A stretch of 64,000 nucleotides of DNA from Nannocystales bacterium (GTDB lineage: Bacteria > Myxococcota_A > Polyangia > Nannocystales > Nannocystaceae), in the NCBI GenBank assembly GCA_050633305.1, contig JBOEGF010000007.1, positions 96,001 to 160,000 on the forward strand, read 5' to 3'. The translations under genes and the position numbers were made by a program. Of this stretch, positions 1 through 64,000 are shown piece by piece. The stretch's first letter is position 1. Each line of letters starts with the position of its first letter. The notes under the pieces were generated by a model. That model worked only from the letters and a program-made list of their open reading frames with translations, did no database searches and was not told the origin of the DNA.

Positions 1-1101
1 GCTGGGATCGGGGTGGTCGCTCCACTCACTGGCACAGTTGAAGCCGTTGCCGACGAGCTTTCCGACTCCAGCTGCACGACCTTCGTCGTTCTCGGGGATG
101 TTCTCCCCGTTTTGCGCGATACCGATGTTGTGAAACTGGTTGTCCGTGAAGTTCGGCCCGCTGTGACATCCGAGGCACCGGCCCTTCCCAATGAACACAC
201 GTAGGCCGTGACGTTCCTGCTCGGTCAGCACATCGTTCTCGGTATCCCCGTTCGACAAGGCGAGCCAGAACTCATCAAACCGTGAGTCGCGGCTCACCAG
301 CAGACGCTCGTAGGCAGCGAGCGCCTTGCCGAAGTTGACGTACACCTCGGTCACCGAGTCACGCACGTCCTCGGGCAGCGCATCCCATTCTTTTTCGCCC
401 GGCTTGAGCGCGGGGTCGACGATGGGGTCCCCGGCAGCGTCGCGGAGTTCCGGGAGCGGCCCGAAGACCGACTCGTACTCCTCTGCATACTCGTCGAGTA
501 TCAGCAGCGCGATGCCAGATCGGGTGCCACCCATCACCACGGCGCTCTCGGGCGGCCCAAGAGCTTGGCCCCATTGGCTATCGGCTCGACCGTCCCACAG
601 CTGCCAGTTCGTCTCGTTCTCGGCTGCCGCACCGTATGCGCCATTGAAGAGCGCGATGGATGCCCGTCCCGTGACCGACATCCCCAGGGAGGTGTTGGCA
701 CGTGAGTCTCCGAACCCATCTGTGGGCTCATGGCACGTCGCGCAGGAGATTTCCCCGTTTCCAGAGTACCGCGTATCAAAGAACAGCTTCAATCCGAGCG
801 CGGCGGCGGCGGGGTCATCGGCGTAAGCGTTGCTCAGATCTGGTGGTGGGGCGTCCGGCATCGGGCCCAACCACGCCAGGATGATCTCGACTTCCTTGTC
901 TGAGAAAACGCTGGGATCGACTTCAACCTCGGGGTCGGTGTCGCCGGTCTCTGTGCCCTCGGTGTCGGTCATGTCTTGCTCGGGAGGAGCGTCTGCATCC
1001 GAGCAGCCAGCCACCGGTGCTGAAACCAGTGCCCCCAATAGTGCGAAGCGGGTCGCGCGGGGGAATGTGAGAGGTGTCGACTGGGACAATCGGAGGTCCA
1101 T
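1..1101 (-). CDS. Di-heme cytochrome c peroxidase/MauG-family lipoprotein (3' end runs off the window)
   Basis: Manual translation from ATG at 1101: lipobox VAGC, LGLKLFFDTRYSGNGEISCATCH, QLWDGRADS, and a second heme site GKGRCLGCHSGPNFTDNQFHNIG. Absent from the ORF track because there is no stop in the window. Confidence 0.9.
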   Translation of the reverse strand, partial: MDLRLSQSTPLTFPRATRFALLGALVSAPVAGCSDADAPPEQDMTDTEGTETGDTDPEVEVDPSVFSDKEVEIILAWLGPMPDAPPPDLSNAYADDPAAAALGLKLFFDTRYSGNGEISCATCHEPTDGFGDSRANTSLGMSVTGRASIALFNGAYGAAAENETNWQLWDGRADSQWGQALGPPESAVVMGGTRSGIALLILDEYAEEYESVFGPLPELRDAAGDPIVDPALKPGEKEWDALPEDVRDSVTEVYVNFGKALAAYERLLVSRDSRFDEFWLALSNGDTENDVLTEQERHGLRVFIGKGRCLGCHSGPNFTDNQFHNIGIAQNGENIPENDEGRAAGVGKLVGNGFNCASEWSDHPDPS

Positions 1102-1705
1102 CGGGTGGTGCTGCCTTGTCTGCGAATGCCAGCTCGGAGGCCGAACTCCTGGCTTGGTTGGACTCAAGTGAACAACGGCCGGCCGAACGGTGTGCGGCTT
1201 TCGCTGAGTTGAATTAATGTACATAAGGGTAACCCCGGTTATGGTCAACTCCTCATGTGTCCGCATCTGGGCCGGGTGGCATTCATCATTCTTGACCCGC
1301 TTCTCCTCAGGGATCGGCCAGCCAGCCCCCCGGAGATGCCCCTGTAGGGGGTGTTGTAGACAAAATGGTTAGAGCTGAGTGCTTCTATTCGTTCGGTCGA
1401 CGATGGACCTCGGTGGACGGAATGGTAGGAATGCGTCGGCGCGGAGCCGATGGGTGCGTGGGGGCGACACGCGGGGGCAACGCTCCGGGGGCCTGCAGCA
1501 GGCACGGAGCAAACGAGGCGCAGGGGCACGGCCGGAGGCTCCGAAGGGGGGCAGACTGCTCCTCGTGGCTGTTCGCTGCGTTGCGCAGGGGAGGGTGAGG
1601 GCGGGGCCGGAGGTGTGGGCTGAAGGTCTGCCCAGAGCGTAGGGCTGCTCGAATTGGTGCTCTTTTCCGTGACGCTGGCGGACGCTGAACTGCGCACCCC
1701 CCGAG

Positions 1706-1746
1706 TCGCGAGCGACGGCGGTCGCTCGCGAAGACACTTCTATAAT
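1706..1746 (+). promoter_or_regulatory. Perfect 11-bp inverted repeat followed by a consensus TATAAT -10 element
   Basis: tcgcgagcgac-ggcg-gtcgctcgcga (1706-1731); TATAAT at 1741-1746; no good -35. Confidence 0.35.
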
Positions 1747-2575
1747 GTCTCGAGAGATCGACATTCCGGACACCCGGATTGTCGTGAGCGTTCATCTCTA
1801 TTCTCTCGGATCGTCGTTGCGCAACCGGTGAGTTTTCTGCGGACCCCGGCCTCTCGCGTCCCGCGTTGAGGCGCCCGAGTCAGGTGCGTCCGATGCACGC
1901 GATCGTTCGCGGACGAACTGTTGACCCGCGGTCGCTGTGGCGATTCGTGCTGGCCTGACTGACGCTCCGGTTGACGGGCTCCGATTCGTCGGCGAGGCGC
2001 GGCTGTCAAAAACATGACCCCCGGCGGTCCCACTCTTCGCAGACAGGGGAACACCTCCGATACGGTTGTCCAGGCTCACGTACGGACAGGTCGCAGAGCT
2101 GGAAGCCAGGGGCAAAGATCCCCGAACCGTCATAGAACGGTGATTTCGCCAAAAGAACTGTGTTCTAGATTGCAGCGTTCGACTTCAGCGTCAACGGTTC
2201 GACTATCCGACGTCCGGCATCGGTATCTCGTCGTCACTTCCAGCTGTCGAGCCGTCGGACCATATGGGGACGCGTTCTGTCGCGGATTAGGGACGGGGAT
2301 ATTGCTTGCAGAGCCCGTGGGCCGAACTCCGAAACTGGGTGTAGCCGGCGGAATACGCAAACAACGCGGAGGCCCGGCGGCAGGTCGACTGTCGGTTTGA
2401 TCGGCGTGCGCGCAGGTCCGGGGGGCAGCCCCGGGGCCGTATTCGAGCGATAATGCCACCGGGACTTGGGCCGGCTCGACTGCCCACAATGTTGGGACCG
2501 CTTTTTGCACAGGTGGTCGGTTGCTCACCGAGCTCGTTCGTAGGGACGACAGACGCGGCGGGCGGGAACACCACA

Positions 2576-4288
2576 ATGGAAGCGCACAAACTCACCTCCA
2601 CCCAACGTTCAATCCCTCTGCTCGCTCAAATGCTTGTTGTGATCATCCCGGTTGCCGGCTGTGAGGGCGATTCGGCGGCTCGCAACGACGCGATCTATCT
2701 CAGTGAGCCACCGGCACCCATCGATGATGGCAACAAACTCTCGCAGTACGTCGCGCAATGCGAGGCGGTCCTTGGCACGATCCCGGAGATCAGCTGCGAC
2801 CCAGCCAACCCGAGCCCAGGCACCAACGTCACCAGGATCCCGGTGTTTGTGGACGGATACCTGCTTGGATTTGGCGGAGGCCGCGATGAGGAGGAGTTCG
2901 CACGCAGGGCTGCCGAGGATGACTACAGCTGCGATTTCCCCAGCATTGGTGGTGACTTCGCCTGCTCCGTGGGGTCGACGCTCGTCCAGTATCAGAGCGA
3001 GGACAACCCCAACGTGCAATGGGTGGGGCTGTGCCGGGGGGCGCCAGGCGATCGCCCGGACTACAACCGATTCATCGGCAATGGACTCATCGGGGCAAAC
3101 ACCGTCACCGGTGAGATGTGCTTCTTCTTCGGGGCGAACGATGATGTCGACGAACCCTACGTTTTGCCCAAGCTTTCGAGTGAGGTGGCGTCGGAGGAGG
3201 AGTTGTCACCCTGGTTACCACCGCAGGAGATGCCGGGCTCGTGTCTATCCTGCCACCCCAACAACGACCCCTGGGTGATGACACCGTGGCTGCAGCCGAG
3301 CTACATGGGGCAGGTCCTCACCAGCGACGATTACCCGCTGGAGCTGCCCGACGGTGTGGGCTTGGAGGATGTCATGGCGGCTCGGTTCATCCAGCAGACG
3401 GACCCCCGGTACAAATCACTTCTGCCTGACCCGCTGCCCGAGGGACGGACGGCATGGACCGAGGAGGAGATCTTTGGGGAGGGTGGTGAGCTGGTCCACC
3501 GTCAATACCGTGCCGTCGGCTCGAGCTACGTGGCGAACGAGGCGGCGGGGACGGTCGCGAACCGGTCCGGGGTGAAGGACCCGGCGTGGGAGATCAACTT
3601 CCGGGAGCGACTGCGTCTGCAGCCTGCGGAGTCCAGCTGCGCCCAGGGATGTCATGCCTTGGCCAACTCCCACTTCGCGAAGATGGCGATGGACTCGTTC
3701 GGGGACAAGTACGCGAGCAAGTACCTCTCCGAGAGCATGCGTGAGGACGGGTTCCCGGGCGGGACATGGATGCCTCCCGGAGGTGGGTCGGCTGAGCCTT
3801 GGCTGACGATGTTCGAAGAGGGGGAGGCCTCGGTCCCGGCGATCACGGAGTGTCCGATCCCCAAGCGTGTGGACGAGGCTGTCACGGTTGTGGCGCGATG
3901 TGAGCCGGATGAGGATGGCGGATTCGTCGGCGTCGTCGACGTCCAATGGAACTACGTCAACGACTACGGGGATGTACCAGGCCGCGACGACATTCGATTC
4001 GATATCGCGGTGAGCTCGGGTGACGAGGCCGAGTTCCACGGCCGGGCCCCCAACGGTGGGCCCGAGGGGGTCCGGATGGAAGCGACGACCGCCAACACCT
4101 CCGTCGCGCGGGATTTTGCACCCCGGACGAAAGGCGGGTCCGAGTATCGCGTGCAGTTGCCCGTGGCGGGTGACGGGGTCGTTCGTGTTGAGCTTCAGCC
4201 CAAGCGCTACTGCTTCGAGGAGCCCGACCGTCGTCCGTTTGCGTACGCTCAGCCCAATGTCACCGAAGTCGAACTCGACTGCGAGTAG
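2576..4288 (+). CDS. Hypothetical Cys-rich lipoprotein with c-type heme motifs
   Basis: Lipobox VAGC; CLSCH (CxxCH) and CAQGCH (CxxxCH); start placed at MEAHKL. Confidence 0.75.
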   Translation: MEAHKLTSTQRSIPLLAQMLVVIIPVAGCEGDSAARNDAIYLSEPPAPIDDGNKLSQYVAQCEAVLGTIPEISCDPANPSPGTNVTRIPVFVDGYLLGFGGGRDEEEFARRAAEDDYSCDFPSIGGDFACSVGSTLVQYQSEDNPNVQWVGLCRGAPGDRPDYNRFIGNGLIGANTVTGEMCFFFGANDDVDEPYVLPKLSSEVASEEELSPWLPPQEMPGSCLSCHPNNDPWVMTPWLQPSYMGQVLTSDDYPLELPDGVGLEDVMAARFIQQTDPRYKSLLPDPLPEGRTAWTEEEIFGEGGELVHRQYRAVGSSYVANEAAGTVANRSGVKDPAWEINFRERLRLQPAESSCAQGCHALANSHFAKMAMDSFGDKYASKYLSESMREDGFPGGTWMPPGGGSAEPWLTMFEEGEASVPAITECPIPKRVDEAVTVVARCEPDEDGGFVGVVDVQWNYVNDYGDVPGRDDIRFDIAVSSGDEAEFHGRAPNGGPEGVRMEATTANTSVARDFAPRTKGGSEYRVQLPVAGDGVVRVELQPKRYCFEEPDRRPFAYAQPNVTEVELDCE

Positions 4289-4406
4289 CGCACGGTGGCG
4301 GAGCTCGAACAACCGAAGGCGTGGTCAGGGACGCCACGCCTTCGACGAGTCGATACAGCCCTGCGATGCTTTCTTTCGCACCGCGCGGGGGCCTCTGGTC
4401 GCTCGA

Positions 4407-5321
4407 CTACCCGGCGATTGCTCCGAGCATCGGGTCATTGCGGGCAACGTCTGCTGCACCAGCGAGCGCGGCCACGTGCGCCTCGGATAGGCCAGGCCCA
4501 TGGGGGCACGGGTTCTCAGACAGTCGTTCAGCCCGCTCGCTCTCCGAGCTCCCACCCAGCCTATCCACATGGTCCGCCATTGCGACGACTGTCGCGAGGG
4601 GTTCGTCGCTCTGTCCTGGCTTGTGGTGATGACGTGCGCACTCCCTCACCGTTGCTCCCAGGCCCCAGCGCTCCAGGAGCAGCGTGCCCAAGGCCCCGTG
4701 GGCCCCGTTCCCCACACGACGTGCCACCTCGGGATCCCACAGCCGCGAGTCCTTTCGACCATACTCCGCCAGGGCATTCAGCACGACGAGTCGGCCCGCG
4801 TCGTGAAAAAGACCGGCGAGGAACCCTTCGCTCGCATCGATCTTCATCATTCGGCAGATGTAGCTGCTCAGCACCGCGACCACGAACCCGTGCTTCACTT
4901 CTTCTTGGGCAGGCTCGTCGAGTGGCGGACATCGAAACACGCCCGCGAGCGAGACGGCGAAGGCAAGGTCCCGCATGCCTCTGACCCCCAGCCGCATCGA
5001 TGCCTGGGCGAGGTCTTGCGGTGCACGATTGCCGAACGCCGCAGACCCGGCCGCCTTGAGTACCCGCCCCGCGAGCTCAGGCTCTCGCTGAACCAACGCC
5101 AGCGCCGCGCCGATATCGGGGTCGGTGGATGACGCGAGGCGCCCGAGTTCCACTGCGACCCGAGGGAGCGGTTTGATCTTGAGCCTGTCGGCTCGAAAGT
5201 CCTCGACGATCCGGCAGGCGGTTGCCTTCGCGAGCTCCGCCTCATCGCTTGCCGCGCTGATCGAGTACACCCGTTGCTTGATGACTTTTCCCCGCAGTTG
5301 TTGCCGCACGAGGACTGTCAT
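4407..5321 (-). CDS. HDOD-domain signal transduction protein
   Basis: LPRVAVEL, EPELAGRVLKAAGS, ASMRLG, FLAGLFHDAGRL, LLERWGL...HHH. Confidence 0.85.
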   Translation of the reverse strand: MTVLVRQQLRGKVIKQRVYSISAASDEAELAKATACRIVEDFRADRLKIKPLPRVAVELGRLASSTDPDIGAALALVQREPELAGRVLKAAGSAAFGNRAPQDLAQASMRLGVRGMRDLAFAVSLAGVFRCPPLDEPAQEEVKHGFVVAVLSSYICRMMKIDASEGFLAGLFHDAGRLVVLNALAEYGRKDSRLWDPEVARRVGNGAHGALGTLLLERWGLGATVRECARHHHKPGQSDEPLATVVAMADHVDRLGGSSESERAERLSENPCPHGPGLSEAHVAALAGAADVARNDPMLGAIAG

Positions 5322-5770
5322 CGACAACGTGGCCGAGTCGGTTGAGCGCAATCGGTGCGCCCTCCGAATTGAGCGCTCGGGGCGAGGTCCCTCCTATCCG
5401 GGGCTGCGATGCTCGATTAGCTGCCAATCCCGGCTCCGATGACGCAAAAACTGCGGATTCCGGATGTACGTAGCTTCGCACGATCAGCGAACCCCTGAAG
5501 CGCAGCGGAGCCGCTGCGAGCGCGAGCGTTCGCCCCGCGGCCTGCTACGAGAACAGATCTCGGACCCGCCGGATTGAGGGGTGGTGGTCGAACTCCGGTG
5601 GAACGATGTCCCCGGACCGGGAACACCGTGTGTACGGGCGCGGCCGACATCCGCGTCTGACCCGCGGTGGCCGAGATTAGGACGGCCCGTAGGGAGCGTC
5701 CCTAGATTCAGCTCGCCTGCATGACACCGCCCCCGAACGACATTGCGTCGCTCCTCGCCGGTCGCTTGTG

Positions 5771-6442
5771 CTACGGGAGCGCGACCGGGATTTCGACGAG
5801 GGCTTCGATGCGCTTGTGAACGGCCTCGATCGCGCCTTGGGGGCTCATGGTCACGTAGTACTCGACGCCGCCGCTTTCGACCTCCGCCGTCACGATATCC
5901 AGACTCGGGCCTTTCTTGGTTTCGACCTCGAGGAGCTTGCCGTCGGGGTAGGCGGACTTCACCGCCGCGGTGATCTGCGGGGGAACGTCCGCCATCTCGA
6001 GCTCGCACTCCTGGTAGCGCAGCGTTCTATCCGGCGTCGCGGAGACTTCGCATTCTTGGCCATCGGCGGTCTTGACCTCGACCTCGTGGACGATGCCGGC
6101 GTCGGCGTAAAACTCGGTCTCGTAGGCGACGATGGTGGCGCCCGGGTACAGCTCCATGGCCTTGGCCTTGACGACCTCGGAAACCGCGGAGGCGTCGTCG
6201 TGGTAGATGGCCTGCTTGATCAGCGCGCCCTGCTCGTCGAGTCGGAACTCGAACTCCTCGACGGTGTGCGCCGTGACGGCGATCCGGGCGACGGTCTCAT
6301 GCAGGCCAGTGCTGGGGGTCGCCACTGCGGGACTCATCGATGGCGATGGGGGCTGGGCATCCACCGGGCTCGCGGTCTCCGACGGGGTGACGCAGCCGGG
6401 CGACAAAGCCGAGAGCAAGAGGGTGGTGCACAGAGCTCGCAT
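5771..6442 (-). CDS. Lipoprotein with PepSY/BLIP-like repeats
   Basis: Lipobox SPGC; repeated VPPQITAAVKSAYPDGKLLEVE / VSEVVKAKAMELYPGATIVAYE units. Confidence 0.65.
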   Translation of the reverse strand: MRALCTTLLLSALSPGCVTPSETASPVDAQPPSPSMSPAVATPSTGLHETVARIAVTAHTVEEFEFRLDEQGALIKQAIYHDDASAVSEVVKAKAMELYPGATIVAYETEFYADAGIVHEVEVKTADGQECEVSATPDRTLRYQECELEMADVPPQITAAVKSAYPDGKLLEVETKKGPSLDIVTAEVESGGVEYYVTMSPQGAIEAVHKRIEALVEIPVALP

Positions 6443-6492
6443 GCCCCGACTCTGAGGCACGTCGGCGCCTCGCACAAGTTCAGCGGACGGCC

Positions 6493-7446
6493 TTAGAAAG
6501 GCCGGTCGGCGAAGCTGTCGGTGGCCTTGACGAGCGCGCGAAGAATCCCCGGCTCATTGGCCGAGTGCCCTGCATCGTCCACCAGGGTCAGGCTGGACTC
6601 GGGCCACGCTTGGTGTAGCCGCCAGGCATTGCGCGGCGGACAGATGACGTCGTAGCGGCCGTGCACGATCACGCCTGGGATGTCCCGCATGACATCGATG
6701 TTGTCGAGCAACTGTGTGTTCGATTCGAGGAAGCCGTTGTTGACGAAGTAGTGGCACTCGATCCGAGCGAACGCGAGTGTGAACGAGGACTCATCGCAGT
6801 GACGGACGAGATCGGGGTCGGGCATCAAGGTCGCGACTCGGCACTCCCACAAGCTCCACGCACGGGCTGCGGCGGCGCGTGCCTTGGGGTCATCTCCGGT
6901 CAGCCGCTTGTGGTACGCGCCAACGATGTCGTCGTGTTCCTCGGGGGGAATCGCCGCGAGAAAGTCCGCGTACGCGTCGGGGAAGAGCATCCGAGTTCCG
7001 TCGCGGTAGAACCAATCCATCTCGTCCTTGGCGAAGGTGAAGATGCCTCGCAGGACGAGTTCGGTGACGCGCTTGGGGTGCTTCTGCGCGTAGGCGAGCG
7101 CGAGCGTGCTGCCCCAGGAGCCACCGAAAACTTGCCAGCGTTCGATCTCGAGGTGCTCTCGGAGCGCCTCGATGTCCTGGACGATGTGCCAGGTCGTGTT
7201 GTCGGTCAGGGACGCATGTGGGCGGCTCTTGCCGCAACCACGCTGGTCGAGCAGCACGATCCGGTATTTCTTCGGATCGAAGAACCGGCGATGCTTGGGC
7301 TCTGTACCCCCGCCGGGACCGCCGTGGAGAAACACGACGGGCTTGCCGTCGGGGTTGCCCGAGACCTCCCAGTAGATCTCGTGGACCTCGTCGACACGTA
7401 GAAGCCCCGACGCATGGGGTTCGATCTCGGGGTACAGCGTCGTCAC
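6493..7446 (-). CDS. pip: Proline iminopeptidase (S33)
   Basis: LYPEIEP, HGGPGGG, DQRGCGKS, GGSWGSTL, GRYDVIC, AGHS. Confidence 0.95.
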   Translation of the reverse strand: MTTLYPEIEPHASGLLRVDEVHEIYWEVSGNPDGKPVVFLHGGPGGGTEPKHRRFFDPKKYRIVLLDQRGCGKSRPHASLTDNTTWHIVQDIEALREHLEIERWQVFGGSWGSTLALAYAQKHPKRVTELVLRGIFTFAKDEMDWFYRDGTRMLFPDAYADFLAAIPPEEHDDIVGAYHKRLTGDDPKARAAAARAWSLWECRVATLMPDPDLVRHCDESSFTLAFARIECHYFVNNGFLESNTQLLDNIDVMRDIPGVIVHGRYDVICPPRNAWRLHQAWPESSLTLVDDAGHSANEPGILRALVKATDSFADRPF

Positions 7447-7482
7447 CGGCAGAGCTTTGCAGGTTTGCGCCGCGCTGACCAC

Positions 7483-8169
7483 TCAGTCTTCGACGATCAC
7501 CGCGGCGCCTGAGCTGCCACGTCGACCTTCCGAGCTGTCGATCCGCCCGACCACGACGGCGACGTCCTCCCCGGAGGTGGAGTTCGCGATCTCGCGAGCA
7601 CAGACTTCGGGTTCCAGCGCTTCCTGCAACATGATCTCGGCCAGCAGCGACTTGTGGATCGACCGGTAGGTCTGCGCTGTACACAGAAGGAGCTGGTCGC
7701 CGTGCTGCGGGGTGAACCGAACGAGATCGAGCTGCAGCGCGAGATTGCCTCCCGCAGCCCCGGAGAAGTCATCGACGGGGTCCTTGGTGAGCTGGCTGAT
7801 CGTCGTGCCCCGGACTCGATACACGCGGTTGGGTCCGACGTTGCCCACGACGATCTGGTGGCCGTCGAAGTGCGCGGCCGCAAAGGCGGCCTCCATCCCC
7901 CGGTAGAAAGGGTCGATCGAAGAGGTGCGACGGATCGCGTCGTGGACTCGGGTGCCTGCGAGATTCCAGCGCTCGGCGGGATCGGTGGGGCCGGGTCCGG
8001 ACAGGGCGAGGGGAAGCAGGTCGACGGCGACCTCGGCGGCGAGGCCCCCGCCGGAGAACCCACCGCGTCCGACGGCGAGCACGCCGAGTTGTGATCCGGC
8101 GCGGTAGCGGTTGAGCGACTCCGGGCCTCCGCGGGCGAAGCCGGTAAAAGTGACGGCGGTAAATTCCAT
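7483..8169 (-). CDS. PP2C/PPM-fold protein with degenerate catalytic motifs
   Basis: GNVGPNRVYRVRG..ISQLTKD and GDQLLLCT fit the PP2C fold; the DG motifs are absent. Confidence 0.7.
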   Translation of the reverse strand: MEFTAVTFTGFARGGPESLNRYRAGSQLGVLAVGRGGFSGGGLAAEVAVDLLPLALSGPGPTDPAERWNLAGTRVHDAIRRTSSIDPFYRGMEAAFAAAHFDGHQIVVGNVGPNRVYRVRGTTISQLTKDPVDDFSGAAGGNLALQLDLVRFTPQHGDQLLLCTAQTYRSIHKSLLAEIMLQEALEPEVCAREIANSTSGEDVAVVVGRIDSSEGRRGSSGAAVIVED

Positions 8170-8191
8170 GTGCCGTGGGTGCGGTGAAAGC

Positions 8192-8677
8192 CTACCGCGA
8201 AGCGGCGGCGAAGGCGTCGATGAGGGCCGCGGGGGCTTGCACGAGCTCGATGAGAACCCCGCATCCTCCCTGTGGTGTGGCCTCGTTCCCTTTGGGGTGG
8301 ATGAAGCAGACGTCGAACCCGGACGCGCCCTTGCGAACGCCGCCGGGCGTGAAGCGGACACCACGCTCGCCCAGCCAAGCGACCGCGGCTTGCAGGTTGT
8401 CGATCCAAAGCCCCACGTGATTGAGGGCGGGGTCGGCGACGCGGGGTCGCTTGTCTGGATCGAGCGGCATCATCAAATCGATCTCACAAACACCCAGTCC
8501 GGCGCCAATCTCCGCGATGTCTTCGTCGACGTTCTCGTTCTCGGACGTGTAGTTGCCCTTGGGCGTGGCACCGAGCAGGTCGACCCACAGCGTGCGCAGG
8601 GGGGCCTTGTCGAGCGCGCCGACGGCGATCTGCTGAATGCCCAACACGCGAAATGGCCGGGCTACGGCTGTTTCCAT
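8192..8677 (-). CDS. VOC-family protein, methylmalonyl-CoA epimerase-like
   Basis: [46 protein letters not shown]. Confidence 0.8.
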
Positions 8678-8737
8678 GCGTTGGAAGCTACCACGCGCTC
8701 CGTTGACAGGAGGCCGTGGGGTCTTCACCTTAAAGAA

Positions 8738-9340
8738 GTGATTTGGGCGGTGCTGTGGTCGGGGCTTGCGGGGCTTGCTGTGGTCGGCGTGGTCATGACA
8801 GCGGCCGAGATTCAGGCCGCGGGGACGGACGACGCGTACTTTCGGGGATCGACCCGTCTGTGGCTGTTCGTCGCCACCGTGATCGCCGCGATGAGTCTTG
8901 CGATTGCGCCCTCGATCCTGGGGATGGGGACGCCCGCATCCGTGCAAGCCACCGTCCTGGGGTTCGCGTCTCTACCCGCGGTGATCGCAGTCCTGGCGTG
9001 CCTGCACAACGCGCTGGCCCTGGTCCGGGTTCGAAATCGGCGCTCGGACGCGCTGGTCCATGGCTCCGAGTTCGACGCCGTGGTGGTCGAGCGTGAGCAC
9101 AAGCCATTCGCGCACGACATCCTCTCGATTACGATCGAGACGACGTTGCCCGCTGCTGGGATGATGCCCCACCAGGGCGGGTACCGTACCGAGGCCGACA
9201 ACGGCATGCGGGCGCTCCGTCTGGTGGAGACCTGTCCCGGCGATCAGTGGGGCCGGCTGGCACCGGGTCGTCGGGTCCGGGTCCGAGTCGATCCGCGCGA
9301 CCCTTCGCGCTATGCGCTGGTGTTGTTCGAGGCTGCGTGA
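8738..9340 (+). CDS. Hypothetical membrane protein (3 TM plus C-terminal OB-like [11 protein letters not shown])
   Basis: Hydrophobic segments; TTGACA at 8703 and CACCTT at 8726 upstream; start inferred. Confidence 0.55.
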
Positions 9341-9927
9341 CCCGCGTGCATGCGGGCCTGCGCCGGGGCATCCGCGATCACGGACGCCTCGTGGCGGGCG
9401 ATCTCCGTCAGCCGCAGCTCGAGGGCGTTGGCGTCGGCGAGGCCCAGTTCTCGGATGAGCTCGAGGTACGAGGCGTGATGCCGAGCCTCGCTGGCCAGAA
9501 GCCCCCGGTAAAGATCAGAGAGTTCCGGATCTCGGTCGACGAGCGCCTCCGCCAGCAACCGCATCCGTTCGCAACTGCGCGCTTCGATCATCGCGCAGCA
9601 CAGAAGCGTATCGAGCAGTCGAAGGGGCTCCTGCGGGCGTACGACCTTCATCAGCTCGGAGGCGTACGTGCTGGGTGCCTGACGACCGAACTCGATGCCG
9701 CGCTGTCGGAGGTGTCCCAGGACCAACTCAAAATGGGCGAGTTCCTCCCGCGCCAGGCGGGACAGCGGGACCATGAGCGGGAGTTTGTCCTGGTAGCGGA
9801 AGATCAGGTTCATCGCAGTGGATGCGGCCTTCTTCTCGCAGTGGGCATGGTCCAACAGGACGTCATCCATGTGCTCCACAGCCCAGGGCGCCCATTGCGG
9901 CGCAGTGGCTTCGGCCAAGTGCAGCAT
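9310..9927 (-). CDS. miaE: tRNA-(ms2io6A37) hydroxylase
   Basis: LLDHAHCEKKAA, LAREELAHF, IEARSCER, LLASEARH di-iron motifs. Confidence 0.93.
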   Translation of the reverse strand: MLHLAEATAPQWAPWAVEHMDDVLLDHAHCEKKAASTAMNLIFRYQDKLPLMVPLSRLAREELAHFELVLGHLRQRGIEFGRQAPSTYASELMKVVRPQEPLRLLDTLLCCAMIEARSCERMRLLAEALVDRDPELSDLYRGLLASEARHHASYLELIRELGLADANALELRLTEIARHEASVIADAPAQARMHAGHAASNNTSA

Positions 9928-9985
9928 GGGCGTGACCGTACGCGCCCAGGGGGCAACCCGCGACGGGTCGCGGTACCCTGCGGCC

Positions 9986-10846
9986 GTGAGGCTCCTCGTG
10001 CCCAGCGACCAGTCCCCACCCTGTCTCGGGATTCGATGGGGTGGAGCATGGCTGCTCACAGCCCTCGTGTTGGGGAGCGCATGCGCGGGGCGACCCACAG
10101 CGTCGGTCCAGTTCTCGCCGCCGCCGCGTGTCCCTCCGACGCCTGAGACACGCGCCCGCCCGACCATGCTCTCGGCCCACTTCGCTGTGGACGACGATCC
10201 ATCGCGTGGTGGTCTCGATGGCATCACGGTTGTGTTTTCCGAGGACGTCGACGCGGCAAGCCTTCGTCCTGGCGTCTTCTTGGTGCTGCTCGCGGACGGC
10301 GGACGCACCCTCGCCAAGGAAGCCGTCCTCGCGCCGGCGAGCGAGGCGGACGAGAATCGGACCGTGTGGTTGCACGGTGACTTCGGGGATCCGCGTCGAC
10401 GACCGCCGACCGATGTCATCGTGATTGCCCCGCTGCATACCGAGACCGGGAGTTCCCTGGAGGGCGCGTTGGCGCCGGTGCGTGGATTCGATGAGGGCGG
10501 GCACATCGTGCACGCCCAAGCCCAGGTCCAGCCTTGTGCGTCCGGGCAACCACGGGTCCGCACCTTCTGGACCGATGCCCTGCGCGACGTGACGCAGGAA
10601 GACCTCGAGGCGATCACGCTCGAACTGGTGGGCGGGCGGACGGTGCCGCCTGCGAGCTTCGAGGACCACGCTGAGGCTGGGTCATTCATCGGGGAGTCCC
10701 GTGATGACAACGTGTTGGACCTCTGCGTTCCTGTCTCCGAGCGCGTTGTCACGGTTCGAGTCCAAGCCGGCACGTTCACCGACGTCCCGGGGCACCGAAC
10801 CGCGGCCAGCAAAGCGACGGTCGCGCGGGCACCCGCAGCCGAATAG
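9986..10846 (+). CDS. Hypothetical lipoprotein with Ig-like (SbsA/Big_5-like) segments
   Basis: Lipobox GSAC; ITVVFSEDVDAASL; FTDVPGH; TACCCT 6 nt before GTG 9986. Confidence 0.6.
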   Translation: MRLLVPSDQSPPCLGIRWGGAWLLTALVLGSACAGRPTASVQFSPPPRVPPTPETRARPTMLSAHFAVDDDPSRGGLDGITVVFSEDVDAASLRPGVFLVLLADGGRTLAKEAVLAPASEADENRTVWLHGDFGDPRRRPPTDVIVIAPLHTETGSSLEGALAPVRGFDEGGHIVHAQAQVQPCASGQPRVRTFWTDALRDVTQEDLEAITLELVGGRTVPPASFEDHAEAGSFIGESRDDNVLDLCVPVSERVVTVRVQAGTFTDVPGHRTAASKATVARAPAAE

Positions 10847-10925
10847 ACCACCGGGGGTCGTGTTTTCGGGCCCGTGCGGGGCGACGTGGTGAGGTCCGGA
10901 GATGTGCTCTAAACTTCGCGAGCTG

Positions 10926-13900
10926 ATGACGACACGTGGCCGACCGATCCGAAAGCTGATGTGCGCCAACCGGGGGGAGATCGCGATTCGCGTCTTCCGA
11001 GCCGCAACCGAGCTGGGGATCCGGACCGTCGCCATCTTCAGCAACGAAGACCGCGTTCACCTTCACCGCTACAAAGCGGATGAGGCCTACCTCGTGGGCA
11101 AAGGGGGGTCGCCCGTCGGGGCGTACCTCGCGATCGACGACATCATTCGGGTCGCGCTGGAGAACGACGTCGATGCGATTCACCCCGGCTACGGGTTCCT
11201 CTCCGAGCGCGCCGACTTTGCTCGTGCATGCGAGGAGGCTGGCATCGCGTTCGTGGGTCCTCCTGCGGAGATCCTCGAGCGACTCGGCGACAAGACGGCG
11301 GGTCGCGCACTCGCGATCGAGAACGGGGTCCCGGTCATCCCCGGTACCGCCGACCCCGTCGCGGACTTCGACGAAGCGAAGGCGTTTGCGGAGCAGGCCG
11401 GCTATCCGCTGATGATCAAGGCCGCCAAAGGCGGAGGCGGTCGCGGCATGCGGGTGGTTCGCAAGGAGAGCGAACTCGCCGACGCTCTGGAGCGTGCGAG
11501 CTCCGAAGCTGCCAGCGCGTTTGGGGACGGGACCTGCTTCATCGAGAAGTACGTCGAGCGTCCCAGGCATATCGAGGTGCAGATTCTCGGCGACGCGAGA
11601 GGCGAGATTCTCCACTTGTTCGAGCGGGACTGTTCGGTCCAGCGCCGCCATCAAAAGGTCGTCGAGATCGCACCCAGTGTGGGGATCGGCGATGCGTTGC
11701 GGGACCGAATCACCGCCGACGCGGTCAAGCTGGCCAAGGCCGTTGGGTACCGCAACGCGGGCACCTTCGAGTTCCTCGTCGGTCCCGATGATGCTCATTA
11801 CTTCATCGAGGCCAACCCCCGGGTTCAGGTCGAGCACACCGTGACCGAGCAGGTCACCATGGTCGACATCGTTCAGTCTCAGATCCGCATCGCGGGTGGG
11901 GCCAGCTTCGAAGACCTCGGTTTGCGGCAAGAGGACATCACCGTCCGCGGGTTTGCGATCCAGGCTCGGATTACCACCGAGGACCCACTGTTGCAGTTTC
12001 AGCCCGACACCGGGCGCATCGAGGTGTTCCGCCCCGGGAGCGGCTTCGGCATCCGACTCGATGCCGGCAACGGGTACGACGGGGCCACGATCTCGCCGCA
12101 CTACGACTCGCTGCTCGTGAAGGTGACCAGTACCGCTTCCACCTTCGAAGGCGCGGCGCAGAAGTTGTTCCGCTCGCTGGCCGAGTTCCGCGTCCGCGGG
12201 GTGAAGACCAACATCCCGTTCATCCAAAACGTCCTCACCCATCCGCGCTTTCTCGCGGGCAACGTCGACACCGAGTTCATCGCCTCCACGCCCAAGTTGT
12301 TCCGCTTTCCGCGCCGCAGGAACCGGGCGCAGCGACTGCTTTCGTACCTGGGCAATGTGATCGTCAACGGGCCGTCCACGCCCTGGGTCTCCGGTGTCGC
12401 GCCGGCCAAGGTCGAGCCCGAGGTTCCGCCTGCTCCACTCGAGCCTCCCACGAAAGGCTGGCGGCAGGTCTTCTTGGATGACGGCCCCGAGGCGTTCGCG
12501 AAGGCGATTCGCGGCCACCAAGGGCTGCTCATCATGGACACCACGTGGCGGGACGCGCACCAGTCCTTGCTGGCGACGCGGGTCCGAACCATGGACATCG
12601 CCAAGGTCGCGCCGTTGACCAGCCACGTGCTGTCCTCCGCGTACAGCCTGGAGATGTGGGGGGGGGCCACGTTTGATGTGGCGCTGAGGTTCTTGCGTGA
12701 GTGTCCGTGGGACCGACTCGAGCACCTTCGTGAGCTCGTTCCAAACATCCCGTTCCAGATGCTGCTCCGCGGAGCAAACGCAGTCGGATACACGAACTAT
12801 CCGGACAACGTCGTTCGGCGATTCGTGCAGACCGCCCGCGACCTGGGAATCGACGTCTTCCGAATCTTCGACTGCCTCAACTACATCGAGAACCTCAAGC
12901 TGGGCATCGACGCCGTTGGGGAAGCGGGTGGCATCATCGAGGCGTCCGTCTGCTACACGGGCGACGTCAGCAACGCCGATCGCACGAAGTACAGCCTTCA
13001 GTACTACGTCGACGTGGCCGGCCAACTCGTCGAGCGCGGGACCCACGTGCTCTCGATCAAGGACATGGCCGGGCTGCTCAAGCCCAAAGCCGCGAAGCAG
13101 CTGGTCGGGGCCCTGCGCGACGCCTTCCCCGAGGTGCCGATTCACGTGCACACCCACGATACCGCGGCCGCCGGGGTGGCCTCGATGCTCGCCTGCGCGG
13201 AGGCGGGGGCGGATGTCGTCGACACGGCACTGGAAGCGATGGCCGGGCTGACGTCCCAACCCGCGGTGGGCGCCATCGTTGCCGCCCTTCAAGGGACGCC
13301 GCTCGACACCAACCTCGAGCTGACCGAGCTGCAGGTGCTCTCCGACTACTGGGAGCAGGCTCGCCGCATGTACGCCCCGTTCGAGTCTGGACTCAAGAGC
13401 GGGAGCGCCGACGTCTACCTTCACGAGATGCCCGGCGGCCAATACACGAACCTCCAGTTCCAGGCCAACCAGCTCGGTTTGGCGGAGCGTTGGCCGGCCA
13501 TCAAGCGTGCCTACGCTTCCGCCAACCGGTTGCTCGGCGACATCATCAAGGTGACGCCCTCGTCCAAGGTCGTCGGTGACCTCGCCCAGTTCATGGTCCA
13601 AAACGACCTCACCGAAGAGGATGTGCTCGAGCAGGCCGACACGCTGAGCTTTCCGTCCTCGCTGGTCGAGTTCTTCCAGGGCATGCTTGGCCAACCGTTT
13701 GGTGGCTTCCCCGAGATCTTGCGGGAGAAGGTTGTCCGCGGCGCGCAGACCTTCGACGGACGGCCCGGGGCCAGCCTCCCGGCACTCGATTTCGACGCGC
13801 TTCGCAAAGAACTGCGAGAGGAGCATGGCCCGCACATCCGCGAGGTGGACGTGATCAGTGCCGCGCTCTACCCGAAGGTCTGGCGGGAATACCAAGGCTT

Positions 13901-14390
13901 TCGGGAGCGCTTCGCAGACGTCGCTGTGTTGCCCACGCGGGCTTTCCTGGCACCGCTCGAGGTCGGTGAGGAAATCTCGGTGGAGATCGAGCGCGGCAAG
14001 ACGCTGGTGATCGAGCTCGATGCGGTCGGGGAACTCGACGACGATGGCAACCGGACGGTCTACTTTCAGCTCAACGGTCGCCCTCGCTCGATTCACGTCC
14101 CCGACGAGGCCGCCAAGACCGAGGTGGTCGTCCGAAACCGGGCCGACCCCAGCGACCCTGGCTCGGTCGGGGCACCCATGCCTGGGGTGGTGCTCGAAGT
14201 TCGCACCGAGTCCGGCGCGAAGGTGGACGTCGGTGCGCCGCTGGTCGTCCTCAGCGCGATGAAGATGGAGACGGTCGTGGCCTCACCCGTCGCAGGTACG
14301 ATCAAGCGCATCGAGGTTGTCGAGGGAGATTCGCTCGCGGCCGGGGACCTGCTGGTCCACATCGAGACCGCGAAGCAGGCAGAGGCCTAG
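10926..14390 (+). CDS. pyc: Pyruvate carboxylase
   Basis: ANRGEIA, HPGYGFLSE, RDCSVQRRHQK, RDAHQSL, WGGATFD, HVHTHD, SAMKM biotin site. Confidence 0.97.
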   Translation: MTTRGRPIRKLMCANRGEIAIRVFRAATELGIRTVAIFSNEDRVHLHRYKADEAYLVGKGGSPVGAYLAIDDIIRVALENDVDAIHPGYGFLSERADFARACEEAGIAFVGPPAEILERLGDKTAGRALAIENGVPVIPGTADPVADFDEAKAFAEQAGYPLMIKAAKGGGGRGMRVVRKESELADALERASSEAASAFGDGTCFIEKYVERPRHIEVQILGDARGEILHLFERDCSVQRRHQKVVEIAPSVGIGDALRDRITADAVKLAKAVGYRNAGTFEFLVGPDDAHYFIEANPRVQVEHTVTEQVTMVDIVQSQIRIAGGASFEDLGLRQEDITVRGFAIQARITTEDPLLQFQPDTGRIEVFRPGSGFGIRLDAGNGYDGATISPHYDSLLVKVTSTASTFEGAAQKLFRSLAEFRVRGVKTNIPFIQNVLTHPRFLAGNVDTEFIASTPKLFRFPRRRNRAQRLLSYLGNVIVNGPSTPWVSGVAPAKVEPEVPPAPLEPPTKGWRQVFLDDGPEAFAKAIRGHQGLLIMDTTWRDAHQSLLATRVRTMDIAKVAPLTSHVLSSAYSLEMWGGATFDVALRFLRECPWDRLEHLRELVPNIPFQMLLRGANAVGYTNYPDNVVRRFVQTARDLGIDVFRIFDCLNYIENLKLGIDAVGEAGGIIEASVCYTGDVSNADRTKYSLQYYVDVAGQLVERGTHVLSIKDMAGLLKPKAAKQLVGALRDAFPEVPIHVHTHDTAAAGVASMLACAEAGADVVDTALEAMAGLTSQPAVGAIVAALQGTPLDTNLELTELQVLSDYWEQARRMYAPFESGLKSGSADVYLHEMPGGQYTNLQFQANQLGLAERWPAIKRAYASANRLLGDIIKVTPSSKVVGDLAQFMVQNDLTEEDVLEQADTLSFPSSLVEFFQGMLGQPFGGFPEILREKVVRGAQTFDGRPGASLPALDFDALRKELREEHGPHIREVDVISAALYPKVWREYQGFRERFADVAVLPTRAFLAPLEVGEEISVEIERGKTLVIELDAVGELDDDGNRTVYFQLNGRPRSIHVPDEAAKTEVVVRNRADPSDPGSVGAPMPGVVLEVRTESGAKVDVGAPLVVLSAMKMETVVASPVAGTIKRIEVVEGDSLAAGDLLVHIETAKQAEA

Positions 14391-15193
14391 GCCTCTGCGC
14401 CCAGGAGGACGCCGCGCTCGGCCAGGTCCGCGAGCAGGGTGGCGGCCGTCCCCAGGCGTTCATCATCCAGGGGCTCGCCCAGGGTGCCGCACGCTGCTCG
14501 CAGTCCCTCTGCGACCGGCTGCTGGCGTTCAATCAGCTGTTCGAGGACGGCGTGGGCAAGCGGCGTGAGCTCCAGGTAGCGGACCTTGTTGCTCGAGTCG
14601 CGATACACGAGCAACCGGGTGGGGGCGCATTCGGGCTCGTCGCGGTTGTCGGTGTCCTGGGATATCTTGTGCACCGCGTAGGCGTAGGACATCAGCCGAG
14701 CCGCACCGTCGAAACGCAAGGGCTTGTCGAGTGCGAGCTCGCGGCCGGTCGGGGATTCGCCCCCGCGGTGGTCGTTGAGAATGTCGTACTCGAGCAGCTC
14801 GTGGCGGGCCAAGTCGATGAGGTAGTCGGGGACGCTTGGGTCTGCGGCCCAGCGGGGAGCAGCCCACGCGACGAACTCTGCGGGCACGTCTCGGAGGTAC
14901 GGAGAGTGGGCTGCGACCTCTTCCATCCAGTCCCCGAAGTCGGCCTTGAGGCGGTGCATGCCAAGACGGGCCGCGGCGCGCTGGATGAAGTCGCGGATCG
15001 TGTTCCGCATCCGGTTGTGCACCAGGGTGCGGTAGACGAGGAACCGCTCCGCGCCGACCGCTTCGATCGCGTCGAGGTCGTCGCCCTCGATGCCGTGTGC
15101 GGCGGCGAAGGCTCGCAGGTCCTCCCGGCTGGCCTCGGCGGCACCCTTCTTTCGCAGGAGTGCGTTCATCCAATCAAGTCGAAGGTCGTTCAC
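14387..15193 (-). CDS. DUF2063-like MNIO partner protein (HvfC/BufC-type)
   Basis: RFLVYRTLV, SPYLRDVPAEF, YLIDLARHE, SYAYAVHKI, LLVYRD; overlaps the DUF692 stop by 4 nt. Confidence 0.85.
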   Translation of the reverse strand: MNDLRLDWMNALLRKKGAAEASREDLRAFAAAHGIEGDDLDAIEAVGAERFLVYRTLVHNRMRNTIRDFIQRAAARLGMHRLKADFGDWMEEVAAHSPYLRDVPAEFVAWAAPRWAADPSVPDYLIDLARHELLEYDILNDHRGGESPTGRELALDKPLRFDGAARLMSYAYAVHKISQDTDNRDEPECAPTRLLVYRDSSNKVRYLELTPLAHAVLEQLIERQQPVAEGLRAACGTLGEPLDDERLGTAATLLADLAERGVLLGAEA

Positions 15194-16047
15194 GCACTTG
15201 CCTCCTGAGCGTGTTTGTCGAGGGCCTTGTCGTAGACGACCTGCAAGGACGCCGCCTCGGCCAAGAGGTCGGCCAACGGGGGAATGTTGGAGTCTCGTTC
15301 GAGCAACACGGGCTTGGGGCCGGTGCGTTCGATGACGTAGGACATCAGATCCCGGACCTCGTCGCGGACGTCGGCACCGTGGGTATCAACCAGCAACGAT
15401 TCGTCCCATGGCTCGTGTCCCGCGATGTGGAGCTGAACCACGCGCTCCAGGGGGATTGTGTCAATCCACGCGTGCGCCTCGAATCCGTGGTTGCTCGCGT
15501 TGACGAACACATTGTTGACATCGAGCAGGAGCCCACAGTCGGCGCGCTCGACCACCTCGGTGATGAACTCAGCCTCGTCCAGGTTGCTCTTGCCCAGCTG
15601 CAGGTACCAGCTGATGTTCTCGACCGCCATGCGTCGCTCGAGCCTGTCGCTGGCCTCGCGAACGCGGGCTGCGACACGCTTGGCGGTCTGCGTGGTGAAC
15701 GGGATCGGAAGAAGGTCGTGCAGCATCGCACCGTCCATCCCGCTCCAGCAGATGTGGTCCGAGTGCCACGGCGCTCCGTATCGATCGAGGAACGACTTGA
15801 GCTCGTCGAAGTACTCGTCGCGAAACGGATCCGTGCCGCCCAGCGACATCATGAGACCGTGGGTGATGATCGGGAAGCGCTCAGCCAGCGTGGCGAGGCG
15901 CTTGGGCGAGCGCCCACCGCGGTGCATGTAGTTCTCGGGCGCGACCTCGAGGAACGCGACCTTGCCGTCGGCGTCACCACGCACGATGTCGCGGAGGAAG
16001 GCGCCGCGAAGACCAAGACCGACGCCGGTGGGGGGTTGGGGCTGCAT
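15190..16047 (-). CDS. DUF692 multinuclear non-heme iron oxidative enzyme (MNIO; MbnB/ChrH/HvfB/BufB family)
   Basis: GVGLGLR, LEVAPENY, THGLMMSLG, HSDHICW, DLLPIP, VENIS, LLLDVNN, QLHIAGH, VDTHG, LLERD. Confidence 0.95.
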   Translation of the reverse strand: MQPQPPTGVGLGLRGAFLRDIVRGDADGKVAFLEVAPENYMHRGGRSPKRLATLAERFPIITHGLMMSLGGTDPFRDEYFDELKSFLDRYGAPWHSDHICWSGMDGAMLHDLLPIPFTTQTAKRVAARVREASDRLERRMAVENISWYLQLGKSNLDEAEFITEVVERADCGLLLDVNNVFVNASNHGFEAHAWIDTIPLERVVQLHIAGHEPWDESLLVDTHGADVRDEVRDLMSYVIERTGPKPVLLERDSNIPPLADLLAEAASLQVVYDKALDKHAQEASA

Positions 16048-16068
16048 GCGAAGACTCTCGAACCGTAC

Positions 16069-16108
16069 AAAGAAAAACCCGCGGCGACCGTGAAGGCCAG
16101 CCGCGGGT
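16069..16108 (-). terminator. Intrinsic terminator/attenuator between precursor and MNIO genes
   Basis: Minus strand acccgcggc...gccgcgggt stem followed by ttttcttt. Confidence 0.7.
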
Positions 16109-16125
16109 CGGTCGCTCAAATGAGC

Positions 16126-16362
16126 TTACTTGGCGCCGCCGCAGGAGGCTTCGCCGCCTTCTTCGGCAGCTTCGCCGCCTTCGGCTTTCTCAGCGCCGCA
16201 GGAGCCTTCAGCTTTGTCGGCGCCACAGGAGCCTTCGGCCGCATCACCAGCAGCGGGAGCTGCGGGGGTCTCGACGGCGGGCTTGTCCTTGTCGCAGCCG
16301 GTCGTGGCGAGAGCGCCGGTGCCGAGGAATGCGAGCGTTGTGGCAATGCTTTTGAGATCCAT
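16126..16362 (-). CDS. 78-aa RiPP precursor, predicted lipoprotein with E[G/A]SCG repeats
   Basis: MDLKSIATTLAFLGTGALATTGC-DKDKP...EGSCGADKAEGSCGAEK...EASCGGAK; purine-rich RBS; directly upstream of DUF692. Confidence 0.88.
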   Translation of the reverse strand: MDLKSIATTLAFLGTGALATTGCDKDKPAVETPAAPAAGDAAEGSCGADKAEGSCGAEKAEGGEAAEEGGEASCGGAK

Positions 16363-16438
16363 GTCGTTTTCCCTTTTCGAGTTCTCTTGGAGAGGTTTTG
16401 GGTCCGTCCGTGGGCCCCGACGTGGGGCTCGAAGGTCA

Positions 16439-16463
16439 ATCGCAGACCCGCCGCAGATGTTAC
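16439..16463 (-). promoter_or_regulatory. Candidate ECF (SigF/EcfF-like) promoter for the RiPP operon
   Basis: GTAACA-N15-CGAT on the minus strand, about 75 nt above the precursor ATG. Confidence 0.4.
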
Positions 16464-16592
16464 GGCCACTTCGGGGGGCCGGATCGACAGAAATCTCCAC
16501 AATTTGGTCATCGATTGCCTGGGCGGACCGTGAACCGCCCGAAAAGGCTGCTGAACCGGGATTCCTGGACATTCGTCGCCCGTCGCGCTGCT

Positions 16593-17873
16593 ATGCCTGC
16601 GATGGGGTCCAAGAGTCGGTCCGCCGGTAGCCGCTTCGCACTTTCGTTGCTGCTGGTCCTGACGATCATCAACTTCCTGAACTACCTCGACCGGTACGTG
16701 CTGAGCGCCGTCCTCGAGGGAATCCGGACCGATCTGGGGTTCGACGACTCTCAGGGAGGATTGCTGGGCAGTGTCTTCATGGTCGTCTACACGATCGCGG
16801 CACCGGTTGGCGGCATCCTCGGAGACCGCTGGAACCGGAACCGGATGGTCGCGATCGGGGTCGGGCTGTGGAGCCTGGCGACGATCGGCAGCGGGATGGC
16901 GGAGAGCTACGGAGGCCTACTGACGATGCGCGCCCTGATCGGGGTGGGGGAGGCGGGCTACGCTACCGTCGCGCCGGCGATCATCGCGGATGTCTTCAGG
17001 CCTTCCGAACGCGGCCGCAAGCTCTCCATCTTCTACCTCGCCATCCCGATGGGGAGCGCGTTGGGCTACTTGCTCGGAGGCGCGGTCGGGGAGGCCTACG
17101 GCTGGCGTGCAGCGTTCTTCGTTGCGGGAACGCCTGGCCTGTTCTTCGCTGTGGTGGCGTTCTTCCTCCCGCATCCCAAGCGGGGGGCGATGGATGAAGG
17201 CGAAGTCGCGGCTGAGCTGCCGCTCGTCGAGGGCGTGAAACGTTTGTTCCGGACCCCGGCGTGGCGCATCAACACGATCGGCATGACGCTGATGACGTTC
17301 TCCATGGGCGGAATCGCCTTCTGGATGCCGACGTACCTCATCCGTGAGCAGGGGATGGATGAGGCCACGGGGAACATGATCTTCGGTGGCATCACGGTCG
17401 TGGCGGGATTGCTCGCGACGATCATCGGCGGAACGCTGGGGGACCGCGCCTTCGCCAAGCGGCAAGGAGGCTACTTCTCCGTCAGTGGCATGGGGTTGCT
17501 GCTGGGGGCACCGTTCGCGCTTGCCATGCCGCTGATGCCCAACACGACCGGCGTGTTCGTCTGCGCCTTCTGTGCGGAGTTTCTGTTGTTCTTGAACACC
17601 GGACCACTCAACGCAGCCTTGGTCGCCTGCGTGCCGTCGTCTCTGCGGGCCCGCTCGATGGCGATCAACGTGTTCTTCATTCACATGCTTGGAGACGCGC
17701 TCTCCCCGACGCTCATCGGGGTGGTGAGTGAAAATCGGGGGCTGTCGTTTGCCGTCGCACTGACTAGCATTCCGATCGCGATCGGAGGGTTCGTCTTGAT
17801 CCGCGGTGCACGCAAGGTCGATGCCCTCGCGGATGGCATCGGGACGGTCGATCCCGAACCCGCTAACCGGTAA
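16593..17873 (+). CDS. MFS transporter, spinster-like
   Basis: INFLNYLDRY, GILGDRWNR, RALIGVGEA, AIPMGSALGY, HMLGDALSP. Confidence 0.9.
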   Translation: MPAMGSKSRSAGSRFALSLLLVLTIINFLNYLDRYVLSAVLEGIRTDLGFDDSQGGLLGSVFMVVYTIAAPVGGILGDRWNRNRMVAIGVGLWSLATIGSGMAESYGGLLTMRALIGVGEAGYATVAPAIIADVFRPSERGRKLSIFYLAIPMGSALGYLLGGAVGEAYGWRAAFFVAGTPGLFFAVVAFFLPHPKRGAMDEGEVAAELPLVEGVKRLFRTPAWRINTIGMTLMTFSMGGIAFWMPTYLIREQGMDEATGNMIFGGITVVAGLLATIIGGTLGDRAFAKRQGGYFSVSGMGLLLGAPFALAMPLMPNTTGVFVCAFCAEFLLFLNTGPLNAALVACVPSSLRARSMAINVFFIHMLGDALSPTLIGVVSENRGLSFAVALTSIPIAIGGFVLIRGARKVDALADGIGTVDPEPANR

Positions 17874-19470
17874 GCGCCGGGTTGTGGGGTGTGGCGGGGA
17901 CCGACTCCCCCTTGCGCGGGAACTTGGAGACAGCCCGCTCGGCCAGTGCCGTGATCGTCAGGGAGGGGTTCACGCCAGGGTTGGCGGAGATCGATGCCCC
18001 GTCCATGACATACAGCCCCGGGTAGCCGTGGACCTCGTGGTCCGCGTCGATGACCCCCGTCTCGATGCTGTCGCCCATGCAGCATCCTCCGAGGATGTGT
18101 GCCGTGGTAGGGATGTTGAACAGTGTCTCGGTGAACATCGAGAACGGCATCCCATCGGTCTCCTGGCTAAACTGCTTGGCGAGTGCGGTGGCCTCGGGGA
18201 TCGATGCGGTCGGCAACTCTCCCTCACCCGGTGCGGTTCCAAGTCCGCCCCACCAGCGACGCTTGAGCCTCAGGGTGCCTTCGGTACTCCGCATGTACAG
18301 CAGAATTGCCGTCTGCTCCGCGAAGCTGCGAACCGTCACTGCCTTGAGAATCTGTAGCGGGTGACGGACACAGATCCCTGCGAGCTTGGCGATGCGAATG
18401 AAGGGATTGTCGCCCCCCACGTGCGGAGCCACGAGCAATCGGAACAGGCCCGAGCCCTTGGAGTACCGGACGGGTTCGAGGTGCGAGACGGCGTCGGTCT
18501 CGTAGATCGAGCCGATCGCGATGCCTTCGGACATGTCGACGTCCTTGTTGCGCGACACGATACCGATGAGTGCCTCGGAGTTGGTACGAACGCTGTGTCC
18601 CAGTCGCTCCGAGAGCTTGGGCAGGCAGCTCGCATCCCGCTTCTGGTCGAGCAACAGCCCGACGCTTCCCAGGACGCCCCCCGCGACGATGACCCGAGCC
18701 CCCGCGAACGAGACGGACTTCCGGAACCATCCGCGGCCTTGTTTGGCGTCGAGCTCGTAGCCGCCGCCGTCGCGAGGACGGATCTTGGTCACTTCGGTAT
18801 CGGCCTGCAGCTCGAGCCCATGCTTGCGCGCGAGGTAGAGGTAGTTCTTGTCGAGTGTGTTCTTGGCGTTGTGCCGACACCCGAGCATGCAGCCGCCGCA
18901 CTGGATGCATCCCGTGCGGCTGGGTCCTTCGCCATCGAAGAAGGGGTCCGCGGTGACCTTGCCGGGTTCGTCTCCGAAGTAGATGGCGACGTCTGTGCTG
19001 TGGAACGCATCAGGGTGGCCGTTGTCGGCCGCCATCTTCTTCAGGATCTTGTCCGGCGGCGTGAGCATCGGCGTCTGGGTGACGCCGAGCATGCGCTTGG
19101 CCTCGTCGTAGTGCTCGACGAGCTCGGTCTTCCAGTCCGCGAGGTGGGACCAACTGGGCGCCGCGAAGAAGGGATCCTTGGGCACGGGGTGTGTGCTCGC
19201 GTAGCCGAGCGAACCTCCGCCGACGCCGACCCCGGACAAGATGGTCACGTGCCGAAAGAACGACATCTTGAACAGGCCGCGGAAGCCCACCAGGGGCGCC
19301 CACATGTATCGCCGAAGGTCCCAGTTGGTCTTGGGGAAGTCCTTGGCTTTCAGCTCGCTGCCCTTCTCGACCATGAGCACGCGGTAGCCCTTCTCGACCA
19401 GGCGCAGCGCCGCTGTGCTGCCGCCGAAGCCGGATCCGATGATGATGAAGTCGTACGTTTCGTCGGCCAT
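17863..19470 (-). CDS. GMC oxidoreductase, cholesterol oxidase (ChoD)-like
   Basis: IIGSGFGG, GVGGGSL, CIQCGGCMLGC, KNTLDKNYL, TAHILGGC, NPGVNPSLTI. Confidence 0.88.
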   Translation of the reverse strand: MADETYDFIIIGSGFGGSTAALRLVEKGYRVLMVEKGSELKAKDFPKTNWDLRRYMWAPLVGFRGLFKMSFFRHVTILSGVGVGGGSLGYASTHPVPKDPFFAAPSWSHLADWKTELVEHYDEAKRMLGVTQTPMLTPPDKILKKMAADNGHPDAFHSTDVAIYFGDEPGKVTADPFFDGEGPSRTGCIQCGGCMLGCRHNAKNTLDKNYLYLARKHGLELQADTEVTKIRPRDGGGYELDAKQGRGWFRKSVSFAGARVIVAGGVLGSVGLLLDQKRDASCLPKLSERLGHSVRTNSEALIGIVSRNKDVDMSEGIAIGSIYETDAVSHLEPVRYSKGSGLFRLLVAPHVGGDNPFIRIAKLAGICVRHPLQILKAVTVRSFAEQTAILLYMRSTEGTLRLKRRWWGGLGTAPGEGELPTASIPEATALAKQFSQETDGMPFSMFTETLFNIPTTAHILGGCCMGDSIETGVIDADHEVHGYPGLYVMDGASISANPGVNPSLTITALAERAVSKFPRKGESVPATPHNPALTG

Positions 19471-19490
19471 CGTCCCGCGAACGGACCGTA

Positions 19491-20312
19491 TCACGCGGCC
19501 GCGAGCATCTCGGCGATGAGGGGCAGGGCGACTCCCGCCGGCGCGCGTAGCGTGAGCCCAACCCCCGAGGCCTCGGCAAGCTGGCCGAAGGGATTGTCGT
19601 CCGGGTTGATGTCGATCATCGGAACCCCGGCTCGGGCACAGCGTGTGCCGATCTGCATCGGTAGGTTTGTGGAGCCCGAGGTCCCAGCCACGATGAGGAG
19701 GTCAGCCTTCGCAGCCTGGGCGTACGCACTCCCGGAGCGGAACAGGGCCTCCTCGTAGCATTCGTCGAACCACAGGACGTGCGGACGCGCTTGCCCACCG
19801 CAGGCCGGGCACGACAGCGCGTCGTACGTGTGGTCGGACAAGGGCGTGTCCCGGTCGATCGGGGGCAAGTCGTCAGGCAACAGATACGTCGCGTCCGTGC
19901 ACCGTGAGGCGCATCGGTATCGGTCGATGTTTCCGTGGATCTCGAACGGGTCACGAGAGCCGGCCCGCGCGTGCAAGCCGTCGACATTCTGGGTGACGAG
20001 GACGAAGCGAGCGCCGAGTGCGGCTTCGATGCGGACGAGCGCTTCGTGGCCGGGGTTGGGGCTGGCACGGCGGCAGACGGTGCGGCGGTACAGATACCAG
20101 CGCCAGACCTCTCGCGGATGCTGGCCGAACGCTTCGAGGGTCGCGAGTTCTTGGGGGTGGTAGTTTCGCGAGCCGACCTGCCAATACCCCTGCGGCCCCC
20201 GAAACGTCGGGATTCCGCTCTCGGCGGAGATCCCGGCGCCGGTCAGCACGCACAGCCGGCCGCGGCCGGTCGAGAACGCGCCCAGCATCTCGCGCAGTGC
20301 CTCTTCGTCCAT
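19491..20312 (-). CDS. cobB: NAD-dependent deacylase (sirtuin)
   Basis: TGAGISAESGIPTFRG, TQNVDGLH, IHG, RPHVLWF, GTSG; YxxR motif (WYLYRR). Confidence 0.9.
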   Translation of the reverse strand: MDEEALREMLGAFSTGRGRLCVLTGAGISAESGIPTFRGPQGYWQVGSRNYHPQELATLEAFGQHPREVWRWYLYRRTVCRRASPNPGHEALVRIEAALGARFVLVTQNVDGLHARAGSRDPFEIHGNIDRYRCASRCTDATYLLPDDLPPIDRDTPLSDHTYDALSCPACGGQARPHVLWFDECYEEALFRSGSAYAQAAKADLLIVAGTSGSTNLPMQIGTRCARAGVPMIDINPDDNPFGQLAEASGVGLTLRAPAGVALPLIAEMLAAA

Positions 20313-20343
20313 CGTTCGAGCATACGCTGATAGCCTCCGGCAC

Positions 20344-20742
20344 ATGAGCGAGCACCTCAACGCCGCGCAGCTCGAGCAACTCAAGGCCGACTTGCTGGGC
20401 CGTCGCGATCGTCTTCTGGAGCGGGGGGCCGTCGAGATTACTGAGGACGATCAGGCCGAGCCGATGGACAACCCCGAGAAGGTCGCCGGCGAGATGGCGC
20501 GGAGCGAGCAGTCGGCGCTGTCCGACATGGACCGTCGTCAGCTGGTCGAAGTGCAGTTTGCGCTCTCGCGGATGTCGGACGGTTCGTACGGCGAGTGCGA
20601 GGAGAGTGGAGAGCCGATTCCGTTCGGGCGGCTGCTCGCGGAGCCGACGACGCGATACACGGTGGAGGCGCAGGAGCAGGTCGAGGCGGACGCGTCCCGA
20701 GCCAAAGCCATCGGGCGCGACCCCGGCGGCAGCGCCTACTGA
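20344..20742 (+). CDS. DksA/TraR family protein, single-Cys type
   Basis: Coiled coil followed by ALSRMSDGSYGECEESGEPIPFGRLLAEP. Confidence 0.85.
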   Translation: MSEHLNAAQLEQLKADLLGRRDRLLERGAVEITEDDQAEPMDNPEKVAGEMARSEQSALSDMDRRQLVEVQFALSRMSDGSYGECEESGEPIPFGRLLAEPTTRYTVEAQEQVEADASRAKAIGRDPGGSAY

Positions 20743-20790
20743 ACCGGCTGAACTCGCCGTGTTGACTGCATGGTGGGGACAGCGCCTGCC

Positions 20791-21918
20791 TCAGCTGGGA
20801 GGCATCGTGTCTGTCTCGTCGGAGAGGCGCTTGCGAATCTCGAGCACCTCATCCATGGACCCGACGAACAGGTCGACGAGTTCGCCATCGAAGTGTTCGT
20901 TGCGTCCGTCGACGAGCAGCTTGAGCGCCCGCTCGAGCGGCCACGCCTTCTTGTAGGGTCGCTCGCTCGTCAGCGCATCGAAGACGTCGGCGACGGCAAC
21001 GATGCGACCTTCGATCGGAATCTCGTCGCCCTTGAGGCCGCGGGGGTAGCCACTGCCGTTGTACTTCTCGTGGTGTGTGTGCGCGATGGAGGCGGCGAGC
21101 TGGAGCAGCTTGGACTCGGAGCCTCCGAGGATTCGGTAGCCGATTTCCGCGTGCTTCTTCATCACCTCGTACTCGTCCGGCGTCAGCCGGCCGGGCTTGA
21201 GCAGGATGCTGTCGGGGATGCCGATCTTGCCCACGTCGTGCATGGGGCTGGCCGTTCGGATCATCTCGGAGGTGTAGTCGTCGAGCCCGACTTTGCGCGC
21301 GAGGAGTCGGGAGTACTCACTCATGCGCTGAAGGTGAGCAGCAGTCTCATCGTCGCGGAACTCTGCAGCCTTGGTGAGCCGCTCGATCGTCTGCACCTGT
21401 GCCGCTTCGAGTTCGCGCCGGGCACGGTCGAGCGCCATGCGGGCTTCGTGGAGCGCGCGCGTCTGGCCATCGACCTCGATGCGTAGGCGTGCACTCTCCT
21501 GCGCCATGCCGGCGCTGTGCCGGTTATGCGAGACGGAGTTTCGAATCCGTGCGCGTAGCTCTGCCTCGTCGAATGGCTTGGCGAGGAAGTCGTCGGCTCC
21601 GGCTTCGCGTGCCTCGCGACGTACCGAACGTTCGGAGGCTCCGCTGAGAAACACGACGGGCGTGTGGGCGTGACGCCCGGTCGAGCGTATGCGTTTACAC
21701 ACCTCTATGCCCGTCATGTCCGGCATGCGCATGTCGAGGAGGACGGTGTCGACGTCGTTGTGAGCGAGGGTCTCGAGGGCTTCGGTGCCGCCGTTCGCTT
21801 CGAGCACGTCGTACCCCTCGGCGCTGAGCACCTTGCGAATGACGCGACGAATCTGAACCTCATCGTCGACGACGAGGATGCGTCCCCGATCGGGCGCGGC
21901 TAGGGAATGCTCCTGCAC
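20791..21918 (-). CDS. Response regulator with HD-GYP phosphodiesterase domain (RpfG-like)
   Basis: ILVVDDE..LLDMRMP..KPF; HDVGKIG; HHEKYNGSGYP; ADVFDAL. Confidence 0.93.
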   Translation of the reverse strand: MQEHSLAAPDRGRILVVDDEVQIRRVIRKVLSAEGYDVLEANGGTEALETLAHNDVDTVLLDMRMPDMTGIEVCKRIRSTGRHAHTPVVFLSGASERSVRREAREAGADDFLAKPFDEAELRARIRNSVSHNRHSAGMAQESARLRIEVDGQTRALHEARMALDRARRELEAAQVQTIERLTKAAEFRDDETAAHLQRMSEYSRLLARKVGLDDYTSEMIRTASPMHDVGKIGIPDSILLKPGRLTPDEYEVMKKHAEIGYRILGGSESKLLQLAASIAHTHHEKYNGSGYPRGLKGDEIPIEGRIVAVADVFDALTSERPYKKAWPLERALKLLVDGRNEHFDGELVDLFVGSMDEVLEIRKRLSDETDTMPPS

Positions 21919-21981
21919 AGGACGACCATCGTATCGTTTTCAGTTCGCTCTCGGCAAAGGCTACGCAACGAGACTGGTAGC

Positions 21982-23031
21982 ATGAGGCCCCTGATGTACG
22001 TCCGACTCGGCACTCTGGCTCCCGCGGTTGTCACTGTCTTGGCCCTCGGGTTGGGCTGTTGGTCTGAACCACCCGCTCGGGCACCGTCCACGCCAAAACC
22101 CGGCCCGGCGTCCCGCACTTCGGATGTACCACCACCGGCTACTCCCGCGCCTGTGGCCGCACATGAAACCCCAAGCAGGTCCGGCGCTCACCGGCCAACT
22201 CGCTTCGAGGCCGCGGAGCGGATCGTCGCGGTGGGTGACGTTCATGGAGATGTGGACGCGACTCGACGTGTGCTCCGGCTCGCCGGGTTGATCGACGAAT
22301 CGGACCACTGGAGCGGAGGCAAGAGCGTGTTTGTGCAGACAGGCGACCAGCTCGATCGCGGCGATGACGAGCAGGAGATCCTCGACCTCCTGACGCAACT
22401 CGAGTCGGAAGCGGAGGCGGCGGGCGGCGCCGTGCACATCCTCAACGGAAATCACGAACTCATGAATGCCGCGGGTGACTTCCGGTACGTGACCCCAGGA
22501 GGCATGGCGGATTTTGCGGACGCTCCAGGGGTCGACGCAACGGCGGCACGCGTCCGCGAATTCCCCGAGTCGATGCGCTCGCGCGCCGCCGCGTTTCTCC
22601 CCGGCGGGGCGTACGCCAAGGTGCTTGCGACCCGGAATACCGCGGTCGTCGTGGGAGACAGTGTCTTCGTGCACGGCGGCGTCCTGCCCAAGTACGCGCC
22701 CAAGCTGAAGGCGCTCAACGAAGCGGGACGCTTGTGGCTGTCTCAGGGTGGACAACCTCCAGCCGAACTGCTCGCGCCCGACGGGCTCGTGTGGCTTCGG
22801 GACTATTCCGTTCCGGAGCCGACCTCCAAAGCCTGCGCCGATCTCGACGCCGCGTTGGCCGAACTCGAGGTTGCGCGCATGGTCGTTGGCCATACGGTGC
22901 AGGCTCGGGGCGTGACTTCGGCGTGTGACGACAAGGTTTGGCGCATCGACGTCGGGATGGCCAAACACTATGGCGGTATGCCGGCCGCCCTCGAGATCAA
23001 GGGAGACCAACTCACCGTGCTGACCGAGTGA
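21982..23031 (+). CDS. Calcineurin-like metallophosphoesterase (Shewanella-like phosphatase), probable lipoprotein
   Basis: GDVHG, GDQLDRG, GNHE, HGG, GHT, IDVG; LGLGC lipobox. Confidence 0.88.
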   Translation: MRPLMYVRLGTLAPAVVTVLALGLGCWSEPPARAPSTPKPGPASRTSDVPPPATPAPVAAHETPSRSGAHRPTRFEAAERIVAVGDVHGDVDATRRVLRLAGLIDESDHWSGGKSVFVQTGDQLDRGDDEQEILDLLTQLESEAEAAGGAVHILNGNHELMNAAGDFRYVTPGGMADFADAPGVDATAARVREFPESMRSRAAAFLPGGAYAKVLATRNTAVVVGDSVFVHGGVLPKYAPKLKALNEAGRLWLSQGGQPPAELLAPDGLVWLRDYSVPEPTSKACADLDAALAELEVARMVVGHTVQARGVTSACDDKVWRIDVGMAKHYGGMPAALEIKGDQLTVLTE

Positions 23032-23052
23032 GGTCCGCGGGCAGGAGCCCGT

Positions 23053-23628
23053 TCACAGGCACATCGAGCACTCGTTCTCGGCGCACTGGACGTAGTCGTA
23101 GAAAAGCCCGACGCCTCCGGGGTACACCGCCGCGCAGTCCTCGAAGCACAAGTCGTACTCCTCCTGCGAGGCGCTGAACTCCGCGCACGTGTTCGAACAG
23201 TCGATGAGCGCCGTGCACTCCATGTCGTCGGCGCACTGCTGGGCCTCGAACGCGCATCCTTGGACGGCCGCACACGCGTAACAAGTCTCGCAGTCGCTGG
23301 GGTCGTCGCACGCGAACCCGGTGCTCCCCCAGCCGGACGAGCCGAACGAGCCGGAAGAGGCATCGGCACCGGTCATGCCCGTGGAGCCCACGCTTGTGCC
23401 GCCGTCGGGCCCGGAGCCGTTGGAGGTCCCGGAGGTCGTGGACTGGGAGCCCGCGGAAGGGTCCGGGCTGGACGTCGCGCCGGAGCCCATCGGCGCAGAC
23501 GTGGTGCTTCCCGCAGACTCGGAGTCGCCAGAGGTCGCGTTGTCGTCGTCGTCACCGACATCGATGTCGAGGTCGCATCCGGCGCCGACTCCAAGCAAAA
23601 GCGAAAGCAAGAGCGCGTAGTTCTTCAC
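23053..23628 (-). CDS. Lipoprotein with Ser/Thr/Gly linker and 14-Cys C-terminal domain
   Basis: Lipobox GAGC; low-complexity linker; Cys-rich tail. Confidence 0.75.
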   Translation of the reverse strand: MKNYALLLSLLLGVGAGCDLDIDVGDDDDNATSGDSESAGSTTSAPMGSGATSSPDPSAGSQSTTSGTSNGSGPDGGTSVGSTGMTGADASSGSFGSSGWGSTGFACDDPSDCETCYACAAVQGCAFEAQQCADDMECTALIDCSNTCAEFSASQEEYDLCFEDCAAVYPGGVGLFYDYVQCAENECSMCL

Positions 23629-23695
23629 GGAGAGCAGACGTCACGACGCTCGGGACCGTCGCACACGTCGTCACACCTCCGCGCAGAACACCGCT

Positions 23696-24934
23696 CTAGG
23701 CGTCGTCCCACTTGATCTGTCCGGCGCGCGCGATGGCGAGGGCCTCGCATCGCAGCACCTCGACGAAGCCTTGGCTGCTCTTCGGGTCGAGTCCGTCGGA
23801 TGCCTCCATGCTGGCGTCGGCGGGGTTGTACAGCGACGCGTCGCAGTCGGTGAGGCTCTGGAAGTAGAGGTTGCCCTTGTACATGCCCAGCTTGACGGTC
23901 GCAGAGGCATGGGACGCCAACACGTCGATGCCGGCCATCGCTGCCCGACCGCCGGGGTCGTACAGGCGAGCATCGTAGATCTGCTCCGCGACCAGCCGAG
24001 ACATGCTGTGGAACAGGCCCGTGGAGCGCCGGTCCATCGTCGTTTGATAGACCGCTCGCAAGCCGAAGCCCAGCAGTTCGAGCCCCGGTGCCTCGTACAC
24101 GCCGCGGCTCTTCGTGCCGATGATGCGATTCTCGAGTGCGTTGCTCAGGCCGATGCCGTTGCGGCCCGCGATCTGGTTGGCCCGCTGCATAATGTCGAGC
24201 GCGTCACCGTCTTCGCCGTTGATCGAAACACATCGACCGCCTTCGAACCGGAGGGTCACGTCCTCGGTGCGGTCGGGAGCGTCGTGCGGCCACACGCACA
24301 TGATCGGGTCGACGATCAGGCAGCTCGTCGTGAGCTCCTCGAGGTCTTCAGCTTCGTGGCTGAGACCCGCGAGGTTGGCATCGGTGCTGTACCGCTTCTT
24401 GGTGAGCTTGGCCTCAATGCCCTTGTCCTGAAGATACTCAGCCATCTGCTTTCGGCCGGGGAACTGCTCGAGCAGTTCCGGGTCTCGCCAAGGGGCATAC
24501 ACGCCGAAGTCGGGCGCGAGCGTGTTGGTGTAGCGCTCGAACCGGATCTGGTCGTTGCCGCGTCCGGTCGCCCCGTGCACGAGGACATCGCAGCCGTGCT
24601 CACGCATGGCGCTCAGCAGACCCTTGACGGTGACCGCCCGGGCGATGCCGGTCGTGTTCCAGTAGCCCCCGTCGTACATCGCCTGGGCGCGCACCATCAT
24701 GAAGCAGGCCTCAGCCATCTGGGACTTGAGGTCGACGATGAAGGTCTCGGCACCGGCGGGCTTCATGCGCTCGCGGATGTCTTCGATGTTGGACTCGTCG
24801 GGTTGCCCGAGGTCGGCAGTGAAGCACACGACGTCACAGCCGGCCTCTTTGAGCCGCAGCGTGACGGTTTTGGAGTCGAGTCCACCCGACACGCAGATGC
24901 CGAGCTTCTTTCCGTGGAGATCCGAGAGACGCAC
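23696..24934 (-). CDS. argG: Argininosuccinate synthase
   Basis: SGGLDS, HGATGRGNDQIRF, YSTDANL, ENRIIGTKSRGVYEAPG. Confidence 0.95.
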   Translation of the reverse strand: MRLSDLHGKKLGICVSGGLDSKTVTLRLKEAGCDVVCFTADLGQPDESNIEDIRERMKPAGAETFIVDLKSQMAEACFMMVRAQAMYDGGYWNTTGIARAVTVKGLLSAMREHGCDVLVHGATGRGNDQIRFERYTNTLAPDFGVYAPWRDPELLEQFPGRKQMAEYLQDKGIEAKLTKKRYSTDANLAGLSHEAEDLEELTTSCLIVDPIMCVWPHDAPDRTEDVTLRFEGGRCVSINGEDGDALDIMQRANQIAGRNGIGLSNALENRIIGTKSRGVYEAPGLELLGFGLRAVYQTTMDRRSTGLFHSMSRLVAEQIYDARLYDPGGRAAMAGIDVLASHASATVKLGMYKGNLYFQSLTDCDASLYNPADASMEASDGLDPKSSQGFVEVLRCEALAIARAGQIKWDDA

Positions 24935-24970
24935 GATGACGGGAGCCTACGCGTCGGGGCCGGCTGATGC

Positions 24971-25025
24971 CACATAGTTATGCGTGAAAACTCTCATTTA
25001 TGCGCATGTTTGCAATTAGTATGCG
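24971..25025. promoter_or_regulatory. Tandem ArgR operator (ARG box)-like sites
   Basis: AT-rich patch with TATGCG at 24979, 24999 and 25020 (20-21 bp period); best box reads CGCATAACTATGTG on the minus strand; lies upstream of argG. Confidence 0.7.
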
Positions 25026-25106
25026 GTCGAGCAGGGCTCGGACACCAAAGCCAGCCCCCGCGAAGTACCCGTCGCTTCAGGGGCCGGCCTCCCGAGGTTG
25101 GGCAGG

Positions 25107-25892
25107 CTACGCGTCGAGGACGGTGAGTCGGCCGCGCGAGCTCGGGGCGACCCGCTCCACGCCGGGGTCGAGCAGGTGACTTGGCCGCACGTTCCGCAGC
25201 GCGTTGAGCATGACCGAGCGTACGTTCGGGTTGTCCGCTTCGAGCGCGGTGAGCATCTCGCCCATCTTTTCGCGGCGTAGCCCCGCCTGTGAGCCGCATA
25301 GGTTGCACGGTAAGATCGGGTAGCCGGCCTCTTGGGCATGCTCGATGATCTCGGACTCCGGGGACTCGATGAGCGGCCGGATCACCTCGAAGCGCCCGTC
25401 GTCGGTCGTGTAGATCGCCGGCATCGCTTGCAGCTTCCCCGAGTAGAAGAGGTTGAGCATCAGGGTCTCGAGCGCGTCGTCCCGGTGGTGCCCCAGCGCA
25501 AGCTTGTTGCAGCCGAGTCGCTCGGCCGTGTTGTAAAGGATGCCGCGGCGCAGTCGGGAACAGGGGCCGCAATAGCTCTTGCCCTCGTCCACGACCCGGA
25601 TGACGGTGCTGTACGTGTCCTTCTCGACGATCTCGAAGGGCGCAGAGAAACGCTCGAGCCACCCGCGCAGCGGGGCGCCGTCGTAGCCGGGCTGGCCCTG
25701 GTCGAGGTGGACGGCTGTGATCTGAAAGTCGAACGGAGCTCGCTTCCGGGCCTCCCACAACAGGTCGAGCAGGGTGTAGCTGTCCTTGCCGCCAGAGACG
25801 CAGACCATGATGTGGTCGCCGGCCTTGACCAGTCCGTACGCGGCGATGGTCTTGGTCATCGACCGAGCGAGGCGTTTTCGTGCAGCGAACAT
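25107..25892 (-). CDS. ttcA: tRNA 2-thiocytidine(32) synthetase
   Basis: SGGKDS, CGPCSRLRRG, GHHRDD, PCNLCGS. Confidence 0.95.
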   Translation of the reverse strand: MFAARKRLARSMTKTIAAYGLVKAGDHIMVCVSGGKDSYTLLDLLWEARKRAPFDFQITAVHLDQGQPGYDGAPLRGWLERFSAPFEIVEKDTYSTVIRVVDEGKSYCGPCSRLRRGILYNTAERLGCNKLALGHHRDDALETLMLNLFYSGKLQAMPAIYTTDDGRFEVIRPLIESPESEIIEHAQEAGYPILPCNLCGSQAGLRREKMGEMLTALEADNPNVRSVMLNALRNVRPSHLLDPGVERVAPSSRGRLTVLDA

Positions 25893-25899
25893 GGCGGGC

Positions 25900-26328
25900 T
25901 TACGAGGCGGGAGCTCCGAGGACGGAGACGGTCACGACACGCTGGTGTGGCTCGGCGCGATGTTCCCACAGGTACAGGCCCTGCCATGTGCCCAACGCGG
26001 CTCTGCCATTCGCGACCGGGATGTTCAGCGAGCTCTGCGTGAGCACGGTTCGCACATGGGCGGGCATGTCGTCCGGGCCTTCGGCGGTGTGGCGAAACAG
26101 CGGATCACCGTCGGGGACGAGGCGTGACGCGAAGGCCTCGAGGTCGCGACGAACCTGGGGATCGGCGTTCTCACAGAGGATCACCGAGGCGCTGGTGTGG
26201 TGCACGAAGACGTTGCACAGCCCCGTGTCGGCGTTTGCGCGCCCCACGATCGCTTGAACGTCTGCGGTGATGTCTTGGGTGCTCCGACCCGACGTTCGCA
26301 GCTCGAGCCGCTCGGCGTGGTGATGCAT
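25900..26328 (-). CDS. yjbQ: YjbQ/UPF0047 family protein
   Basis: HTSAS..ENADP, EGPDDMPAH, LGTWQG..EHR. Confidence 0.9.
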   Translation of the reverse strand: MHHHAERLELRTSGRSTQDITADVQAIVGRANADTGLCNVFVHHTSASVILCENADPQVRRDLEAFASRLVPDGDPLFRHTAEGPDDMPAHVRTVLTQSSLNIPVANGRAALGTWQGLYLWEHRAEPHQRVVTVSVLGAPAS

Positions 26329-26335
26329 GCTCGGC

Positions 26336-26602
26336 CTACTTCTGGAACTTGGTCTTCCACTCGGCGTAGGGCATGCCGTAGAGCCACTCGCGTGTGTCTT
26401 CGAGTTCGACCTGTGCACCGCGCTCCACGGCGGCGGCGGTGTACCACTTGCTGAGGCAGTTTCGGCAGAACCCCGCCAGGTTCATCACGTCGATGTTCTG
26501 CACGTCGGTCCGCGACTGCAGGTGTTCGACGAGCTGCCGGAACGCGGCGGCTTCGACCTGGGTGCGAAGCGCCTCGTCTTCGATCGGAGTCTTGCTCGAC
26601 AT
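26336..26602 (-). CDS. DUF1244 family protein
   Basis: EAAAFR, DVQNIDVMNLAGFCRNCLSKWY, YGMPYAEWK. Confidence 0.9.
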   Translation of the reverse strand: MSSKTPIEDEALRTQVEAAAFRQLVEHLQSRTDVQNIDVMNLAGFCRNCLSKWYTAAAVERGAQVELEDTREWLYGMPYAEWKTKFQK

Positions 26603-26662
26603 CGGTCCCAGCGTATCGCACAAGCCCGCCCTCGATGCGAGGCCGCCGGGCGCGGGGCAGTC

Positions 26663-27250
26663 CTAGAAGAAGACGCCGCGGACCAGGGTTAGGGGTTCGC
26701 GCTTGAGCGTGCGCCAGGTGAAGTCGACGAGCACGCGGTCGAAGTTCTCCCGTGGGAACTCCTCGAACTTCGCGTTGACCGCCGCCTTGGACAAGCCGAA
26801 CCGAAGCAATCCCCGGGCGTGCTCAATCTTCACCGCTTGCCGGAAGCAGTCCGCCGCCTGACCGAGACCGGGCACCGCCAGCAAGCGGTGGTTGTAGACG
26901 AGGCACTCGCGCAGCGTAGTGGGGTCGACTTCTCCGAGGTCGATGCCTTGGGTCTCGCGCTCGAACAGGGCGAGCGAGCGTTGCAGGTAGTTGTGTCCCT
27001 GGTCTTGCTCGCTGACGATTCCCAGGTCGTGCCACATTGCGACCGTGTAGGCCACGTCCGCGGGCATCTCGACGCCGCGCTGCGCCATCAGCATCGAGGC
27101 GAAGTGGAACAGACGTTTGCAGTGGTTTCGGAAACCGTCGCCCTCATAGGGGCTCACGGCGTCGAACACCGCGTCCGCGTGCGCGCGAAGATCCAACGCC
27201 GGCGCTGGATCTACGTGCGGCGTTTCCACAACTGCGGCGGTCGCACTCAT
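26663..27250 (-). CDS. HD-domain phosphohydrolase-like protein
   Basis: FRNHCKR and WHDLGI motifs. Confidence 0.7.
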   Translation of the reverse strand: MSATAAVVETPHVDPAPALDLRAHADAVFDAVSPYEGDGFRNHCKRLFHFASMLMAQRGVEMPADVAYTVAMWHDLGIVSEQDQGHNYLQRSLALFERETQGIDLGEVDPTTLRECLVYNHRLLAVPGLGQAADCFRQAVKIEHARGLLRFGLSKAAVNAKFEEFPRENFDRVLVDFTWRTLKREPLTLVRGVFF

Positions 27251-27350
27251 CGGTACGGTGTACCGCTGCCCGATCGTGGACGCAAACCCGGGGGCCGGCG
27301 CCTTTTGCCGGCGCCAGGTCACGTTGTGCCTCTCCTTGCGCCCCTGTGCT

Positions 27351-28256
27351 CTAGAAGCGGCCGCTGATGGCGACGCCGGTCCCGTGACGGTCGAACGTCG
27401 GGACCACCGAGTACTTGTCGTTCTTGCGCTTCTCTTTACGCTTCTTCGAGGTGAGCACCAGCACGGCGACACCCACTCCTGCGAGGACGAGTCCGGTCGG
27501 GACACCCACGAACGCGAGCATGTTCGCGCGTTCGCCCTTCTTCGCGACTTGGTCGTATTCCGCGCCGTAGACGGTCGAGTGCTCGGCGGTCTGTTGGTGG
27601 CGAACGCCCAGCGCGATGCCGGCCGCTCCGATGCCGATTGCGACCGCACCCGCACCGATGAGGATGCCGCCGGTGATCTTCGCTGCGCGCCCGTCCGTTG
27701 ATTTCGAGGGCGGTGCATCTTCCTCCTCCGGCTCGGCGGCGGCAGCAGCCTCCTCGGCTTCGATCTCTTCGACCAGCGCCTCGGAGGCCTTGATCAGGTC
27801 CTGGGCCCGAACGATCAGAGCCGGGATCTCCGTGGCCTCGACCAGCCGGAAGTTCTTGTCGGCAGACTTGTCGAGGTGGAAGTAGAGGATGTCGAGCGAG
27901 ATGCGCGCACGCTCGATCGACGCTTCGGCGAGCTCTTTGTTTCGCGACTCCTCGCATCCGGTCAGGTACGCCTCACCGGCCTCGAGGTAGAGGATCGGGT
28001 CGCCAAGCTCGGCGGCCGCATTGTCGAACTCGATGCCTGCAGCGATCGAATCGCCCGAATCCACCAGGGCGTTTCCGCGGACCTCGGCCTCCGCGCGTTT
28101 CGCCGCGGCGTCCGCTGGTTTCACTTTGGGTCGCTTGACCCGGTACAGACCCACAGCCGGAGTTCCCGCAAGCGCCGGGACCGACGTCGCAACCAGGGCA
28201 ATGGCGATCGCAGTCGACGAAAGCATGTCGCGCAGGGGTCGGCCTCGAAAGGGCAT
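27351..28256 (-). CDS. Hypothetical exported helical-repeat protein with C-terminal membrane segments
   Basis: Signal peptide, TPR-like helices, Gly-rich TM pair, C-terminal GVAISGRF. Confidence 0.6.
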   Translation of the reverse strand: MPFRGRPLRDMLSSTAIAIALVATSVPALAGTPAVGLYRVKRPKVKPADAAAKRAEAEVRGNALVDSGDSIAAGIEFDNAAAELGDPILYLEAGEAYLTGCEESRNKELAEASIERARISLDILYFHLDKSADKNFRLVEATEIPALIVRAQDLIKASEALVEEIEAEEAAAAAEPEEEDAPPSKSTDGRAAKITGGILIGAGAVAIGIGAAGIALGVRHQQTAEHSTVYGAEYDQVAKKGERANMLAFVGVPTGLVLAGVGVAVLVLTSKKRKEKRKNDKYSVVPTFDRHGTGVAISGRF

Positions 28257-28412
28257 GGCGAGCGTCAGCTTACCGTAGGTGCCTGTGCACCGCCCGATGT
28301 TGTCCGTCCCCCGGCTCTGCCGCCCGCTTTGCGGATCCTGTAGCGGGGATTGCTGCTCCTCCTCAACACGAGGAGCGTGCGCCACCGATGGACCCTGATA
28401 GGATGTATATCG

Positions 28413-29444
28413 ATGGAGCGGGTGTTGGCAGCCTTGGTGGAAGTGTCCGAGCGCCTCGGCGTCCCCGGGCCGCTCGACCAAGCCCTGCAGGTTGTCACCG
28501 ATCTCTCCCTCGATCTGTTCGGCGCGACGCATGCCTCGATCCGGGTGGTCGACGCCGAAGCCCTGTTGCGCTCGGTCGCTCGTAGTGGCGCGGGGAGCAA
28601 TGACCCTGCGCAGATTTTCAAGAAGGGCGAGGGCTTGATCGGTTGGGCTGTCCAGCACGCGCAGCCCGTCCGGGTACCCGATAGCTCGGTCGACGCACGC
28701 TTCGCATTTCGCCCCGATCGTAGCTTCGAGGCGTGCTCGGTGATGTCGGTGCCGTTGGTCGCGGGGGAGCGCGTACTCGGTGCGTTCTCCGTGTCCTCGC
28801 CCGAGCGGGATGCCTTCTCCGCCGCGCATGAGCAGGCGGGGGTCGTTCTTGCGCACGTCGTCGGCCAAGCCCTCCGCTGTGCCGAACTGGAACGGTTGGC
28901 CACGACCGATGCTCTGACGCGCGCCTACAACCACCGTTACCTCGTCCCCGCGCTCTCCAACGAGATGAACCGGGCGCGCCGGACCGAAGGCTCAATGTCG
29001 GTGCTGTTGATGGACCTCGATGAGTTCAAGGCGGTCAACGACGAACACGGACACGCGGTTGGCGACCAGGTGTTGTGCCGTTTCGTCGATGCCGTCCGAG
29101 GCTGTGTTCGCTCCATGGACCTCATCGTCCGCCGAGGCGGTGAGGAGTTTGAGTTGATCATGCCCGACACGGGCGCGGTCGAGGGGTATCGCGTCGCCGA
29201 GCGCATCCGCGAACATCTCGCCTCGCACCCACTCGTCGTACGGGACAACCTGGTCGTGCGGCAGACGGTCTCCGTCGGGTTGGCCACGTGGGATGGCCAA
29301 GAAACACCTGCCGCGTTGGACCAACGGGCGGACAAGGCGATGTACGAGGCGAAGCGGCGCGGTCGCAATCGAACCGTGATCGCGCCGACGCCTCGTGCCA
29401 AGAACAACGCGATGATCGAGCTCTCCGAGACGCCCCCGGGCTAG
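28413..29444 (+). CDS. GAF-GGDEF diguanylate cyclase
   Basis: GEGLIGW GAF motif; DLDEFKAVND, GHAVGD, RSMD I-site, RRGGEEF. Confidence 0.93.
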   Translation: MERVLAALVEVSERLGVPGPLDQALQVVTDLSLDLFGATHASIRVVDAEALLRSVARSGAGSNDPAQIFKKGEGLIGWAVQHAQPVRVPDSSVDARFAFRPDRSFEACSVMSVPLVAGERVLGAFSVSSPERDAFSAAHEQAGVVLAHVVGQALRCAELERLATTDALTRAYNHRYLVPALSNEMNRARRTEGSMSVLLMDLDEFKAVNDEHGHAVGDQVLCRFVDAVRGCVRSMDLIVRRGGEEFELIMPDTGAVEGYRVAERIREHLASHPLVVRDNLVVRQTVSVGLATWDGQETPAALDQRADKAMYEAKRRGRNRTVIAPTPRAKNNAMIELSETPPG

Positions 29445-30136
29445 AGCTTGCGAACGCCGACGTCGTCGAGGAGGTAGTCGACAACGGCTCGCTGCATCTC
29501 GACGCGGCGGGCCTCATCGAACTCCATCCACGTCTCGATGCACAGACCGACACATCCGCAAGCCTCGACGATGATCTCCGTGGACGACGTCGCGACTGGG
29601 AAGTACTGCGGGTCGAAGTGCTCTTGCTCGCCCGTGAAGCGAGTGTTGAGTCGCGCCAGCACGCGATCGATGATCGGTGGCCGTGGTTCGACGCCATAGA
29701 CGATGGTCTGGCCGAAGGACGGGTTCACCTCGGGGTCGTAGCGCTTCCAACTCTCGTGCAACGTGGTCACGAGGGCGGGTTTTTCGTCCAGCATCAGGTC
29801 GAGGAAACGCCGAGCGAGTCGGTACTCGGGCTCGGGGGCATCCGCGTTCCCTGGAAAACACCGGTTGAGGTCGAGGCCGCCCTCGGGCATGCGCTTGCGG
29901 GCCCGATACGCCGGTGGGTTCATCACCGGGACGACGATCAGCCGACCGTGGGTGGGACGAATCTCCTCCTCGAGCATCTCTTGGAGCGCGTGGACACCCG
30001 CGACTTCGTTTCCGTGGATGCCTGCCTGGATCACCGCGGTGGGTCCCGGCGCATCCGCATCGAAGACGTGGACGGGGAGGGTGGGCGTGAACCAGTGGAC
30101 TCCGGGGGTCAGTGGCACCGCCGGACTACAGCACAT
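29441..30136 (-). CDS. Succinylglutamate desuccinylase/aspartoacylase (M14) family hydrolase
   Basis: GIHGNE, DLNRCFPG, TLHES. Confidence 0.85.
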   Translation of the reverse strand: MCCSPAVPLTPGVHWFTPTLPVHVFDADAPGPTAVIQAGIHGNEVAGVHALQEMLEEEIRPTHGRLIVVPVMNPPAYRARKRMPEGGLDLNRCFPGNADAPEPEYRLARRFLDLMLDEKPALVTTLHESWKRYDPEVNPSFGQTIVYGVEPRPPIIDRVLARLNTRFTGEQEHFDPQYFPVATSSTEIIVEACGCVGLCIETWMEFDEARRVEMQRAVVDYLLDDVGVRKL

Positions 30137-30181
30137 TCGTGGGGCCTGTGCGAGGCGACCTCGCGCCCCGGCGGCGCTCGG

Positions 30182-31459
30182 TCACGAAGGGTCGCTGGAT
30201 CTGCGCGTCTTCTTGGAGAAGTACAGACCACTGAGGAGGAATGCCCCGGTGCATGCGACCGCCGTGGCGTAGGAGAACCCGCGGAAGAAGTCGAGCCAGC
30301 TCAACTGGGCGCCGCCAAAGTTTTTAAACAGCAACAGCCCCACCGAGCCTGCGTACCCGAACGCGTCGGTCACGTAGATCATGAACACCGCCGTTCCGAC
30401 CGCGCCTGTGGCAGCGATGAGGCGGTCGAACAGGACGCAGCCGTACGGGACGTAGGCGAGGTACAAACCCACGCCGAGCGCGACCATCCAAACCGCGCCC
30501 GAGATGAGGCCGAGATCGAAGAGCAGCGTGGCGCCGCCGATGAGCACCGTGCCCGCGGCCATCAGCCCATGGATTGCGAGTAGGGCGGTGCGGTTGCCTC
30601 TGATCTTGTAGATGGATGCGAGCGCGGCCATCACCAGCAGCGCCACGGGAAGCTCGGAGGCGGTGAACACCGCGGGCTTGTCTCCCCAGCCCAGTGCGGA
30701 CCAGATCTCCGCGGCGAAGTTGTCGCGAAAGTCCCGGTACGCGGTGAGGAACATGTACAGGCCCGTGAGCGTGACGAGCCCGAACGTGAATCGCCCGACG
30801 AACGCCCGTCGCTCCGGTCCTCGCATCGGTCGCCGGATCGTGCGGGCCGCTTCATCATCTGCAGAGGGCGGCGGAAGCTGGCGCAGAAGCCAGACCGAGA
30901 GAACGAACTGCGGCGCAAAGCACAGGCCGGTCACGAACGGCATCCACGACTCCGAGACGCCCGCGTGGAGCCAGGCCCCACCGACCGTTTTCACCACGCC
31001 AGAGGCGACGATGTACGAGGTCGACAGACCCGCACCCAACAGCTCCGAGGTTCGGCGCCCCTCGAGGAATCCGTAGACCAGTCCCCACACCGCGCCCAGG
31101 GGCAGGCCGTTGATGAAGATCGCGACCACCTTGCCGCCCGGTGGCAGGACCGCGAACAGAAGCAGAGCGGCTTCGGCCGCCGCGATGAGTGCGAGCAGCG
31201 TGACCGCTCGCTTCGACGCAGAGATCTCCGAGACGAACTTGATGCTGACGAACTTCGACAGCGCGTACCCGACCACCTGAGCGATCACGAGCGCGATCTT
31301 GAGCGCGATGACCCCGCCGAGCATCCCTTCGAAGCCGGCGGCTGCGAACGGCTTGCGGAACGCGTACATGCAAAAGTACGCGGTGAAGGCCGCCCCGATC
31401 GCGTACGCGGAGAACGTCGTCGCCGATGCCGTCTCCAGTTTGCGCCGCAGGCCGGACAT
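30182..31459 (-). CDS. DUF5690-like MFS-type membrane protein
   Basis: YFCMYAFRKPF, FLEGRRTSE, RDFRDNFAAEIW, FDRLIA, DAFGY. Confidence 0.8.
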   Translation of the reverse strand: MSGLRRKLETASATTFSAYAIGAAFTAYFCMYAFRKPFAAAGFEGMLGGVIALKIALVIAQVVGYALSKFVSIKFVSEISASKRAVTLLALIAAAEAALLLFAVLPPGGKVVAIFINGLPLGAVWGLVYGFLEGRRTSELLGAGLSTSYIVASGVVKTVGGAWLHAGVSESWMPFVTGLCFAPQFVLSVWLLRQLPPPSADDEAARTIRRPMRGPERRAFVGRFTFGLVTLTGLYMFLTAYRDFRDNFAAEIWSALGWGDKPAVFTASELPVALLVMAALASIYKIRGNRTALLAIHGLMAAGTVLIGGATLLFDLGLISGAVWMVALGVGLYLAYVPYGCVLFDRLIAATGAVGTAVFMIYVTDAFGYAGSVGLLLFKNFGGAQLSWLDFFRGFSYATAVACTGAFLLSGLYFSKKTRRSSDPS

Positions 31460-31571
31460 CTCAGGGAGGTTCGCGGGCTGGTCCGCCGACTGCAAGCACA
31501 AGCGGCTCTGCGTCTCCTCGTTGACGCGCGGTGTCCACGCGGTGTAGGTCTTGGCGCGAGGCACACGTACG

Positions 31572-32465
31572 ATGAAGAAGACTCTGATCCTCGTTGCAGT
31601 TTCGATGGCTCTTTCCGCTTGCTCTGGTCGCAAGGCGGTCTGGGATGGCGGCTCGACCGAACCGCCCGCTGCTGGCGACACCGCCGCAGCTGCTGCGGCT
31701 GGCGACACCGTCTCCGCCGGGGATGCGAAGTGGGCCGAGCGTACTGACGCCGCCAACATCCGGGCCGCGATCGCCGAGTGGGAGAAGGTCGCCGCGGCCA
31801 CCCCCGGCGATGCCGAGGTCCTCGTCAAGCTGACCCGCGCCCACTACTTCCTTGCCGACGGCTACCTCCGGGCCGAGGACGACGAAAAGGAGTACCTGAA
31901 GATGATGGACAAGGGTGTGAAGTGGGGCGAGAAGGCCATGGTCGCCGCCTCGCCCGAGTTCGCCGCCGCCATGAAGGACGGCAAGAAGTTCCCCGAAGCC
32001 GTCAAACTCGTCGGCAAAGACGGCGTGCCCGCCTTGTACTGGTACGCCTCTTCGCTCGGCAAGTGGGCCAAGAAGAAGGGCTTCGCCGTGCTGCTCGGGC
32101 AGAAGGACAACGTCAAAGCGACGATGGACCGCTGCCTCGAGCTGGATCCCACCTTCTACTACGGCGGACCGCACCGTTACTTCGGAGCCTTCTATGCGAT
32201 CGCACCTGCGTTCGCGGGCGGGGACCTCGAGAAGTCGAAGGTTCACTTCAAGAAGTCGCTGGAGATCGCTCCCAACTTCGTCGGCACCAAGGTGCTCTGG
32301 GCTGCTGAGCTCGCGACGAAGACCCAGGACGAGGCAACGTTCGACACCCTCATCGCCGAGATCGAAGCGTCCAAAGAGGATGCGATCCCCGAGGTTCTCC
32401 CCGAGCTGCGGATCGAGATGCAGAAGGGCGCCGAGCTCAAAGCCAACCGCGACGACCTGTTCTAA
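31572..32465 (+). CDS. TRAP transporter T-component (TatT) lipoprotein
   Basis: Lipobox LSAC; ALYWYASSLG, LDPTFYYGGPH, PAFAGGDLEKSK; precedes dctPQM. Confidence 0.85.
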   Translation: MKKTLILVAVSMALSACSGRKAVWDGGSTEPPAAGDTAAAAAAGDTVSAGDAKWAERTDAANIRAAIAEWEKVAAATPGDAEVLVKLTRAHYFLADGYLRAEDDEKEYLKMMDKGVKWGEKAMVAASPEFAAAMKDGKKFPEAVKLVGKDGVPALYWYASSLGKWAKKKGFAVLLGQKDNVKATMDRCLELDPTFYYGGPHRYFGAFYAIAPAFAGGDLEKSKVHFKKSLEIAPNFVGTKVLWAAELATKTQDEATFDTLIAEIEASKEDAIPEVLPELRIEMQKGAELKANRDDLF

Positions 32466-32483
32466 GAGGTCGCACCGCAGCGA

Positions 32484-32520
32484 GAACGCCCAGCTGGTTT
32501 TCCCCGGCTGGGCGTTTTTC
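32484..32520 (+). terminator. Intrinsic terminator after tatT
   Basis: gaacgcccagc...gctgggcgtt stem followed by a T run. Confidence 0.8.
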
Positions 32521-32571
32521 GTTGGCGTCGGTACGGCGAACGCGGTTTAGGCGACCGTTTCCGGATCTCGT

Positions 32572-32600
32572 TTGACTTGTAGGATTTGCTCCCACATAGT
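32572..32600 (+). promoter_or_regulatory. Sigma70-type promoter for dctP
   Basis: TTGACT-17 bp-CATAGT. Confidence 0.55.
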
Positions 32601-32846
32601 GGGAACCAGGCGGCGTTGATGCAACCGCCCGACATAGCTAGGTAAAACGTCGATTCGGGCTTGATCCCAAGGGGGGGACTCCGGTTCAATCGCCCCCCAC
32701 GTTCCATCGCCGCCGGGAACAGGAGTGAAGATCGGCGCCAGCGCATACGTCCCAGGCCAGGACCACGCGGACCCCCGTTTTTGATTTGGCCTCAACCCGG
32801 CGCGCGCGCGCCGTAGCCCCGCGAACGACCCAAAGGAAGATCTCCA

Positions 32847-33872
32847 ATGTCGACCAAGAAGCTCCCGACCTCCCGCCGCACCTTCGTCAAAGGCACCGCC
32901 GCCTCGGCCGCGATCGCTCCGTTCTTCATCGGGCGTTCCGCGAAGGCGGCTGAGCCGGATTGGACGCTCACGCTTGGGACGGTCGCTCCAAGGGACACCC
33001 CTTGGGGAGGCATGGCCACCAGGATCAGCAAGCTCATGACGGAGAAGACCGGCGGCAAGGTCAAGTTGAAGACCTTCTTTGGCGGATCCCGCGGGACTGA
33101 GCAAACAGTGGCTGCGAGTACTGCGGCCGGCACCATGGCCATCTTCGCCGGATCGTTCGGGGGACTGGGGAAGATCATCCCGGAACTGGGCGTGTTTGAG
33201 CTCCCGTTCATCATGTCGAGTGCGAAGCAGGGCCGAAAGGTCGTGGATGCAAATCGAACCCTCATCCATGACCTTCTGTGGGAGCGGGGATTCAAGCTCA
33301 TGATGTTCTCCGAGAACGGGAGTCAGGACATTGGGACGACGAGGCCGGTGGAAAAGCCCTCCGACATGAAGGGGCTCAAGATTCGCACGCTTGAGTCGCA
33401 GGTCCACATCGATACGGTCGAGGCAACCGGTGCCACAGCCGTTCCGATGGGCGTGACCGAGGTTCTTCCCTCGCTCCAGACCGGGGTGATCGATGGTTTG
33501 ACCAATACGGCTCTGTTTGCGACGGCCGCGAACTGGACTTCCGGTTTGGCGGACTGGACGGTCACCCATCACTGCTGGCAACCCGCGGTTGTAGCGATGT
33601 CACGGCTAGTCTGGGAGAAGCTGCCAGCCGAGATCCAGGAGGCCATGGGGTTGGAGTCGGCGGAACTCGCGAAGATCAAGACTCGTACGGACCGAAAGCT
33701 CGACGCCATGGCGCCCCAGCTCCTGCAGAACATCGCCGACCTGGGGATTACCGTCCACAAGCCGGACCTCGCTCCTTGGAAGACGATCGCCGGCAAGGTG
33801 CAGGCGAAGTTCGACAAGCGAACCACCAAGTACGGACGGGCACTGCTCAAGGGGATCAAAAAGGCAACGTAG
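32847..33872 (+). CDS. dctP: TRAP substrate-binding protein with Tat signal
   Basis: SRRTFVK twin-Arg signal; GTVAPRDTPW, FELPF, MKGLKIR, LQTGVIDG. Confidence 0.9.
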   Translation: MSTKKLPTSRRTFVKGTAASAAIAPFFIGRSAKAAEPDWTLTLGTVAPRDTPWGGMATRISKLMTEKTGGKVKLKTFFGGSRGTEQTVAASTAAGTMAIFAGSFGGLGKIIPELGVFELPFIMSSAKQGRKVVDANRTLIHDLLWERGFKLMMFSENGSQDIGTTRPVEKPSDMKGLKIRTLESQVHIDTVEATGATAVPMGVTEVLPSLQTGVIDGLTNTALFATAANWTSGLADWTVTHHCWQPAVVAMSRLVWEKLPAEIQEAMGLESAELAKIKTRTDRKLDAMAPQLLQNIADLGITVHKPDLAPWKTIAGKVQAKFDKRTTKYGRALLKGIKKAT

Positions 33873-33890
33873 TCCCCGGGGGCGACGGCC

Positions 33891-33955
33891 GCTACCGCAT
33901 AGAAAAAGGAGAAAGCCCGGGACACCCGGGCTTTCTCCTTTTTCTATGCGGTAGC
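33891..33955. repeat. Perfect 31-bp inverted repeat (3-nt loop) containing a bidirectional terminator
   Basis: gctaccgcatagaaaaaggagaaagcccggg-aca-cccgggctttctcctttttctatgcggtagc. Confidence 0.9.
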
Positions 33956-34960
33956 ATGCCCGCCACGGTGAAGGACCTTTTCAAGAAGATTGACCGGATG
34001 GTGTTCCGGGGGGAGCGCGGGCTCGTCGTCGCATCGCTCATCGTGATGAGCGTCGTCGTCTTCCTCGACGTCGTCTACCGGACGTTCGCCAGTGAGGAAA
34101 ACAAGGGCGTCACCGCGTTCGTCAAGCTCCTCAGCTATTTCGGCGTGACCATCGAACGGGGAGACCCGACGTACTTGAGCCTCGAGAGTTGGTTCCCATA
34201 CGTGCTGTGGGTCGCGTTCGTTGGACTCGGGGTGTTGGGCATTCGTACCGCTGGTCGAAGCGAGAAGATGGCGTTGCCCAAGGCATTGCTGTTCTCGACG
34301 GTGGGTGTCGCCGCTGCCTATGGACTCGTTCGGCTCTTCCTGGTGCTGGCCCCCAACGGTCTCGTCTGGGCCCCGAACTTGGCTCTGGTCCTGACCCTGT
34401 GGGTCGGCTTCGTCGCCGCATCGATGTGCACCCACGAGAACAAGCACCTCAAGGTAGAGGCCGCGCAGCGGGCAATCCCCGAGAAGTTCAAGCCGTACGT
34501 CGTGTTCTTGTCTTCGTTGTTTAGCGCGGCCGTCTGTTTCGCGCTCATGTGGCTGTCCATCCGCTACGTGCTCCATCGTCACCACGAGTTCATCCAATCC
34601 GAAGGGCGCGGTGGGATCGTCGACGGGCTGGGGCTGCCCCTCTACCAAGCGATGGCGGTTCTCCCTCTTTCGTTCCTCACGATGACGATGCGGTTCACCG
34701 CCCGTGGCGTATTTGCGTTGGGTGGCGAGCTGCCGGAGACACCGTCCATCGAGGGGCTGGATCAACTCGACAAGTACGTGGGCGACGCACAGGCGCCGAG
34801 TGACGTTCCTACTGAAGTTGGGTCGGTTTCCGACGACCTACCTCGTCCCCAAAGCCAAGTCCGGACAGATGCGCACGACTCGCCCGGAAACGAGAGCGAA
34901 GAAGGAGAGTCAGGCGAGGCCACGGATGGAGCCGACGAGGAAGAGGAGGCTCAACGATGA
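33956..34960 (+). CDS. dctQ: TRAP small permease with extra TM segments and acidic tail
   Basis: LWVGFVAASMCTHENKHLKVE; position between dctP and dctM. Confidence 0.8.
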   Translation: MPATVKDLFKKIDRMVFRGERGLVVASLIVMSVVVFLDVVYRTFASEENKGVTAFVKLLSYFGVTIERGDPTYLSLESWFPYVLWVAFVGLGVLGIRTAGRSEKMALPKALLFSTVGVAAAYGLVRLFLVLAPNGLVWAPNLALVLTLWVGFVAASMCTHENKHLKVEAAQRAIPEKFKPYVVFLSSLFSAAVCFALMWLSIRYVLHRHHEFIQSEGRGGIVDGLGLPLYQAMAVLPLSFLTMTMRFTARGVFALGGELPETPSIEGLDQLDKYVGDAQAPSDVPTEVGSVSDDLPRPQSQVRTDAHDSPGNESEEGESGEATDGADEEEEAQR

Positions 34961-36963
34961 CTCACCGTTTTTCCACAACCACCAAAATCCTGTCGTTGGC
35001 CGTGTTGCTCGGTGTCTTCGTCCTTGCTTCGACAGGCCATGCAGCGCCTGAGGCCGCACAAGAAGCGTCTTCAAGCGGCGGAGCGCTGATGCTACTGCTC
35101 GCTCTCGCCGCTATGATTGGGCTCGGTTCTCCGTTGTTCGTGATCATCGGGGTGCTCGCGGCACTGTGTTTCTTGATCTACGGCGACGGGTACACGGTCG
35201 AGTCCTGCGCGACGCTACGTCGGGATTCGATCTGCGGGTTCGAGACATTCCCGTCGAAGATGGCGGACCTCTCCACGAAACCCGTCCTGCTGGCGATTCC
35301 GTTTTTCGTCGTATCGGGCGCGATCATGAGCGCAGGCGATATCGCGAACCGTCTGGTGATGTTTGCCAAGGCTCTAGTGGGGTGGCTACCGGGCGGCCTC
35401 GCCATCGCCACCGTGGGAGGCTGTGTCTTCTTCGCCGCAATCTCGGGTTCGAGTCCGGTTACGGTCATCGCAATCGGTTCGATGATGTATCCCGCCCTGA
35501 CCAAGGCGGGATACAGCGACGCCTTCTCCATGGGCCTCGTGACCTCCGCTGGATCACTTGGGATCCTCATCCCACCGTCGATCCCGATGCTGGTGTTTGC
35601 GATCGTCGGCGGGTCCACCGCGGCGATCGACATCGGTGAGTTGTTCATGGCCGGCATCCTGCCGGGGGTGCTCATCGCCGGATTGCTCTCGCTCTACGCG
35701 GTCTTTGTCGCCGGCCGTGCGGGAGGCGAACGCGAGAGATTCGACTTCAAGGAGGTGTTCCAGGCATTTCTCGACGGTTTCTGGGCCATCTCCCTCCCTG
35801 CGCTCATCCTCGGCGGCATCTACACCGGCTTGTTCACGGCAACCGAAGCCGCGGCTGTCTCGGTGGTCTACGCGCTCGTCGTTGAACTCTACATCCACCG
35901 CACGCTGACATGGTCCCAGCTCCCGAAGGTGCTTTCGGAGGCAGGTGTGTTGATGGGAACGCTGCTGATCATCATGGCATTGGCGTTTGGGCTCAATGAC
36001 TTTCTCGTTGAACAGCAGGTGCCGGAACTGGCTGTTGAGTGGATCGTCAGCAAGAACTTCACGCCAGTGCAGTTCCTCTTGATGGTGAACGTGTTCCTCC
36101 TCGTGGTCGGTGCACTGATGGACTCCATCTCCGCCATCCTGGTCATCGCGCCGTTGCTGACTCCTATTGCTGCGACTCTGGGAATCGACCCCATCCACAT
36201 GGGGGTCATCTTCATCGTGAACTTGGAGATCGGGTACCTGACGCCTCCGATCGGTATCAACCTGTTCGTCGCGTCCGCCGCCTTCAAGAAGCCGATGGGG
36301 TTGGTGATGAAGTCGGTCGTGCCGTTCATCGGCTTGATGTTCGTCGGGCTGATGGTCGTCACGTACGTGCCGACGGTCTCGGTCGGTCCCGTGAACGTTC
36401 TGATGCGTGACAAGCCGTTCTACGAGCCATTCCCGGAGGCAAAGCCCACGGGAAGCGCGGGAGGGGCGAATGACCTGGCCTCTCTTGCTGACGCTGGAAA
36501 GACGGCCAAGTTGCCGACCGAAGAAGGGAAGCCCAGGACGGCCGGTGAAATCAGTGTCATCACAGACCAGCTCATGAACCTCTGTTTTGCCGGGGAGGAC
36601 GTCGTTGCGGACGAGGGGGTCAAGCCTGCTGACCGGGTCCAGGCGTGGCAAGGCCTTTTCGAGGAAGAAGGGGTGACAAGCCCCGACGTGCTCGAACTCG
36701 CCGCCCACGCAATCGAAAAGGCCGGAACGCCTGACGCCTACGCCACCCTTCGCAAGGAAGTAGACGCTGTTCTGAAGAACGACTGGGAGTGCGAGGCGCT
36801 CGAGACCCTGCTCGGCCCGGCCAAACCGGCCAAGCCCGAGGGCGACGATGCGGACGCGAAGGGCGACGACGCGGATCCGGATCCGGACAAGAAGCCTGTG
36901 GAGCCGGAAGGGGCGGGCGACGAGCCGCAAGCTGCCGACGAATCGGGCGGCGATCCCGAGTGA
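34957..36963 (+). CDS. dctM: TRAP large permease with C-terminal soluble extension
   Basis: LLAIPFF, FAAISGSS, GSLGILIPPSIP, TATEAA, LTPPIGINLF. Confidence 0.93.
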   Translation: MTHRFSTTTKILSLAVLLGVFVLASTGHAAPEAAQEASSSGGALMLLLALAAMIGLGSPLFVIIGVLAALCFLIYGDGYTVESCATLRRDSICGFETFPSKMADLSTKPVLLAIPFFVVSGAIMSAGDIANRLVMFAKALVGWLPGGLAIATVGGCVFFAAISGSSPVTVIAIGSMMYPALTKAGYSDAFSMGLVTSAGSLGILIPPSIPMLVFAIVGGSTAAIDIGELFMAGILPGVLIAGLLSLYAVFVAGRAGGERERFDFKEVFQAFLDGFWAISLPALILGGIYTGLFTATEAAAVSVVYALVVELYIHRTLTWSQLPKVLSEAGVLMGTLLIIMALAFGLNDFLVEQQVPELAVEWIVSKNFTPVQFLLMVNVFLLVVGALMDSISAILVIAPLLTPIAATLGIDPIHMGVIFIVNLEIGYLTPPIGINLFVASAAFKKPMGLVMKSVVPFIGLMFVGLMVVTYVPTVSVGPVNVLMRDKPFYEPFPEAKPTGSAGGANDLASLADAGKTAKLPTEEGKPRTAGEISVITDQLMNLCFAGEDVVADEGVKPADRVQAWQGLFEEEGVTSPDVLELAAHAIEKAGTPDAYATLRKEVDAVLKNDWECEALETLLGPAKPAKPEGDDADAKGDDADPDPDKKPVEPEGAGDEPQAADESGGDPE

Positions 36964-37010
36964 GTTTGAACGCTCGCGCGGGATCGTACGGTGGCCTATA
37001 GTCCCAACGC

Positions 37011-38750
37011 GTGGATCGACCTACGGATGCGATAGGCCGCGTAGGTGCGCGTCTCCAGCGGCTCTTGAGCGGCGGCGCCGAGCTCTCCGAGGATGACCTT
37101 CGAGGAGAGCCCGACCTGCGAGCTCGGGCGGCGCTGCGCTTACTCAACCAGCTCGCACGTGAGCGGCGCGGCGAAGGGTCGCAGGAGCCAGGCGGACTGG
37201 CGGCGGAGCGTGCGGTTGCAGAGGCCGAACGGGCCGAGCACCGCCGGGCTCGTGAGGAACTCAGCGTGCTCATGCGGCACTTCCCGGGCGCGGTCTGGAC
37301 GACCGACGATGACCTGCGGGTTGTGTCGGCGGCGGGGGAGCGCGCGGAGGTTCTCGGGCTGACCGAGGCTTCGATCGGCGAGCCGCTCACACGACATGTC
37401 CCCGCGGGCGGGCTGGCCATCGGTGCGTTGCATGCGGTGGCGGACCTGGGTCGTGGCAACTACGAGTTCCGCCACGAGGGGCGGACGTTCCAGGTCACGG
37501 TGTCGCCGCTCGAGCAGCACCAGCGCGCCAGCCTGATCTGGGTGGCGGCCGACGTCACGGAGCGCAGGCAGGTCGACGCGGAGATGATTCGGGCTCGCCT
37601 CGAACGCGGTCAGAAGCTGGAGCAGATCGGTCTGCTCGCGGGCGGCATCGCGCTGGACTTCAACAACCTGCTCACCTCGATCATCGGAAACGCGAGCCTG
37701 GCCCGGACGGCCCTGCGTGCGGGGGAGTCCGCCGACGACTACCTCGACGGTCTCGAAGCCCAGGCCGACGTCGCGGCCGAGCTTTCACGGCAGCTGCTCG
37801 CCTACTCGGGGCAGGGAAAGATCGTGATCGAGTCGGTCAATCTGTCCGACACGGTTCGCGAAATGGCCGCGCTGCTCCGAAGCTCGGTCTCCAAGGGCGC
37901 GACGTTCGATTTTCGGCTCGCGACGGGGCTGCCCCTGGTGCGCGCAGACAGTGCCCAGATTCGTCAGCTAACGATGAACCTGATCACCAACGCCTCCGAC
38001 GCGCTGTCGGGCCGCGACGGTGTCATCACGCTCACCACGTCGGTGGTGGAGGTCGACCGGGACTTTCTGGCGGGGCTCGAAGGCGCCGAGGATGTTCCGG
38101 CGGGGCGATACATCTGCCTCGAGGTCCGGGATGAGGGCCACGGGATGGACGAGGAGACGCAGGGACGGATGTTTGATCCGTTCTTCTCCACGAAGCCGGA
38201 CGGACACGGGCTGGGTTTGGCCGCGACGCTGGGCATCCTTCGTGGCCACCGCGGCAAGGTTCGGGTGACGAGCAAACCCGGAGGAGGCACATCGGTGCGT
38301 ATCTTCCTCCCGGTCAGCGGTCGGAAGCTCGAGCAAAGCGGCCCCCAACTCGCAGCCGTCTACGACCGGCCCGTCGGCGATGCGGTCGTGTTGGTGGTCG
38401 ACGACGAGGAGGCGGTACGCCGGATGGTCACCGCGGCGCTGAGCGAGGCCGGCTACGAGGTCGTCACCGCGACCAACGGTGTCGAAGCCCTCAAGCGACT
38501 CGGCGAGCGGCCCGACATCGACCTTGTGCTCCTCGACGTGATGATGCCGCAGATGGACGGCGCCCAGGCCCTTCGCTTGCTCCGGGGTAGGGCCCCAAAG
38601 ATTCGCGTCATCCTCACCAGTGGGTATGGGGAGCGTCCCGTGTTGGACTGGCTGCGCATGTCCGACGAGGTGGAGTTCCTCAAGAAGCCCTACCGGGTCG
38701 AGGATGTCGTCGCCAAGGTCGGTGAAGTCCTCGACCCGTCGCGGGACTGA
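37011..38750 (+). CDS. PAS-HisKA-HATPase-REC hybrid kinase with the H-box His replaced by Leu
   Basis: LLAGGIALDFNNLL; NLITNASDA, DEGHGM, FDPFFSTK, GHGLGL; REC VDDE..LLDVMMP..KPY. Confidence 0.9.
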   Translation: MDRPTDAIGRVGARLQRLLSGGAELSEDDLRGEPDLRARAALRLLNQLARERRGEGSQEPGGLAAERAVAEAERAEHRRAREELSVLMRHFPGAVWTTDDDLRVVSAAGERAEVLGLTEASIGEPLTRHVPAGGLAIGALHAVADLGRGNYEFRHEGRTFQVTVSPLEQHQRASLIWVAADVTERRQVDAEMIRARLERGQKLEQIGLLAGGIALDFNNLLTSIIGNASLARTALRAGESADDYLDGLEAQADVAAELSRQLLAYSGQGKIVIESVNLSDTVREMAALLRSSVSKGATFDFRLATGLPLVRADSAQIRQLTMNLITNASDALSGRDGVITLTTSVVEVDRDFLAGLEGAEDVPAGRYICLEVRDEGHGMDEETQGRMFDPFFSTKPDGHGLGLAATLGILRGHRGKVRVTSKPGGGTSVRIFLPVSGRKLEQSGPQLAAVYDRPVGDAVVLVVDDEEAVRRMVTAALSEAGYEVVTATNGVEALKRLGERPDIDLVLLDVMMPQMDGAQALRLLRGRAPKIRVILTSGYGERPVLDWLRMSDEVEFLKKPYRVEDVVAKVGEVLDPSRD

Positions 38751-38794
38751 GCGCGGGCGACGACTCGTGGCCGCCGCGCCCAGGTCAGGCATCG

Positions 38795-39787
38795 CTAGAT
38801 CCGGCCGATGAAGTGTGTGCCGGCCTGACCGTCGAGGGCGTCGCGCAGACTCTCAGCATCGGTGATCAGTCCACGCTGCCCACCGCGTCGGAGAAATCCG
38901 TAGATCGCTTCGACCTTGGGGCCCATGGAGCCCGGTGGAAAGTGTCCGGCGTCGATGTGCCGGCGACACTCCGCCATGGTAACGGCACCCAAGACACTCG
39001 CGTTTTCTTCGCCAAAGTTGATGTAGACGCCATCGACAGCGGTGAGGATGACAAGGAGGTCTGCGTCGACTTCGGTCGCCAGGACACCCGAGGTGAGGTC
39101 CTTGTCGATCACAGCCTCGATGCCGCGAAACTCCCCGGTCTCCGCGTTGATGGTGACCGGGACTCCACCACCTCCCGCAGCCACGACGATGTTGCCGGAG
39201 ACCACCGCCTCGCGAATCATCGCGGCCTGCACGATTTTCTGCGGTTTGGGACTGGGCACGACCCGTCGCCAACCACGGTTGAGGTCCTTCGCAATCTCCC
39301 ACCCGGACTCGTCACGTTTCTTTTCGGCGGTTTCTTGGTCCATGAACGGCCCGACCGGCTTGGTCGGATTGCCGAACGCGGGGTCATCCGGAGAGACCAT
39401 GACCTGGGTGACCATGGTGGTGACGAAACGGGCGATGTTCCGTGAGTGCAGCTCCTGCAGCAGCACCCGCTGGAGGTAGTAGCCGAGGCTGCCCTGGGTC
39501 TGCGCGACAAGAACATCGAGCGGAAGGCGGGGGACCTCGGACACGCTCATCTCGGTGCGGGTCATCAGGTCGCCGACCTGGGGACCGTTGCCGTGGGTGA
39601 TCACGATCCGGTAGCCACGCTCGATCAGCACCATCAACGCCTGCGATATCTCGGCGGCGTTGTTGATGTGCTCCTCGTAGGTGCCGCGTTGGCCGGGCTT
39701 GAGGAACGCATGGCCCCCCATCGCGACGACGGCGGTAGGAGGAGGCTGGGTGGCTGTCCGTGGACCGGGCTCGGATCTCGGCATCAT
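38795..39787 (-). CDS. arcC: Carbamate kinase
   Basis: THGNGPQVG, NPTKPVG, WRRVVPSP, GGGGVPV, EAVIDKD, GSMGPK. Confidence 0.95.
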   Translation of the reverse strand: MMPRSEPGPRTATQPPPTAVVAMGGHAFLKPGQRGTYEEHINNAAEISQALMVLIERGYRIVITHGNGPQVGDLMTRTEMSVSEVPRLPLDVLVAQTQGSLGYYLQRVLLQELHSRNIARFVTTMVTQVMVSPDDPAFGNPTKPVGPFMDQETAEKKRDESGWEIAKDLNRGWRRVVPSPKPQKIVQAAMIREAVVSGNIVVAAGGGGVPVTINAETGEFRGIEAVIDKDLTSGVLATEVDADLLVILTAVDGVYINFGEENASVLGAVTMAECRRHIDAGHFPPGSMGPKVEAIYGFLRRGGQRGLITDAESLRDALDGQAGTHFIGRI

Positions 39788-41100
39788 AGTTTCGTTCTCC
39801 TCAGTGGCATGGAGAGGCATCGGCCTCCACCCCTCGCCCGCGACAGCTCGCTTCCGGTGAAGGTGAAAACTGTCGGTTGGCTCTCGAGGTTGGCCATGGC
39901 TTCTGCGACGCGTTCGTTTCTCTCGTTCTCAGGTTCGACGAGGGGGAGGTGGAGTTCGCGGAATCCTCGCTCTTGCAGCGCGGCCACCGTCTTGCGGTTC
40001 CGCGAGTAGAGGATGATGCCGCCGGGACCAAGGGCGATCGCGTTGGCGCCGTCGGTCCACTGCTCTCGCTCTTGGTGCAGAGGGTCGTCGCCGCCGCACG
40101 GGACGAGCTTGGTCTGTCGCCCGAACTCATCGCGGAGCACATCGAACGCGGAGGCTTTGGCCATGATGGCTGCGGGTCCATCCCGGTCGACGCGAACGAC
40201 GGGCAAGCCGGGCTTGCGGGGCGAGCCTGAGATCAGCGGGGCGTGCCCGAGGAAGAGGCTTCGATCGACTTGGGTGAGGATGGTGTCGAGGTGCATGACC
40301 GATCGGGCCGTCGGCATGACGACCGCGTACACCCGCTGCAACTCGGGGTGCGACGGGAACAGCGCCTCGCGGCTGAGGCGCTCGATCGTGGTCGGGAGCG
40401 TTCGCTCGGAACAGCCGATCATCAAGACGTCGCCCTTGAGCACCAGGACATCGCCGCCCTCGATGCAGTCGTAGGCCTCGACGAGCGAGTCGGCGGTCTC
40501 GAACGAAAGCGGCGCTCCAACCTTCGGGGAGTGCTGGAGCGCGAAAGCGACAAGCTCGGGCTCACGAGCACGAGCGGGGGTCGCCATCCGTCCTTGGACC
40601 ACGCGGTCGAACACCGTGATGCACGGGTCGCGCAGGAACATCAGGTTGGGCAGGGGTCGCAGCGCCATCGGGTCGGCCTCACGCAGAAGTGCGGCGACAT
40701 GAGCCAAGCTCGACTGCTGGGCCTCGAGGTCACGCCAGTACACCCCTTCGATGAGCGCTTGGGCGAGCTTGTCGGCGGGCCAGGCGGAAAGCACAGCCGC
40801 CGCACTTGGACAGCCGGCGCTGGCGCAACATCGGGCGACGAGGGCCTCGACGTCCGCGGTTGGTGCGGCAGCTAGACCGGCGATGAGAAGATCCTCGAGT
40901 TCGAGAACCTCGGCTCCCGTCGCGGCGATGATATTCGCCATCACCTCATGCTCGCGCGCCGCCTCGGCTGCCGAGAGGATGTCGTCGAACAACATCCGGT
41001 CGAGGTCGTGCTGGGTCATCCGCACGATCTCGTCTCCGGGTCGGTGCAGAAGGACGGACTCGAGCCGACCCACCTCGCTGTGCACGTCGATCTTCATCAC
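39784..41100 (-). CDS. arcA: Arginine deiminase
   Basis: VHSEVGRL, PNLMFLRD, IEGGD, MHLDT, EQWTDGAN, SELSRARGGGRCLSMP. Confidence 0.93.
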   Translation of the reverse strand: MMKIDVHSEVGRLESVLLHRPGDEIVRMTQHDLDRMLFDDILSAAEAAREHEVMANIIAATGAEVLELEDLLIAGLAAAPTADVEALVARCCASAGCPSAAAVLSAWPADKLAQALIEGVYWRDLEAQQSSLAHVAALLREADPMALRPLPNLMFLRDPCITVFDRVVQGRMATPARAREPELVAFALQHSPKVGAPLSFETADSLVEAYDCIEGGDVLVLKGDVLMIGCSERTLPTTIERLSREALFPSHPELQRVYAVVMPTARSVMHLDTILTQVDRSLFLGHAPLISGSPRKPGLPVVRVDRDGPAAIMAKASAFDVLRDEFGRQTKLVPCGGDDPLHQEREQWTDGANAIALGPGGIILYSRNRKTVAALQERGFRELHLPLVEPENERNERVAEAMANLESQPTVFTFTGSELSRARGGGRCLSMPLRRTKL

Positions 41101-41190
41101 GCCGCTCGATGCTCACACGGGAAGGGGGGCCAGGCCAGCGCGCATCTCGTGTCCTGAGCGGCCAGTCCTCGGCTGGGCCGCTTCCGAGGT

Positions 41191-41943
41191 CTACGAGTTG
41201 TCGCGGTCGAATGTCGTCCATTGGCCCGCGATTCGGCGCTGGTGCGGGAGGAAGCGGGCCTTGTAGGACATCGAGGCGCAGTCGCGAATGTAGAGCCCGA
41301 GATAGACGTGCCGCAGGCCCCATTGGCGGGCGAGCTCCACCTGGGTCAGGATCGAGAACGTGCCCAACCCAAGGTCTGGGAGGTCGGGGTCGAAGTAGCA
41401 ATACACCGCGGAGAGGGCGTCGTCGCTTCGGTCGGTGATCGCCACCCCGACGAGTCGCCCTTGGTGTGTGTACCGAACCTCGAACGTGTCACAGCACGAC
41501 TCTCCCAGAAAAGCTCGATAGCCATCGAGGTCGATCTCCGACTCGCCAACGGCCAAGTCGCGGCCGTGCTTGTGCTGGTTGTACAGCTCGACCTTCTCTT
41601 GCGTGGGTTCGAGGGGGCCGACCGAGGCTTGTACGACACTGCTCGTCTTTCGGAAGGTCTTTCGCTGGGTACGGCCGGGACGGAACGCGTCTACGCGGAT
41701 ACGAATCGGCTCGCATGCTTGGCAGTCCGGGCACGCGGTCCGGTACAGAAGCAGGCCTTGCCGTCGGTCGCCTTCGTTGAGCCGCAGGTCGAACTCGCTG
41801 CGACGAAGAGCCCGGATCGGAAGCCGCAGAGGGAGTCGTGCTGTGGCGTCTTGGAGGTAGGGGCAGGGGGATGTTGCGTCGTGCACCAACAGCTCCGGCG
41901 GAGTGCCGGGCAGGAGGCGGTGTGGAGACGACGGTGCAGACAC
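41191..41943 (-). CDS. Bacterial aminoacyl-tRNA-protein transferase (Bpt/ATE family)
   Basis: PCPYL, YRTACPDCQACEPIR, LSAVYCYFDPD, LGTFSIL, YLGLYI..MSYK. Confidence 0.9.
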   Translation of the reverse strand: MSAPSSPHRLLPGTPPELLVHDATSPCPYLQDATARLPLRLPIRALRRSEFDLRLNEGDRRQGLLLYRTACPDCQACEPIRIRVDAFRPGRTQRKTFRKTSSVVQASVGPLEPTQEKVELYNQHKHGRDLAVGESEIDLDGYRAFLGESCCDTFEVRYTHQGRLVGVAITDRSDDALSAVYCYFDPDLPDLGLGTFSILTQVELARQWGLRHVYLGLYIRDCASMSYKARFLPHQRRIAGQWTTFDRDNS

Positions 41944-42153
41944 CCCATCAAGGATGACGCGGCGAAGCGGAGTCGTCCAACCCCGGGCAGCGCGAACGCG
42001 CAAAATCGGCGCGGACGAACGCGCGCTTTATTGCGTTTGTCATGACCAGCGTCACGTAGCGGTGCGTCAGAGCACGTGCAGGGGGTTGGGGTGCGCGGTA
42101 GGTTTCCGGGCCTTGGGTGCCCGCTGTGGGCGCCGAAACGAGGAAGAATCCGC

Positions 42154-43575
42154 ATGAGCGCCACGACGTCCACGCCGCCCTCTGACAAGCCCCAGAAGAA
42201 AGCCAAGAAGAAAAAAGGAGCCGTCGCTGACCGTCGGTTGCCGCGTCCGCCGAGAGTCCCTGGCGGTCTGCCCCTTCTTGGACACGCCCTCGACATGCGC
42301 CGCAACCCCGTGGACCTGTTCCAACGGGGCCGCGACCTGTTCGGGGATGTCTTCTCGATCGGCCTTCCGGGGACGACCGGCGTCATGATGAGCGGCCCCA
42401 AAGCTCAGCAGAAGTTCTTCCGCATGAAGGACACCGACGTCGACCTGCGGGAGACCTACAAGCTGATGACGCCGATCTTCGGCAAGGGCATCGCCTACGA
42501 CGCGGAGCCTGAGATCATGAAGGAGCAACTGGCGTTCTTTCATGACGCGCTGCGCGAACACCGGCTGAGGAGTTATGCGCAGGGCTTCGTCGAGGAAGCC
42601 GAGGACTTCTTCGGCAAGTGGGGTGACGAGGGGGAGGTCGATCTCTACGAGGTCGGCAACCAGCTGACGATCTACACGTCGAGTCGATCCTTGCTCGGCC
42701 CCAAGTTCCGCGCCGAGCTCTCTGATGAGTTCGCCAAGCTCTACTACGACATGGAAGGCGGTCTGAGCCTGCTGGCTTTCTTCGCGCCCAACATGCCGAT
42801 GGTGCCCTCGTTCAAGAAGCGGGATGAGGCGCGAGCGCGGCTTGGCGAGCTCATCGCCAACATCGTCCGGGAGCGTCGAGCGAAGAACGACAACTCCTCG
42901 GAGGACTTCCTCCAGACACTGATGGATGCCCGCTACAAGGACGGGCGCGAGCTGACCGAGGATGAGATGACCGGTCTGCTGTTGGCCATCATGTTCGCCG
43001 GACACCACACCAGTGGCGTCACCGTGGCGTGGACGGGCATCCTGCTCAACCAGAACCCCGAGTGGATTGGCAAGCTCCGGGCGGAGCAGGACAGCGTCCT
43101 TGGTGGTCGTACCGACCTGACGCTCGACGACCTCAAGTCGATGACCCAACTCGAGTGGTGCATCAAGGAGACGCTCCGAATGTATCCGCCGATCATCGTC
43201 ATGATGCGGCGGGTGCTCAAGGCGTTCGACCACGCCGGGTATCACATCGAGGAGGGGTCGATGATCATGACTTCGCCCGCGATGGCGCATCGCATTCCCG
43301 AGGTGTTCCCCAACCCCAACAAGTTCGACCCCGAGCGCTGGAGTCCGGAGCGGGACGCCGACAAGAAGGACCCGATGTCGTGGATCGCGTTCGGCGGTGG
43401 CCGGCATCGCTGCTTGGGCATCGTGTTCGCCCAACTCCAGCTCCGAGCCGTTTGGAGCCACTTGCTACGGAACTTTGATTTTGAGCTGGTCGAGTCCCGT
43501 TACGAGCCCGACTACTCGCGTCTGCTCGTCGGTCCGCGCCTTCCGTGCCGGGTCCGATACACGCGTCGGAAGTAG
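42154..43575 (+). CDS. cyp51: Cytochrome P450, sterol 14-alpha-demethylase family
   Basis: YKLMTPIFGKGIAYDA, FAGHHTS, ETLR, FDPER, FGGGRHRCLG. Confidence 0.9.
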   Translation: MSATTSTPPSDKPQKKAKKKKGAVADRRLPRPPRVPGGLPLLGHALDMRRNPVDLFQRGRDLFGDVFSIGLPGTTGVMMSGPKAQQKFFRMKDTDVDLRETYKLMTPIFGKGIAYDAEPEIMKEQLAFFHDALREHRLRSYAQGFVEEAEDFFGKWGDEGEVDLYEVGNQLTIYTSSRSLLGPKFRAELSDEFAKLYYDMEGGLSLLAFFAPNMPMVPSFKKRDEARARLGELIANIVRERRAKNDNSSEDFLQTLMDARYKDGRELTEDEMTGLLLAIMFAGHHTSGVTVAWTGILLNQNPEWIGKLRAEQDSVLGGRTDLTLDDLKSMTQLEWCIKETLRMYPPIIVMMRRVLKAFDHAGYHIEEGSMIMTSPAMAHRIPEVFPNPNKFDPERWSPERDADKKDPMSWIAFGGGRHRCLGIVFAQLQLRAVWSHLLRNFDFELVESRYEPDYSRLLVGPRLPCRVRYTRRK

Positions 43576-43587
43576 ACTCCTACAACG

Positions 43588-43628
43588 ACGAAGAAGCCCC
43601 GCAGTTGTGACTGCGGGGCTTTCTTCGT
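43588..43628 (+). terminator. Intrinsic terminator after cyp51
   Basis: acgaagaagccccgcagt-tgtg-actgcggggctttcttcgt. Confidence 0.8.
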
Positions 43629-43652
43629 GGTTGCTGGACCCACAATGGGCCC

Positions 43653-43690
43653 AAAGAAAAAGGCCCGGGCGCTTGCGCGTCCGGGCCTTT
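43653..43690 (-). terminator. Intrinsic terminator of giant lipoprotein A
   Basis: Minus strand aaaggcccggacgc-gcaa-gcgcccgggccttttt. Confidence 0.8.
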
Positions 43691-43726
43691 CGCAGGGGGC
43701 TTCGAGAGCCCTCTGTTCAGGTGGCG

Positions 43727-46700
43727 TCAGCCGCCGGTCGTGCCACCCTCACCGCCGCCGGAGGAGGAGCCTCCCATGCCGTCGGTGTCGTCGCCGCCGC
43801 CGTTCATCTCGTCCAACTCGCAGATGTTGTCGGGGAGGAAGTCACCGTTGCAAGCGGCGCCATCGGTGGGCCACAGGCGGCCGTTGGCGTCGACGTACTC
43901 GGCGTCGGTCGGGTCGAAGGCGAAGGGGCACTTGTCGCATCGGTCGCCGATGCCGTCGTAGTCCTGGTCGACCTGCGGAAGGAAGCAGATGTTCTGCCAC
44001 AAGGCGTCCAGTGGGTTGCTCTGGTCCGCAAAACTGAGATCCGTCAGCGGGTTGCGGAGGTTCTCGAGCGCCGACACGCCGGCGTCTTCCAGGGCGACGT
44101 CGCATCCCGGGGGCGGGACGAGGATGCCGGGTTGGGTTTCAAGCGCGACCGGAAGCGACCGACACTCGAATGCCTCTTCTTGTGCTTCGCTGCAGTTCTC
44201 GCGGGTCCGAATCGGAAGCGCGAGAATCAGGTTCCCGTCCGCATCGCGGGCGTTGGGAAGCTCGGGGTGCGGCGCCGTGAGCGGCTGGCACGTGGAGAGG
44301 TCGGCCGGGTCGGTGCAGGTTCCGGCGATGAGAAGGTCGCCGACCGAGAGCACGTCGCCCGAGGCGGCGGCCGTCGTGACGGCCGTTTCGTCCGCCGCGA
44401 CGAGCTGCGTGGTGCAACAGTTGCCCAGCGCAGCGACCGGGTAGAACCCGAAGGGCCGCGCGTTCTTGCGATCTCCGCAGCCCTTGTCGGCACCGACTTC
44501 GCAAGCCTCGCCGACAAAGTCTCCGTCCGGGTCGTCGTCCTGCGAGCCACCTTCCATGGCCTGGTTCGGGTTCGGCTGGAATGCACAGGTGTCACACGCG
44601 TTGCCGATTCCGTCGTTGTCGCTGTCGAGGTGGTTGCAGAACCCGGTGTTGGAGCAGGGCCGGCCCTCGCCGCACACGGTCTCGGCGTTTTCGTCGGTGC
44701 ATTCGACAGGTTCCCCTGCGAGCGGCTGACGCGGGCAACCGTCGACCAAGTTGCTCAGCCCGTCTTGGTCGAAGTCGTCGTCGTCGCCGAAGCCGATCGG
44801 GCCGGCTGCGAACGCGTTGACCATCTGGCCTTCACACGCATCGCCGATCATCGAGCTGTTGTCGTCTCCCTGACAGAGGTCGTTGTCGTCGTAGGCGATT
44901 GGGCCTGCGACCTCGTACTCGTTGTCCGGACCGAAGTCCTCGCAGTTCGGTGTGACGACGCAGTTGTCACAAACGTCGCCGATTCCGTCTTCGTCGACAT
45001 CGTTTTGGTCCGGCACGTTCCGAACCATCATGTAGTCGGGAACGGACGCGGCGACTGCGTTCGCGTTGTACTGGTTCAGCGTCTGCCGACAGCTGTCGCA
45101 CTCGTTGCCGACGCCGTCGTTGTCGGAGTCGGCGGTGTTGTTGGGGTCGCCGCCGGCTGCTGGACAAAGGTCGATCGCATCACCCACGCCGTCGCCATCG
45201 ATGTCGGCCTGGTCGGGGTTGAACGTCTCGTCCGCGTTGTCGCAGGACAACGGGATACCGTCGTTGTCCTTGTCCTCTTTGCACTTCGGCGTGTCGATCC
45301 GGAAGTCGTAGACATACGAATCGGCGTTCTCAGCGACGAGCGGCATGCCGCAGGCGTCCCAGAACACTGCTTGGTACAGGTCGGGGTCGTTCTGGGTATC
45401 GGCAAGGCTGCCCGCGGTGGGGGCGAGCATCCGGTAGACCTCGTTCACCTCGAGGTACTGGCCGAACTCGACGGGGTCGATTTGGACGCTGACCTCACCA
45501 ATGAACTGGTTCTCGATGTCGATGGTCAAGCACGGAGCAGCGCAAGCGTTGCTCTGCAGAGCGACCTCGAGCTCCGCCTCAGTCTCGTAGCAGGTGGCAC
45601 CACCGGCGACGGGGGACGTGACACAGCAGGCGCCCGGAGGCGGGTTCGCGGAGTCACAGTCGGGGTCAGGCGAGGTGAGCTCGCAGACGCGGTCGTTGCC
45701 CTCGCCCGTACAGGACGTGCGGAACAACTGCAGCTTGGACATGTTCTCCGGGCTGGCGTCATACTTGTTGGAGAAGCGCAGCGAGAAGTCGTCGCAGGCT
45801 CCGATACGGAGGTTGTCCGTGGGGAAACCGGATTCCGGCTGCACGTGGAACTGCGCGGTCTCGAACCTGTAGACCGACTTGCCGACCAGCGTGTTGTCCG
45901 CCTTGTCGATGACGTAGGCGGGGTTGTCGGTGCCGGGCTCGTTGAACGTGACCGTGTACTCCTGACCGGAGCACATGGCGCGGTCGAAGTCCTCGAAGTT
46001 CTCCGGGGTGAAGGTGTCGGCCGAGCGCCATCCGTCGTGGCGGTTGAGCGGAGCCACCAGGCGGTCGGTGTTGTTCTCGGCGCAGTTCTCGATGTCGGCT
46101 CGGGGCACCCCGCCGACGTCGGCAGGCCGCCAGTCGAAGCCTTTGATCGCGGGGTCGTAGACGATGCCACCGACACGCGAGACGAACTTGACCGCGTACT
46201 CCCCGGCGCGGCCGTCGACGAGCTCTCCCTCGGAGTTGTAGCAACCGCTTCGCACTGCGTCCTCGCAAGCGGAGTCAACCGCGTTGACACCGTCTTCGAC
46301 GTCGTCGTTGCTGGGGCAGATGCAGCCACGTGCGGGCGCGGGCAGGTTCTCGTCGCGCTCGTAGAGGGGCTTGGGAACGAGGTTGCCCTGGTAGTACGGG
46401 TCACAGGCGAACCCGTCTTGGCCGGCCTGGCTGGGCCCGTAGATCGACCCCTGGCAAGCTTCCTCGGCCGTCAAGCGCCCGTTTTCGTTCCAATCGGCGA
46501 AGGCGAGTTCCGAGCCCCCGCGGCGCTGGACACAGCCGGCTCCTTCTTCGTCGCAGTCCGTGAGGCCAGCACCGCCGACGCCGCCAGGACCGTATTCGCC
46601 GCTGGTGATTTCGTCGGTCGTGACCAGACATGCGGACGAGCCCAAAGTGCCGAACCGTCGGTCTTGGCAGTATGCCACATCGGCGCCCGTGGTGGTCTCG

Positions 46701-48010
46701 TCGAAGACACAGGTCGCCATCCACTGCGGGCGGCAGACGGCGTTGTCGCAGCTGTCGGCGTCACCTTCTGCGTACGCGTCGGCGAGGCAGGCGGCTCCGG
46801 TCCCAGAGTGGGTTCCGACACACTCGGTGCCGGTCAGGCCGTGGACGTCGCTGCACTGCGAAGTGGCCGTGCACTTGGAGGTGAGGTTCTCCAGGTTTGC
46901 GGGCCGCAGATCTGGGTGTGTCTCGCGGAGTTTGTCGAAGAGCGGGATGCTGTACTCGACGGGGTCTTGGGCCTGGCACTCGGGGGTGGTCGGGTCGCAG
47001 AACTTGTAGCTCCACTTCTGCTCTTCGTCGCTGCGGTCGGTCGAAGCGATGAAGCCGGAGCACGCGGCGTACTTGTCGATCGCCGAGCCAGCGTTCGTCT
47101 CATCGCCGCACTGGATGGCGTCGACGAAGCCGTCGACCCCTGGGTTCGCGTTGCGGGGGACGCCCGCTTCATCGACACCGTAGCGGTCGACCTTGGTCGA
47201 GAGCAGGTAGTCACAGTAGGAGCAACAGGTGTCGGGGCCTTCCTCGGGGGAGGAGCAGCTGTTGCCTGCTGCCGTCCAGATGCCTCGAGCGGCCTTGATC
47301 GTCCCACTCTCGGCCATCTTCATGGGCAAGTTGGTGGCCGGGTTGAAGGCGTTGCACGGGTTCGTGGACGGGTCCTGGTAGGACTCGTGGCTGAAGCTGC
47401 CGCCGTTGGCGTTGACGTTCTCAATGCACGACAGGTTGACCAGTCGGGTGATCGTGTCGGCCTCTTCGCGGCCGCCGCGGACGTAGTCGCCGTTGAACCG
47501 CGTGATCGGACCCTGGACCTGAAGAACGTCGGTCTTCCAGTCGTAGACCTCGAAGAGCTGAGGGTTGTCGGGTCGCTTGCGAACGAGCTCGATGGACGTC
47601 GGGTCGAGCAGGTTGTTGAAGATGAACTCGATGCCGAACGCGGTGACGAGCGGGGAGAGCCGGCAGTACTCCTGTGCGTTGGCGGACTCCTGGGCTTCCT
47701 CGGTCTCCTCGCAGGGGATGATCTCCTCAATGAAGTACGTCCCCGAGCTCAGAGGCGATGGACAAGCGTCGCCCTCGCAGGTCGGGTTGAGGATATGGAC
47801 CTTGTTGGACTGGTAGTTGATGCCCGAGATGGACTCGAGGATCAGGTTGTCCGGGTCGCAGATTCCGCAGTCCGTGTCCTGGATGCAGCCGGTGGAGCCC
47901 AGCGCGAGCGTGGCGAGACCCGCGAGCGCGAGCGAACTCGCAGCTGTGGACGCGAGGCGGCGGAAGCCGGCGAGCTCGCTGCGATTTGGCGAAAGACGAT
48001 GAGTAGTCAT
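43727..48010 (-). CDS. Giant Cys-rich lipoprotein A (1427 aa) with Ig-like and thrombospondin type-3 repeats
   Basis: Lipobox STGC; multiple DxDxDGxGDxCDxC repeats; YTVTFN..IDKADNTL..YRFET Ig-like strands. Confidence 0.85.
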   Translation of the reverse strand: MTTHRLSPNRSELAGFRRLASTAASSLALAGLATLALGSTGCIQDTDCGICDPDNLILESISGINYQSNKVHILNPTCEGDACPSPLSSGTYFIEEIIPCEETEEAQESANAQEYCRLSPLVTAFGIEFIFNNLLDPTSIELVRKRPDNPQLFEVYDWKTDVLQVQGPITRFNGDYVRGGREEADTITRLVNLSCIENVNANGGSFSHESYQDPSTNPCNAFNPATNLPMKMAESGTIKAARGIWTAAGNSCSSPEEGPDTCCSYCDYLLSTKVDRYGVDEAGVPRNANPGVDGFVDAIQCGDETNAGSAIDKYAACSGFIASTDRSDEEQKWSYKFCDPTTPECQAQDPVEYSIPLFDKLRETHPDLRPANLENLTSKCTATSQCSDVHGLTGTECVGTHSGTGAACLADAYAEGDADSCDNAVCRPQWMATCVFDETTTGADVAYCQDRRFGTLGSSACLVTTDEITSGEYGPGGVGGAGLTDCDEEGAGCVQRRGGSELAFADWNENGRLTAEEACQGSIYGPSQAGQDGFACDPYYQGNLVPKPLYERDENLPAPARGCICPSNDDVEDGVNAVDSACEDAVRSGCYNSEGELVDGRAGEYAVKFVSRVGGIVYDPAIKGFDWRPADVGGVPRADIENCAENNTDRLVAPLNRHDGWRSADTFTPENFEDFDRAMCSGQEYTVTFNEPGTDNPAYVIDKADNTLVGKSVYRFETAQFHVQPESGFPTDNLRIGACDDFSLRFSNKYDASPENMSKLQLFRTSCTGEGNDRVCELTSPDPDCDSANPPPGACCVTSPVAGGATCYETEAELEVALQSNACAAPCLTIDIENQFIGEVSVQIDPVEFGQYLEVNEVYRMLAPTAGSLADTQNDPDLYQAVFWDACGMPLVAENADSYVYDFRIDTPKCKEDKDNDGIPLSCDNADETFNPDQADIDGDGVGDAIDLCPAAGGDPNNTADSDNDGVGNECDSCRQTLNQYNANAVAASVPDYMMVRNVPDQNDVDEDGIGDVCDNCVVTPNCEDFGPDNEYEVAGPIAYDDNDLCQGDDNSSMIGDACEGQMVNAFAAGPIGFGDDDDFDQDGLSNLVDGCPRQPLAGEPVECTDENAETVCGEGRPCSNTGFCNHLDSDNDGIGNACDTCAFQPNPNQAMEGGSQDDDPDGDFVGEACEVGADKGCGDRKNARPFGFYPVAALGNCCTTQLVAADETAVTTAAASGDVLSVGDLLIAGTCTDPADLSTCQPLTAPHPELPNARDADGNLILALPIRTRENCSEAQEEAFECRSLPVALETQPGILVPPPGCDVALEDAGVSALENLRNPLTDLSFADQSNPLDALWQNICFLPQVDQDYDGIGDRCDKCPFAFDPTDAEYVDANGRLWPTDGAACNGDFLPDNICELDEMNGGGDDTDGMGGSSSGGGEGGTTGG

Positions 48011-48259
48011 GAACCGTGTGCCCGTGTGTGCTTTTGGCCGTTACCCGATAGCCTAGGCGGGCCGTACCCTACATAGAACCCGCCGCTTTCGGAAGACCTT
48101 TTGGTCCCATAGGTAGGACACCCAGATTCGGCGCCTAGGGCGGCGAGACGGGTCTGCAGGGGGCTTTGTGGTTCATCGACCGGTCGCCGGGGAACCCCAT
48201 CGGGGGCCCGGACGCGTGAAGCGACCGGGCCCGGGCGTGAGGAAGCCCTGGAGGCGAGA

Positions 48260-51200
48260 TCATCCGCCGGTTGTGCCACTCCCTGTCGATCCCCCCATGC
48301 CGTCCGTGTCACCGGGGTCATCGGTCTCACCATCGTCGCTGTCCTCGCGGAGTTCGCAGACCTCGTCGGGCCGAAGTCCGCCGTTGCATGCGGCGCCGAA
48401 GCTGGGGTCCAGGACTCCGTTGGCGTCACGATAGGGGCGATCGAGAGGGTCGAAGGCAAACCGGCACTTGTCGCAGGAGTCGGCGATGCCGTCGTAGTCC
48501 TGGTCGACTTGAGGCAGGAAACACATGTTCCGCCACAGGGAATCGAGCGGGTTGTTGTCTGCCGCGAAGTCTCGGTCGGTGAGGGGCTGCGTCAGGTTCT
48601 CGAGCGCCGTGATTTCGGCGTCCGCGAGGGCGGCCTCGCATCCCGGAGGCGGGGTGAGGACGCCATGCGTGGTCTCGAGTTCAACCGGGAGCGAGAAGCA
48701 CAGGAGTGCTTCTTCCTGTTCCTCTGTGCAGTTTGCTCGGGTTCGCACGGGGAGGTCCAGGAGCGGGTTGCCCTCGGCGTCCTCGAAAAACTGGCCCTGG
48801 TCATCGAAGGGGATCCCGGTCAACGGCGTGCAGGTTGTGAGGTCTGCCGGGTCCGAGCACGTGCCGGTGAGCAGAAGGTCTCCGACCGCCAAGGTCCCAC
48901 CGTCTTCCGCCGACGCGGTTGCCGCCGCCTCATCGGCCTCGATCAGCTGCGTGGTGCAACAGCTTCCCCCAGCGCTCACGCGGTGAAAGCCGAACGGCCG
49001 CGCGTTGGCCCGGTCTCCACAGCCCTTCGCGGCACCGAGTTCGCAGAAGTCGCCCACGAAGTCGCCATCGGGGTCGTCTTCTTGGGAGCCCCCCTCCAGC
49101 AGCTGTTTGGGGTTGGGCCTGAACGCACACGTGTCGCATCGGTCTCCGACATCATCGTTGTCGGTGTCGAGGTGGTTGCAGAAACCGGCAGACGAACAAG
49201 GGCGATTCGGGCCGCAGTCGAGTTCCTCCGTCTCGGAGTCGCAGGCGATCAGGGCTTCGGAGAGCGGTTGCCTGGGGCAGAGGTCCTCGATGTTGGGGAG
49301 CCCGTCTTGGTCGAAGTCGTCCTGATCCTCGAAGCCGACCGGGCCAGCGGCGAACGCGTTGACCGTCATGCCTTCGCAGGCCTCGCCGACCATGCTGTTC
49401 TCCCGCGCGGCCTGACAAATGTCGGTGCTCTCGGGCAGCGCTTCACCGACCTCGTGGGGGTCCTCCTCACCGAAGTCCCCGCAGTTTGCGGTGACGACAC
49501 AGTTGTCGCAGACGTCACCAATACCGTCGTGGTCGGTGTCCGTTTGGTCGGGAATGTTCCGGATCTGGAGGTAGTCCGGGACGGCCGCGGTGATGGCGTT
49601 GGTGTTGTAGAACGTCGTGGTTGAGCGACAGGTGTCGCATTCGTTGCCGACGCCGTCTCGGTCGGAGTCGGCCGTGTCGTCCGCGTGGCCGGGGACGACC
49701 GGGCATAGGTCGTTGAGGCCGAACCCGTCACGGTCGAAGTCCAGGTCGTCCTGGTTCGGGCTGAACCGGGTGTCTCCATCGTTGTCACACGACAGTGGAA
49801 CGCCGTCGCGGTCTTGGTCTTCGACACATTTGGGTTGGTCGATGCGGAAGTCGTAGAAATAGGGATCGGCCATCTCGGAGACCAGCGGCATGCCGCATGC
49901 GTCCCAGAACACGGAGCTGTACACATCTGGGTCTTCGAGCGCCTGCTCCAGCGTCCCCGCCATCGGGGCAAGCATGCGGTAGGTCTCTCTCTCGACGAGG
50001 TAGCGGCCAAACTCGGTCGGGTCGACCTGCACCGCGACTTGTCCGATGTCTTGGTTGGCCACGTTGATCTCCAGGCACGGCGCGGCGCAGGCGTTGCCAG
50101 CGGCTCGCAGCGCAGTGAGCTCCGCGTTGGACTCGGCGCACGCTGGACCACCCGCGACCGGCATGATGTCGCAGCATGCCCCGGCGTCAGGGGTGCCCGT
50201 TGCACACGATGGGTTGGGGGCTGCGGGCTCGCATTCTCGATCGATTCCCTCGCCCACACACTCGACGCGGTAGAGCTGCAGCTTGGACAGGTTCTCGGGG
50301 CTTGCGTCGTACTTGTTGGAGAACCGGAGCGAGAAGTCGACGCATGCGCCGATACGCAGGTTGTCCTTGGGCGTCCCAGACCCCGGGACGACGTGGAACT
50401 GGGCGGTCTCGAACGTGTAGACCGACTTGCCCGCGAGGGTGTTGTCCGCCTTGTCGACGATGTGCGCAGGGTTGTCCTCGTTGCCCGGCTCGTTGAAGAC
50501 GATGTCGTAGGTCTGACCCGAGCACATGGCTGTGTCGAAGTCGTCGAACGTCTCGATCAGACCCGTATCTCGAGCCCGCCAGCCGTCGTGGCGGTTGCGT
50601 GCGCCCAACTGTTGGATCCCTTCGGCGCAGGACTCGATGTCCGCTCTGGGAACCCCACCAAGGTCTGCGGGGCGCCATTCGAAGCCCTTGAGGGCTGGGT
50701 CATAGATGACGCCGCCTGCCCGGGTGCCTGGGGCGGGCGAGGCGAATTTCACCGCATAGCGCCCGGCCCGTTCCTCGACGAGTGACCCGTCCGGGTTGTA
50801 ACAACCCCGCTCCACGGACTGCTCACAGCCGTCCGCTTCGAGGGCATCGCGGTTGAACTCGAGCGAGCCACTGTCGGGGCAGATGCAACGGCGCGCCTGG
50901 TCCGGAAGGTTCGTGTCGCGTTCGAAGAGGGGCAGCGGTTCCAGGTTGCTCTGGTAGTAGGGGTCGCAAGCAAAACCGTCTTCTCCGGCCCGCAACGGTC
51001 CGTACAGCGAGCCCTGGCACGCCTCCTCGGCGGTCAGGTTTCTGTTCTCGTTCCAGTCCGCGAACGCCAGCCGGGACCCCGCGCCACGTTGGCCGCAGCC
51101 GTCTCCATCCGCCGAGCAGTCGGACAAGCCGGCGCCCTGGGGTCCGACGGCACCGTAGGTGTTCTCATCTTCGACGGCGTCGGTCGTCGCCAGACAGGCT

Positions 51201-52600
51201 GCACCTCCGACAGCGTCGAACCGGCGGTCGACGCAGTAGCCGATGTCGGCTCCCGTCGTCCCTTCATCACGAACGCAGTCGACGACCCACTCAGGTCGAC
51301 ACACCGGGTTCTCGCAGCTTCCGTCCTCATAGGCTTCGGCGAGGCACGCAATGCCGGTGCCCGCGTGGGTTCCGATGCACTCGGTTCCCGTGAGGTCGTG
51401 AATGTTCCGGCAGTCTGCGGACTCTGAGCACTTCGACGTCAGATTCTCCATCCCCGATGGGCGGAGGTCGGGGTGGGTCTCGCGAAGCTTGTCGAACAGC
51501 GGGACCCGGAACGTTTGAACCTCCAAGGGGCAGTCGGGCCCGGATGTCCCCGGTTGGCACCAGCCGTACTTCCACCGCTGCTCTTCGTCGCCGCGATCGA
51601 CCGAGGTCACGAAGCTCTGGCAGGAGGCGTAAGGGTCGATGAGGGTTCCCGCTTCGTCAGGCCCCGCGCAGGCGATCGCGTCCGCGTATGGGGCCCCGTT
51701 GGGCTGCGTCGTGTCGGGGTTGGGGCTGCGCGGACGCGGAGGGTCGGACGCGTCGAGGCCGTAGCGATCGATCTTGGTGGAGAGGATGAAGTTGCAGTAC
51801 GAACAGCACGTGTCCGGTCCCTCTTCGGGGGTTGTGCAGCTGTTGCTGTTCGCGGTCGTGATTCCGCGGGCAGCCTTGACTGTGCCGGACTCGAAGAGCT
51901 TCATCGGCTTGCCGGTCGCGGGGTTCACCGCGTTGCAAGGGTTCGTTGCGGGGTCTTCGTAGTCGAGGTGCGTGAACGTCCCGCCGTTGGCGGCGATGTT
52001 GTCGATGCACGACAGGTTCACCAACCGACTCATGGTGTCGGGGTCGTTCTGCCCTGGCCCGGGCTTGTAGTCGCCGTTGAAGCGCGTGATCGGACCCTGA
52101 ATCTGAAGGACGTCCGACTTCCAGTCATAGACCTCGAACAATTGGGGGTTGTCCGGACGTTTGCGGACGAGCTCGATGCTGGTGGGGTCGAGGAGGTTGT
52201 TGAAGATGAACTCGACCCCGGAGGACGTCACCAGGGGGGACAGCCGGCAGTACTCCTCCGCGTTCACCGACGCTTGGGCCTCGTCGGTTTCTTCGCACGG
52301 AATGACGTCTTCGATGAAGTACGACCCCTTGGAGATGGGGCCGGGGCATTGGTCGCCTTCGCAGTTTGGGTTGAGGATGTGGACCTTGTCGGCCGCGTAG
52401 TTGATGCCAACGATCGACTCGAGCAGCAGATTGTCCGGGTCGCAGATTCCGCAGTCTGTATCCTGGATACAGCCGCTCGTTCCGACGGCGAGAAGGGCGA
52501 GTCCGAGCAGGGCGAATCCGCGCCCTAGAGGTGTGCTCGCACACGGGTTGGGAGCAGCAGTTGCTCGTGGCGTATCGAATTCAGCCGTTTCGTTGCGCAT
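48260..52600 (-). CDS. Giant Cys-rich lipoprotein B (~1446 aa), full-length paralogue of A
   Basis: Lipobox TSGC; long identical blocks shared with A; start placed at MRNETAE. Confidence 0.85.
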   Translation of the reverse strand: MRNETAEFDTPRATAAPNPCASTPLGRGFALLGLALLAVGTSGCIQDTDCGICDPDNLLLESIVGINYAADKVHILNPNCEGDQCPGPISKGSYFIEDVIPCEETDEAQASVNAEEYCRLSPLVTSSGVEFIFNNLLDPTSIELVRKRPDNPQLFEVYDWKSDVLQIQGPITRFNGDYKPGPGQNDPDTMSRLVNLSCIDNIAANGGTFTHLDYEDPATNPCNAVNPATGKPMKLFESGTVKAARGITTANSNSCTTPEEGPDTCCSYCNFILSTKIDRYGLDASDPPRPRSPNPDTTQPNGAPYADAIACAGPDEAGTLIDPYASCQSFVTSVDRGDEEQRWKYGWCQPGTSGPDCPLEVQTFRVPLFDKLRETHPDLRPSGMENLTSKCSESADCRNIHDLTGTECIGTHAGTGIACLAEAYEDGSCENPVCRPEWVVDCVRDEGTTGADIGYCVDRRFDAVGGAACLATTDAVEDENTYGAVGPQGAGLSDCSADGDGCGQRGAGSRLAFADWNENRNLTAEEACQGSLYGPLRAGEDGFACDPYYQSNLEPLPLFERDTNLPDQARRCICPDSGSLEFNRDALEADGCEQSVERGCYNPDGSLVEERAGRYAVKFASPAPGTRAGGVIYDPALKGFEWRPADLGGVPRADIESCAEGIQQLGARNRHDGWRARDTGLIETFDDFDTAMCSGQTYDIVFNEPGNEDNPAHIVDKADNTLAGKSVYTFETAQFHVVPGSGTPKDNLRIGACVDFSLRFSNKYDASPENLSKLQLYRVECVGEGIDRECEPAAPNPSCATGTPDAGACCDIMPVAGGPACAESNAELTALRAAGNACAAPCLEINVANQDIGQVAVQVDPTEFGRYLVERETYRMLAPMAGTLEQALEDPDVYSSVFWDACGMPLVSEMADPYFYDFRIDQPKCVEDQDRDGVPLSCDNDGDTRFSPNQDDLDFDRDGFGLNDLCPVVPGHADDTADSDRDGVGNECDTCRSTTTFYNTNAITAAVPDYLQIRNIPDQTDTDHDGIGDVCDNCVVTANCGDFGEEDPHEVGEALPESTDICQAARENSMVGEACEGMTVNAFAAGPVGFEDQDDFDQDGLPNIEDLCPRQPLSEALIACDSETEELDCGPNRPCSSAGFCNHLDTDNDDVGDRCDTCAFRPNPKQLLEGGSQEDDPDGDFVGDFCELGAAKGCGDRANARPFGFHRVSAGGSCCTTQLIEADEAAATASAEDGGTLAVGDLLLTGTCSDPADLTTCTPLTGIPFDDQGQFFEDAEGNPLLDLPVRTRANCTEEQEEALLCFSLPVELETTHGVLTPPPGCEAALADAEITALENLTQPLTDRDFAADNNPLDSLWRNMCFLPQVDQDYDGIADSCDKCRFAFDPLDRPYRDANGVLDPSFGAACNGGLRPDEVCELREDSDDGETDDPGDTDGMGGSTGSGTTGG

Positions 52601-52906
52601 GAATGGGGTCCCGGGCGCGGACCAAGCGCCCGTCCCTCCCCAACGCAGCCCTGGGGCGCCGCTGACACGAATCCATCCCAAACCTACCGAACCCGCCGGC
52701 CGGCCCGCGCCGCGGACCGCTGGCGCTGCACCCTTTGGGCCCGTCTTCCCGCGAGAGGAGCGAGTAAGACCCGACCGGGCTGGGGCTCTTGATCTGCGCC
52801 GCGTCAGCCCGCCAACCAACGGCCCGAAAGGGCCGGGCGACCGGGAGAGGGGCCCCCGACGGCTCCGCCGGCGGGGAGAGGGCGCGCGCAAGCGCCCTCT
52901 ATCCAG

Positions 52907-53668
52907 TTAAAACAAACACTCGATGAGCATGGCGGTGATGTTGTCTTCACCGCCCTCGGCGTTGGCGCGGTCGATCAAGTCGGCCACGATCTCTTCCGGG
53001 TCATCATGCGCGGCGACGACCTGGTGCATCTCATCATCGGTCAACATGCCGCACAGGCCGTCGGAGCACAGAAGGAAGCGATCCCGGTTCTTGATCTGGA
53101 ACCGGGTGACATCGACCTCGACCGTGTCGCGCATGCCCAGCGCCCGCGTGATCACGTTCTTGTGGGGGAAGTCGCGGATCTCTTCCTCGGTGAGGTCGGG
53201 GCGCGCGTCTTTCCAGTCTTCGAGGAGCGAGTGGTCTCGGGTGAGCGACACCATTTCGCCGTCACGAACCCGATACACCCGTGAGTCGCCGACGTGACCG
53301 ACGTAGCCGTCGTGGCCGTTGAGGTGAAAGACCACGACCGTGGTGCCCATGCCTCGCTGGCTGCGGTTGCGCTGAGACGCATAGTGGATGCGCTCGTTGG
53401 CCAGCCGTACCGAGGCGATCATGCGGTTTTCAGCGAACGACCGGGTGGGGTCGTAGCGGAAAGGCCACGTCGCGTTGGCATTGCGGCTGTGCCGATAAAA
53501 CTCGCCAACGACCTCAGTGGACATCTTGCTCGCGACGTCGCCGGAAGCATGACCGCCCATGCCGTCGGCAACCATGAAGAGACGGTCCTCTTCGATGAGC
53601 GCGAAATAGTCCTCATTGTGGGTCCGCTTGAGACCCACGTCGGTCCGCGCTGCGTACCGAATCCGCAC
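52907..53668 (-). CDS. PP2C-family Ser/Thr phosphatase (intact)
   Basis: RTHNED, VADGMGGH, MGTT, HVGDSR, LTRDHS, LLCSDGL, GGEDNIT. Confidence 0.95.
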   Translation of the reverse strand: MRIRYAARTDVGLKRTHNEDYFALIEEDRLFMVADGMGGHASGDVASKMSTEVVGEFYRHSRNANATWPFRYDPTRSFAENRMIASVRLANERIHYASQRNRSQRGMGTTVVVFHLNGHDGYVGHVGDSRVYRVRDGEMVSLTRDHSLLEDWKDARPDLTEEEIRDFPHKNVITRALGMRDTVEVDVTRFQIKNRDRFLLCSDGLCGMLTDDEMHQVVAAHDDPEEIVADLIDRANAEGGEDNITAMLIECLF

Positions 53669-53735
53669 CGGCGGAGAATATCCCACATTGGCATCGGCAA
53701 CCAGCCCCCGTGCCGGTGAAACCGCAGCCGACCTC

Positions 53736-54587
53736 TCATGCGGAGGCTGAAACCAGCAGTCGCTCCGCTCTCAGTGGCCGCGCCAGGTGAAACGCGAGTT
53801 TTCGGGGCCCAGCCCATTCGCGTTGTCCGGTGTCTCGAATCGACTCGAACCCATGCCTCCGCACGCGACGGGCAGCGTCTTGTGGGGTCATCGCACCTCG
53901 AAGCGGTTCGCCGAGCCAGGCAAACCCCTGGCGGACGATTGCTTCGAGTCGCGGTGCGGACCGGCCGACCAGCTTCGGTACTGCGTAGGTCATCAGCAGT
54001 CGACTCGAGGGCGCGCTGCGTCGGGCGATCGCCCGAAGAGTGATCTCGGTCGCCTCCAGCGGGAGGTATGGCGTGACGCCCTCCCAGATCCAAACCGTCG
54101 GCACCGAAGCGTCATGCCCATGTTCCTCGAGGGCATCGTTGACCGACATTTCGTCGAAGTCCACCGCCACGTGTTGCAGGGAGCGAGCGACCGAGGGCAG
54201 CCCTGCTGCGCGTGCTTGCTTGGAGGATGACGTGTCGGGGTGATCGACTTCAAAAACATCGACCTCCCGGAGACAGGGCAGCCGGTACGCGCGGCCGTCA
54301 AAACCTGCGCCCAGGATCACCATCGTGCGGGCCCCAGAGCGAACAGCGTCCTCGAGCTCGCGATCGATCGCGCGGGTCCGCAGATCCAGATGGTCGACGA
54401 GACCTGCGCTTGCGACTCGGGGTGCAAGACGAACCGAGCGTGCCCAAGCGGGGAGCGCCTGCCAGTGGGAGAGGGCGGGGCCCAAAGGGAAGGGAAGAAG
54501 CGCGGCCGCGGTGGCGTCAGGCGTGAGCGCGAGGCCGCGCGCGGTGGCGACGGCGACGGCGGTCAAGCTGACCCGCCCTGGCCTCAC
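53736..54587 (-). CDS. SAM-dependent methyltransferase (LCM family)
   Basis: RTRAID, VILGAGFDGRAYRL, FEVDHP, WIWEGVTPYL; GTGA overlap with nth. Confidence 0.88.
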   Translation of the reverse strand: MRPGRVSLTAVAVATARGLALTPDATAAALLPFPLGPALSHWQALPAWARSVRLAPRVASAGLVDHLDLRTRAIDRELEDAVRSGARTMVILGAGFDGRAYRLPCLREVDVFEVDHPDTSSSKQARAAGLPSVARSLQHVAVDFDEMSVNDALEEHGHDASVPTVWIWEGVTPYLPLEATEITLRAIARRSAPSSRLLMTYAVPKLVGRSAPRLEAIVRQGFAWLGEPLRGAMTPQDAARRVRRHGFESIRDTGQREWAGPRKLAFHLARPLRAERLLVSASA

Positions 54588-55234
54588 TTCCGTCGCTCCT
54601 GCGCCATCCGCTTCTTGGTGGCGGCCCAGCCGCAGATCTGACACTCGCTGAGCTCATGCCCGCGCGCAGGGCAGAACTCGCGGCCAAAGAAGATGATCTG
54701 AAGGTGCCGGCGGTTCCATGTGTCCTCAGGGAACAGTCGCTTGAGATCGGCCTCAGTCTTTTCGACGGTGGTCCCTCCCGAGAGCTGCCAGCGCGCCGCC
54801 AGACGGTGAATGTGGGTGTCGACCGGAAATGCCGGGACACCGAAAGCTTGGGACATCACGACCGACGCGGTCTTGTGTCCGACGCCCGGTAGGGCTTCGA
54901 GGGCGTCCATGTCCGCGGGGATCACCCCGTCGTGTCGCTCGACCAGAAGCTGGCTGAGACGCTGGAGGTTCTTGGCCTTGGTGGGCGCGAGGCCGAGTTG
55001 ACGGATGCACTCGAGGATCGCGGGCACCGGCTGTTTCGCCATCGCCTCGGGGGTGCCGGCGAGCGTGAACAGTGCAGGCGTGACCTCGTTGACCTTCTTG
55101 TCCGTGGTTTGGGCCGACAACATGACCGCCACCAGCAGCGTGTACGGGTCGGTGTGGTCGAGCGGAATCGGTGGCTTGGGGTAGAGCCGCTCAAGGATCT
55201 CGCCGATCTTGTCGGCTCTTTCGGCGCGCCGCAT
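54584..55234 (-). CDS. nth: Endonuclease III
   Basis: LVAVMLSAQTTD, LPGVGHKTA (HhH), FPVDTHIHR, FGREFC. Confidence 0.93.
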   Translation of the reverse strand: MRRAERADKIGEILERLYPKPPIPLDHTDPYTLLVAVMLSAQTTDKKVNEVTPALFTLAGTPEAMAKQPVPAILECIRQLGLAPTKAKNLQRLSQLLVERHDGVIPADMDALEALPGVGHKTASVVMSQAFGVPAFPVDTHIHRLAARWQLSGGTTVEKTEADLKRLFPEDTWNRRHLQIIFFGREFCPARGHELSECQICGWAATKKRMAQERRK

Positions 55235-55327
55235 CGCGCGGAGAGTAGCAAGCGTATGCGGACATGCGTGCAGTGTTCGTATTCGAAAGATCGCTCCAGG
55301 AGCTGGGCCGCGATATCCTCGTGGAAC

Positions 55328-57097
55328 GTGGACTGCGTACGCTGCGGCGCGGAGCTGCCAGATGGCGGGAACTTCTGCTCGAACTGCGGTGCGCCGCGCC
55401 CGGAGGACGTGCCCTCGGATGCGGTACGGACCCAACCGTGCCGTGACTGCGGCGAAGAGGTGGAGCTCGGGGCAGCCTTCTGCTGGAACTGTGGCGCTCG
55501 CTCGCCTCACGCTGCCCCGGCTGTCACGGGCAACACCGTCGTCCGGAAAGCGCCGCCGGATCCGAAGGGTCCCAACCCCGAGGAAGGATTCGAGTGGGAC
55601 GCCGACGGTCGGACGATGCGGCGTGGCAGCGGGTCTCCACCCCTCGTCCCTGCGGAGCCGACGGTGCCCAAATCGGTACGCAGCGGGTTGCCATCCGCAG
55701 TGCCTGATCAGGCGCCCGAATCTCCGCAGCCGCCCACTCCCCGGAGTGGTACGGAAGACGAGCCTGCGAAGAAACTGCCACGGCCCGTGGTCAGCATGAT
55801 CGCGGAAGAGCTTGGGGAGGAGGCTTCCGATGATCCCGCGGCGGCTCCAGCTCCGGGCCTCGCCGAGGATGGCTCCGAACCGCTCTCGCTCGAGCCCGAA
55901 GTCGATGCCGCGGTTGCGCAGGCCAAGAATGCGAGCGAGCCCGTCAATGTCTCGGAAGAGGTCGCGGAGCTGCAGTTCTTGATGCTTCGCGGATTCCATT
56001 CCGAAGCGGAGGAGGCCCACCGCCTGCTGCTCGCCGCGAACCCCGGTCACCCCGACTTGCTCGCGCTGGGGGAGGAACTCCAGGCGAGTCAGGCCAGGGC
56101 TGCAGCCGCGGATCCTCGGGCGGAGGTTTCTGAGGCACCTGCGAATCCTCCTGCGGCGGACCCCTCCGCGCCCAAGGCTCCACTGGCAGCGACCAAGGAC
56201 GCGGTTGCCAAAGAGAGTTCGCCCGACATCACCGTGGTGACGCGCGCGTCGGCCTCCTCGGCGCCCGGAGACGAAGGACACGTGCCGCCGATGGAGACGC
56301 CGACCAGTCCGACGTTCGTGGACGGGACCTCGCCCCCTGCGGGCGGGTTTGCGGCGACTCCCGCGGTGCCGGGGGCGGTGCAGCCGAAGGTGGCCCCACG
56401 GGTGGGACTTCAGCCTCCCGAGCGTCTGCACATGCCGTCCTCGGAGAGTCTGCCGACCAACCCTCGGATGACGCCGCCACCGGGCATCGATTCGACGGCC
56501 GTCTCCAAGCCGGCGGGTGTCCGCTTGGTGATGCTGGGAGGACGCGGCGAGGCCGTGTGGGAGCGTGTGCTTGGGGCAGGGGAGACGTTCGAGGTTGGGC
56601 GCGACCCTGCCAAACCTTGGGGCGACGACCCTCACATCGAACCCAGCCATGCTCGGCTCGTGGTCATCCCCGGGGGAGGGCTGCGGGTTGAGCCTGCCGG
56701 GCGCTCGGGCGTCTACCGCCAAGTCGACGAGCGGCTCTCCGTTCGCGACGGCGACGAGTTCCGCGTCGGCGAGTCGCTGCTGCGCTACAGCAGCAACGAG
56801 ACGGGTTGGGGGGCGGTCACGTTCTACCCGATGTCCGGAACCGCGTGCGAGACCATCCAGATCGGTGGGTCGGGCTTGGTCGTTGGGCGAGAGAATGCAG
56901 ACATCGAGCTGCCGGAGGACACCTTTGTCTCGGGTGCGCACTGCCGGTTCTCATGTCGCGATGAGGGACTCTTCATCGAAGACATGGGCAGTGCCAACGG
57001 CACGTACTCGAGGCTGCGTCCTTCGGAGGCGGTCCCCTACGGGTCGCTTCTGTTGCTCGGTCAGACCCAGTTCAAGGTCCGCCGCATCACGCAGTAG
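55328..57097 (+). CDS. Double zinc ribbon, Pro-rich linker and tandem FHA domain protein
   Basis: Four CxxC motifs; FHA motifs VGRE..VSGAH..GSANGT. Confidence 0.85.
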   Translation: MDCVRCGAELPDGGNFCSNCGAPRPEDVPSDAVRTQPCRDCGEEVELGAAFCWNCGARSPHAAPAVTGNTVVRKAPPDPKGPNPEEGFEWDADGRTMRRGSGSPPLVPAEPTVPKSVRSGLPSAVPDQAPESPQPPTPRSGTEDEPAKKLPRPVVSMIAEELGEEASDDPAAAPAPGLAEDGSEPLSLEPEVDAAVAQAKNASEPVNVSEEVAELQFLMLRGFHSEAEEAHRLLLAANPGHPDLLALGEELQASQARAAAADPRAEVSEAPANPPAADPSAPKAPLAATKDAVAKESSPDITVVTRASASSAPGDEGHVPPMETPTSPTFVDGTSPPAGGFAATPAVPGAVQPKVAPRVGLQPPERLHMPSSESLPTNPRMTPPPGIDSTAVSKPAGVRLVMLGGRGEAVWERVLGAGETFEVGRDPAKPWGDDPHIEPSHARLVVIPGGGLRVEPAGRSGVYRQVDERLSVRDGDEFRVGESLLRYSSNETGWGAVTFYPMSGTACETIQIGGSGLVVGRENADIELPEDTFVSGAHCRFSCRDEGLFIEDMGSANGTYSRLRPSEAVPYGSLLLLGQTQFKVRRITQ

Positions 57098-57156
57098 CCG
57101 AGCTCGGGTGCGGTTGGAGCGTGGCCTGCTCGCTGTCGTCACCACCGTCACCATCG

Positions 57157-58593
57157 TCACCACGGTGGCGCGGCGAGAAGCAACAACAGGCCAACGCCCG
57201 CACCCACGGCGAGGCTCGACTTGTCGGTCACCGCGAACACGACGGGGTCGTGGTCCAGCTCGCGGCGTTTGGCGAGAAACCAAAGTCGGCTGATCCAGTA
57301 AAGCAGCAAGGGGCACGTGAGCCACAGCAGCCACTTGTTGACGTAGAAGCCGGGCAGTCCGTTGTTGATGTACAGGGCGAAGACGAGCACCGCGAGGTAG
57401 CCCGACGTCGGGCCCACGCTGATGATCAGTTCCAGGTCTTCGACGCGGTAGCCGCGACCCTTGGCCTCGGTCTTCCCCTCGGCAGCGACGCGGTCCAACT
57501 CGACGTAGCGCTTGGCGAATGCCAGCGACGTGAAGAAGAAGATCGAGAACGCGAGCAGCCACTCGGAGACTCGAAGATCCGTGGCCACCCCACCGGCGAA
57601 GATTCGCAAGGTGTACAGGCTCGCCAAGATCATCACGTCGATGAGCATCTTGCTCTTGAGGACGGCGGAGTAGGCACTGTTCACCGCGAGGTAGAGCAGC
57701 AGCACACCGAGGTATCCGGAGGGCAAGAAGAGCAGAGACAAGGTGATCGCGACGGCGATGAGCGTCGCGACCATCGGGGGGCCGTACAGCAGGGGGAGGG
57801 CACCCGAGGCGAAGGGGCGGAACTTCTTCTTGGGGTGGACCCGGTCTGCCTCGACATCGAGCATGTCGTTGAAGAGGTAGACCGAGGACGCGGTGAGCGA
57901 GAACGCTGCGAACGCGACGAGGGCTGCGAACAGCTTGCTCGAGTCGTCGTAGGCATGGCCGAGCATCAAGGGAACCCACAGCAGCACGTTTTTGACGTAC
58001 TGGTGTGGCCGCATCGCCTTGATCGCCGCTTTGAGCAGACTCGGCTTCTTGCCGAACACTCGCGTGGCGTCGGGGACCTGTTGCTTGAGGGCGGCGCTGG
58101 GCGCCACGACGAATACCTCGTCGGCCTTCTTCCAGATCGGAAGGTCGGCCTGGGCATCGCCGACGTAGCCCCAGGTCTTGTGGCCGCTGTCTTTGCAAAC
58201 CCGTTCGATGGCGGCGAGCTTGTGCGCACCCTTGAGGTTGTTCTCGGCGTCGCTCGCCAAGACGTCATCGAACAGGTCGAGGTGTTCTGCGACGGCATCC
58301 GCCCACGGGCGTGCGCTGGCCGTCGCAAGGACCACGGTGTCGCCTTCGGCTCGGCGCTCCCGGACGAAGTCCAGAACGTCGTCGCGGTAGGGGAGCGCTT
58401 CGGGGTCGATGCTTACCCGCTTGGACAGTTCGTCCTTCAGCGTGGCTCGCCCACGCAGGAGCCAGCCCACGGCCAACAGCACCACCCAGGGCTGCGCCTT
58501 GGCGACCTTGAAGAAGGCTTCCCAAAGGACATCGGTCGACACCAAGGTGCCGTCCATGTCTACGAACAATGCGCGCTCCGCCTTGGAGGTCAT
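57157..58593 (-). CDS. HAD-UbiA fusion (polyprenyl-phosphate phosphoribosyltransferase-like)
   Basis: [52 protein letters not shown]. Confidence 0.9.
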
Positions 58594-58658
58594 CGGAGCG
58601 GCGGACGCTAGCACGCCGTGGGCTCGACACCCGCCTTTGTGGCGCGCATGGTCTGGGT

Positions 58659-59354
58659 ATGTCGGGCCAGGAAGTGGTGGAAATCGTGGTGGATCAGCAC
58701 GAGCAGCACGGGGGCTCAAAGGGATTCCTCCATGTCGAGCGGTACAGGCTGCGCAATCGTCGCGGCGACGGCTCCACATCGGAGCAGTACATCTGCGACT
58801 TTCTGGGGCGCCGCAAGGGGCCTGACGCGGTGGTTGTGGCGCTGTATCACCGTGAGCCTGGGGGACGGGTGGTGGTGCTGCTCCGGGAAGGACTTCGTCC
58901 GGCGTTGTGGTTGGGTCGTCCGCCGGAGGAGCTCCCGCTGGCCGAGCCGCGGCGGATCTCACTGACGGAGGTTGTCGCGGGCATCATCGAGCGGACGGAC
59001 GTCGGGGAGGCCGGGATCCGAGCGAGGGCCGCCGCCGAGGCATACGAAGAGGCCGGGTTCCGCATCGACCCAGCCGCCGTTCAGTTCCTCGGCGCCGGGA
59101 CCTTTCCCAGCCCGGGATCGATGCCCGAGAAGTTCTGGCTCACCGCGGCGCAGGTCGAGGACCCCACGGCGGCCGAGGTGGCGCCCACTGATGGCTCGCC
59201 GATGGAAGAGGGCGCGCGCTGTCGGTGGATGCTGCTCCCCGAGGCGATCGAGGCATGCGTCCGGGGCGACATCGAGGACTGCAAGACGGAACTCGTCCTG
59301 CGCCGTTTGCAGGACGCGCTCGGGGCTCAGCCGCCCGGCAACGTGATCGGGTAG
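58659..59354 (+). CDS. NUDIX hydrolase (ADP-ribose pyrophosphatase-like)
   Basis: EVVAGIIE...[17 protein letters not shown]. Confidence 0.8.
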
Positions 59355-60928
59355 CCCGAGAGTCCGATCTCGACCCGGTAGATGTTTCCGCCCTGGCCCG
59401 TGACGAACATGGCTTGATCGTTGGAGTCGCCGAACCCGTAGCCGAACTGGGCGTTCGCGCAACCGTTCCCAAGATCCCCGGCGCCGGCGATCTCAAACAC
59501 CTCGCCGTTCTGCCCCGACGCATCGAGTGCGATGCGGTCGATGCGACACGGCATGTTGCCCTGAATCCCGCCTTGGTCGACGACGTAGAGGTTGCCGCAC
59601 TCGTCCATCGTCATACCATCGGAGACGCCCTCCAGCTCGATGATGGGGATGGGTCCACCCGCCGTGCCGTCGGTGATGACCGCACCCCAGATCTGGCTCT
59701 GCGAGTAGTTCGCCCAGTAGAGCATCCCGCGTTGCTCGTCGAAGAACACACCGTTGGCGGTGTTGGCGTTGTTGCCGATGACTTCGACGACGGTCTGGGC
59801 GACCGGATCGATGCGGCTGATGCTGTCCCCGAAGTAGTCGGAGATCCAGATCTGGTCGTCGCTGTCGATGTGAATCGCATTCGGCAGCTCGAGGCCGGTG
59901 TCGAACTCGTTGTTGCTGCCGGCCATCGTGAACGACCACAGGTCCGTGCCGTTGAGGCCGACGGCGGCGTACAGCGTGCCCGCAGAGTCGAACCGGATCC
60001 CGAGGATGTCCTCGTCGTAGGGGAGCCCCACGAGCCAGTCGGTCGTGTTCCCCTCGCCGTCCATCTCGACCAGGGTCCCGCCATCGGCGAGGACGAAGGT
60101 GCCGTTGCCGGTCATGGCGAGGTCCTCGGGACCACCCGCGGTCAACGTCGCGATCTGCGTGATGTCGAACGGCCCCATCGGAAGGTTGTCGCAGCTGATC
60201 GGGTCTCCCGTTTCGGAGTCGGAGTCGGAGGTCTCTGTGCTGCCTTCGGTGTCACCGGTCGGGTTGGTGTCGGTGTTCGAGTCCGAGTCGGTCTCGCCCG
60301 TGGTGCTGTCGTCCGTGTCTGAGCCAAGCGTGTCTTCGCTGGTCCCTGTCGTCGCGGTCTCGGTGTCGCTGTCCGTGCCGTTGGTGGTGGTCCCCGAGTC
60401 CGCCGTGGTGTCGGTGCCAGTGGTGGTTGGGTCGACGGGACCGGAGCCGCCGTCGTCCAGCAGGCCGTAGAACATCGAGATGCGGGTGTCGGTCCCCGCG
60501 ATCAGATCGTTGGAAGGTTCGAGCCGGGTGATGGGGAGCGCCAACCATTGGCCCGCACCTGCGTCGAAGTCCTCCCGCCGGATCACGCCGACGGCTGCTC
60601 TGCTGGTGTCCGGGGGGAGCGGGGCGCGGTAGGTGACGGAGATGTTCACGTCCACGGAAATGTCGGGTGTGACCCGGTAGGCCTGCCCGTAGACGTTGGG
60701 CGGTCCGTTGGGCGGCCGCTCCGCCTCCGTGATGCAAACCTCGGTCGACTCGGAAAGTGAGCCGGGTCGGAAACTCAGGCCGAGAATGCCGTCTGCTGAG
60801 CTGACGATCCCACCCGACTCATCGATGGTCTCGCAGGATGAACTCGCGGACCCGCCGTTGTTGCAGGCCGCCGCCCCAACCGTGCTCACGAGTGCCGCCA
60901 GCGTGAGGGATTTGCGCCCGAAGTTCAT
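59327..60928 (-). CDS. Lipoprotein: ZU5-like domain, Thr/Asp linker, SMP-30/gluconolactonase beta-propeller
   Basis: Lipobox [37 protein letters not shown]. Confidence 0.8.
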
Positions 60929-61043
60929 GCCGAGAATGTACACAACCCGGGGGCCCCGTGCGATGACACAGCGGTCTTGTACACAGGTCTAGGGGGCTGT
61001 TTGGGAGTTCTCACGGCCCGGACGTGCTAGTTTCAGCCGCATC

Positions 61044-61961
61044 GTGAAGACGCTTCGACTTGGTCTGTCGCTGCTGTGCGCAGCGTCCGTCACACCCGTG
61101 TTCGGATGTGCGCCTGATGACGACGAACGCACGGTTCGTGCTCGGATTGGACCCTCGGGCGGGCAGATCAGCTCGCACGACGGCGTCCTCACAGTCCTGA
61201 TTCTACCGGGCGCGCTCGAACGCGAGCAGGAGTTCGTCGTCGCGCCAAGCGACACGCCCCCGCTGATCTTCGGGCCGGCCTACCGGGTCCAACCGGACAT
61301 CGATCTGCTGATCAACGCGGAGGTCACGTATGCGCGCACACTGCCCAACGACCCGACCGGGACCGCGGTGGCAGCGATTCGGCGGGAGGACTTCGCCGCC
61401 GGCTCGGGGACCTGGATCAAACTTCCCACCGTGGCGCTCGACGTGAATGACGAACTCGTCACCGCCACCGACGCAGAGGTCTCGTTGTTCTATGGCTTGC
61501 TCGAGGGCGATGACATCTCGGGGACGACCAGCACCACGACCGCATCGCCCACCGACGACAGCTTCGGTGACACGGAGTCCGCAGAGTCCGGCAGCGAGAG
61601 CGGCGACACGGCGACGGGTCCGGTCGCCCATGGCTCTGACATCATGCCGATCTGGGTCTCGACCTGTCAGGGTGCAGGCTGCCATTCGGCGGGCCAGACT
61701 GTGCCCGACCTCGAGACCGACCCGTACGCGGCGATCGTCAACGTCATGCCGCTGAGCGCCGCCGTTCCGTACGTCACGCCGGGTGATCCGCAGGCCAGCT
61801 ACCTCTGGCACAAGATCGCCGCGACCCACACGCTCAAGACGAACCTCGGCGGCTGTGGTTGCGGTGGGGCCGGGAACCCGATGCCTTCGGGTGGAGGGAC
61901 GATCAGTGACCAAGACAAGGCGGCCATCCTCGCCTGGATCGAACAGGGCGCCGACCCGTGA
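61044..61961 (+). CDS. Lipoprotein: ZU5-like domain plus c-type cytochrome-like domain (CX4CH)
   Basis: Lipobox VFGC; CQGAGCH, VTPGDPQASYLWHKI, MP, ILAWIEQGA. Confidence 0.8.
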   Translation: MKTLRLGLSLLCAASVTPVFGCAPDDDERTVRARIGPSGGQISSHDGVLTVLILPGALEREQEFVVAPSDTPPLIFGPAYRVQPDIDLLINAEVTYARTLPNDPTGTAVAAIRREDFAAGSGTWIKLPTVALDVNDELVTATDAEVSLFYGLLEGDDISGTTSTTTASPTDDSFGDTESAESGSESGDTATGPVAHGSDIMPIWVSTCQGAGCHSAGQTVPDLETDPYAAIVNVMPLSAAVPYVTPGDPQASYLWHKIAATHTLKTNLGGCGCGGAGNPMPSGGGTISDQDKAAILAWIEQGADP

Positions 61962-62428
61962 TCTTCACGGCGGACCTCTGCGACGAACATCCCGACGCGC
62001 AGGTCCTGGAACTCGAGTTCCGGGGCTACGGCGCACGCGCGGGTTTTGATGGCCATGTGGTGACGCTGTCGCTGCACGAGGACAACTCGTGGGTCGGGCA
62101 AACACTCCGAGAGCCCGGCGAGGGTCGCGTGTTGGTCGTCGATGGCGGTGGCTCTCGGCGGTGCGCACTGGTCGGGGACAACCTCGCTCAGCGTGCGGTC
62201 GACAACGGGTGGGCCGGCATCGTCGTCCACGGCTGCATCCGCGACGCCGACCAGATCTCGACCATCCCGATCGGAATCAAGGCTTTGGGGACTCATCCGC
62301 GCAAGACCGAGAAGCGCGGGGAGGGCCGTCGTGACCTCCCCGTCCGGTTGGGCGGGGTCACCATCGAGCCGGGCGACCACCTCTATGCGGACCCGGACGG
62401 GGTTGTCGTGCTTCGAGCCCGTTCCTGA
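61958..62428 (+). CDS. rraA: RraA/HMG aldolase family protein
   Basis: TADLCD, EDNS, VLVVDGGGS..ALVGD, GCIRD, YADPDGVV. Confidence 0.92.
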   Translation: MIFTADLCDEHPDAQVLELEFRGYGARAGFDGHVVTLSLHEDNSWVGQTLREPGEGRVLVVDGGGSRRCALVGDNLAQRAVDNGWAGIVVHGCIRDADQISTIPIGIKALGTHPRKTEKRGEGRRDLPVRLGGVTIEPGDHLYADPDGVVVLRARS

Positions 62429-62499
62429 GGGCTCCCGGGGTAGGCGGGGGTCGGAGAAGCGCGGACTCTCAGCCCGCACTCCGCCCTGACGAGTCAAAC

Positions 62500-63972
62500 C
62501 TACGGGTTCGACAGGAGGATGGTGATGTCGCCGCTGCCCCGGTTGCAGACGATGATGTCGCCCACGCCATCATCGTTGAGGTCGGCGATCGCGACTCCCG
62601 AAGGCGCTGTGCCCACGGCGAAGGCGGTTCCGTCATCGAAGGTTGAGTCGCCGGCTCCGACGTACACGATGACCTCGTCGTCGCCCTCTGCGGTCACGAT
62701 GAGGTCCTCATCGCCCTCGCCCGTGACGTCCGCAAGCACGGCCTCCGACACGTTGGTGTGTGGTCCGAACGCGTTGGTGTTGAAGCCGGGTCCACCGTTG
62801 TTCCCGTCTCCGAGGAAGAGGCGGGCGTTGTCGCCATCGGTGACGGCGACATCGAGTTCGCCGTCTCCATTGAAGTCACCCGGATTGAACCGAGCGAGCT
62901 CCGCGCCAGCGTTGTTTCCGACCGCGGTGCCATCGTTCATCGCGCCTCCTGCCCCTGTCCCGGGGGTTGCCGCGTAGGCATCGCCGCCTCCGAAGAATGC
63001 GTCCGGTGTCATCCCGTTGAGGGCGATGTTGCCGAGCTCGACCCCGGCGATCTCTGTGACATCTCCAACCGCCCATGGCCCAGCCAGTGTGAAGTTGCCG
63101 GCTCCATCGTTCACCGAGGTTTGGTAGTTGGTGTCGCCCGCGTTGGCGACGGCGAAGTCGAGGCCGTTCGCTCCGTCGAGGTCCGCGAGTGCAAGGTCGA
63201 CCGGCTGGTCGCCCACGGCCACCGCGGTCTCAACGAACCCTCCGGCTCCGTCCGAGATCAGGACGCTGACCGTGTCGTCATCGGTGTTCGTGACCAGGGC
63301 ATCCCAGTTGGCGTCTCCGGAGAACTCCGCCGCGATGACGCGAGAGGGGTTTGTGCCGACCGCCGTGTTTGCCGCAGCTGCGACGCCGCCCGCCCCATCC
63401 CCGAGGTGGACGGACACGCTGCCGCCTCCGACCGATGTGACGACAACGTCGAAGTTCCCGTCGCCATCGAAGTCACCCCCTGCGATGTCGCTGGGCGTTG
63501 CACCCGTTGCGACGGTGTCTCCGACGACGAAGCAGAGCTCGTTGTCATCAATGACGGTGTTGTCGCAGGCGGGAGGGGGACCCGTCGTTTCGTCCTCGGT
63601 GGGATCGATTGTCGGGTCGGTGGTCGGGTCGGTCGTGGTGCCGTCGGTCGGATCTGTGGTGGAGTCGTCGGTCGGATTCGTCGTGGACTCTTCGGTCGGA
63701 TTGGTGGTCGACGGGTCCGTGGAGGCCGTTGTCGATGACTCGGTGTCCGTCCCCGTGGGCTCGAGCGTCGGGTCGGTGTTGGTCGCCGACGTTGGCGTTG
63801 TCGTGGGCCCCGTCGTGGAGTTGGAGGTCGTCGGGTTGGTGCTTTGTCCTCCGCTGGTCTGCTCTCCGGTTCCGAACCCGCCCTCGGGCAGGTTCTCGCC
63901 GGAATCGTCACTGCAAGAGATGACGCAGACGCACAAAGCAGGAAGGAGGAGACGCGGGAGCAAGCTAGGCAT
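62500..63972 (-). CDS. FG-GAP/VCBS repeat lipoprotein with Thr-rich stalk
   Basis: Lipobox VISC; GDFDGDGNFDVV, ADLDG, GDFNGDG, ADLNDDG repeats. Confidence 0.85.
   Translation of the reverse strand: MPSLLPRLLLPALCVCVISCSDDSGENLPEGGFGTGEQTSGGQSTNPTTSNSTTGPTTTPTSATNTDPTLEPTGTDTESSTTASTDPSTTNPTEESTTNPTDDSTTDPTDGTTTDPTTDPTIDPTEDETTGPPPACDNTVIDDNELCFVVGDTVATGATPSDIAGGDFDGDGNFDVVVTSVGGGSVSVHLGDGAGGVAAAANTAVGTNPSRVIAAEFSGDANWDALVTNTDDDTVSVLISDGAGGFVETAVAVGDQPVDLALADLDGANGLDFAVANAGDTNYQTSVNDGAGNFTLAGPWAVGDVTEIAGVELGNIALNGMTPDAFFGGGDAYAATPGTGAGGAMNDGTAVGNNAGAELARFNPGDFNGDGELDVAVTDGDNARLFLGDGNNGGPGFNTNAFGPHTNVSEAVLADVTGEGDEDLIVTAEGDDEVIVYVGAGDSTFDDGTAFAVGTAPSGVAIADLNDDGVGDIIVCNRGSGDITILLSNP
63590..63845 (-). 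repeat. Coding tandem repeats (TTDPT/TTNPT) forming a mucin-like stalk
   Basis: STTNPTEESTTNPTDDSTTDPTDGTTTDPTTDPTIDPT. Confidence 0.75.
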
Positions 63973-64000
63973 GATGGAGACCTCGGCAGAGGTGACGGTC

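Follow-up and report, generated by a model that had tools for sequence, protein, structure and literature searches.

A myxobacterial MNIO operon with a candidate lipoprotein precursor: a probable envelope metal buffer of a published system type

The window, a 64,000-nucleotide stretch of a contig from a Nannocystales bacterium, contains an operon with the following genes and associated features, all on the minus strand.

16126..16362, minus strand: precursor gene, 78 aa, with a candidate lipoprotein signal at Cys23
15190..16047, minus strand: MNIO (DUF692) maturase gene, 285 aa, PF05114
14387..15193, minus strand: PME1-type partner gene, 268 aa from GTG, DUF2063 plus NGO1945_C
16064..16125, minus strand: terminator-like hairpin with a U-rich tail in the precursor/MNIO gap, recognized by folding energy versus shuffles
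16438..16463, minus strand: candidate ECF promoter P2, GTAAC-N-CGATT, recognized by likeness to the ECF16/SigF box
16459..16486, minus strand: candidate ECF promoter P1, CGATCC-N16-CGTAAC, overlapping P2, recognized by recurrence at clustered loci

As the sequence-only reading had proposed, the three genes are co-oriented and the last two overlap, with the GTG of the partner gene, preceded by AGGAGG, sharing 4 bases with the MNIO stop. That reading had also seen no adjacent DoxX or sigma/anti-sigma gene, and this holds; there is no DoxX or sigma gene among the flanking genes because these, on the other strand, encode pyruvate carboxylase and an MFS transporter. The single DoxX match in the whole genome is on another contig, and no copper gene was found to be conserved beside the operon. 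The proposal depended on the precursor being retained next to DUF692 orthologues, and of the 16 best orthologous loci, at 57-93% identity, 15 have a precursor with a lipobox and ExxC cores immediately upstream. The DUF2063 partner is also kept beside the MNIO orthologues, and the trio is conserved within a family that, going by the names of the closest homologues, is the Nannocystaceae.

The precursor has Cys residues at positions 23, 46, 55 and 74 and is built as originally described, with a hydrophobic N-terminus that ends in TTG-C23, then an Ala/Pro linker and three cores, EGSCG (Cys46), EGSCG (Cys55) and EASCG(G) (Cys74), spaced by 9 and 19 residues. The mature part has 13 Asp/Glu versus 5 Lys, and the median net charge across 120 precursor homologues is -12. 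E[GA]SCG occurs 35 times per 22.0 million six-frame residues of this genome, giving a rough, after-the-fact chance of 3e-13 for three occurrences in 78 residues. The precursor matches no Pfam or NCBIfam model and, with no EGKCG and no match to NF050137 (HvfA), falls outside a strict definition of HvfA/oxazolin; 9 of 27 relatives match NF050137 weakly, the best with an E-value of 0.0018.

TTG-C departs from the textbook lipobox, L-[AST]-[GA]-C (PMC3222651), as would be expected if the modified peptide were freed by signal peptidase I or a protease to give a soluble periplasmic captophorin with no lipid anchor. This is extremely improbable given that the Cys after the hydrophobic stretch, Cys23, is invariant in all 27 aligned relatives, that these relatives include textbook boxes, among them LTAC, LAGC and LSGC, and that signal-peptide-type precursors have no such Cys, their first Cys being a core Cys in 27 of 29 cases. 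A lipobox pattern is present at the first Cys in 113 of the 120 homologues; in the remaining 7 the start is called further upstream or the box reads AMGC. By pattern and conservation, the precursor is predicted to have an SPII signal with a lipobox Cys ahead of the cores.

The MNIO matches PF05114 with 326 bits (cut-off 25), and scores 308 bits against the NCBIfam HvfB model (cut-off 360) and 300 bits against BufB (cut-off 310), below both equivalog cut-offs. Its best solved relative is 3BWW (E 9e-62). Across 55 of 55 aligned homologues there is no variation at His98, Glu143, Asp176, Asn179, His207, Asp221, His223 and Glu250, which we take to be the iron ligands, and these residues agree with those of 3BWW, TglH and MbnB. 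The Asp equivalent to the catalytic base of FonB (Asp252) is retained in 120 of 121 enzymes. With residue equivalence assigned via 3BWW and relatives rather than from the FonB sequence itself, FonB Arg16 has an equivalent in 0 of 22 members of the window enzyme's clade versus 29 of 29 signal-peptide-type enzymes, and Phe250 in 0 of 23 versus 26 of 29. By equivalog score and by the Arg-Arg plus Phe selectivity residues, the window enzyme is not HvfB in the strict sense. The partner has DUF2063 (29 bits, cut-off 27.2) and NGO1945_C (62.9 bits, cut-off 27) domains and scores 123 bits against HvfC (cut-off 142); phmmer found no solved relatives. The locus thus has the gene content of a captophorin system, namely a PF05114 MNIO with conserved metal-site residues and the catalytic Asp, a PME1 partner and a Cys-rich exported precursor, with all three proteins below the cut-offs of the HvfB, HvfC and HvfA models.

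In a FastTree phylogeny of 51 of 72 rows, built after omission of three long-branch rows (L005, L036 and L210) and a further 18, most of them close relatives, the window enzyme belongs to a separate clade of 19 rows (SH-like support 99), outside the bufferin-side group, two rows of which (L033 and L034) have untyped precursors. Identity is 40-47% to signal-peptide-type enzymes and 32-45% to the bufferin-side group. This divergence, the differences at two active-site-facing residues and the presence of Ser at motif position 3 in 398 of 490 motifs of the precursor homologues could indicate that the clade installs some other Cys modification, for example an oxazolone-thioamide or a cross-link through the neighbouring Ser. 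We regard this as very unlikely. FonB R15A, R16A, F250A and F250D still yield the 305-nm product, R16A with reduced turnover, and the same ring is made by bufferin enzymes, in which these sites are variable too (bioRxiv 10.1101/2025.11.18.689057). Ser is, furthermore, equally common (110 of 203 motifs) in a pattern-selected comparison set with Phe-keeping enzymes.

The closest published system is lipo-NedABC of Neisseria dentiae, a 'DAG-RiPP' that is triacylated and loses 12 Da over three motifs, with the lipobox Cys left for lipidation (PMC13056109). The window operon likewise has a predicted lipoprotein signal, three ExxCG repeats and an MNIO with a partner, and an identical route is predicted; the lipo-NedABC cores are, however, EGKCG rather than E[G/A]SCG, and the window system has an acidic tail, a myxobacterial host and a separate enzyme clade. 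Oxazolin (HvfABC), fontiphorin (FonABC) and gonophorin, the EGKCG or 'Lys-Cys' captophorins (PMC11252979; bioRxiv 10.1101/2025.11.18.689057; PMC12452194), share the MNIO plus PME1 (DUF2063) pair, an exported precursor with five-residue repeats and the catalytic Asp. The window operon differs from these in having a lipobox rather than an SPI signal, no DoxX, no Lys-Cys in the precursor, cores that are spaced rather than in tandem pairs, and no Arg16/Phe250 equivalents. Buf1 and Buf2 of Caulobacter vibrioides have the same enzyme/partner architecture and a similar upstream box (bioRxiv 10.1101/2024.03.18.585515; PMC3511200), and Buf2 is also without DoxX (bioRxiv 10.1101/2024.03.18.585515), whereas the window precursor is unrelated to the DUF2282 protein of Buf1 or to BufA2, and no sigF-nrsF was found. 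The sequence-only reading had assigned EGKCG repeats to both oxazolin and the Caulobacter bufferins; this is correct for oxazolin, as for fontiphorin, but the bufferins have DUF2282 and 6/12-Cys precursors (PMC12452194).

Four related lipoprotein precursors are encoded elsewhere in the genome without their own enzyme, the intact ones on contigs C14, C10 and C63. One is acidic with a His directly before the Cys, and one has cores fused to a folded GOLD-like domain; paralogues in this genome include true EGKCG motifs, one of these proteins being basic, and one paralogue is located between mer and czc/CDF genes. The gene for the His-type paralogue has an MbnP/MbnH copper pair ~0.9 kb away, a link that was rejected when it was found to be absent from all 9 orthologous regions, two of which end at a contig edge. 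A separate BufA2-like locus is present on contig C32, and no DUF2282 was found in this genome. A His-type precursor also occurs in a cultured relative, Paraliomyxa miuraensis, which has an enzyme 69% identical to that of the window. His occupies position 3 in 50 of the 490 motifs associated with the Phe-lacking clade versus 1 of the 203 in the pattern-selected Phe-keeping set. The F250D change gives FonB activity on an aromatic position-3 residue (bioRxiv 10.1101/2025.11.18.689057), which fits the use of His in a clade that lacks the Phe.

The promoter motifs, the clade-specific enzyme residues and the stand-alone paralogues were not mentioned in the sequence-only reading. The candidate promoter P2, when compared with the ECF16/SigF consensus (PMC3511200; PMC3420878), is similar to GTAACC-N16-CGAA, the SigF box behind the expression of the Caulobacter DUF692 bufferin operons (PMC3511200). 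Its loose pattern is present in 12 of 19 clustered loci, and CGA is retained without exception in the 11 upstream regions that were aligned. P1 is present in 10 of the 19 and, across 5 genomes, has 13 matches versus 0 for a reversed control, 5 of the 13 at a window-type operon. A sigma-70 promoter scan found none, NrsF was not found in the 92%-complete genome and, from 214 candidates screened for the cognate sigma factor, none was convincingly autoregulated and none could be picked. The hairpin has a predicted stability of -33.3 kcal/mol (z -5.4), with 0 of 200 shuffles as stable, and was not called by a consensus terminator scan; it would favour the precursor transcript over that of the enzyme.

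An MNIO-modified, lipid-anchored precursor that is probably an envelope metal buffer fits all of the evidence, and the product is probably a captophorin-type copper buffer, triacylated and with 5-thiooxazole rings. The steps that follow are drawn from characterized relatives, with the genes, their families, the conservation of the unit and the invariant Cys23 being what is observed here. Characterized MNIO plus PME1 systems with Cys repeats all install 5-thiooxazole and generally bind Cu (bioRxiv 10.1101/2025.11.18.689057). The enzyme pair would act in the cytoplasm, removing 4 Da at each of Cys46, Cys55 and Cys74 to form 5-thiooxazoles, and Cys23 may be spared by the charged Asp that follows it and by the lack of a Glu at motif position 1. 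The precursor would then be exported by Sec, processed by Lgt, LspA and Lnt and triacylated at Cys23, so that the acidic, probably unfolded tail could bind excess Cu at the membrane, in the cell envelope. Metal or envelope stress would induce the operon through an ECF sigma factor encoded elsewhere, with the precursor kept in excess over the enzyme by the internal hairpin. FonBC tolerates small position-3 residues, accepting Ala, Arg and Thr for Lys, is blocked by a charged residue after the Cys and has two adjacent repeats as its minimal substrate, unlike the spaced cores here; Ser is not among the FonA position-3 variants described in the text available (bioRxiv 10.1101/2025.11.18.689057). 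The charged-residue rule cannot explain the sparing of the lipobox Cys family-wide because Gly directly follows the lipobox Cys in 50 of the 120 homologues.

The same chemistry and anchor could instead serve Zn, Cd, Hg or Ag handling, or oxidative or envelope stress, an assignment consistent with the strongly acidic tails, the His-containing motifs, the paralogue between mer and czc/CDF genes, the occurrence of P1, in three genomes, ahead of a gene for a polysaccharide-lyase-like lipoprotein as well, and the response of SigF to chromate and cadmium (PMC3511200). We consider it unlikely, as characterized MNIO-PME1 products generally bind Cu (bioRxiv 10.1101/2025.11.18.689057), bufferin operons are induced by Cu and not by Fe, Zn or Mn (bioRxiv 10.1101/2024.03.18.585515) and, in this genome if in none of the 9 orthologous regions, a paralogue is close to the MbnP/MbnH pair.

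The novelty implied earlier for a Ser-for-Lys lipo-RiPP does not stand, given lipo-NedABC (PMC13056109), the tolerance of FonBC and the common occurrence of Ser in gammaproteobacteria. Lipidation has its precedent in lipo-NedABC, and ordinary signal-peptide precursors of gammaproteobacteria commonly have EGSCG repeats, in many cases alongside EGKCG. Scanning species genomes by pattern identified at least 119 stretches, at least 47 with an MNIO match, a lower bound as 39 stretches are shorter than 1 kb; among the 47 listed, 45 have E[GA]SC[GS], 31 of these together with EGKCG and 14 with Ser only. A full-text literature search for EGSCG-type motifs and MNIO with Myxococcota or Nannocyst did not find the variant among the matches listed, and the supplements of PMC13056109, PMC12452194 and the fontiphorin preprint may list such sequences. 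The system type is already published and the window holds a myxobacterial variant, modestly new in its own enzyme clade, sub-cut-off scores, absence of Arg16/Phe250, stand-alone paralogues and promoter motifs.

To a specialist this is a variant of an expected sort rather than a surprise. With it, the range of lipid-anchored thiooxazole metallophores comes to include myxobacteria, and there is a natural enzyme lacking both proposed selectivity residues, with which the choice of Cys and the sparing of the lipobox Cys are testable on natural substrates. A bolder and less probable reading is that this clade has lost the Arg16/Phe250 gate and serves as the single genome-wide maturase for lipoproteins encoded elsewhere. 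If so, thiooxazole metal sites would be installed on several envelope lipoproteins, some of these sites having an additional His ligand and a different metal selectivity.

The operon comprises three genes on the minus strand, at the positions the sequence-only reading had assigned to them, and is flanked by a pyruvate carboxylase and an MFS transporter gene, both on the opposite strand.

16362-16126, minus strand: precursor, with Cys23, Cys46, Cys55 and Cys74 and cores EGSCG, EGSCG and EASCG
16047-15190, minus strand: MNIO enzyme (PF05114, 326 bits)
15193-14387, minus strand: partner, with DUF2063 and NGO1945_C domains, both over cut-off
10902-14390, plus strand: pyruvate carboxylase, convergent with the partner gene, 3' ends sharing 4 bases
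16599-17873, plus strand: MFS transporter, divergent from the operon

Precursor and enzyme are separated by a strong hairpin (z -5.4) that has a U-rich tail. The divergent transporter is also kept beside the operon in several relatives, as antisense frames. The enzyme and partner score below all three NCBIfam equivalog cut-offs (HvfB 308 of 360 bits, BufB 300 of 310, HvfC 123 of 142) and, as the operon fails the family tests of both the strict HvfA/HvfB family and the bufferins, it constitutes a separate variant. None of the papers listed by literature searches treats this myxobacterial branch, which supplementary tables of relevant papers may nevertheless list.

Among named homologues, those closest to the enzyme carry the labels Nannocystaceae, Myxococcales, Myxococcota or Deltaproteobacteria, with Paraliomyxa miuraensis (69% identity) and a Nannocystis sp. 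(64%) as cultured examples. Across 40 related genomes, orthologues at the 16 best loci are 57-93% identical. A precursor conserved next to the enzyme had been anticipated, and a lipobox precursor with ExxC cores does lie directly upstream at 15 of these 16 loci; the partner is likewise present at 15, one locus stopping at a contig edge. The precursors have 2 to 6 repeats behind a constant signal and signal cysteine, Cys23 being invariant in all 27 aligned precursors. A profile search recovered 341 precursor homologues, the best 120 of which have a median net charge of -12. In a wider-phylum sample of 251 genomes, five match the profile at E 1e-5; two belong to the Nannocystaceae-type family, one is a Polyangia-type relative adjoining an MNIO and two have no recognisable precursor. 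In a sister MNIO subgroup of the family (L025, L026, L027, L082 and further loci), the MNIO lies within open frames of ~570-850 codons, which may be fusions or artefacts of the opposite strand, and a basic tail with EAACG-EGTCG closes the precursors.

In the 490 motif windows of the best 120 homologues, the residue before the cysteine (position 3) is Ser in 398, His in 50 and Lys in 21. The serine, read from the sequence alone as marking a variant, is rejected as a distinguishing trait, being frequent in gammaproteobacterial MNIO-linked precursors. Scanning species genomes with a DNA pattern of spaced E[GA][S/T/R]C repeats gave at least 119 stretches and, among the matches listed, 45 of 47 with a nearby MNIO match have E[GA]SC[GS], 31 with EGKCG in the same peptide and 14 with Ser only. 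Most of these listed Ser-type stretches are from Gammaproteobacteria (Pseudomonas, Alcanivorax, Lysobacter, Wenzhouxiangella and others) and have ordinary signal peptides. The fontiphorin enzymes FonBC accept Ala, Arg or Thr at position 3, are hindered by Phe or Glu, favour a small residue after the cysteine and refuse a charged one; the text of that report describes no FonA variant with Ser at position 3 (bioRxiv 10.1101/2025.11.18.689057).

Nannocystaceae-type enzymes (19 rows, support 99) cluster separately from signal-peptide-type enzymes (18 rows, support 99) in a FastTree of 51 rows, and a branch with support 92 parts both clusters from a bufferin-side group (7 rows, support 98); a quick tree is concordant. 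FonB selectivity is attributed to Arg15, Arg16 and Phe250, with Asp249 as the base (bioRxiv 10.1101/2025.11.18.689057). When mapped putatively through 3BWW, the best solved relative, and other relatives, the Nannocystaceae-type clade retains the first Arg and the Asp, whereas the second Arg (0/22) and the Phe (0/23) are absent, versus 29/29 and 26/29 in the signal-peptide group. Serine does not explain the loss of the Phe, because Phe-keeping enzymes also have Ser-only precursors. His-Cys motifs account for 50 of 490 in the best 120 homologues of the Nannocystaceae-type family versus 1 of 203 in a pattern-selected Phe-keeping set, and loss of the Phe would suit them. With these residues replaced, the enzyme could be imagined to perform other chemistry, which we consider improbable; FonB variants at the selectivity sites retained activity, F250D also acquiring it towards Phe at position 3 (bioRxiv 10.1101/2025.11.18.689057).

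The genome of the window (G000) encodes four further precursor relatives.

G000:C14:247408-247674 (L001 6408-6675), plus strand: 88-aa stand-alone acidic lipoprotein precursor, His-containing core DHPADGHCG (DGHCG motif)
G000:C10:789469 (L218), minus strand: 118-aa Lys/Asp-rich lipoprotein with EMACG, EGKCG and AGGCG
G000:C63:67786, minus strand: 174-aa lipoprotein, signal and linker like the operon precursor, two cores and a C-terminal weakly GOLD-like domain
G000:C62 (L002 5960-6509), minus strand: frameshifted, EASCG and EGKCG repeats

Searches matched no MNIO beside the C14, C62 or C10 precursors, and none is evident among the ORFs around C63. The other MNIOs of the genome are 26-46% identical to the window enzyme, and each of the two closest has a different precursor of its own upstream. 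The simplest reading is that the window enzyme would act in trans on the stand-alone precursors. The C14 type has a vWA-domain gene opposite it in 8 of 9 orthologous regions; in G000 only, it follows an MbnP, haem protein and MbnH trio at a distance of ~0.9 kb. The C10 gene is upstream of a murE-like gene, with GTAAC 35 bases ahead of its start. The C63-type fusion, present in three other genomes (L077, L078, L055), has cores EHSCG/EHACG and EGACG and a W-[DN]-V-H-S-H motif in the GOLD-like domain. The C62 gene, either a pseudogene or an assembly error, has merA/merTP/merR on one side and a DmeF CDF and CusA/CzcA RND block on the other. That the operon product serves another metal or a stress, rather than copper, is to be weighed beside such neighbours and appears unlikely.

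A second MNIO type adjoins lipoprotein-like precursors with T-A-G-C-P repeats (G000:C11:91765-93000, L003; G000:C38:115700-117900, L006; L032), the one at C38 fused to a further domain; this type and its precursors matched no described family in the searches run. At G000:C32 (L004 4710-7370), a BufA2-like lipoprotein precursor (50.7 bits, cut-off 60) is paired with an MNIO and a partner of its own on the opposite strand.

Upstream of clustered precursors, at 75-126 bases, lie two overlapping conserved candidate ECF promoter motifs, which are missing before ten His-type stand-alone precursors. P1, CGATCC-N16-CGTAAC, is present at 10 of 19 loci (13 matches versus 0 in controls, in five genomes) and P2, GTAAC-N15-17-CGA, at 12 of 19. 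P2 resembles the Bradyrhizobium ECF16 box (PMC3420878) and the Caulobacter SigF box, GTAACC-N16-CGAA, which drives DUF2282-DUF692-DUF2063 operons (PMC3511200); the window copy matches the latter at 5/6 and 3/4 positions with a 15-base spacer. Against a SigF link, a search for NrsF found none in G000 (92% complete) and no cognate factor could be assigned among the 214 sigma candidates that a local profile gives; matches to ECF-type sigma factors number at least 150 in G000. In three genomes (G000:C18:676258, plus strand; L226; L232), P1 also precedes the gene of a conserved ~365-aa lipoprotein that weakly matches polysaccharide lyases, a possible second regulon member.

RiPP-lipoprotein hybrids have been named DAG-RiPPs, with SPII signals reported in subsets of bufferins and oxazolins (PMC13056109). 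For NedA, which has three EGKCG motifs, triacylation and a mass loss of 12 Da with NedBC have been shown (PMC13056109), and therefore an enzyme sparing the lipobox cysteine has experimental precedent. The residue following that cysteine is Gly in 50, Asp in 30, Glu in 14, Asn in 10 and Lys in 9 of the best 120 of 341 homologues; in E. coli, lipoproteins with Asp at this position are kept in the inner membrane, but Myxococcus relies on different signals (PMC3222651). A soluble product, at odds with lipidation at Cys23, seems very unlikely. 5-Thiooxazoles occur in fontiphorin, oxazolin and gonophorin (bioRxiv 10.1101/2025.11.18.689057). As judged from sequence, the operon is one predicted to work like a captophorin, the MNIO-PME1 peptide class, combined with a DAG-RiPP, and has every sequence-testable feature of both. 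In the cytoplasm, the enzyme pair would oxidise each of the three core cysteines to a 5-thiooxazole, and the modified peptide would then be exported and lipidated at Cys23. It would stay at a membrane and buffer copper there, a route that, taken as a whole, we consider probable.
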